A stretch of 32,453 nucleotides of DNA from an uncultured virus (IMG/VR IMGVR_UViG_3300033170_000477) (Duplodnaviria; Heunggongvirae; Uroviricota; Caudoviricetes), in the IMG/VR virus record IMGVR_UViG_3300033170_000477, one strand, 5' to 3'. Positions 1 to 32,453 of this stretch are shown here, one piece after another. Positions within the stretch are counted from its first letter, which is position 1. Each line of letters starts with the position of its first letter. The notes beneath the pieces are model-generated. The model saw only the letters and a list, made by a program, of their open reading frames with translations. It did not search any database and was not told the origin of the DNA. The position numbers and the translations under genes are program-made.

Positions 1-1
1 C

Positions 2-142
2 GCCATGAAACCTGCGGACTCCTATGCCATTGCAGGCATTATGAAAAAGATTAATGGGTGGAACAAGTACCAAGGGAACAAGAATGGAACAAGTAATTTT
101 CCCATTTACGGTAGACAACGTTGTTACGAGAAGAATGAGTAA
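2..142 (+). CDS. 3' end (partial) of VapE/virulence-associated E-type phage primase-helicase
   Basis: Manual translation AMKPADSYAIAGIMKKINGWNKYQGNKNGTSNFPIYGRQRCYEKNE*, stop TAA 140-142. The 'W..Y...YGRQR.Y' ending and the position before VRR-NUC and SNF2 fit this family. Confidence 0.7.
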   Translation, partial: AMKPADSYAIAGIMKKINGWNKYQGNKNGTSNFPIYGRQRCYEKNE

Positions 143-343
143 GGTCGTTCCTTGTTCCTTAGTTGTTCCTTATGCTTGTTCTCTTAAAAACCCAGTCATT
201 ACCGACATTTTGGCTTTACTGGAATGAGTGGAACAAGAGTTTTACTACTTAGTAATAAATTAATAAATAGTAGTAGTAAGGCATCGTGAGCGTGTGTATG
301 CGCGCGTATAGGAAAAAACGTTAAAAGTTGTGCTTGTTGTTCC
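60..343. repeat. Iteron-like GGAACAAG repeat cluster with AT-rich core; putative phage replication origin
   Basis: GGAACAAG at 60-67, 75-82, 86-93, 230-237; reverse-complement copies or variants at 151-158, 162-169, 175-182, 337-343; inverted repeat TTACTACT 242-249 / AGTAGTAA 272-279 around an AT-rich stretch. Confidence 0.6.
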
Positions 344-366
344 TGATGAATTGTTGGAGGTCATTT

Positions 367-648
367 ATGCAAGAAAAACATATAGAACAAAAACTGGTAG
401 CGACAGTAAAAAGCATGGGAGGTATTGCCCCGAAATTTGTGAGTCCTGGAATAGATGGAATGCCCGACCGCATCGTGTTACTTCCCATGGGAAGAATCGC
501 CTTTGTCGAATGTAAGGCGACAGGAAAAAAGATGCGACCTTTACAAAATAAAAGAAAGAAGCAATTAGAGGCATTAGGCTTTCTAGTCTATTGCCTTGAT
601 GATATAGAACAGATTGGAGGGATACTTAGTGAAATACAAGCCACATGA
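367..648 (+). CDS. VRR-NUC domain nuclease
   Basis: MQEKHIEQKL...KFVSPG.DGMPDRIVL...FVECKA...RPLQ PD-(D/E)xK pattern; GGAGG at 356-360 supports ATG 367 rather than the track start 328. Confidence 0.9.
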   Translation: MQEKHIEQKLVATVKSMGGIAPKFVSPGIDGMPDRIVLLPMGRIAFVECKATGKKMRPLQNKRKKQLEALGFLVYCLDDIEQIGGILSEIQAT

Positions 649-1981
649 ATACCAAAGCTATGCCACTGAATTCATTTTATCCCATCCCATATCGGCTGTA
701 TTTCTTGAAATGGGTTTAGGTAAAAGTGTAATTACCTTATCCGCCATATTTGATTTGTGTTTAGATAGCTTTCTCGTTTGCAAGGTGTTAGTGATTGCAC
801 CTTTAAGAGTAGCAAGGGATACATGGCCTGCCGAAATCAATAAGTGGGATCACTTAAAAGGACTCTCTTACTCGGTGGCAGTGGGAACAGAAAAAGAAAG
901 AATCGATGCCCTCAAGAAACAATCAACACTATACATCATTAACCGTGAGAACGTAGATTGGCTGGTTCATAAAAGTGGTACTCCTTTTCATTTTGATATG
1001 GTGGTCATTGATGAGCTGTCATCCTTTAAGTCTTATGGTGCAAAGCGGTTTAAGAGTCTACTTAAAGTAAGACCCTCTGTAAAAAGAATAGTCGGCCTTA
1101 CCGGAACTCCCTCCAGTAATGGATTGATGGATTTATGGGCAGAATTTCGAATTCTTGATTTGGGTCAAAGGCTTGGACGCTACATTAGTCATTATCGAAA
1201 TACCTATTTTAAGCCAGATAAGCGAAATGCCCAGATTATATTTTCTTATAAACCACTGCCAGGTGCAGAAGAGGAAATCTACAAACAAATATCAGACATC
1301 ACCATTTCTATGAAATCTACCGATTATCTCAAAATGCCTGAATATGTCAGCAATGAAGTATTTGTCACTTTAAGTGATAAGGAATGGAAGGTTTACTCAG
1401 ATTTCAAGGAAGACATGGTGGCTAACTTAGGTGATGAAGATATTGATGCGGTTAATGCGGCAGTCCTTTCTGGAAAACTGCTACAGATGGCAAATGGTGC
1501 AGTATACGATAGCGAGAATAAGGCTCATGTGATTCATGACAAAAAGCTAGATGCCTTGGAAGATTTAATCGAAGGAGCTAATGGGAAACCGGTCCTTGTT
1601 GCTTATTGGTATAAGCATGATTTAGAACGAATTAAAGATCGATTTCCGGTCAGACAAATTCAGTCATCGAAGGATATTGAGGATTGGAATAATAGCAAGA
1701 TACCCATTGCTGTTATTCATCCAGCCAGTGCAGGTCATGGTCTTAATCTTCAAAGCGGCGGCTCGACTCTGATCTGGTTTGGTCTGACCTGGTCACTAGA
1801 GCTGTATCAGCAAACTAATGCAAGACTTTATAGGCAGGGTCAAAGGGATACAGTTATTGTCCACCACATCATCACCAAAAACACCATCGATGAAGACGTA
1901 CTGCTTGCACTCACAAAAAAAGAGAAAACTCAAGATGCCTTGATTGATGCGGTAAAGGCAAATTTAGAGGTGATGCGATGA
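629..1981 (+). CDS. SNF2-family phage helicase
   Basis: EMGLGKS Walker A, IDELS Walker B variant, LTGTP, HGLNLQ, QTNARLYRQGQ; GGAGG at 616-620 precedes GTG 629. Confidence 0.92.
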   Translation: MKYKPHEYQSYATEFILSHPISAVFLEMGLGKSVITLSAIFDLCLDSFLVCKVLVIAPLRVARDTWPAEINKWDHLKGLSYSVAVGTEKERIDALKKQSTLYIINRENVDWLVHKSGTPFHFDMVVIDELSSFKSYGAKRFKSLLKVRPSVKRIVGLTGTPSSNGLMDLWAEFRILDLGQRLGRYISHYRNTYFKPDKRNAQIIFSYKPLPGAEEEIYKQISDITISMKSTDYLKMPEYVSNEVFVTLSDKEWKVYSDFKEDMVANLGDEDIDAVNAAVLSGKLLQMANGAVYDSENKAHVIHDKKLDALEDLIEGANGKPVLVAYWYKHDLERIKDRFPVRQIQSSKDIEDWNNSKIPIAVIHPASAGHGLNLQSGGSTLIWFGLTWSLELYQQTNARLYRQGQRDTVIVHHIITKNTIDEDVLLALTKKEKTQDALIDAVKANLEVMR

Positions 1982-2199
1982 CAGAACCTTATCAAGATTT
2001 AGCCAATGCCATTATTTTGATGGCTGTTAAAGATTATAGAGATGCTTTAAAGAAACTAATGAAACGGCCTAGATATGGACCGGCACAAGATTTGAAAAAC
2101 GAGGTGGAGAGGTTCTTCCGCTCTGATTGGTATAGAGAACTTACCTCTGTTGATGGAAACGTCCTAATCAAAAAGCTACAAGCGGAGGTGAGCGAGTAA
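1978..2199 (+). CDS. Conserved phage hypothetical protein
   Basis: 73 aa; overlaps both neighbours; LANAII..AVKDYR...EVERFFRS.W pattern recognisable from this phage group. Confidence 0.8.
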   Translation: MTEPYQDLANAIILMAVKDYRDALKKLMKRPRYGPAQDLKNEVERFFRSDWYRELTSVDGNVLIKKLQAEVSE

Positions 2200-2651
2200 T
2201 GAAAGCAAAAGAATATTTACATCAAGCCTACAGGCTAGATAAACGAATCCAATCCAACATTGAGGAAATGGAAAGGCTAAGGGAGCTATCGACCAGTGTT
2301 TCCTCCCCTAGTTGGGGTGAGAGAATACAAACCCAGCGGCATACCGATGCTTTGTTTGTCAGATACCTGGAGCGAATTGAAGAACTTCAAATCAAGATTA
2401 ATGATGAGGTGGATCATCTTGTAGCACTTAAAGCAGAGATTCGAGATGTGATTAATAAAGTAACGGATATCGATGAACGCATGGTGTTACGTTATCGTTA
2501 TGTTCACAACTTTACTTGGGAGCAAATCGGTGATGAGCTGAATGCGGATAAGAGTACCATTCGCAGATGGCATGGCAATGCCTTAAATCATGTGGTCGTA
2601 CCTGAAAATCCAATTGTTATTCAAATGTTGAACAGCAATGAGCACTTTTGA
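2199..2651 (+). CDS. RinA/ArpU-like (DUF1492) late transcriptional regulator with sigma region-4-like HTH
   Basis: MKAKEYL.QAYRLD start, C-terminal RY...TWEQIGDELN..KSTIRRWH..AL HTH; directly upstream of HNH and terminase. Confidence 0.8.
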   Translation: MKAKEYLHQAYRLDKRIQSNIEEMERLRELSTSVSSPSWGERIQTQRHTDALFVRYLERIEELQIKINDEVDHLVALKAEIRDVINKVTDIDERMVLRYRYVHNFTWEQIGDELNADKSTIRRWHGNALNHVVVPENPIVIQMLNSNEHF

Positions 2652-2689
2652 GCAGAGATAAGCACCTCATCTTCATGTTACATTATAAT
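2639..2689 (+). promoter_or_regulatory. Putative late promoter with three 10-bp-phased T(G/A)AGCA repeats
   Basis: TGAGCA 2639, TGAGCA 2649, TAAGCA 2659; TATAAT at 2684-2689 with no recognisable TTGACA -35. Confidence 0.6.
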
Positions 2690-2710
2690 CAGCAAGATAG
2701 AATACTTACC

Positions 2711-2743
2711 AAGCCTTGTGGGATGCGCCCTGCAGGGCTTTTT
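2711..2743 (+). terminator. Intrinsic terminator-like hairpin in the late leader
   Basis: AAGCCTTGTGGG / CCTGCAGGGCTT 12-bp stem (3 G-U), 6-nt loop, TTTTT at 2739-2743. Confidence 0.6.
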
Positions 2744-2769
2744 CTATGCCCAGAAAGCGAGGTGATATG

Positions 2770-3129
2770 ATGCCAAGAAAACCAAAACGACCATGCAGTA
2801 CACCAGGCTGTCCCAACTTAACCGATGGCCAGTACTGTGAAGACCATCGAGTAGAAGAGCGTAGGCGCTATGACAAGTACCAACGGTCAAGTGATGTTAA
2901 TAAAAAGTATGGCAGAGCCTGGAAAAGAATCCGTGACAGATATGCACGAGAACATCCCCTGTGTGAGATGTGTAAAGAGGATGGAAGACTAACTCCTACC
3001 GAAGAAGTGCATCACATCCTCCCTGTTTCTCAAGGTGGTACACACGATAGAAGTAATTTGATGTCCTTATGTAAATCCTGTCACAACAAGATTCATTTAG
3101 AACTCGGTGATCGACAGATTCGTAGCTGA
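2770..3129 (+). CDS. Terminase-associated HNH endonuclease
   Basis: MPRKPKRPC..PGCP, HPLCEMC, EVHHILP...GGTH...NLMSLCKSCHNKIH; GAGGTG RBS at 2759-2764 (start 2767 or 2770). Confidence 0.92.
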   Translation: MPRKPKRPCSTPGCPNLTDGQYCEDHRVEERRRYDKYQRSSDVNKKYGRAWKRIRDRYAREHPLCEMCKEDGRLTPTEEVHHILPVSQGGTHDRSNLMSLCKSCHNKIHLELGDRQIRS

Positions 3130-3248
3130 GCCAAGGGGGAGGTCAAATCTCTAGACCTCTTATGGCGGACAACGGCCTGGGGCTTCGCATGTAAAAATCA
3201 GAAATCAAAGGGGGTATTAAAGACTTTTAGGAAAGTGGGGTGAAAAAC
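3130..3248. other. Candidate cos packaging-site region
   Basis: Non-coding gap between HNH and TerS; GAGGTC 3139-3144 / GACCTC 3154-3159 inverted repeat followed by GC-rich GGCGGACAACGGCCTGGGG. Exact cut site not determinable. Confidence 0.5.
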
Positions 3249-3788
3249 ATGGCGAAAGACGGTACAGCAAGAGGCGGTCAGCGTGTGGGTTCAGGAAGAA
3301 AATCAAAGGCTCTAACCGATAAAATTGCTGATGGCAGATTAAATGGTGCCATGATCCTGCCAGAGCCAACGGAAATAGAAGGTGCAGATGTTCCTCCTGT
3401 AAAAAATTATTTAAAGGCTACTCAGAAAAATGGCAAAGACCTCTGTGCAGAAGATATTTATATCGAAACTTACAAGTGGCTGAAAGATCGTGGCTGCGAA
3501 ATGTTAGTAAACAACCAGCTAATCGAGCAGTATGCCATGAGTGTTTCTCGTTGGATTCAGTGTGAAGAGTGCATTTCAGAATATGGCTTTCTTGCCAAGC
3601 ATCCAACCACTTCCGCTGCCATCGCATCACCTTATGTTGCGATGAGTCGTGAATACATGAAACAGGTCAATCAGTGCTGGTATCAGATTTACCAAATTGT
3701 GAAGGAAAACTGCTCTGTGGAGTTTGGAGGCAGAAGTCCACAAGATGATTTGATGGAGCGGTTATTATCTGCTCGGAAAGGAAAATAG
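3249..3788 (+). CDS. Terminase small subunit (P27 family)
   Basis: MAKDGTARGGQRVGSGRK N-terminus, IASPYVAM motif, D.MERLL C-terminus; position after HNH. Confidence 0.85.
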   Translation: MAKDGTARGGQRVGSGRKSKALTDKIADGRLNGAMILPEPTEIEGADVPPVKNYLKATQKNGKDLCAEDIYIETYKWLKDRGCEMLVNNQLIEQYAMSVSRWIQCEECISEYGFLAKHPTTSAAIASPYVAMSREYMKQVNQCWYQIYQIVKENCSVEFGGRSPQDDLMERLLSARKGK

Positions 3789-3789
3789 A

Positions 3790-4953
3790 ATGAATAAATA
3801 TAGAACGTGTGAAAGTGTATGTAAAGGTCATCCCGATAAACTATGTGACCTTATTTCAGATAGCATTTTAGATGCGTGTTTAAGAAAAGATAAATCCTCT
3901 CGTGTTGCTTGCGAGGTGATGGCTACCAAAGGACACATCATTGTTGCCGGTGAGATTACCTGCTCAAAGAGAATTGATATCAGAGGTGTTGTTCGCCGTG
4001 TTCTGACGGATGTGGGCTACAATCCTAGAAAGTTTTTAGTCTTTGTCTATGTCCATCAGCAAAGTAAAGATATCGCAGGTGGTGTAGATCAAGCTTTGGA
4101 ATCTCGTGAGGGTGATACGTCATGGTATTCCATGTTAGGAGCGGGTGACCAAGGTACAGTCTATGGCTATGCCACTAACGAAACCAGTGAGAAGTTACCT
4201 CTCCCCTTAGTCTTATCTCATGCCATTTGCGAAAAGCTGGATAAAGTGATGAAGAATGGCGTCATTAAAGATATTGGCCCAGACGGTAAGGCTCAAGTGA
4301 CCGTTGAATATGAAGGTGACAAACCAAAACGAATTAAGACCATCGTTGTCTCTGTTCAACACAGTGCAGATAAAGATTTAGATGTCTTGCGAAATGAAGT
4401 CATCGCTCAGGTGCTGTGGCCCGTCTTTGAAAAATATCCATTTGACAATGAAACAGAGATTCTCATTAATCCAAGTGGACGATTTGTTGAAGGAGGACCT
4501 GCAGCAGATACCGGTCTTACAGGAAGAAAAATCATGGTTGATACCTATGGCGGACTCGCCGCTCATGGTGGCGGTGCGTTTTCAGGAAAAGACCCGACAA
4601 AAGTTGACCGCAGTGGTGCCTATATGGCAAGGGCGATTGCAAAGAATATTGTTCGATGTGGCTTTGCTAAGCGATGCCAGGTAGCGATTTCCTATGCAAT
4701 TGGAAAAGCAGATCCTGTTGCTCTTGAGATTGATACCTTTGGAACAGGCACGGTGGGAGAAAGTATCCTTTGCCGTGCTGTATTAGATGTATTCAATTTA
4801 AGACCTGCAGCCATTATCGAAAAGCTAAAGCTGACGGATGTTATTTATGCAGATACAGCTACTTACGGCCATTTCAGATATGGCTTAAGCACGTGGGAAT
4901 TTCTAGATTGCTATACAGAACTAAGGGAGGCGGTAAACAAATATGTTGATTGA
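3790..4953 (+). CDS. metK: S-adenosylmethionine synthetase (methionine adenosyltransferase), phage-borne
   Basis: ESV..GHPDK, GAGDQG, DGKAQV, GRFV.GGP..DTGLTGRKI.VDTYGG, GGGAFSGKDPTKVDRS and YGHF motifs all present; 387 aa full length. Confidence 0.97.
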   Translation: MNKYRTCESVCKGHPDKLCDLISDSILDACLRKDKSSRVACEVMATKGHIIVAGEITCSKRIDIRGVVRRVLTDVGYNPRKFLVFVYVHQQSKDIAGGVDQALESREGDTSWYSMLGAGDQGTVYGYATNETSEKLPLPLVLSHAICEKLDKVMKNGVIKDIGPDGKAQVTVEYEGDKPKRIKTIVVSVQHSADKDLDVLRNEVIAQVLWPVFEKYPFDNETEILINPSGRFVEGGPAADTGLTGRKIMVDTYGGLAAHGGGAFSGKDPTKVDRSGAYMARAIAKNIVRCGFAKRCQVAISYAIGKADPVALEIDTFGTGTVGESILCRAVLDVFNLRPAAIIEKLKLTDVIYADTATYGHFRYGLSTWEFLDCYTELREAVNKYVD

Positions 4954-6181
4954 AAAGAAGAACACAAAAGACCTCATCCCTGCAACATACAATCCTCGTA
5001 AAGATTTGAAACCAGGAGATGCAGAATACGATAAATTAAAACGATCCATTGAACAATTTGGTTATGTAGAGCCGGTTATCTGGAATAAGGTGACCGGCCA
5101 TGTTGTTGGTGGGCATCAAAGACTGAAGGTTCTCATGGATATGGGCATCACAGAAGTTGAGTGTGTCATCATTGAAATGGACGAAGAAAAAGAAAAAGCA
5201 CTCAACATCGCGCTCAATAAAATTAGCGGTGATTGGGATAAGGATAAATTAGCTCTTTTAATTGCAGATTTACAAGGTGTAGATTTTGATGTTTCCCTAA
5301 CTGGATTTGACCCTAAAGAACTAGATGACTTATTTAAAGACACGCTGAAAGAGGGGATCTACGATGATGACTTTGATGTGGAGGAAGAACTTAAAAAACC
5401 AGCAATCAGTAAGTTTGGTGACATCTGGACGCTTGGCAGACACAGGCTTATCTGTGGTGACTCCACCCAGAAAGAAACCTATGATCTGCTGATGAATAAA
5501 AAGAAGGCAAACTTGTGCGTAACAGATCCTCCCTACAATGTGAATTATGAAGGTGCTGCAGGGAAAATCAAAAATGACCATATGGCAAATGATGCCTTCT
5601 ACCAGTTCCTCTTAGATGCCTTTATCAATATCGAAGAAGTCCTGGCAGACGATGCCTCCATCTACGTATTCCATGCCGACACCGAAGGGTTTAATTTTAG
5701 AAAAGCCTTCTCGGATGCCGGTTTTTATTTGTCCGGATGTTGTATTTGGAAAAAGGACTCCCTTGTACTGGGTCGTTCTCCTTATCAATGGCAGCATGAA
5801 CCAGTGCTGTTTGGCTGGAAGAAGAAAGGCAAGCATCAGTGGTATACAGGCAGGAAAGAAACCACCATCTGGGAATTTGATAAGCCAAAGAGAAATGGCG
5901 ACCATCCTACGATGAAACCCATCCCTCTGCTCGCCTATCCGATTTTGAACTCCTCGATGACTAACACCATTGTGCTAGATCCTTTTGGCGGCAGTGGTAG
6001 CACCTTAATTGCTTGTGAACAATCAGAGCGCATTTGCTACACGGCAGAATTAGATGAGAAGTTTTGCGATGTCATTATCAAACGCTACATTGAACAGGTT
6101 GGAACTTCCAAAGAAGTCAGTGTTCAAAGAGACGGGCTTAGCTATGGTTTTGATGAGTTGGAATTAGCTGCGGATGAGTAG
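4943..6181 (+). CDS. ParB-like N-terminal domain plus N6-adenine/N4-cytosine DNA methyltransferase
   Basis: YNPR...GGHQR ParB-like region; catalytic TDPPYN precedes HPTMKP and SAM-binding DPFGGSGST (beta-class order); 11-nt overlap with metK. Confidence 0.93.
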   Translation: MLIEKKNTKDLIPATYNPRKDLKPGDAEYDKLKRSIEQFGYVEPVIWNKVTGHVVGGHQRLKVLMDMGITEVECVIIEMDEEKEKALNIALNKISGDWDKDKLALLIADLQGVDFDVSLTGFDPKELDDLFKDTLKEGIYDDDFDVEEELKKPAISKFGDIWTLGRHRLICGDSTQKETYDLLMNKKKANLCVTDPPYNVNYEGAAGKIKNDHMANDAFYQFLLDAFINIEEVLADDASIYVFHADTEGFNFRKAFSDAGFYLSGCCIWKKDSLVLGRSPYQWQHEPVLFGWKKKGKHQWYTGRKETTIWEFDKPKRNGDHPTMKPIPLLAYPILNSSMTNTIVLDPFGGSGSTLIACEQSERICYTAELDEKFCDVIIKRYIEQVGTSKEVSVQRDGLSYGFDELELAADE

Positions 6182-6249
6182 TCGGCACTGTTTGGTTAAC
6201 ACAATTAGAGGGTAATACTTAGGACTTCTTTCTACACTAAATAATCGAG

Positions 6250-6289
6250 AAAAAGCTTGCTATATCAGTACTTTAGAGTGATATATGTA
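6250..6289 (+). promoter_or_regulatory. Bipartite motif A, copy 1 (AAAAAGCTTGCTAT-N8-TTTAGAGTGAT-R-TATGTA)
   Basis: 31/40 identical without gaps to 30411-30450; lies just upstream of the GGAGG RBS of the 6317 gene. Confidence 0.7.
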
Positions 6290-6316
6290 CATACCAAAAC
6301 AAAGGAGGTTTTGTAC

Positions 6317-7009
6317 ATGGTCATTAACTATAACGTAACAGGAGTAGACCGAAAAAGGCTAATTACAGCACTGAGCAAGATTACAGGTGTAAAAGCAAAG
6401 TATCTAGGAATGCCTAGCATGGCTTATGAGGTGGGAGATTTTATCATCGACAAGAATGGAACCCTTGAATTTTGCGACAAGGCAAATCGCACGGAAATCG
6501 AACGTGTGGCTGGGCATTTAGCCAGCGAGGGTTTTATTGCTGAGGAAGAGATAAGCGCTACAGAGGGCAGACAAACGGCGGACAGCGGAACGTTTGGTCT
6601 TTGTATCTCCATGCCAAGAAATAGCTTTACTGATACAGCATTAGAAAACATAAAAGCAATCATTCAGGTAAAAGGCGAACTGATTCGTCACGCTTTGCGG
6701 CTATACGATTTACCGATTAAGATTTCAGAAGAGGAAGTCTCATTTCCTTGGTTTGAAGAAATGCCTTCACCAGAAGAGGTACAAGCGTATACCCACTTTA
6801 TTTCAGCTCTTTGTGAGATGGCAAGGAATCAAAGACGCATCATGGCAAAAGAAAAGGAAACTCCGAATGAGAAGTATGCATTCCGATGCTTTTTACTGCG
6901 TCTTGGCTTTATTGGAAAAGAATATAAGGAAGAACGAAAAATACTGCTTAGAAACCTAACAGGTTCATCGGCATTTAAAGGAGGAGCTAAAAATGAGGAT
7001 AATCAGTAA
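6317..7009 (+). CDS. Conserved phage accessory protein (often auto-annotated 'virulence-related protein'); function unknown
   Basis: AAAGGAGG RBS before ATG 6317; C-terminal NEKYAFRCFLLRLGFIG.EYK..RKILL.NL.GSSAF motif. Confidence 0.75.
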   Translation: MVINYNVTGVDRKRLITALSKITGVKAKYLGMPSMAYEVGDFIIDKNGTLEFCDKANRTEIERVAGHLASEGFIAEEEISATEGRQTADSGTFGLCISMPRNSFTDTALENIKAIIQVKGELIRHALRLYDLPIKISEEEVSFPWFEEMPSPEEVQAYTHFISALCEMARNQRRIMAKEKETPNEKYAFRCFLLRLGFIGKEYKEERKILLRNLTGSSAFKGGAKNEDNQ

Positions 7010-7223
7010 GGAAAGATTACATCATCTTCGTGAAACGTATCCTGTTGGATGCCGTGTAGAACTATTAAGGATGGATGATATACAAGCACCAGTGATTGGA
7101 ACAAAAGGAACAGTAATAGGCGTAGATGATATCGGTTCAATCATGGTGTCTTGGGACACCGGGTCTAGTTTATCCGTAGTCTTTGGAGAAGACCTTTGCA
7201 GGAGGATTGACGATGACAGATAA
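6993..7223 (+). CDS. DUF4314-like small protein
   Basis: YPVGCRVELLRMDD..AP..GTKGTV.GVDD.G.I.V.WD.GSSL.V..GED pattern; GGAG RBS. Confidence 0.8.
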   Translation: MRIISKERLHHLRETYPVGCRVELLRMDDIQAPVIGTKGTVIGVDDIGSIMVSWDTGSSLSVVFGEDLCRRIDDDR

Positions 7224-7392
7224 GATAAAAGAGCAGATTCTTGCCATTCGAGATACAGGCCTTACCAATATGTTTGATGTGAACGCAGTCCAAAGAATCG
7301 CAGATGAGATGGAATTTTATGAGCTGGTCATTTTTCTTGAAGAAGAAAAAGCCAAGTATGTGAAGTTCATTTTAAACGGTGATGAAGATTAA
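7213..7392 (+). CDS. DUF5049-like small protein
   Basis: MTDKIKEQILAIRDTGLTNMFDV..VQRIA...FYELV.FLEE...YV.FIL.G; GGAGG RBS at 7201-7205. Confidence 0.8.
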   Translation: MTDKIKEQILAIRDTGLTNMFDVNAVQRIADEMEFYELVIFLEEEKAKYVKFILNGDED

Positions 7393-7422
7393 ATCATAAA
7401 TAATTCAATAGTATAGGGATTT

Positions 7423-7473
7423 GAGCGTGCAGACGCTCTTTCTCTCGTCATACAGCTTAAGGCTGTATTTTTT
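7423..7473 (+). terminator. Tandem hairpins / intrinsic terminator between accessory genes and terL
   Basis: GAGCGT-GCAG-ACGCTC (7423-7438) then ATACAGC-TTAAG-GCTGTAT (7450-7468) followed by a T tract. Confidence 0.7.
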
Positions 7474-7501
7474 ATGCTCATTTTGAAGGGAGGTGACCGC
7501 A

Positions 7502-9103
7502 ATTAGAAAGCTCAAGAAATATAAACCGACTCCTTTTATGGCAAAGGACTCTATCTACGATAAAGATGCTGCAGATTATGCGGTCAACTTTATTGAGTGT
7601 TTAAGTCATACCAAGGGGAAATGGTCTGGAAAACCATTTGAACTGATTGATTGGCAAGAGCAAATTATCAGAGATCTCTTTGGAACACTAAAACCAGATG
7701 GCTATCGGCAGTTTAATACAGCCTATATTGAGATTCCTAAGAAAATGGGGAAATCTGAATTAGCGGCAGCTGTCGCATTACTGCTTACCTGTGGTGATGG
7801 CGAAGAAAGAGCCGAGGTTTATGGATGCGCTGCAGACAGGCAACAGGCGTCCATCGTATTTGAAGTGGCTGCTGATATGGTACGTATGAGCCCGGCTCTA
7901 AGTAAACGAGTTAAAATCTTATCGGCAACAAAGCGGATCATTTTCCAACCGACTAATAGTTTTTATCAAGTGCTTTCAGCAGAGGCTTATTCAAAGCATG
8001 GTTTTAATATTCATGGTGTTGTTTTTGATGAGTTGCATACGCAGCCCAACAGAAAACTCTTTGATGTCATGACCAAAGGTTCTGGTGATGCCAGAACGCA
8101 ACCTCTTTATTTTCTGATCACCACGGCAGGATCTGATACAAAATCAATCTGCTATGAAACCCATCAGAAAGCCAAAGACCTCATGGAGAAAAGAAAGATT
8201 GACCCTACTTTTTATCCGGTTATTTATGGAGCAGATGAGTCAGATGATTGGACAGATCCGAAGGTGTGGAAAAAAGCTAATCCAAGCCTTGGCATAACGG
8301 TAGGGATTGATAAGGTAAAAGCCGCTTGTGAATCAGCCAAGCAAAACCCTGCAGAAGAGAATGCCTTTAGACAGTTACGACTTAATCAGTGGGTCAAACA
8401 GGCGGTTCGCTGGATGCCAATGGACAGGTGGGATAAATGTGCCTTTGCCGTAAATGAAGAGGATTTACTTGGAAGGGTATGCTATGGCGGACTAGACCTT
8501 TCTAGTTCCATTGATATTACTGCCTTTGTATTGGTGTTTCCTCCCCTAGATGAGGATGATAAATACATCATTCTTCCCTACTTTTGGCTGCCAGAAGAAA
8601 CTCTAAGTGCCAGGGTCAACCGTGACCATGTTCCCTATGATGTCTGGGAAAAGCAGGATCACCTTAAAACAACCGAAGGAAATGTAGTTCATTACGGTTT
8701 TATTGAGAAGTTTATTGAAGAACTTGGCGAAAAGTACAATATTCGTGAGATTGCCTTTGACCGTTGGGGAGCCGTACAAATGGTTCAAAACCTAGAAGGC
8801 ATGGGTTTTACTGTTATCCCCTTTGGTCAAGGATTTAAGGATATGAGTCCACCGACTAAGGAACTGATGAAACTAACGCTAGAAGAAAAGGTTGCTCATG
8901 GTGGGCATCCTGTACTTCGTTGGATGATGGATAACATTTTTGTTCGAACAGACCCGGCAGGCAACATCAAGCCGGACAAGGAAAAATCATCAGAAAAGAT
9001 TGATGGTGCAGTGGCAACGATTATGGCTCTTGATCGAGCGATTCGTTGTGGCAATGATACGAGTGCTTCGGTTTATGACAACCGAGGCATTCTCTTTATA
9101 TGA
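7502..9103 (+). CDS. terL: Terminase large subunit
   Basis: IPKKMGKSE Walker A, VFDELH Walker B, ITTAG, GGLDLS nuclease motif, KIDGAVA. Start uncertain: GTG 7493 lies within the SD, ATT 7502 has ideal spacing. Confidence 0.95.
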   Translation: MRKLKKYKPTPFMAKDSIYDKDAADYAVNFIECLSHTKGKWSGKPFELIDWQEQIIRDLFGTLKPDGYRQFNTAYIEIPKKMGKSELAAAVALLLTCGDGEERAEVYGCAADRQQASIVFEVAADMVRMSPALSKRVKILSATKRIIFQPTNSFYQVLSAEAYSKHGFNIHGVVFDELHTQPNRKLFDVMTKGSGDARTQPLYFLITTAGSDTKSICYETHQKAKDLMEKRKIDPTFYPVIYGADESDDWTDPKVWKKANPSLGITVGIDKVKAACESAKQNPAEENAFRQLRLNQWVKQAVRWMPMDRWDKCAFAVNEEDLLGRVCYGGLDLSSSIDITAFVLVFPPLDEDDKYIILPYFWLPEETLSARVNRDHVPYDVWEKQDHLKTTEGNVVHYGFIEKFIEELGEKYNIREIAFDRWGAVQMVQNLEGMGFTVIPFGQGFKDMSPPTKELMKLTLEEKVAHGGHPVLRWMMDNIFVRTDPAGNIKPDKEKSSEKIDGAVATIMALDRAIRCGNDTSASVYDNRGILFI

Positions 9104-9118
9104 GGGAGGTGATTGGTT

Positions 9119-10441
9119 TTGGGATTTTTATCATCCATTTTTAAGGCGAGAGATAAGCCTACTGACAGAGCTGTGAGTTCAAACTACACATTTTTAATGG
9201 GTTCAAGCACAGCAGGTAAAACAGTGACCGAGCGGTCGGCACTTCAAATGACGGCCGTATACTCTTGTGTTCGAATATTAGCTGAAGCAGTAGCAGGGCT
9301 TCCTCTGCATCTTTATTGTTATACAGAAGATGGTGGCAAGGAAAAAGCAATTGACCACTCCTTGTATCGACTTTTGCACGATGAACCAAATGCTGAGATG
9401 AGTTCCTTTGTGTTTCGAGAAACAATGATGACTCATCTTTTATTATGGGGGAATTGTTATGCGCAGATTATTCGCAATGGCAAAGGTGAAGTTGTAGGAC
9501 TCTACCCCTTGATGCCAAATCGGATGTCAGTTCATCGAGATGAGAGTGGGCAGCTCTATTACTTATATACCAGAGGTGCAGATGATGTGAACAGTACGAA
9601 GGGAATGACAGTAAAACTTAGTACCTCCGATGTACTTCATATTCCCGGACTCGGGTTTGATGGACTGGTTGGCTACTCCCCGATTGCGATGGCTAAAAAT
9701 GCGATTGGTCTAGCCATTGCAACAGAGGAATATGGAGCCAAGTTCTTTGCTAACGGTGCGGCTCCAAGTGGTGTGTTGGAGCATCCGGGAACGATTAAAG
9801 AACCTGGGAAAGTCAGAGAGGCTTGGCAGTCACAATTTGGTGGCAGTGCCAATTCCAATAAAATAGCTGTACTTGAAGAAGGGATGAAATATACACCGAT
9901 TTCTATCTCACCAGAACAAGCACAATTCCTTGAAACAAGGAAATTTCAAATCAATGAAATTGCTCGGATTTTCAGAGTCCCTCCCCACATGGTAGGCGAC
10001 CTTGAAAAATCGAGCTTTTCTAATATTGAGCAACAATCCCTTGAGTTTGTGAAATACACCTTAGACCCGTGGGTAGTGCGTTGGGAGCAAACCCTAGCCC
10101 GCACCCTTTTTACACCGGAAGAAAAGAAAAAATACTTCTTTAGATTCAATGTAGAAGGTCTGCTTAGAGGGGATTATGTTAGTCGCATGAGCGGGTATGC
10201 CACAGCAAGGCAGAACGGTTGGATGAGTGCAAATGATATTAGGGAACTTGAAAATCTAGACCGTATCCCTTCAGAGGATGGCGGTGACATGTACCTTGTC
10301 AACGGCAATATGCTCCCTCTTACAAAGGCAGGTGCATTCGCAAATACAAACGAGGATGGAAAGGAGGAAGACTTGGATGAAGAACAAGATGTTTTGGCGA
10401 TGGAAGAACCAAGCAAGCGAACAAGAAGAACGAGTTCTTGA
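9119..10441 (+). CDS. HK97-family portal protein
   Basis: AVYSCVRILAE.VA.LP, LLLWGN.YA, G.SPI, FFANGA.P.G, IARIFRVPP, SNIEQQ, NDIRELEN. Start TTG 9113 or 9119. Confidence 0.95.
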   Translation: MGFLSSIFKARDKPTDRAVSSNYTFLMGSSTAGKTVTERSALQMTAVYSCVRILAEAVAGLPLHLYCYTEDGGKEKAIDHSLYRLLHDEPNAEMSSFVFRETMMTHLLLWGNCYAQIIRNGKGEVVGLYPLMPNRMSVHRDESGQLYYLYTRGADDVNSTKGMTVKLSTSDVLHIPGLGFDGLVGYSPIAMAKNAIGLAIATEEYGAKFFANGAAPSGVLEHPGTIKEPGKVREAWQSQFGGSANSNKIAVLEEGMKYTPISISPEQAQFLETRKFQINEIARIFRVPPHMVGDLEKSSFSNIEQQSLEFVKYTLDPWVVRWEQTLARTLFTPEEKKKYFFRFNVEGLLRGDYVSRMSGYATARQNGWMSANDIRELENLDRIPSEDGGDMYLVNGNMLPLTKAGAFANTNEDGKEEDLDEEQDVLAMEEPSKRTRRTSS

Positions 10442-11108
10442 GCTTTACGGAACAATCGCTGAAGAAAGCTGGTTTGATGATGATGTAACCCCACAGATGT
10501 TTAGAAACGAACTCTTTAGTGGAAAAGGACCCATCACCTTATGGATTAACTCACCGGGTGGAGATTGCATTGCCGCAAGTCAGATTTATACCATGTTGAT
10601 GGATTATCCAGATGAGGTAACCGTCAAGATTGATGGGATTGCAGCATCAGCCGCTTCTGTCATTGCCATGGCAGGAACAAAGGTGCTGATGGCGCCGACA
10701 GCACTCATGATGATTCATAACCCGGCAACCATCACGATGGGCGATCATGAAGACATGAAACGAGCGATTGAGATGTTAGATGAGGTGAAAGAAAGCATTA
10801 TTAATGCCTATGAGATTAAGACTGGAGTATCTCGCATCAAACTATCTCATCTGATGGATGCTGAAACCTGGATGAATGCCAACAAAGCCATAGAACTTGG
10901 CTTTGCAGACGATGTGCTAAAGGATGAGAAACAATCCGAACCCACTTTTTCTGCTTATGCGTTTTCTAGAAAAGCAGTGGCAACTAACCTACTTAACAAA
11001 ATGGCAGAAAAGAATAAACCAATTCAGGCGGAGGAATCTGCCAAACCCCAAGGGCGCTCAATTGATGAACTCAAGGAGCGTCTTTTAATTATCAAAAAAT
11101 ATATGTAA
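10377..11108 (+). CDS. ClpP-like prohead maturation protease
   Basis: INSPGG, IDGIAASAASVIAMAG, MMIHNP, ETWM.A..A.ELGFAD; AAGGAGG RBS before ATG 10377; overlaps the portal end by 65 nt. Confidence 0.93.
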   Translation: MKNKMFWRWKNQASEQEERVLELYGTIAEESWFDDDVTPQMFRNELFSGKGPITLWINSPGGDCIAASQIYTMLMDYPDEVTVKIDGIAASAASVIAMAGTKVLMAPTALMMIHNPATITMGDHEDMKRAIEMLDEVKESIINAYEIKTGVSRIKLSHLMDAETWMNANKAIELGFADDVLKDEKQSEPTFSAYAFSRKAVATNLLNKMAEKNKPIQAEESAKPQGRSIDELKERLLIIKKYM

Positions 11109-11124
11109 ATGGAGGAATTTTACT

Positions 11125-12321
11125 ATGACGATTACAGAAATGCGTAATAAACGCAAAAAGCTTATTGAAACGATGGATGGGTTCTTGGACACTCATAAAA
11201 CCAAGAATGGCACATTATCCGCAGAAGATGATGCTACCTATAAAACCATGGAAGATGAAATTACTGAACTCACGAATGAAATCCATCGCATGGAAAGACG
11301 TGAAGCAATCGAGGCTGAACTTGAAAAACCTGTCAGCAAGCCAATCATTGAAAATCCGATGAATGGTCGACTGGATAACAGTGAAATTAAAACTGGCCGA
11401 GCAGCTGATTCCTATAAGACTGCCATGCTTTCAGCCCTTCGCTCAAACTTCCGTAATGTATCCAATGTCCTACAAGAAGGGGTAGACGCAGATGGTGGCT
11501 ATCTCGTACCCGAAGAATACGACAGCAGATTGATTGATGGTCTGGAAGAAGAGAATATCATTCGTAAGCTGGGTCACAGAATTACCACATCAGGTGAGCG
11601 AAAAATCAATATTGCAGCTACAAAACCTGCAGCTGCATGGATTGATGAAGGTGAAGCACTGACCTTTAGCGATGCTACATTCTCTCAAATCAATCTGGAT
11701 GCCCACAAACTTCATGTAGCCGTAAAGGTTACTGAAGAACTACTTTATGATAATGCCTTCCAACTTGAGAATTACATCATTGAGGAGTTTTATAAGGCTC
11801 TGGCTAATGCCGAAGAAGATGCCTTTATTAATGGCAATGGTACAGGAAAACCACTGGGTATTCTAGCTGCAAGTGGTGGAGCTGAAGTCGGTGTGACCAC
11901 AGCATCTGCAACGGCGATTACTGCTGACGAAGTAATTAACCTAGTGTATTCACTGAAGCGTCCTTACCGTAAAAATGCCGTGTTCATTTTAAATGACCAG
12001 ACCATTGCAGCCCTTAGAAAACTAAAGGACGGTAACGGTGCCTATATGTGGCAACCGGCCCTTGTTGCAGGTGAACCAGATAAACTACTTGGCTATCCTG
12101 TTTATACATCTGCTTATATGCCTACCATTGAGGCAGGTGCTAAGACCATTATCTTTGGCGATTTGTCTTACTACAACATTGGAGATCGTGGTTCTCGTTC
12201 CTTTGCAGAACTTCGTGAGCTGTTTGCAGGTAATGGCATGGTCGGTTTTGTAGCTAAAGAACGTGTGGATGGCAAGTTAGTACTACCTGAAGCAATCAAG
12301 GTTCTTCAGCAGAAAGCCTAA
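11125..12321 (+). CDS. HK97-fold major capsid protein
   Basis: Coiled-coil delta domain, DGGYLVPEE, EELL.D, F.NG.G..KP.G, LKD.NG.Y.W, LLG.PV, R.DG. Confidence 0.95.
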   Translation: MTITEMRNKRKKLIETMDGFLDTHKTKNGTLSAEDDATYKTMEDEITELTNEIHRMERREAIEAELEKPVSKPIIENPMNGRLDNSEIKTGRAADSYKTAMLSALRSNFRNVSNVLQEGVDADGGYLVPEEYDSRLIDGLEEENIIRKLGHRITTSGERKINIAATKPAAAWIDEGEALTFSDATFSQINLDAHKLHVAVKVTEELLYDNAFQLENYIIEEFYKALANAEEDAFINGNGTGKPLGILAASGGAEVGVTTASATAITADEVINLVYSLKRPYRKNAVFILNDQTIAALRKLKDGNGAYMWQPALVAGEPDKLLGYPVYTSAYMPTIEAGAKTIIFGDLSYYNIGDRGSRSFAELRELFAGNGMVGFVAKERVDGKLVLPEAIKVLQQKA

Positions 12322-12333
12322 CGGAGGTGCGAT

Positions 12334-12558
12334 ATGGATTACAACACAAAAAACTACACCGAACAAGGCGGAGATAAAACCGTCATCGCAGGAACGTTAG
12401 AGATTAAGGAGGGAGCAACCGTAACAGGTCTCCCTTCTTCTTTTACTCCTGCAGAAAACCAAGCACCTAGTGTGGCAGAAGATATTACGAGTTTAGTTGC
12501 TGATTTTAATGCATTGCTTTCAAAGCTTCAAACAGCAGGACTCATGGAAGCTGATTAA
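12334..12558 (+). CDS. Small head fibre / capsid decoration protein
   Basis: 74 aa directly after the capsid gene; C-terminal LVADFNALL.KL..AGLM head-fibre-type motif; GGAGG RBS. Confidence 0.65.
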   Translation: MDYNTKNYTEQGGDKTVIAGTLEIKEGATVTGLPSSFTPAENQAPSVAEDITSLVADFNALLSKLQTAGLMEAD

Positions 12559-12580
12559 AAAGAGAAAGGATGGTAGCGGT

Positions 12581-12889
12581 ATGACACTGATTCAAAAGGT
12601 AAAGGCAAACTTGATTTTAGAGCATGAAGCTGATGACGAACTCTTAGAGATGTTCATCGCCGCTGCTGTCAGTTATGCCGAGAGTTATCAGCATGTACCA
12701 GAAAATTTCTATAGCGACAATCCTATGCCACCGACTACAGAGCAAGCCATTATTATGCTTTCCTCTCATTTTTATGAAAGCAGAGATGGTAGTACAGGTG
12801 GCTTCTTTGCAGATAATGTGCAGGCGGGTCAGCAGGTTTGGAAAACGGTCAACCTACTATTAAGACTCGATCGGGATTGGAAGGTGTAA
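12581..12889 (+). CDS. Head-tail connector (HK97 gp6 / SPP1 gp15-like)
   Basis: VKANL.L.H..DD.LL...I.AA..YAE...QA.IML.SHFYE.R; AAAGGA RBS. Confidence 0.88.
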   Translation: MTLIQKVKANLILEHEADDELLEMFIAAAVSYAESYQHVPENFYSDNPMPPTTEQAIIMLSSHFYESRDGSTGGFFADNVQAGQQVWKTVNLLLRLDRDWKV

Positions 12890-12912
12890 ACATTGAAAGC
12901 GAGGTACTGGTT

Positions 12913-13254
12913 GTGAGTTTCGGAAAAATGAATGGATTTGCTGATATTAAGGTAGTCACAAAAACAAAAGACAGTGAAGGATTTGCGACAACATCAGAAA
13001 CCGTGATTACTTCGATTCGAGTCTACCGGGAAGGGCGTCATGGCAGTGAACGCTGGGCTAACCTAGCTACTTTTTCAGAGGCTACAGATTTATTCAGGTT
13101 TCGTGCGATTCCAGGAGTCGAGGTCACGACAGAACATTTTATTGTGTGTGATGGAGAGCGTTTTGATATTACCTCGGTAGAAAACGTAAAAGGTCGAGGT
13201 ATGTATACAGAAGTTTTGGCAAAGAAGGTGGTGAGCAGTATTGGCAAAAGTTGA
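12913..13254 (+). CDS. Head-closure / head-tail adaptor (SPP1 gp16-like)
   Basis: GTG start after GAGGT; SFGKMN..., KDSEGF, F.FR.IPG, G.RF.I.SVE.V.GR.MY.EV; position. Confidence 0.85.
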   Translation: MSFGKMNGFADIKVVTKTKDSEGFATTSETVITSIRVYREGRHGSERWANLATFSEATDLFRFRAIPGVEVTTEHFIVCDGERFDITSVENVKGRGMYTEVLAKKVVSSIGKS

Positions 13255-13672
13255 TATTAAGATGCCCGATGATTTTTTGCTCAAGATTTCAAAGCTTGGA
13301 TCTGACTTTGACCCTGTTGCCGAAAAGGTGCTAAAAGCAGGTGGCGAAGTCGTTTTCAAACGAACGAAGAGCAATCTTTCTGCTGTAATCGGTAAAGGTA
13401 CAAAGCATGAATCACGATCAACGGGTGAATTAGAAAAGGCACTCGGTGTCACTTCAGTCAGGCTAGATAGGAACGGAAACCACAATATAAAAATTGGATT
13501 TTCTGAACCAAGGCCTGATGGTGAGAGTAACGCAAAAATAGCAAACATCCTTGAGTATGGCAAACACGGTCAACCTGCGAAACCTTTTTTGAAACCAGCT
13601 AAAAGTGCATCAAAGTCTGAGTGTATCTCAGTAATGAAAAGCACTTTTGAAGAGGAGGTCAAAAAGATATGA
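13241..13672 (+). CDS. HK97 gp10-family neck/tail protein
   Basis: STGEL..AL, LEYG....PAKPFLKPA motifs. Confidence 0.88.
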   Translation: MAKVDIKMPDDFLLKISKLGSDFDPVAEKVLKAGGEVVFKRTKSNLSAVIGKGTKHESRSTGELEKALGVTSVRLDRNGNHNIKIGFSEPRPDGESNAKIANILEYGKHGQPAKPFLKPAKSASKSECISVMKSTFEEEVKKI

Positions 13673-14013
13673 GCATTCTAGCAGACTTACAAGTCGCTTT
13701 AGAATCACTGGATGTTCCAATAGAAACAGGCGTGTTCTCGGATACTGCGCCGTCAAAGTACATGGTGATTGTTCCGATGAGCGATAGATTTGACCTTCAT
13801 TCGGATAATCTACCATGCATCGATGTTCAAGAGGCACGGATTTCAATTTATAGCAAAGGCAGTTATACAGCGTTAAAAAATCAAGTGGTGCAGTTATTGT
13901 TGGCTTCCAGTTTCACCATAACCGCACGGAGCTACATCGGCTTTGAAGATGATACGGGCTATTAACACTACAACGTGGATGTAGCCAAACATTATGAAAT
14001 AGGAGGTAATTAA
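13669..14013 (+). pseudogene. Tail completion/terminator protein interrupted by in-frame TAA at 13963-13965
   Basis: ORF stops at ...GFEDDTGY*, but the same frame continues HYNVDVAKHYEIGGN* to 14013, ending 2 nt before the major tail ATG. Confidence 0.65.
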
Positions 14014-14015
14014 AA

Positions 14016-14609
14016 ATGGCAACAATTGGTCTGGATAAACTTTATTATGCGACCATCACAGATGATGAAAATGGCGAAGAAATCTATGGCACACCCACTC
14101 AGCTGGCAAAAGCAATCTCAGCAGAGTTATCTGTTGAACTGGCAGAGGCAACTCTCTATGCAGATGATGGTGCGGCAGAAATCGTTAAAGAATTTAAAAA
14201 TGGCACTATCTCTCTTGGAGTGGATGATATTGGCTCGACTACTGCAGCCGCCTTAACCGGAGTCACGGTTGATAAGAACAACGTTGTGGTTTCTAACAGT
14301 GAAGATGGCGGGGATCCTGTGGCTGTTGGTTTTAGAGCAAAGAAATCCAATGGCAAGTATAAATACTATTGGCTCTATCGAGTGAAATTCGGTATTCCTG
14401 CGACAAACCTAGCAACAAAAGGTGACAGTATTACATTCTCAACGCCAACAATTGAAGGTACGGTTCTCCGAAGAAACAAGCCGGATACAAGCGGTAAACA
14501 TCCGTGGAAAGCGGAAGTGACCGAAGGCGATAAGGATGTACCGGCATCGATTATCAGCAGTTGGTATACAGAAGTCTATGAACCGGATTACACAGTTACG
14601 GAGGGCTAA
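14016..14609 (+). CDS. Major tail (tube) protein, phi13 family
   Basis: MATIGLDKLYYA, LYADDG, AVGFRAKK.NGKY.Y.WLYRVKF; AGGAGG RBS. Confidence 0.93.
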   Translation: MATIGLDKLYYATITDDENGEEIYGTPTQLAKAISAELSVELAEATLYADDGAAEIVKEFKNGTISLGVDDIGSTTAAALTGVTVDKNNVVVSNSEDGGDPVAVGFRAKKSNGKYKYYWLYRVKFGIPATNLATKGDSITFSTPTIEGTVLRRNKPDTSGKHPWKAEVTEGDKDVPASIISSWYTEVYEPDYTVTEG

Positions 14610-14612
14610 GCG

Positions 14613-14996
14613 ATGGATAACGAACGAACAGCAAGCATTCGTATTGGTGGCGATGAATATGTGCTACTACTTACTACAAAAGCAACAAAGGAAATCGCAG
14701 GACGATATGGTGGTCTTGAAAACTTAGGCGATAAGCTAATGAAGTCTGAGAATGTCGAGATGGCACTTTCAGAGATTGTGTGGCTGATTACCTTACTGGC
14801 CAATCAAAGTACTCTTGTCTATAACATCAAGCACAAGGATGCACCGAAGGAATTACTGACAGAAGATGAGGTAGAAATTCTCACAAGCCCGATTGATTTG
14901 GCAGAGTACAAAGAGGCAATTATGAATGCCCTTTACAAGGGTGCAAAAAGAAATGTACTCAGTGAGGAAAGCCAAAAAAACGCAGTAGCCCCGTAA
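14613..14996 (+). CDS. Tail assembly chaperone (gpG-like)
   Basis: Between tube and tape measure; ends QKNAVAP* over a slippery CAAAAAAAC. Confidence 0.85.
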   Translation: MDNERTASIRIGGDEYVLLLTTKATKEIAGRYGGLENLGDKLMKSENVEMALSEIVWLITLLANQSTLVYNIKHKDAPKELLTEDEVEILTSPIDLAEYKEAIMNALYKGAKRNVLSEESQKNAVAP

Positions 14997-15184
14997 GTGA
15001 CGAAGAGTTATTTACGAGGCTTTTATATTACGGCATCAGCGTATTACATCTGACCATGGATGAATTTTGGCTGATGCCGTTTGGTTTGCTACTAGACTTG
15101 TGGGAGTGTCACAAACAGTATCAGGGGCTGGCAAAACCAAAAAGAGAGATATTTATTGATGACATCATCCCTGATGGAATCTGA
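14613..15184 (+). CDS. Tail assembly chaperone, -1 frameshifted long form (gpGT-like); absent from the ORF track
   Basis: A-AAA-AAC at 14975-14981; the -1 frame is open to TGA 15182-15184: RSSPVSDEELFTRLLYYGISVLHLTMDEFWLMPFGLLLDLWECHKQYQGLAKPKREIFIDDIIPDGI*. Confidence 0.85.
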
Positions 15185-15201
15185 CAAAGGAGGTGGAAAG
15201 C

Positions 15202-17808
15202 ATGGCAGATAATTTTGGTTTGAAGATTGGTCTTGAAGGCGAGAAAGAATTTAAGAAGGCATTAACAGATATCAATCGCTCCTTTAAAGTACTTGGCTCT
15301 GAAATGAAACTGGTAGCTTCAGAATTTGATAAAAACGATAAGTCTGTCCAGGCTCTTTCCGCCAGAAATTCAGTCCTCAATAAAGAGATTGAAACCCAAA
15401 AAAGCAAAATTGATACCTTGAGGTCGGCTCTTGAAAATGCAGCTACTTCCTTTGGAGAAACCGATAGAAGAACGCAAAATTGGCAGATTCAGCTAAATAA
15501 CGCAGAGGCTGCACTCAACAATATGGAGCGAGAGTTAAGTAGCAATAATGCTGCTCTTGAAGAAGCAAACTCCAATTATGATGATGCCGAAGATGCTCTC
15601 GATGACATGAACCGTGAAATGAACGATGTCACCCACAGTGCAGATGATATGGGAAAAGAGATTGATGAGGCAGCTGACTCTGCTGAAAAATCCGAATCTA
15701 AGTTTAAAGGCTTAGGTACAACTTTAAAATCTATCGGCATTGCCATGGGAGCAGTTGCTGTTGCAGCAGGTGCGGCGGCTGTCAAACTTGGTAAAGAAGT
15801 CATTTCCGCTTATGCCGATTACGAGCAATTAGTCGGTGGTGTGGATACGCTTTTTAAAGAGAACTCTCAGCAGTTACAAGACTATGCATCGAATGCCTAT
15901 AAGACGGCAGGTCTTTCTGCCAATGACTACATGGAAACCGTCACTTCTTTTTCTGCAAGCCTTATTTCTTCTCTTGGAGGGGATACAGAAAAAGCCGTTA
16001 AATATGCGGATATGGCGATCACCGATATGTCTGACAATGCTAATAAAATGGGTACAGACATGGAGTCCATTCAAAATGCCTATCAGGGTTTTGCCAAGCA
16101 AAATTACACCATGCTAGACAACCTAAAACTTGGATATGGTGGTACAAAAAGTGAAATGGAGCGACTCCTTGCCGATGCCGAGGCCATCTCTGGTATTGAG
16201 TATGATGTTTCTTCGTATGCCGATGTAGTTTCTGCCATCCATGTCATTCAAGAAAGCATGGGTATTGCTGGTACGACTGCTCTTGAGGCAGAGGAGACTA
16301 TTTCAGGATCCTTGAATGCCTTTGAATCAGCTTTACAAAATCTTTTCGTTGGTTTTGGAAATGCTGATGCGGATATGGAACAACTCAGTAAAAACATGGT
16401 GGATGCCTTTCAGTCTGTGGTAAAAAACATTACCCCAGTGATTGAAAATATCGTAAAGGCCCTGCCCATCGCAATTGAAGCATTATTGGATGCGGTTTCT
16501 GATTTGTTACCGACACTGCTTGCTACGGTGACAGATTTATTTACTCAGGTACTGAACGCACTGATGAACCTACTACCTACCTTAATACCGGTAGCAGTTG
16601 ATTCCATCCTTACGATTGTGAATGCCTTAATTGAAAACTTACCACTGCTAGTGGATGCGGCCGTTCAGTTAATTGCAGCTTTAGTGGATGGTCTTGGGCA
16701 GGCAATGCCAGAACTGATTCCTGCGGCAGTTAATGCAATTACTACGATTGTGCAAGGTTTGGTTGATAATCTACCCATGCTGCTTGATGCAGCACTGCAG
16801 TTAATACTTGGTTTGGCTCAGGGGCTACTCGAAGCGATCCCGCAACTAATTGTGGCTCTCCCTACGATTATCTTGGCAATCGTTGATTTTATTATTAGCG
16901 CAATTCCTCAGATTATAGATGCAGGTATTCAGTTACTAACATCGCTGGTTACAGCCTTGCCTGAAATTATTACGGCTATTGTAGAGGCGATTCCACAGAT
17001 AATTGATGGGATATTGAATGGAATTTTAAGTTCGATTCCACAACTCATTCAAGCGGGTGTCGACTTACTTGTTGCACTGGTTCAAAATCTACCGACCATT
17101 ATTACCACCATTGTTGCAGCGATACCTCAAATCATTTCAAGTATTGTAAATGCATTAATTGGAAACATCGACAAGATCATTATGGCAGGGGTTCAGCTAT
17201 TTGTAGCACTCATTCAGAATTTACCAACCATTGTGGTAGAGATCGTAAAAGCAGTGCCTCAGATTATTGGCGGCATCGTCAGAGCATTTACAAACTCCAT
17301 GGGTTCAATCGTGACGGTGGGTGGCAACATTGTAAAAGGACTATGGCAGGGTATTCAATCCCTTGCTTCTTGGTTATGGAATAAAGTGAGTGGTTGGATT
17401 AGTGGCATTTGGACTGGCATCAAGGATTTCTTCGGTATCAAGTCACCATCGAAACAGATGGGGTGGGTTGGAGAAATGCTTGTGAAAGGTCTTGCAGGTT
17501 CTATCCAAGATAACGGTGATGAGGCTGTAAAAGCAGCTGAGATGATGAGCGAGGATATCAGCGATGTGATGACCAGTCTTGCCAGTGATATGAGTACATC
17601 CTTGCCTACAGAATTTTCAGTGGATACTTCCGTTGGTGGTGTGATTTCAAATGCAGCCACTTCTTCCCTAGGCGGTGTCAGTGGATCGCTAGTTACTGTA
17701 CAGCAGATGATTGTACGAAGTGAAGATGATATCAGAAGGGTATCTCAGGAACTTTATAACTTAATTCAAACAGGCTCTCGTGCTCAGGGTCGATTTTCTA
17801 CAACATAA
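15202..17808 (+). CDS. Tail tape measure protein (868 aa)
   Basis: MADNFGLKIGLEGEKEFK start, long helical region, many amphipathic L..LP.II repeats, FFGI.SPS motif; AAGGAGG RBS. Confidence 0.95.
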   Translation: MADNFGLKIGLEGEKEFKKALTDINRSFKVLGSEMKLVASEFDKNDKSVQALSARNSVLNKEIETQKSKIDTLRSALENAATSFGETDRRTQNWQIQLNNAEAALNNMERELSSNNAALEEANSNYDDAEDALDDMNREMNDVTHSADDMGKEIDEAADSAEKSESKFKGLGTTLKSIGIAMGAVAVAAGAAAVKLGKEVISAYADYEQLVGGVDTLFKENSQQLQDYASNAYKTAGLSANDYMETVTSFSASLISSLGGDTEKAVKYADMAITDMSDNANKMGTDMESIQNAYQGFAKQNYTMLDNLKLGYGGTKSEMERLLADAEAISGIEYDVSSYADVVSAIHVIQESMGIAGTTALEAEETISGSLNAFESALQNLFVGFGNADADMEQLSKNMVDAFQSVVKNITPVIENIVKALPIAIEALLDAVSDLLPTLLATVTDLFTQVLNALMNLLPTLIPVAVDSILTIVNALIENLPLLVDAAVQLIAALVDGLGQAMPELIPAAVNAITTIVQGLVDNLPMLLDAALQLILGLAQGLLEAIPQLIVALPTIILAIVDFIISAIPQIIDAGIQLLTSLVTALPEIITAIVEAIPQIIDGILNGILSSIPQLIQAGVDLLVALVQNLPTIITTIVAAIPQIISSIVNALIGNIDKIIMAGVQLFVALIQNLPTIVVEIVKAVPQIIGGIVRAFTNSMGSIVTVGGNIVKGLWQGIQSLASWLWNKVSGWISGIWTGIKDFFGIKSPSKQMGWVGEMLVKGLAGSIQDNGDEAVKAAEMMSEDISDVMTSLASDMSTSLPTEFSVDTSVGGVISNAATSSLGGVSGSLVTVQQMIVRSEDDIRRVSQELYNLIQTGSRAQGRFSTT

Positions 17809-17820
17809 GGAGGTGTGCCG

Positions 17821-18597
17821 ATGGGTTTTTCATATAACGATGTTTCTTCAAAAAGCATGGGACTAAAAGCCAGGCTCACTTCCTGGCAGGTCTGTGGAGG
17901 GATGCGAAATTTTACCACCACCGTACCTGGAAAGTATGGTGTGACAGACTTTGGGGCTGATTTTGATTATCGAGAAATCAATGTATCTTGTAATATTTAT
18001 CCCAAGCACAGCTTTTCTGCTCTGGTGACTACCCTTGACGAACTTTCAGCATGGCTTGATCCCATGCAAGGATTAAAAGAACTTGTTTTTGACGATGTAC
18101 CCGACAGGTATTTCATGGCAAGGCTGAATGAGAAAGTGGACTGTGAACGACTCATTCGTTTTGCAGGAAGTTTCAACTTGAAGTTTTTCTGTCCTGATCC
18201 TTTTGCTTATGCCATTACGGATGAGAATTATTTAATAGAAAGCGAAGGAAGTCACACGATTACAAGACAGACCGGCAATGTTGAATCCAATCCTATGTAT
18301 CGCTTGAAGGGAATCATCACATCGGGTGTGCACAATTTTATTTCTGTTACAACCAATGGCTTGGAAATGAAAATAGTGAATGCTGTACTTTTGGCAGAAG
18401 AAACCCTTGTCATTGATACAGATAAGATGACGGCTTATGTGGAAGACGAAAACGGGATAATCTTAAGAAACGCTTTGCCATACCTAGAGGAGATTGATTT
18501 TCCAAGTTTCAATGTAGGCAATAATACCCTAGCAATAACAACGAATAATGCTGTGTTTACAGCGCTTGAAATAAAGGCTCGCAGTAGATGGAGGTGA
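17821..18597 (+). CDS. Distal tail protein (Dit)
   Basis: Follows tape measure; GF.YN...S..MGL, VPG..G, L.FDD.PDRY..A, F.CPDPF.Y, FP....G.N, R.RW. Start 17815 or 17821. Confidence 0.9.
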   Translation: MGFSYNDVSSKSMGLKARLTSWQVCGGMRNFTTTVPGKYGVTDFGADFDYREINVSCNIYPKHSFSALVTTLDELSAWLDPMQGLKELVFDDVPDRYFMARLNEKVDCERLIRFAGSFNLKFFCPDPFAYAITDENYLIESEGSHTITRQTGNVESNPMYRLKGIITSGVHNFISVTTNGLEMKIVNAVLLAEETLVIDTDKMTAYVEDENGIILRNALPYLEEIDFPSFNVGNNTLAITTNNAVFTALEIKARSRWR

Positions 18598-18601
18598 TCC
18601 A

Positions 18602-21127
18602 GTGGCACTAAAAACAATATTAAATAAACAGACAGATTTTACGGGAGAGTTCCCAGTTGAGTATGCAAAATCTGGACTGTGGCGGTTCAATGATGTATCG
18701 GTAGATGAAAATGGCTATCTTGCAGACTCTTCTGGGTTAGATAGAAAAATAGAGCTTGTCAATTATCTAGGAACAACTGCAAGCCTTCAAAGCGGGCAAA
18801 AAGGGAGACAAATCCGAATCAACATCAACAATCCCGCTACAGAAAAAACCTACCTTAAAGTGGCCAATGATGGTACTTTCTTTTCGGAGATGGGAGAACG
18901 AATCCTTGTTGGCGGTTGGATGATACCGACTACTTATTCGGTAGGAAATACCTATTGCCCCATATTAAATACGCGCTATGGTCCTGGTCAGCCTATCTTT
19001 TACCTGTCGCTCTTTGCAGGCAGACCTAGAATCATGCTTTATAACGCTAGTGGTTCTCTTATACTCGACCAAACAACCACACCGCCTTTTTCACTTATCA
19101 ATGGTGGAGTGTATTTTATTTGCATGGTCATAGAGCCAAACAATAAAAATGCATGGATTGTACTGGGAGATAGGACGAATGAAATAAGCTGGGTATCCCC
19201 GACCTATTCCTTTACAGGCTCACTAAACCCTTCTTGTACGGCCGACATCATTATGGGCATGCATTCGGATGCCTATTGGTATGCTGGAAGATTTGATGAT
19301 TGGTTTTTTGATATGGATTCAAGTCTTACAGTGGATGATTTGATTGATTATTTCAATGGGTCTCTTTTGACTAACGGTGGTGATATGGGCGGTGCTGTTG
19401 ATGCCCTTAGCGTACCGGGAGTGGTGAGCTTAAGGGAGACAGAAGGTGTCTATCCAACGGAAGGAATACTATATACGGCTCCGGCAACGTGCAATCTGTC
19501 TGGCACAGGTCGGGTATCTGTTACCAGTGAATATATTTCTGGGGTAACTGCAGTTGGGCCAATAGAAACCTCAACAAGCGATGACCTGGTTCATTGGAGT
19601 GATTGGGCAGCCATCGCACTTGATGGAAAACTGGTATCTCCGAATAAGGCATACATTCGTTTTAGGGTTACGCTTACTACGGCAGATACGAGTAAGACCC
19701 CTCGAATCATTGATATCAGGCTTTATGATATTCCAAAATCCCCTTATGAGAGGATTGGTTTTGCAAGACCTGTCGTACTGGATTCGAATGGAGCATGGGA
19801 GGCTGTGTTAGAAAATGCCTATAACATTGTGGTAACCAGTGAAATCAATGGCGAGGATACGCTCTCCTTTATGATCCCCTATCGTGATCCCAAGCGGGGA
19901 TTTATTGATAGTGAAAAGAAAATCCAGATTGTTGATGACGTCTACAAAGTAAGGACTTTGACGGATACAAAAGATAGCGAAGGAAATCTAGCGACAGAAG
20001 TGTATGCTGAGGCAGAGTTTTATGACCTGACTTTTTCAGTGCGAAAAGAAGAGCATAAATTTGATGCAGAAACTGCTGAAGTCTCCATGGCATATGCGTT
20101 AGAAGGAACAGAGTGGAGTGTAGGCACAGTCAATGTGCGAACTAAAAGAACCTGGACGAGTACAGAAAAGAATGCTCTTTCCATCCTTCGCACGATTGCT
20201 GACTTACACGGTGGTGATCTCGTCTTTGATTGCCCTAATAGGCTAGTCCATCTCTTAACGGTCTATGGTACGGATAGCGGTGCATTATTTGCCTATAAGA
20301 AAAATATGAAGAGCATTAAAAGAGTCGTGGATACCAGAAGTCTTGTGACAAGGCTCTATGCCATTGGTAGCGATGGTCTTACTTTTGCAGACATCAATGG
20401 AGGAAAGGCATATGTGGAGGACTATACGTATTCGTCTGATATTCGAATATCAACGATTGATTGTTCTTCCTTTACCAATCCCTATCAGATGAAAGAATAT
20501 ACCGAGATGAGGCTTGCTCAGTATTCAAAACCAAACATCTCTTATGTTTTAAACGCAATGGATTTATCGGTGTTAACGGGTTATGAGCATGAAGCATGGT
20601 CGCTTGGCGATTATGTTCATGTAGAAGATAAAGATTTAGGACTGTCGGTGACAACTCGTGTTATACGAAGAGAATACAACTTACAAGAACCATGGAATAC
20701 AGTATTAGAACTATCCACTACCCTTAAAAATCTGGGCAGTTCTGCAAGCCAGTGGGACAATGTAGCAGATTCTCTTGAAGGCACAAGTATGGTTACAAAC
20801 AATGATATCCGTGAAATGGTGCCATTTAATTTATTGCGAAATTCTCGTGGTGATGATGCGATGGCTTATTGGATTAACTCAGGCTTTGAAGTAGATGGTG
20901 ATAACGGCGTGAGCGGTACTGCATCGTTTAAAGCAATGGGTGTAGCAAATATGACAAAGAGCATGGCTCAGACCATCTATCCAGCGAATCGTTCTAGCTA
21001 CACACTCTCGGCACAAATCGCATCTGAAAACCTAGAAAAGCTGAGTAGCGACTCACAGGTTGGCATTGAAGTGGTTATTGAATATGAAGATGGGACGACA
21101 GAAACAAGATTTATTGATTTGTATTAA
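18602..21127 (+). CDS. Tal-like tail spike: N-terminal LamG/lectin-like region, central gp27-like hub, C-terminal partial CBM-like domain
   Basis: Hub region from about 19766 (EINGEDTLSF, VTRLYAIG.DGL, LGD.V.V.D..LG....RV..REY); C-terminal NLLRNS...W segment from about 20825. Confidence 0.8.
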   Translation: MALKTILNKQTDFTGEFPVEYAKSGLWRFNDVSVDENGYLADSSGLDRKIELVNYLGTTASLQSGQKGRQIRININNPATEKTYLKVANDGTFFSEMGERILVGGWMIPTTYSVGNTYCPILNTRYGPGQPIFYLSLFAGRPRIMLYNASGSLILDQTTTPPFSLINGGVYFICMVIEPNNKNAWIVLGDRTNEISWVSPTYSFTGSLNPSCTADIIMGMHSDAYWYAGRFDDWFFDMDSSLTVDDLIDYFNGSLLTNGGDMGGAVDALSVPGVVSLRETEGVYPTEGILYTAPATCNLSGTGRVSVTSEYISGVTAVGPIETSTSDDLVHWSDWAAIALDGKLVSPNKAYIRFRVTLTTADTSKTPRIIDIRLYDIPKSPYERIGFARPVVLDSNGAWEAVLENAYNIVVTSEINGEDTLSFMIPYRDPKRGFIDSEKKIQIVDDVYKVRTLTDTKDSEGNLATEVYAEAEFYDLTFSVRKEEHKFDAETAEVSMAYALEGTEWSVGTVNVRTKRTWTSTEKNALSILRTIADLHGGDLVFDCPNRLVHLLTVYGTDSGALFAYKKNMKSIKRVVDTRSLVTRLYAIGSDGLTFADINGGKAYVEDYTYSSDIRISTIDCSSFTNPYQMKEYTEMRLAQYSKPNISYVLNAMDLSVLTGYEHEAWSLGDYVHVEDKDLGLSVTTRVIRREYNLQEPWNTVLELSTTLKNLGSSASQWDNVADSLEGTSMVTNNDIREMVPFNLLRNSRGDDAMAYWINSGFEVDGDNGVSGTASFKAMGVANMTKSMAQTIYPANRSSYTLSAQIASENLEKLSSDSQVGIEVVIEYEDGTTETRFIDLY

Positions 21128-21139
21128 GGAGGTGGATTG

Positions 21140-21337
21140 GTGGCTTATTTTTCAAGAACATCAGAAAAGATACTCCCAGAAAGCTACTCTTCAAAAGTAA
21201 AATCCATTACCATCCGTGTCTGTGTCACAAATTGCACCGGTACTTTTTATATTACGGATCTCTTTTTACAAGCAGGCTCAGTGGTCACGGGATGGGTAGG
21301 TCATCCCTGTGAAATAAGGTGGACGTTAGATGGTTAA
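21140..21337 (+). CDS. Small tail-tip protein resembling the C-terminal half of a CBM-like beta-sandwich
   Basis: TAAGGAGGTG SD; TTG 21137 or GTG 21140 start; TGTFYITDLFLQAGSVVTGW.GHP motif; same frame as the upstream spike gene. Confidence 0.75.
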   Translation: MAYFSRTSEKILPESYSSKVKSITIRVCVTNCTGTFYITDLFLQAGSVVTGWVGHPCEIRWTLDG

Positions 21338-21914
21338 GGTTAAATTTATCAGGTTAGCGGAAGTGATAAATAAAAAACAAGATAAGCGTGTCATGAGTGT
21401 AAGCATAAAACCTACCCTCTATGATTGCACTGGCATGATTTGGTTTACGGACATCCAGTTACAAGAAGGACCTGTTCTAAATGGTTATGCACCTCATACA
21501 GAGAGCAGGTTAGAAAAACTAAAAGAAGATGGCAGTATCAAGGATCCTGTTTGGTTTAACGGTGTGGTGCGTTCAGAAGAAACTATTATTTTATTTAATG
21601 TCGGTGAAACCTCTGCAGGACTTGATATTCATATCTATCCAAAGCTTTCTATGTCTGCTGGAACAGTGAAACTAAGCCAAGGTATAGGAGGGCAACAAGT
21701 ATCCTTTCCTAGAGAAATTGAAAAAGATGCTGATTTGGCACTTCTAGCATCCACGCGAACTTGTACCAAAAACGGAGTCAGCGAACCCAAAGAGGGGTTC
21801 TATCAATACAGTGCTGCCTGGGACTCAAAGCACAAAGTGACCCTTGAAAAAGGGAAATCTGCAAGGGTGCTGTTTACCATGCAGGAAATGCAAGACGGAG
21901 GTGAACCATTCTAA
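21330..21914 (+). CDS. Tail-tip protein whose first ~60 aa are paralogous to the preceding small ORF
   Basis: CTGMIWFTDIQLQEGPVLNGYAPH versus CTGTFYITDLFLQAGSVVTGWVGH; overlaps both neighbours. Confidence 0.8.
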   Translation: MVKVKFIRLAEVINKKQDKRVMSVSIKPTLYDCTGMIWFTDIQLQEGPVLNGYAPHTESRLEKLKEDGSIKDPVWFNGVVRSEETIILFNVGETSAGLDIHIYPKLSMSAGTVKLSQGIGGQQVSFPREIEKDADLALLASTRTCTKNGVSEPKEGFYQYSAAWDSKHKVTLEKGKSARVLFTMQEMQDGGEPF

Positions 21915-24382
21915 TGGAACGACTAAAAGGCAAGAAAGTCATGGTGTGGACTTTTATGGGCAATGCACGAATGTATGAAGCTTTAGAGAAATACGGAGAC
22001 CGGATTGATACCATCGGTCTTTTTTCTTTTAAGGTACGAACTACCGGTGAGATTGTTGAGAGTGGTGTCACCATCAGCAGTATGCTCCCCTACATCAACC
22101 GTTATCGTCACATCAAATGGCTACTGACCATCGCCAATGATGGTGCAAACAGTATTTTCAGAGCATTGAGAGATAACTCAAATGGCGCTCAGGAACTGTT
22201 TCTATCCGAGCTTATTCGCATTATGAAAAAGTATCCGTGGTGTGATGGTATTGATATTGACCTAGAAAGAGGCGATGACTATTCCACTCATGCTGAGTCA
22301 ACCGCCATGTTTCAAAACATTTACAACACCATCAAAGCCTATGATTCAAGCAAACTGATGAACATTTGCCTTCCAGGTATGACCAGTGTCAATGGTTCAG
22401 TAGGTGGTGAGAATTGGTGCGTTTACGGTGACTTAGACCCCTATTGCGATACCGCATCAATTATGAGTTATGGTATGGCTTGGTCAGGTTCTGCACCGGG
22501 ACCTGTATCTCCAAGAAGCTGGCTTGAAGGAATTTATGATTATGCCGTTACAGTGATGAATCCCGATAAGATTTTCTTTGGGATGCCTGCTTACGGCTGG
22601 AACTGGCAAATCTATGACACACCAGAAAACCTAGGCAAAGCCTACCGAGGAACGTCCCATACCTACTATGCTGCAAAATACTGGATGACAGGAGTCTATA
22701 ACTTCACAGATGATGCTCCTCCTCAACCGTTTATTCCCATCGTGGCTTACTGGGATGATGAGAATAAAGTGCCTTGGGCCTTACCTCATGTCTACGATTA
22801 TATGGAAGGAAGAGATGCCACTCGCTATAGCTATCCACTCTTATCTGCAAGCTACAATGGAAGACAGTATCTGACGGCCTATGGCAAACAACAAAAGTCA
22901 GCCTTTGGCACTATTTATGTGGATCGCGATGCCATACCGGATAGTTATTCTGGTGTTGTTTCTGTTTCTAATAGCGTCACAACACTGGGGGATGAAGGTG
23001 CGGCAACCTATCATTTTACGCTTGCTCAGGCAGGTACTTATGATGTAGCAGTAAAGCTAGGCTTTCCCTTTTGGGATAAGAATAGTATTCACATCTCCCT
23101 TGATGGAAATGAAGTAGATTTTTCTGAAAACAGACTGTGGTGGCCTTATTGGAGAACGACTTTCTGGACGGTACTGAAAAAAGGAGTGAGCCTTTCTCAA
23201 GGAACACATACCATCACCATTTCGCTTGGGGCAAAGGGTGCACAGTTTTATGGATTTAGAGTCTGTTCTTCATTTTCTGAGGAGCCATCAGTTGGTGAAG
23301 CAGAATATACCCTTGCTCCTAGACATTTCAAAGATGTAAATGGTGATATGGTAGGACCTGCAACTGGTTTTAAGTTGACGCTTGAGATGCTTAGAAGAAA
23401 AGCAGATTCTGCCCTTGTGTGGTATGAGGATTTTAGAGATGATAACCCTCTCCCCCAAAGCTACTGGACAACATTATCAGGCGAATGGAGTGTTTGGCAA
23501 GATACAAGCAGTTCGATGAATAGACCCTATTCCCAACTGGAGGGTAAGGGGCAGTTAGCATGGAACTACAACAATTTTTCAGATATACATTTAAGGGCGC
23601 AGATTATTTTTCCTGAGACCTTTAGTGGCAAGGCAGGTGTTTTTATTGGAACGATTTATTGTTGCTTTAATTATGATAACCAGCGTATTGAACTGTATGA
23701 AGGTTCTACTTTAAAAGGTAGTTATGCCACCAGCTTTTCAAAAACATCGGCCGCAAACATTCGATCGAATCCAAGCTTTTACACTCTAGAAATTCGAAAG
23801 CGTGGCAATCAAGTGCGGGTCTATTCCTCTGCATCCAATACACTGCGCTTTACAGCCACTTGCTCGGATGTGACAGGGTATGCAGGTATTCGTTCGGATA
23901 ATAAAGTCCATTGCCAGTTGCTTCGCTTAGGCGATGCTTGGACCTATGAGCCTTATGAACGCTTTGACGTGCTTATGCCAGATGGGGCATTTAAAACATA
24001 TGGTCGGCTATCAAGAAGTAACTGTTCTTGGGATGATGAGTTTCAAGTATTTACTTTAACAGCAGACCTTGAAGAATCAGCCACAAGAAGTGAAAGCATC
24101 TCCCTAGATTATGATTTTTTTCATTCAGATATGATGCCATCCATTCAGTGTGGAAATGACTACAGTGTCACCATCATTCCAAGGGATATTAACATCTGGA
24201 TATCTCGTATTTTCTTAGGTGATGGTGACGGATTTTCCATTCTTTATTATCAGGATGTGGATAGCCTTGTGTACTGGGCAAATGAAGCAGCTTATCGGTG
24301 GAAACTTCGAGGCATGTGTATGTGGTCACTAGGGCAGGAGGATTTAAGACTCTGGGAGTGGCTACCAAAACAAATAGAGTAA
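21914..24382 (+). CDS. Glycoside hydrolase family 18 protein with large internal beta-sandwich insertions; probably tail-associated
   Basis: DGIDIDLE catalytic motif at 22244-22267, IMSY, KIFFGMPAYG..W, terminal YYQD..SL...LRGMCMWSLGQED. Confidence 0.88.
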   Translation: MERLKGKKVMVWTFMGNARMYEALEKYGDRIDTIGLFSFKVRTTGEIVESGVTISSMLPYINRYRHIKWLLTIANDGANSIFRALRDNSNGAQELFLSELIRIMKKYPWCDGIDIDLERGDDYSTHAESTAMFQNIYNTIKAYDSSKLMNICLPGMTSVNGSVGGENWCVYGDLDPYCDTASIMSYGMAWSGSAPGPVSPRSWLEGIYDYAVTVMNPDKIFFGMPAYGWNWQIYDTPENLGKAYRGTSHTYYAAKYWMTGVYNFTDDAPPQPFIPIVAYWDDENKVPWALPHVYDYMEGRDATRYSYPLLSASYNGRQYLTAYGKQQKSAFGTIYVDRDAIPDSYSGVVSVSNSVTTLGDEGAATYHFTLAQAGTYDVAVKLGFPFWDKNSIHISLDGNEVDFSENRLWWPYWRTTFWTVLKKGVSLSQGTHTITISLGAKGAQFYGFRVCSSFSEEPSVGEAEYTLAPRHFKDVNGDMVGPATGFKLTLEMLRRKADSALVWYEDFRDDNPLPQSYWTTLSGEWSVWQDTSSSMNRPYSQLEGKGQLAWNYNNFSDIHLRAQIIFPETFSGKAGVFIGTIYCCFNYDNQRIELYEGSTLKGSYATSFSKTSAANIRSNPSFYTLEIRKRGNQVRVYSSASNTLRFTATCSDVTGYAGIRSDNKVHCQLLRLGDAWTYEPYERFDVLMPDGAFKTYGRLSRSNCSWDDEFQVFTLTADLEESATRSESISLDYDFFHSDMMPSIQCGNDYSVTIIPRDINIWISRIFLGDGDGFSILYYQDVDSLVYWANEAAYRWKLRGMCMWSLGQEDLRLWEWLPKQIE

Positions 24383-24384
24383 TC

Positions 24385-24417
24385 AAAGGAACATCTGCAA
24401 AAGTAGGTGTTCTTTTT
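24385..24417 (+). terminator. Terminator-like hairpin between tail and lysis genes
   Basis: AAAGGAACATCTGC-AAAA-GTAGGTGTTCTTTT stem (with G-U pairs) running into a T tract. Confidence 0.7.
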
Positions 24418-24442
24418 ATTTCATCAAAAGGAGGAATTTAAA

Positions 24443-24850
24443 ATGAAAGAAATATGGAACTGGATCCAAGTTGTGGTAACAGCAATCGGTGGATTCTTCG
24501 GATGGTTTTTAGGAGGAGCAGACGGATTTTTATATGCGCTACTAGTCTTTGTAGTCATCGACTATCTAACAGGTGTCTTATGTGCAATCGCTGATAAGAC
24601 CCTATCAAGTGAAGTGGGATTTATCGGAATCAGCCGTAAAGTGCTGATTTTTGTTTTAGTGGGTGTAGCCAATAATTTAGACGTTTATGTGATTGGTGAT
24701 GGGAGTGTACTAAGAACAGCGATTGTTTTCTTCTATCTATCAAATGAGGGAATTTCGCTGTTAGAAAATTCAGCTCACCTTGGACTACCGATCCCAGAGA
24801 AACTAAAAGATGTATTAAAGCAGCTCCATAAAAAGAACGAGGAGGAATAA
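24443..24850 (+). CDS. Holin (toxin secretion/phage lysis holin family)
   Basis: Hydrophobic segments, DYLTG, LSS..GF.GI.RK, FY.SNEG.S.LEN...LG.PIP; GGAGG RBS before ATG 24443. Confidence 0.92.
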   Translation: MKEIWNWIQVVVTAIGGFFGWFLGGADGFLYALLVFVVIDYLTGVLCAIADKTLSSEVGFIGISRKVLIFVLVGVANNLDVYVIGDGSVLRTAIVFFYLSNEGISLLENSAHLGLPIPEKLKDVLKQLHKKNEEE

Positions 24851-24852
24851 TC

Positions 24853-25791
24853 ATGAAAACTACAGGAATTGATATTAGTACGTGGCAAAAACCAAGTCAG
24901 ATTAACTATGACCAACTTGCAAAAGAAGTTGATTTTGTCATCCTTCGAGCAGGATATACGGGCCACGGTACAGGAGTAAGTTTGCACAAGGATGATGCCT
25001 TTGAACAACACTATAAAGCCTTTCACGAGAGAGGTATTCCTATCGGTGTTTACTGGTACAGCTGTGCCAATACCAAAACCAAGGGCATAGCAGAAGCGAA
25101 GAAATGCCTAGAAATTATTAAAGGCAAGACCATCTCCTACCCTGTATTTATTGATACAGAGGATAATTATCACCAGCGACCAAGTGGCAAGAAAGCCATT
25201 ACCGATGCGTTAGTAGGCTTTTGTGAAACCGTAGAAAATGCTGGCTATTATGCCGGCATCTATGCGTCTAGTTCTTGGTTTCAAGATTTAACAGAACTGG
25301 ATCGTCTAGAACCTTATGATTTCTGGGTCGCTCAGTGGTCCAGTAAAGAACCGACTCTTCGTCATGGTATCTGGCAGTACACAAGCAAAGGTAAACTAAG
25401 TGGTTACTCAGGAAACTTAGACATGAACGATGCCTATAAAGATTACAAAGCGATTATCCAAAGTGCAGGGCTTAATCATCTTGGTAAAGAAGAAAATATA
25501 CCTGCTCCTACAGAAAAGAAATCGGTTGAGACGCTGGCCAAGGAAGTCATTCAAGGCTTGTGGGGTAATGGTGAAGAACGAAAGAAACGCTTAACGGATG
25601 CAGGCTATGATTATGTGGCAGTGCAATCAAAGGTCAATGAAATGCTATCTAGTAAAAAGTCTATTGATGCCATCGCAAAGGAAGTCATTCGTGGCGATTG
25701 GGGTAACGGACAAGAAAGAAAAAACAAACTTACAAATGCCGGTTATGACTACATTTCGGTACAAAAAAGGGTCAATGAACTCTTGAAATAA
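24853..25791 (+). CDS. Endolysin: GH25 muramidase with two Cpl-7 (CW_7) cell-wall-binding repeats
   Basis: GIDISTWQ, FVILRAG, GVYWYS, PVFIDTE, GIWQYTS.G, NLDMN; two A.EVI.G.WGNG.ERK..L..AGYDY..VQ..VN repeats. Confidence 0.93.
   Translation: MKTTGIDISTWQKPSQINYDQLAKEVDFVILRAGYTGHGTGVSLHKDDAFEQHYKAFHERGIPIGVYWYSCANTKTKGIAEAKKCLEIIKGKTISYPVFIDTEDNYHQRPSGKKAITDALVGFCETVENAGYYAGIYASSSWFQDLTELDRLEPYDFWVAQWSSKEPTLRHGIWQYTSKGKLSGYSGNLDMNDAYKDYKAIIQSAGLNHLGKEENIPAPTEKKSVETLAKEVIQGLWGNGEERKKRLTDAGYDYVAVQSKVNEMLSSKKSIDAIAKEVIRGDWGNGQERKNKLTNAGYDYISVQKRVNELLK
25516..25785 (+). repeat. Two tandem Cpl-7 coding repeats
   Basis: About 25516-25647 and 25654-25785; clearly homologous at protein level, diverged at DNA level. 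Confidence 0.85.
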
Positions 25792-25804
25792 GAACTAGTA
25801 AGAT

Positions 25805-25847
25805 TGCCTATCAAGGAGTATTTCTCTTTGGTAGGCATTCTTTTTTT
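25805..25847 (+). terminator. Intrinsic terminator after the endolysin
   Basis: TGCCTATCAAGGAG / CTCTTTGGTAGGCA stem, then TTCTTTTTTT. Confidence 0.85.
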
Positions 25848-25855
25848 CTAAACCG

Positions 25856-25889
25856 TCAGATTCTATTACCTCCCGTGGCTACTAGGTAG
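25856..25889 (+). promoter_or_regulatory. Bipartite motif B, copy 1 (TCAGATT-N13-TGGCTACTAGGTAG)
   Basis: Both blocks and the spacer length are identical to 30150-30183. Confidence 0.7.
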
Positions 25890-25930
25890 AGGGCAACAAA
25901 TAAATCGCCCTTTGGAAAGAGGTGATGGAT

Positions 25931-26149
25931 ATGAAACACAATCTCAAAATTAGTGTTTCTAAGAAACCACAGACAGGCGGACTTGTTACCTACCGTAATG
26001 TGTCCGTAAGGGAACGAATTCTTCGCTTTCTTTTAGGGAGTAAACAGCGTGTAACGATTGTGATCCCTGGAGATAGCATCGAGGAACTATCTATCTGTGA
26101 AATGACGAAAGGAGGTACTGACCTTGAGCAAAATAAAATTACTGCTTGA
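25931..26149 (+). CDS. Conserved phage hypothetical protein leading the replication cassette
   Basis: MKHNLKISVSK.P..GG.V..R.VSVRER.LRFL.G...VT.VIPGDS; AGAGGTG RBS. Confidence 0.75.
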   Translation: MKHNLKISVSKKPQTGGLVTYRNVSVRERILRFLLGSKQRVTIVIPGDSIEELSICEMTKGGTDLEQNKITA

Positions 26150-26441
26150 AGTGGTAAATGATATGCGAAGTCTTGCTGACAGCATACAGGCGGTTTGTAA
26201 TGCAATGGCAGAAAGTGATTCTGCTCCCAAAGAAGTGCCTGCCACAAAGACAGAAACAGCAAACGAGCCGGATATCCCACTGGAAAAAGTGCGTATGGTA
26301 CTTGCTGAAAAGAGCCAGATTGGGTTTACTGCCGAAGTGCGAGGACTCATTCAAAAGTATGGTGCAGACAAGTTAAGTGCGGTTGACAAGGCTTACTACG
26401 CTGACATCTTGAAAGATGCGGAGGAGCTTGGAAATGGGTAA
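26124..26441 (+). CDS. Conserved phage hypothetical protein
   Basis: TTG start after AAGGAGG; MSKIKLLL.V..DMRSLADS, LE.VR.VLA.KS..G.TAEVR.LI.KYGA.KLS. Confidence 0.8.
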   Translation: MSKIKLLLEVVNDMRSLADSIQAVCNAMAESDSAPKEVPATKTETANEPDIPLEKVRMVLAEKSQIGFTAEVRGLIQKYGADKLSAVDKAYYADILKDAEELGNG

Positions 26442-27570
26442 TCATGCAATATTATCTGCATCCTCATCCCACAGGTGGCTCAACTGCCTACCCTCTGCAA
26501 GACTTGAACAGGAGTTTGAAGACCAAAGTGGTGAGGCAGCAAAAGAAGGCACAGCGGCTCATGACCTGTGTGAACACAAACTAAAAAAGGCACTTCATAT
26601 GAGAAGTCAGCGACCTGTCTCTGAGTATAACTCTGATGAGATGGAGGAATGTACAGATGCTTACGTTGACTTCGTTATGGAGCAGGTGGAACTTGCAAAA
26701 ACAAAATGCAAGGATCCAATCGTCCTTATCGAACAGCATCTTGATTTTTCATGCTATGTACCAGACGGCTTTGGAACAGGAGATTGCGTGATTATCGCGG
26801 ATGACAGACTTCACATCGTAGACTTTAAATATGGACTGGGTGTGCTAGTCGATGCCGTGGACAATCCACAGATGAAGCTCTATGCCCTAGGAGCGCTTGG
26901 AATCTATGACCACCTGTACGACATTAAAGAAGTGTCTATGACCATCTTTCAGCCAAGAAGAGAAAATGTCAGCACCTGGACAATACCGGTGGAAGAACTA
27001 AAAGGCTGGGCGGAAGAAGAACTAAAGCCCAGAGCTGACAAAGCCTTCAACGGTGAGGGTGAATACATCCCCGGTCCATGGTGTACCTTCTGTAAAGCGG
27101 CAAACAGATGTCGGGCCAGAGCCGAAGAAAAGATAAAACTTGCAGAGAAAGAATTCAAGATGCCACCTCTGCTGACGGATGCTGAGATAGAAGAAATCTT
27201 ACTTATTCTTCCCGACCTTACCAAGTGGGCGAATGAAATAACAGCCTATGCCACTGATGCAGCAGTCAATCACGGTAAAGAGTGGAACGGTTTTAAAGTT
27301 GTGGAAGGTCGCTCGGTTCGCAAGTACAAAGATGAAGCAGCCATTGCAGAAAAAGCCGTGGCAGGTGGATATAAGGACATTTACAGAAAGAGCCTTATTC
27401 CGCTGACAGAGATGCAAAAACTGATGGGTAAATCCAAATTTGAGGAACTCCTCGGTGACCTCATTTACAAACCACCGGGTAAGCCGACTCTTGTTCCAAA
27501 TTCAGATAAAAGACCGGCTATGAACGTAGCACATGCTAAAAACGAATTTAACGAAATTATGGAGGATTAA
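26434..27570 (+). CDS. DUF2800 / Cas4-like PD-(D/E)xK nuclease
   Basis: HA.LSASSSHRWLNC, EGT.AH, GFGTGD, DFKYG, Q.KLYALG, WC.FC.A...CRAR; GGAG RBS before ATG 26434. Confidence 0.88.
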   Translation: MGNHAILSASSSHRWLNCLPSARLEQEFEDQSGEAAKEGTAAHDLCEHKLKKALHMRSQRPVSEYNSDEMEECTDAYVDFVMEQVELAKTKCKDPIVLIEQHLDFSCYVPDGFGTGDCVIIADDRLHIVDFKYGLGVLVDAVDNPQMKLYALGALGIYDHLYDIKEVSMTIFQPRRENVSTWTIPVEELKGWAEEELKPRADKAFNGEGEYIPGPWCTFCKAANRCRARAEEKIKLAEKEFKMPPLLTDAEIEEILLILPDLTKWANEITAYATDAAVNHGKEWNGFKVVEGRSVRKYKDEAAIAEKAVAGGYKDIYRKSLIPLTEMQKLMGKSKFEELLGDLIYKPPGKPTLVPNSDKRPAMNVAHAKNEFNEIMED

Positions 27571-27575
27571 ATATT

Positions 27576-28127
27576 ATGGCAAATATGCAAAACAAAACAA
27601 AAGTTATCACAGGTGTAAACTCAAGATTTTCTTACTTCCACGGATGGGAGCCTGTATCTATTAATGGTGGTGCAGAAAAGTACAGCGTATCCGTTCTTAT
27701 TCCAAAGGATGACAAGGAAACCATCAATGCTATCCATGCAGCAGTTGATGCTGCCATTGAGGAAGGTATCGCAAAGTTTGGTGGTAAGAAACCAAATAAG
27801 GCAGCCATTAAACTACCGCTGCGTGATGGTGATGTAGAGCGTGATGATGAGGCTTATAAAGGCCATTACTTCATCAATGCGAATAGCAAGACAGCGCCAC
27901 AGATTGTAGACAAAAGTGTTAAGCCGATACTGGATCGTAGCGAGGTATACAGCGGTTGCTATGGCAGGGTTTCTCTTAACTTCTATGCTTTCAACTCAAA
28001 TGGTAATAAAGGTGTAGCTTGTGGTCTTGGTAACATTCAAAAAATTAGAGACGGAGAACCTCTAGGCGGTAAGACTTCTGCAGTAGATGATTTTACGACT
28101 CTTGTCGATGATGACTTCCTTGCCTAA
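27576..28127 (+). CDS. DUF2815 single-stranded DNA-binding protein (T7 gp2.5-like)
   Basis: RFSY, KYSVS.LIPK.D, PLRDGD, YSGCY, GL.NIQK.RDGEPLGG, acidic DDDFLA tail. Confidence 0.88.
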   Translation: MANMQNKTKVITGVNSRFSYFHGWEPVSINGGAEKYSVSVLIPKDDKETINAIHAAVDAAIEEGIAKFGGKKPNKAAIKLPLRDGDVERDDEAYKGHYFINANSKTAPQIVDKSVKPILDRSEVYSGCYGRVSLNFYAFNSNGNKGVACGLGNIQKIRDGEPLGGKTSAVDDFTTLVDDDFLA

Positions 28128-28146
28128 AAGGAATAGAAAACTTGAT

Positions 28147-28179
28147 GGTGGTGGAGGTCTTCCCTCTGCCACCTTTTTT
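28147..28179 (+). terminator. Terminator-like hairpin between SSB and DNA polymerase
   Basis: GGTGGTGGAGG-TCTTC-CCTCTGCCACC then TTTTTT. Confidence 0.75.
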
Positions 28180-28200
28180 CATTTAGGAAAGGTGGTAGCT

Positions 28201-30141
28201 ATGAAGAACTTAGAAATCGATATCGAAACCTATTCATCTACCAATCTACAAAAAAGTGGTGTTTATCGTTACGTAGAAGCAGATGATTTTGAGGTGATGC
28301 TGTTTGGTTATGCGATTGACGGTGGTGAAGTTAAGGTCATCGATTTGAAGAATGGAGAAAGGATTCCAAAAGAAATCCTAGATGCCTTAACCGATGAAAC
28401 CATTACGAAGTGGGCATTTAATGCTCAGTTTGAGCGAGTATGCCTTTCACGTTATTTAAGCTACCCTACTGGGACTTATCTAAATCCTTCCTCATGGAAA
28501 TGTTCCATGGTTTGGTCTGCCTATATGGGTTTACCACTTTCTTTAGAAGGTGTAGGTGCAGTGCTAGGGCTTGAAAAACAAAAGCTGACAGAGGGTAAAG
28601 ACCTGATCCGTTACTTTTGTGTTCCCTGTACTCCAACAAAAACAAATGGCGGTAGAACTCGTAATTTGCCAAACGATGAAAGAGATAAATGGCAGCAGTT
28701 TAAAGCATATAACAAGCGTGATGTGGAGGCAGAAATACAGATACAACAAAGATTGATCAAGTTTCCAGTACCAGAGGACATCTGGGATGAGTATCATCTC
28801 GACCAAGAAATCAACGATCGAGGCATAAAGGTGGATATGGATTTTGTTAAACAGGCCATCGCCATGGATGACATATCTCATGAAAAACTACTAACTGCCA
28901 TGCAGCAGATAACAAATCTCGATAACCCAAACTCTGTACAACAGATGAAAAGCTGGCTTTGTGAAAATGGTCTAGAGATGGAGACTCTCGGTAAAAAAGC
29001 TGTCGCTGAGAAACTTAAGGAAACCGATGGTGAACTAAATGAAGTTCTTTCACTTCGTCAGCAACTGGCAAAATCCTCAGTAAAGAAATATACAGCAATG
29101 GAAAATGCGGTCTGTAGTGATTCTCGTGCCAGAGGGATGTTTCAGTTTTATGGAGCAAACAGAACCGGACGCTTTGCCGGAAGGCTTGTGCAATTACAAA
29201 ACCTCCCTCAAAATCATATGCCAGATTTAAAAGAGGCGAGAAATATTGTCAGAAATGGTGATGTTGAAACACTGGAACTGCTCTATGAAGATATACCTGA
29301 TACCCTTTCACAACTGATTCGTACAGCCTTTGTACCTAGAGTGGGTCATAAGTTTATTGTGGCTGACTTCTCAGCCATTGAGGCTCGTGTGCTTTCATGG
29401 CTTGCAGGCGAAACATGGCGAACAAAGGTATTTGCTAGTGGTGGCGATATCTACTGTGCATCTGCCTCCCAGATGTTCAGTGTTCCCGTTGAAAAGCATG
29501 GTGTGAACGGTCACTTGAGACAGAAGGGTAAAATTGCTGAATTGGCACTTGGATATGGTGGTTCTCTTGGTGCGCTAAAAGCCATGGGTGCATTAGAGAT
29601 GGGGCTTGAAGAGGAAGAATTAAAACCGCTTGTGAATACCTGGAGAATGTCTAATCCCAACATCACACAGTTCTGGTGGGATGTAGATCGGGCGGCTAAA
29701 CAATGCGTGAAGGAAAACAAATTACAAGAAACCCATGGCATCGAGTTTCATTGTTTTAGTGGCATGCTTTTTATCGTTCTTCCCTCTGGCAGAAGGCTTG
29801 CCTATGTAAAACCTCGAATTGGTGAGAATCAGTTTGGTGGTGAGTCTGTTACCTATGAAGGAGTAGGTGGAACAAAGAAATGGGAGCGTCTTGAAAGTTA
29901 CGGTCCTAAGTTTGTAGAGAATATTGTTCAAGCCATCTCCCGTGATATTTTAATGTATTCAATGAAGATGCTTAGTACTTATCGTATTGTGGCTCATGTC
30001 CATGATGAAGTAATTATTGAAGCGAATCCTCAAATAGCGGTTACTGAAGTATGTAAACAGATGAGTCAAGTGCCACCTTGGGCAAAAGGGCTGCTTCTTG
30101 ACGCCGATGGCTATGAATGTGACTTTTATCAAAAAGATTAA
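28201..30141 (+). CDS. Phage family A DNA polymerase with 3'-5' exonuclease domain
   Basis: IDIETYS, AFNAQFE, YN.RDV exonuclease motifs; RTGRFAG, QLQNLP, DFSAIEARV (motif A), RQKGK.AELALGYG (motif B), HVHDE (motif C); AAAGGTGG RBS before ATG 28201. Confidence 0.95.
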   Translation: MKNLEIDIETYSSTNLQKSGVYRYVEADDFEVMLFGYAIDGGEVKVIDLKNGERIPKEILDALTDETITKWAFNAQFERVCLSRYLSYPTGTYLNPSSWKCSMVWSAYMGLPLSLEGVGAVLGLEKQKLTEGKDLIRYFCVPCTPTKTNGGRTRNLPNDERDKWQQFKAYNKRDVEAEIQIQQRLIKFPVPEDIWDEYHLDQEINDRGIKVDMDFVKQAIAMDDISHEKLLTAMQQITNLDNPNSVQQMKSWLCENGLEMETLGKKAVAEKLKETDGELNEVLSLRQQLAKSSVKKYTAMENAVCSDSRARGMFQFYGANRTGRFAGRLVQLQNLPQNHMPDLKEARNIVRNGDVETLELLYEDIPDTLSQLIRTAFVPRVGHKFIVADFSAIEARVLSWLAGETWRTKVFASGGDIYCASASQMFSVPVEKHGVNGHLRQKGKIAELALGYGGSLGALKAMGALEMGLEEEELKPLVNTWRMSNPNITQFWWDVDRAAKQCVKENKLQETHGIEFHCFSGMLFIVLPSGRRLAYVKPRIGENQFGGESVTYEGVGGTKKWERLESYGPKFVENIVQAISRDILMYSMKMLSTYRIVAHVHDEVIIEANPQIAVTEVCKQMSQVPPWAKGLLLDADGYECDFYQKD

Positions 30142-30149
30142 AGAAATCA

Positions 30150-30194
30150 TCAGATTTCACCTCCTGCCATGGCTACTAGGTAGGAGGTGTTTTT
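30150..30194 (+). promoter_or_regulatory. Bipartite motif B, copy 2, overlapping a terminator-like hairpin that sequesters the next RBS
   Basis: TCAGATT-N13-TGGCTACTAGGTAG at 30150-30183; CACCTCCTGCC 30158-30168 pairs with GGTAGGAGGTG 30179-30189, then TTTTT. Confidence 0.7.
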
Positions 30195-30196
30195 CT

Positions 30197-30412
30197 ATGA
30201 ACATTTATGAAGTAAAAGATGGATCTCCGTTAAAGGGTAAGACCGATCAGATGACAGAGGAAGAATTACAAAAGGAATATGACTTTCATATAGCCGAGAG
30301 TATTGTCGCAAACCTACATAAAGAAGGCAAAATCACAGCGGATGAATTACACAAAATATCAGTCTTGAACAGGCAGAAATTCTCTCCCCGTTTAGCCGAT
30401 ATTATGTCCTAA
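30197..30412 (+). CDS. Small SHOCT-like protein preceding the recombinases
   Basis: ATG 30197 after GGAGGTG; L...G.IT.DE..KI...NR..FSP.LA.I pattern. Confidence 0.75.
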   Translation: MNIYEVKDGSPLKGKTDQMTEEELQKEYDFHIAESIVANLHKEGKITADELHKISVLNRQKFSPRLADIMS

Positions 30413-30450
30413 AAAGCTTGCTATTAATAGCTTTTAGAGTGATGTATGTA
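30411..30450 (+). promoter_or_regulatory. Bipartite motif A, copy 2
   Basis: 31/40 identical to 6250-6289; contains palindrome GCTATTAATAGC 30420-30431; 20 nt upstream of the recombinase start. Confidence 0.7.
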
Positions 30451-30470
30451 ATGGGCGAAAGCGAGGTGAG

Positions 30471-32036
30471 ATGATGAAAAAGATAACAAAAATAGATGAA
30501 CTGCCCCAGGGACAACTACCTACTACGAAACTTAGGGTTGCCGCTTATGCCAGGGTCTCAACCGATAGTGATGAACAGCTTGAAAGCCTTAAAGCACAGC
30601 GTGAACACTATGAGCGCTATATTAAGTCTAATCCTGAATGGGAGTTTGCTGGTCTTTATTATGACGAAGGGATCTCCGGCACCAAGATGGAGAAACGGAC
30701 TGAACTGCTCCGCATGATACGAGATTGTAAGCAAGGTCGGATAGATTTTATTATCACCAAATCAATCAGCCGCTTTGCTCGTAATACAGTAGATTGCCTA
30801 GAGTTAGTAAGAAAGCTGATTGATATCGGTGTTTACATTTATTTTGAAAAAGAGAATCTAAATACGGGTGATATGGAAAGTGAGCTGATGCTTTCTATTC
30901 TTTCAGGATTTGCCGCAGAAGAGTCTGCATCTATTTCACAAAACTCAACATGGTCCATTCAAAAGAGATTTCAAAACGGTAGTTATGTAGGTACTCCACC
31001 CTATGGATATACCAATATAGATGGTGAAATGGTAATCGTCCCAGAAGAAGCAGAAATCATAAAACGTATTTTTGCAGAGTGCCTTTCAGGAAAAGGTGGA
31101 GGTACTATAGCAAGAGGTTTGAACAAAGACAAAATCCCTGCAAGACGAGGTAATCACTGGAGTGCAGGCACGGTGATAGACATGCTTCGAAACGAAAAAT
31201 ATATGGGTGATGTCCTACTACAAAAGACTTACACAGATAGTAACTACAATCGCCATCCAAATACAGGCGAAAAAGACCAGTATTACTACAAGGATAATCA
31301 TGAACCTATTATAAGTAGAGAAGACTTTGCTAAGGCACAAGATCTCATTGATGAAAGAGCCAAGATGAAGTGTAAGGGCGTGAAAAAGAACGTTTATCTT
31401 AATCGATATGCTTTAAGTGGCAAGATCGTCTGTGGAGAATGTGGTCGCAATTTTAGGAGAAAGACAAACTACTCAGTTGGTAGGAGTTACATTGCTTGGA
31501 GTTGCATCGGTCATATCGAAGACAAAGAGAGTTGCTCCATGTTGTTCTTGCGAGATGGGGAAATCAAAGCCACATTTACAACCATGATGAATAAGCTTGC
31601 TTTCAGTAACAAGCTAATCCTAGAGCCACTTTTCAAATCAATTAGCCAAATCGATGAAGAAAGCGACCGTAAAAGAATGGACGCTATTGATAAGCGAATG
31701 GAGCAACTCATGGAAGAATGCAACACCCTTATTACACTGATGGCCAAAGGTTTCCTGGAGCCAGCTCTTTTTAATCAGGAACGAAATGTTTTAGATAGTG
31801 AGATGAAAAATCTTTCAACTGAAAAAACAAACCTTGTATCAAATTCCACGAGTGGGATTTTGCGAGCAAACGAGATAAAGGACCTCATTGATTACGTGTC
31901 AGCAGATAATTTTATTGGTGACTACACGGAAGAATTATTTGAAGAATTTGTAGAGAACATCATTGTAAATTCTAGGGAGGAGCTGACATTCAATTTGAAA
32001 TGTGGTCTTTCCCTGAAAGAAAAGGTGGTGAGATAA
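30471..32036 (+). CDS. Large serine recombinase (integrase)
   Basis: VAAYARVST catalytic serine, DEGISGT, KSISRFARN, PYGY recombinase domain, NEKY.GD, CGECG...C...C zinc ribbon, coiled coil. Confidence 0.95.
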   Translation: MMKKITKIDELPQGQLPTTKLRVAAYARVSTDSDEQLESLKAQREHYERYIKSNPEWEFAGLYYDEGISGTKMEKRTELLRMIRDCKQGRIDFIITKSISRFARNTVDCLELVRKLIDIGVYIYFEKENLNTGDMESELMLSILSGFAAEESASISQNSTWSIQKRFQNGSYVGTPPYGYTNIDGEMVIVPEEAEIIKRIFAECLSGKGGGTIARGLNKDKIPARRGNHWSAGTVIDMLRNEKYMGDVLLQKTYTDSNYNRHPNTGEKDQYYYKDNHEPIISREDFAKAQDLIDERAKMKCKGVKKNVYLNRYALSGKIVCGECGRNFRRKTNYSVGRSYIAWSCIGHIEDKESCSMLFLRDGEIKATFTTMMNKLAFSNKLILEPLFKSISQIDEESDRKRMDAIDKRMEQLMEECNTLITLMAKGFLEPALFNQERNVLDSEMKNLSTEKTNLVSNSTSGILRANEIKDLIDYVSADNFIGDYTEELFEEFVENIIVNSREELTFNLKCGLSLKEKVVR

Positions 32037-32453
32037 ATGGCATATATTCCATATGGATACAAAATTCAAGACGGAGTGGTTACTGTCGATGAAAAGGCAG
32101 CAGGTCAAGTAAAGGTATTCTTTGAGAAATACATATCAGGACTATCCCTTACAGTGGCTGGCGAACAGGCAGGTATTGATAAGACACACTCAGTAATGGG
32201 ACGTATTTTGAAAAACGTCAACTACCTTGGAAATGATACGTATCCAGCAATTATTGATAAAGAGATATTTGATAAAGCTGAAGAAGTTAGAGATAAGCGT
32301 GCAAAGGATTTAGGACGAGTGGTAGAGCTTGCCGCTTTCACCTCTCCCCCTCCCAAAGAACGATTTAAAATGAGAAAGGCAGATAATAAGATGCCAGTTG
32401 ATCCTTTTGAACGAGCAGAATACTTATATAGTCTGATAGAAAGCGAGGAATAA
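32037..32453 (+). CDS. Short recombinase-DNA-binding-domain protein lacking a catalytic domain
   Basis: Begins IPYGY, has IL.N..YLG...YPAII..E.F..A; no Y.R.S motif; TAA at 32451-32453. Confidence 0.8.
   Translation: MAYIPYGYKIQDGVVTVDEKAAGQVKVFFEKYISGLSLTVAGEQAGIDKTHSVMGRILKNVNYLGNDTYPAIIDKEIFDKAEEVRDKRAKDLGRVVELAAFTSPPPKERFKMRKADNKMPVDPFERAEYLYSLIESEE

Follow-up and report, generated by a model that had tools for sequence, protein, structure and literature searches.

A CBM-type jelly roll predicted to be divided between a tail-tip (Tal) gene and two paralogous plug genes

We report a three-gene arrangement at the tail tip of an uncultured Caudoviricetes virus (IMGVR_UViG_3300033170_000477; the whole stretch analysed, 32,453 nt, from here: the window), in which a single protein domain appears to be divided between genes. 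In the trimeric Tal protein, the C-terminal ~100 residues (the socket) would form an incomplete CBM-type jelly-roll beta-sandwich of about seven strands, and the three missing C-terminal strands would be encoded separately and twice, by ORF2 (65 aa) and by the first ~57 residues of ORF3 (the plugs). Each plug would be translated from its own start and would supply in trans the strands that the Tal sandwich lacks (fold complementation), which would lock the plug non-covalently onto the tail tip. ORF2 would act as a bare cap and, through ORF3, a Dit-type galectin-like platform domain would be added to the tip, with a GH18 glycosidase probably held in or near the assembly and digesting host surface polysaccharide at adsorption. 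Trans-completion of a split jelly roll is indirectly supported by the read-through model, by the ORF3 plug, which is unfolded when modelled alone, and by the conserved split. The proposal as a whole, covering completion by either plug, anchoring at the tip and a nearby GH18 enzyme, is in our judgement somewhat favoured.

The Tal or tail-tip spike gene occupies positions 18602..21127 on the + strand and encodes 841 aa. In Pfam its product matches Prophage_tailD1 (aa 390-471) and Prophage_tail (aa 473-717), with 263.8 bits against PF06605 (cut-off 31.3) and 54.5 bits against PF18994 (cut-off 23.6). It also matches TIGR01665 (E 1.5e-34, 119.6 bits, cut-off 26.75) and belongs to the PHROG family phrog_3475, labelled 'minor tail protein'. 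A TMP gene (15193-17808) and a Dit gene (17815-18597) lie upstream in this order. By the HMM cut-offs passed and the position after TMP and Dit, the 841-aa gene product classifies as a Tal / tail-tip protein; a PDB sequence search with it yielded no match at E<=0.01. The socket (20825..21124, + strand) starts at F742 and ends with RFIDLY, directly before the TAA stop codon at 21125-21127, and its seven predicted strands would make up the N-terminal portion of the jelly roll. It was the exact C-terminus of its own ORF in 80 out of 80 genome loci, each time followed by exactly two plug ORFs, and 67 of the 76 socket matches were located at most 2 residues from the protein end. The phrog_22322 profile extends for 68 positions past the socket alignment; ORF2 does not match those positions.

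ORF2 (21140..21337, + strand; phrog_3473) encodes the 65-aa plug protein. Its start was set at the GTG at 21140 instead of the listed TTG at 21137 because relatives begin with MAYF there. A Shine-Dalgarno-like sequence, AAGGAGGTGG (21126..21135, + strand), overlaps the Tal stop codon. The family consists of diverse proteins of ~63-66 aa with a conserved C-terminal tail, and the median dN/dS was 0.064 (51 comparisons). ORF2 is a real gene under selection. When searched against the PDB, its family profile found only designed 'Pizza' repeat proteins, via the word GTVWVTD. In the window, Tal and ORF2 share a reading frame, with only the TAA and 12 nt containing AAGGAGG between them. This same-frame arrangement with an AAGGAGG spacer was absent from the original prediction.

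In a first set of 86 sources, all three parts were present as separate ORFs in 81; a 'fused?' flag on one row (L005) was a best-hit artefact, the small ORF being present there. A larger survey covered 166 sources, 5 of which were incomplete, and the 161 with a complete trio all keep socket, ORF2 and ORF3 as three separate genes. At all 161 of these loci a start codon of its own is present for ORF2 (ATG in 107, GTG in 54); an SD-like motif precedes it in 159, and in 61 the length of the Tal-ORF2 spacer is not divisible by three. The trio was found in Bacillus phage BSP7, Weizmannia phage Youna2, Geobacillus phage TP-84 and Microbacterium phage Agente005; ORF2-like matches occur in 166 records of Microbacterium phages, one of which was examined for the trio. 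Gut prophages of the 'Heliusvirales' carry the families phrog_3473, phrog_12827 and phrog_3432 together, as do phages of Bacillus, Geobacillus and Weizmannia and at least one phage of Microbacterium. Judged by this distribution of sequences, the trio is old and widespread, in hundreds of phages.

Fused forms were sought by an exhaustive phmmer (HMMER) search of 1.84 billion proteins with the read-through sequence (socket plus ORF2) as query. It gave 162 matches; among the 150 matches listed, 89 covered the socket only, 59 a plug only and 2 extended across the junction, and no credible fused socket-plug protein was found among them. The candidates P0012, which is frameshifted from the socket end onward, and P0062, a noisy 132-aa fragment with garbled flanks and a Q at the stop position, were rejected, as were the seemingly longer plug forms P0084 and P0132, which are chimeric or deleted. 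P0093 carries a helical N-terminal extension on the plug and lacks the socket, and P0149 is a plug match with an unrelated tail; inspection covered these six, and P0151 (114 aa) is another match of this kind. When the ORF2 profile was used to look for fused or longer forms, 8000 candidates were scored and 2 matched (209 and 221 aa), which is weak evidence. The homologue survey suggested in the original prediction, for conserved split versus fused forms, came out for the conserved split, with no credible fusion among the matches listed.

These data also bear on the reading that the split is an artefact, in which a longer Tal is interrupted by a recent nonsense mutation or by a sequencing error, or Tal and ORF2 are fused by programmed read-through or frameshift. 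The shared frame in the window, with just TAA and 12 nt in between, and the Q in P0062 would fit it, but the variable spacer, the independent ORF2 starts and the SD-like motifs speak against it, as do the lack of a credible fusion among the matches listed and a boundary kept from Bacillota to Microbacterium phages. We reject programmed fusion on the varying frame relation and the independent, SD-preceded ORF2 starts, and consider the artefact reading extremely improbable. The split is neither a pseudogene nor a read-through product, since separate genes, an own start, an SD-like motif and a low dN/dS are kept.

ORF3 (21330-21914, + strand) encodes 194 aa. An SD-like AAGGTGG (21316..21322, + strand) lies within the end of ORF2, and the end of ORF2 and the beginning of ORF3 share 8 nt in 159 of the 161 loci. 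Residues 1-59 (21330..21506, + strand) form the second plug, paralogous to ORF2; residues 60-194, together with the stop codon (21507..21914, + strand; phrog_12827, 'tail protein'), correspond to a predicted beta-sandwich of the galectin-like type seen in the Dit C-terminal domain. The strings of Tal, ORF2 and ORF3 quoted in the original prediction were confirmed at their positions, and the mutual homology it had seen between ORF2 and the ORF3 N-terminus lies beyond chance in three comparisons: BLASTP (17 of 52 positions identical, E 1e-9), profile-profile alignment of the two plug families (probability 98.5%, E 1.8e-15, 56 columns) and PHROG cross-matches (ORF2 to phrog_12827, E 7.7e-12; ORF3 to phrog_3473, E 9.6e-5). 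By these alignments, ORF2 and the N-terminal ~57 aa of ORF3 are true paralogues.

Both plug families have the core positions V.S..V, C(T/S)G, TD, LQ.G and G(W/Y)..H in common and diverge past the shared motif (GHPSEIxWxxD in ORF2, GYxPHTE in ORF3). A six-frame scan of five sources (the window, L001, L003, L004 and L005) with HMMs built from relatives identified one socket and two plugs per source and no extra copy. These observations are relevant for a division of labour, in which ORF2 would fill all three Tal sockets and the ORF3 plug would complete or augment another partner, such as a cryptic half-domain in the GH18 protein, Dit or ORF2 itself. The retention of both plug genes in every complete locus fits such non-redundant roles, and the position of ORF2 directly 3′ of the socket and the divergence of the families point the same way. 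On the other hand, only one socket-like sequence per source was seen in the five scanned sources, where a diverged second socket could escape a sequence search, and shared core positions are expected if both plugs face the same surface. We regard this division of labour, under which the two plugs would not be alternatives for one socket, as unlikely.

When ORF3 was modelled alone, residues 1-59 had a mean pLDDT of 28-55 per 10-residue block and residues 60-191 folded confidently; in the single-chain model the plug is unfolded. Self-completion of ORF3 by circular permutation finds no support, given the persistently low confidence of the plug in this model. The structural matches of ORF3 involve residues 59-191 only, aligned to Dit residues ~133-283, the C-terminal domain. 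By structural superposition of the model, residues 60-191 classify as a Dit C-terminal galectin-like domain, which gives substance to the extra domain postulated for the 194-aa protein and fits an adaptor role. ORF3 as the Dit protein itself was rejected; it has no N-terminal tube-like (RIFT) domain of the kind that forms the hexameric Dit ring, and a Dit gene proper is present elsewhere in the window. A Pfam scan of ORF3 found no match at E<=1, and a PDB sequence search gave chance matches only.

The read-through model, in which the Tal socket is joined to ORF2, is a single sandwich predicted with moderate confidence (mean pLDDT 60, pTM 0.62) from a shallow alignment of 14 rows that are 72-98% identical. 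Strands were assigned at model residues 26-104 (socket) and 114-156 (ORF2, pLDDT 58-78); pLDDT fell below 50 at model residues 159-176 and at 1-38, the stretch with the NLLRNS motif. The predictor may pack a tethered chain more readily than two free chains. In two structure searches with this model, all 50 matches listed span both halves, in line with the expectation that the concatenated halves match a single beta-sandwich. The model can be placed in the CBM-type beta-jelly-roll class, as a two-sheet sandwich of ~140-170 aa whose superposition on solved CBMs extends across the entire domain; residues of a sugar-binding site were not identified in it. Sequence-based evidence is sparser. The socket aligned to residues 6-100 of the ~165-aa complete domain of P0033 (E 1.4e-3, a single, weak comparison), and its profile found only the CBM16 structure 2zez_A in the PDB, aligning to the N-terminus of that domain at a marginal E of 0.53. 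An ESM-Atlas feature search with the socket produced matches all below 0.9, with CBM_4_9 clusters at 0.79-0.80 that serve as leads only. No CBM family was detected by Pfam in Tal, ORF2 or ORF3 (E<=1), and the read-through sequence matched 0 families even at E<=10. Hence, of the proposal that one CBM4/9-like fold is divided between genes, the division is favoured by the strict split and by a predicted sandwich spanning both halves, but membership in Pfam CBM_4_9 (PF02018) by sequence did not hold.

As to whether each piece folds alone, the low pLDDT speaks against it for the ORF3 plug, while the ~100 aa and seven strands of the socket are also the size of a self-sufficient Ig-like domain. The socket might be such a small beta-sandwich and the plugs independent three-strand units that at most dock by an edge strand, a mode used by many phage fibre latches, or act elsewhere. 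The missing Pfam CBM match would agree with this, and beta-sheet complementation between folded modules is known from monocin side fibres, as described in the accessible part of that report (PMC11830787). It is opposed by the listed structure matches, all of which span both halves of the model in both searches, by the ORF3 plug, predicted to fold neither alone nor onto its own C-terminal domain, and by the alignment of the socket to just the first 100 of ~165 residues of its complete relative P0033. We rate a self-sufficient socket as improbable and retain the reading of a sandwich completed in trans.

The gene following ORF3 (21914..24382, + strand; phrog_3432) encodes an 822-aa 'minor tail protein' with a GH18 domain; the first nucleotide of this gene is also the last of the ORF3 stop codon. 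PF00704 scored 49.4 bits (cut-off 29.6). The GH18 catalytic motif is DxxDxDxE, and the protein has DGIDIDLE at aa 111-118 (nt 22244-22267). Its PDB relatives are YdhD/YaaH-type GH18 proteins (E 3.6e-9 to 2.6e-4). With the cut-off passed and the catalytic motif present, the product is assigned to GH18 by sequence, as had been anticipated for the neighbor of ORF3.

Geobacillus phage TP-84 has the same gene order, consisting of a Tal with socket (TP84_23), a 69-aa plug (TP84_24), a 299-aa protein with an N-terminal plug (TP84_25) and a GH18-like glycosylase (TP84_26), after which holin and endolysin follow. It differs from the window in ~25 extra acidic residues after the Tal socket and in a longer TP84_25 with an insertion within the plug. 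According to the available text of a mass spectrometry study, TP84_23 and TP84_25 were found in virions, and the 7.9-kDa ORF2 counterpart TP84_24 was not detected in gel slices (PMC5889276). TP84_26 is described, in the portion of the report at hand, as a capsule depolymerase with a free form and a faint virion band (PMC10131341). In the accessible text of both reports TP84_24 is labelled 'unknown' and TP84_25 'distal tail protein', and a split domain is not described there (PMC5889276, PMC10131341). The virion data would suit ORF2 as a transient assembly chaperone that completes the Tal fold and is later displaced by ORF3, leaving mature virions with ORF3 only. However, a protein of 7.9 kDa is easily missed by gel-slice mass spectrometry, and the strong purifying selection across all 65 aa, including the C-terminal tail, fits both readings. 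We consider such a chaperone very unlikely and keep ORF2 as a putative bare cap.

The homology of the plugs, the strict three-gene split, the selection on ORF2 and the folds of the modelled pieces are shown, and from them we infer a physical complementation of Tal, a pairing of plugs with sockets, their stoichiometry and the link to GH18; both plugs may use one socket, trimer symmetry may be broken and ORF3 may mount the GH18 enzyme, as originally envisaged. The arrangement is probably a snap-in joint by which accessory proteins attach to the tail. A bolder extension, which we hold as tentative and rather doubtful, is that the gene-split jelly roll is a universal plug-socket joint in many Gram-positive siphophages, in which two plugs share three sockets in a fixed mixed ratio, perhaps set by the 8-nt ORF2-ORF3 coupling, resulting in an asymmetric tip with a low-copy depolymerase.

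If trans-completion is true, phages would have in it a simple and genetically modular means of fixing accessory proteins to the trimeric tip of the tail. It would explain phrog_3473, of 'unknown function', as well as phrog_12827 and phrog_3432, known only as tail proteins, and would offer a structural hypothesis for a TP-84-type capsule depolymerase existing both free and virion-bound. It would also provide a natural split-domain pair usable for phage display or for engineering the tails of harmless model phages. A published description of the split was not found in the literature searched, to which subscription journals are mostly external, and a Nat Commun paper on 'Heliusvirales' mentions neither minor tail or other tail proteins nor chitinase or 'glycos' terms.

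Known CBM-type jelly rolls, such as CBM70 (4d0q), CBM16 (2zew/2zez), CBM4-2, the Douge gp20 central fibre and CBA120 TSP4, are made of one polypeptide, whereas in the window the last three strands are predicted to reside in separate genes and a Pfam CBM match is lacking. Galectin-like C-terminal domains occur in the Dit proteins SPP1 gp19.1, monocin FtbK and those of phages NF5 and Douge; in contrast to these, ORF3 is without the N-terminal tube-like domain and has its galectin domain fused to a plug instead. In chaperone-usher pili, donor-strand complementation lets the strand of one subunit finish the sheet of another. In monocins, the RBP latch attaches to the FtbN hook by beta-sheet complementation, as presented in the accessible part of the report (PMC11830787). 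The likeness of these systems to the arrangement proposed for the window is that one subunit supplies strands finishing or extending the sheet of the other in a stable non-covalent joint. They differ in that folded modules are edge-augmented or one strand is donated in monocins and pili, whereas in the window three long strands, roughly one third of the jelly roll, are predicted to come from either of two paralogous genes.

A siphophage late operon in the window comprises the genes for the tape measure (15193-17808), Dit (17815-18597), Tal (841 aa, 18602-21127), ORF2 (65 aa, 21140-21337), ORF3 (194 aa, 21330-21914) and a GH18-domain protein (822 aa, 21914-24382), followed 3′ by the holin and then the endolysin gene. 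Tal contains the domains Prophage_tailD1 (aa 390-471) and Prophage_tail (aa 473-717), and no Pfam match was obtained for the ~124 residues C-terminal to the latter. Within this region, the last ~100 aa (20825-21124, + strand; from here: socket) begin with the motif FNLLRNS, of which F742 is encoded at nt 20825. The listed start of ORF2 is the TTG at 21137; relatives begin with MAYF at the GTG at 21140, and ORF2 was therefore taken as 21140-21337. It lies in the frame of Tal, from which it is separated by TAA and 12 nt containing AAGGAGG. ORF3 starts 8 nt upstream of the end of the ORF2 stop (21330-21337), and the GH18 gene overlaps the ORF3 stop by a single base. Ahead of its usual first domain, Tal has a ~390-aa N-terminal extension (aa 1-390, 18602-19770), which many socket-bearing homologues of just ~440-510 aa would lack. 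Five ORFs of 138-684 aa are located 3′ of the endolysin gene (26416-32453, + strand), the last running off the window end.

All sequence strings quoted in the original prediction were found in the window, and the homology it proposed between ORF2 and the N-terminus of ORF3 (from here: plugs) proved to be real paralogy. The two share 17/52 identities (BLASTP, E 1e-9), their family profiles match over 56 columns (probability 98.5%, E 1.8e-15), and their PHROG families match each other. Six-frame scans of the window and four phage loci with HMMs built from relatives yielded one socket and two plugs per source and no further copies above noise. A C-terminal tail of ORF2, GHPSEIxWxxD (aa 55-65, 21302-21334), is strongly conserved across its family. 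Another matched protein, P0093 (115 aa), carries a plug behind a ~50-aa, probably helical N-terminal extension, without a socket, and may represent a third kind of plug-bearing protein.

The division between genes is conserved. All three parts were present in 81 of 86 sources, every time as separate ORFs; a fusion indicated for a single row proved to be a best-hit artefact. With one genome scanned per species, 80 loci were obtained; in all 80 the socket formed the very C-terminus of its ORF product, and exactly two plug ORFs came next. Gene boundaries were evaluated in the 161 complete of 166 sources. There, ORF2 started with ATG (107) or GTG (54) and had an SD-like motif in 159 loci, the spacer from the Tal stop measured 9-18 nt and was not divisible by three in 61, and the median dN/dS of ORF2 was 0.064 (51 comparisons). 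Read-through of the Tal stop, frameshifting and pseudogenisation were therefore rejected. The 8-nt overlap of the ORF3 start with the ORF2 stop is so strictly conserved (159/161) that it suggests translational coupling, which could set the ORF2:ORF3 ratio.

Fused forms were sought with the translation of socket and ORF2 as one chain, with X at the stop (phmmer, 1.84 billion representatives, E<=0.001). Among the 150 listed of 162 matches, 89 covered the socket only; 76 of these reached the socket end, 67 stopping within 2 residues of it and none continuing for more than 20. A further 59 covered the plug only, 54 of them being <=92 aa long. Only P0012 and P0062 spanned the junction; P0012 is frameshifted from the socket end on, and P0062, 132 aa long, is a fragment whose flanks are garbled and which has Q where the stop would be. 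Hence no credible fused socket-plug protein was present among these 150 listed matches. When the ORF2 family profile was used in a word-indexed search, which is weak evidence, just two longer proteins came up (209 and 221 aa).

The DNA of the tail module (18602-24382) is ~95% identical to that of Streptococcus uberis phage Javan630 and Erysipelothrix phage phi1605. Sockets 92-99% identical occur in prophages of Anaerosphaera, Clostridium algidicarnis, Hespellia, Allofustis, Anaerotignum, Enterococcus lemanii, Tissierella and Heyndrickxia, an unusually broad Bacillota range for near-identical tail genes. Prophages resembling phi1605 are reportedly linked to carriage of resistance genes in Erysipelothrix. 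Annotations of three 'Ca. Heliusvirales' gut phages show the same order of genes, which Bacillus phage BSP7 and Weizmannia phage Youna2 share at 23-43% protein identity. By tblastn, an ORF2-like small gene was also detected in Geobacillus phages and 166 Microbacterium phage records. The two inspected, Geobacillus phage TP-84 and the Microbacterium phage Agente005, both encode a Tal with a C-terminal socket, a ~60-70-aa plug protein and then a protein with an N-terminal plug. The TP-84 Tal continues for ~25 residues beyond the socket, and the Agente005 plug gp22 scores weakly (E 0.026). Agente005 has an extra 160-aa gene, gp23 (L167, 4785-5267), between the ORF3-like gene and that of its 709-aa large minor tail protein.

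Whether socket and plug form one beta-sandwich was addressed with an AlphaFold2 model of the read-through chain (14-row alignment, rows 72-98% identical to the query), which has moderate confidence and tethers the two chains (mean pLDDT 60, pTM 0.62). Its core (residues 41-110) has pLDDT 68-88, three long plug strands (residues 114-156) 58-78 and both termini <50; the conserved ORF2 tail lies outside the modelled sandwich at ~30 and may bind a partner absent from the model. The predicted split sandwich is supported by the similarity of the model, across both halves, to CBM-type jelly rolls that lie in a single chain; against it stand the moderate confidence, the tethering of the chains and the lack of a CBM family assignment to the read-through by Pfam. 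A structure search of 48,161 chains that did not rely on Foldseek agreed, all 50 listed matches extending to at least model residue 155, and the best BFVD matches were CBM-type domains that tail proteins of Bacillus, Gordonia and Mycobacterium phages carry within one chain. In sequence, the phmmer match P0033 has a complete domain of ~165 aa, residues 6-100 of which aligned with the socket (E 1.4e-3); the alignment of the socket with the CBM16 N-terminus was marginal (E 0.53). P0033 (281 aa) has this one complete domain of the socket/plug kind, then a C-terminal half-socket; it is possibly an evolutionary intermediate or another tail protein with the same joint.

When ORF3 was modelled alone (33-row alignment), residues 1-59 had pLDDT 28-55; the plug is therefore predicted neither to fold by itself nor to pack on its own C-terminal domain. 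Residues 60-191 folded confidently, in line with the expected extra domain, a galectin-like beta-sandwich of the Dit C-terminal type. In Dit, such a domain contributes to holding side fibres, according to the accessible part of one report (PMC11830787). ORF3 itself was rejected as a Dit, lacking the N-terminal ring domain in a window with a separate Dit gene.

In the accessible part of a mass spectrometry report on purified TP-84 virions, Tal (TP84_23) and the ORF3 counterpart (TP84_25) were detected, and TP84_24 (7.9 kDa) and TP84_26 were undetected (PMC5889276). The GH18-like TP84_26 is a capsule depolymerase that occurs in soluble form in lysates and gives a faint band when CsCl-purified virions are analysed (PMC10131341). 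This distribution fits a low-copy, non-covalently held enzyme, whatever the means by which it would be held.

The best-supported mechanism, which we favour with slightly better than even confidence, is that the split jelly roll would be completed in trans, ORF2 and/or ORF3 thereby being anchored to the Tal tip. The plugs appear not to be redundant, as argued by the retention of both genes in every complete locus; there may be mixed occupancy of the three sockets or a division of labour between plugs. Which plug would sit where, a competition between them and a holding of the GH18-domain protein by ORF3 are all points that we infer. A gene-divided jelly roll with two paralogous completing pieces was found neither in literature searches nor, by sequence search, among solved structures. 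Beta-sheet complementation is known as a joint from phage tails and pili; what would be new here, judging from sequences and models, is a jelly roll permanently split between genes and provided with two paralogous completers.
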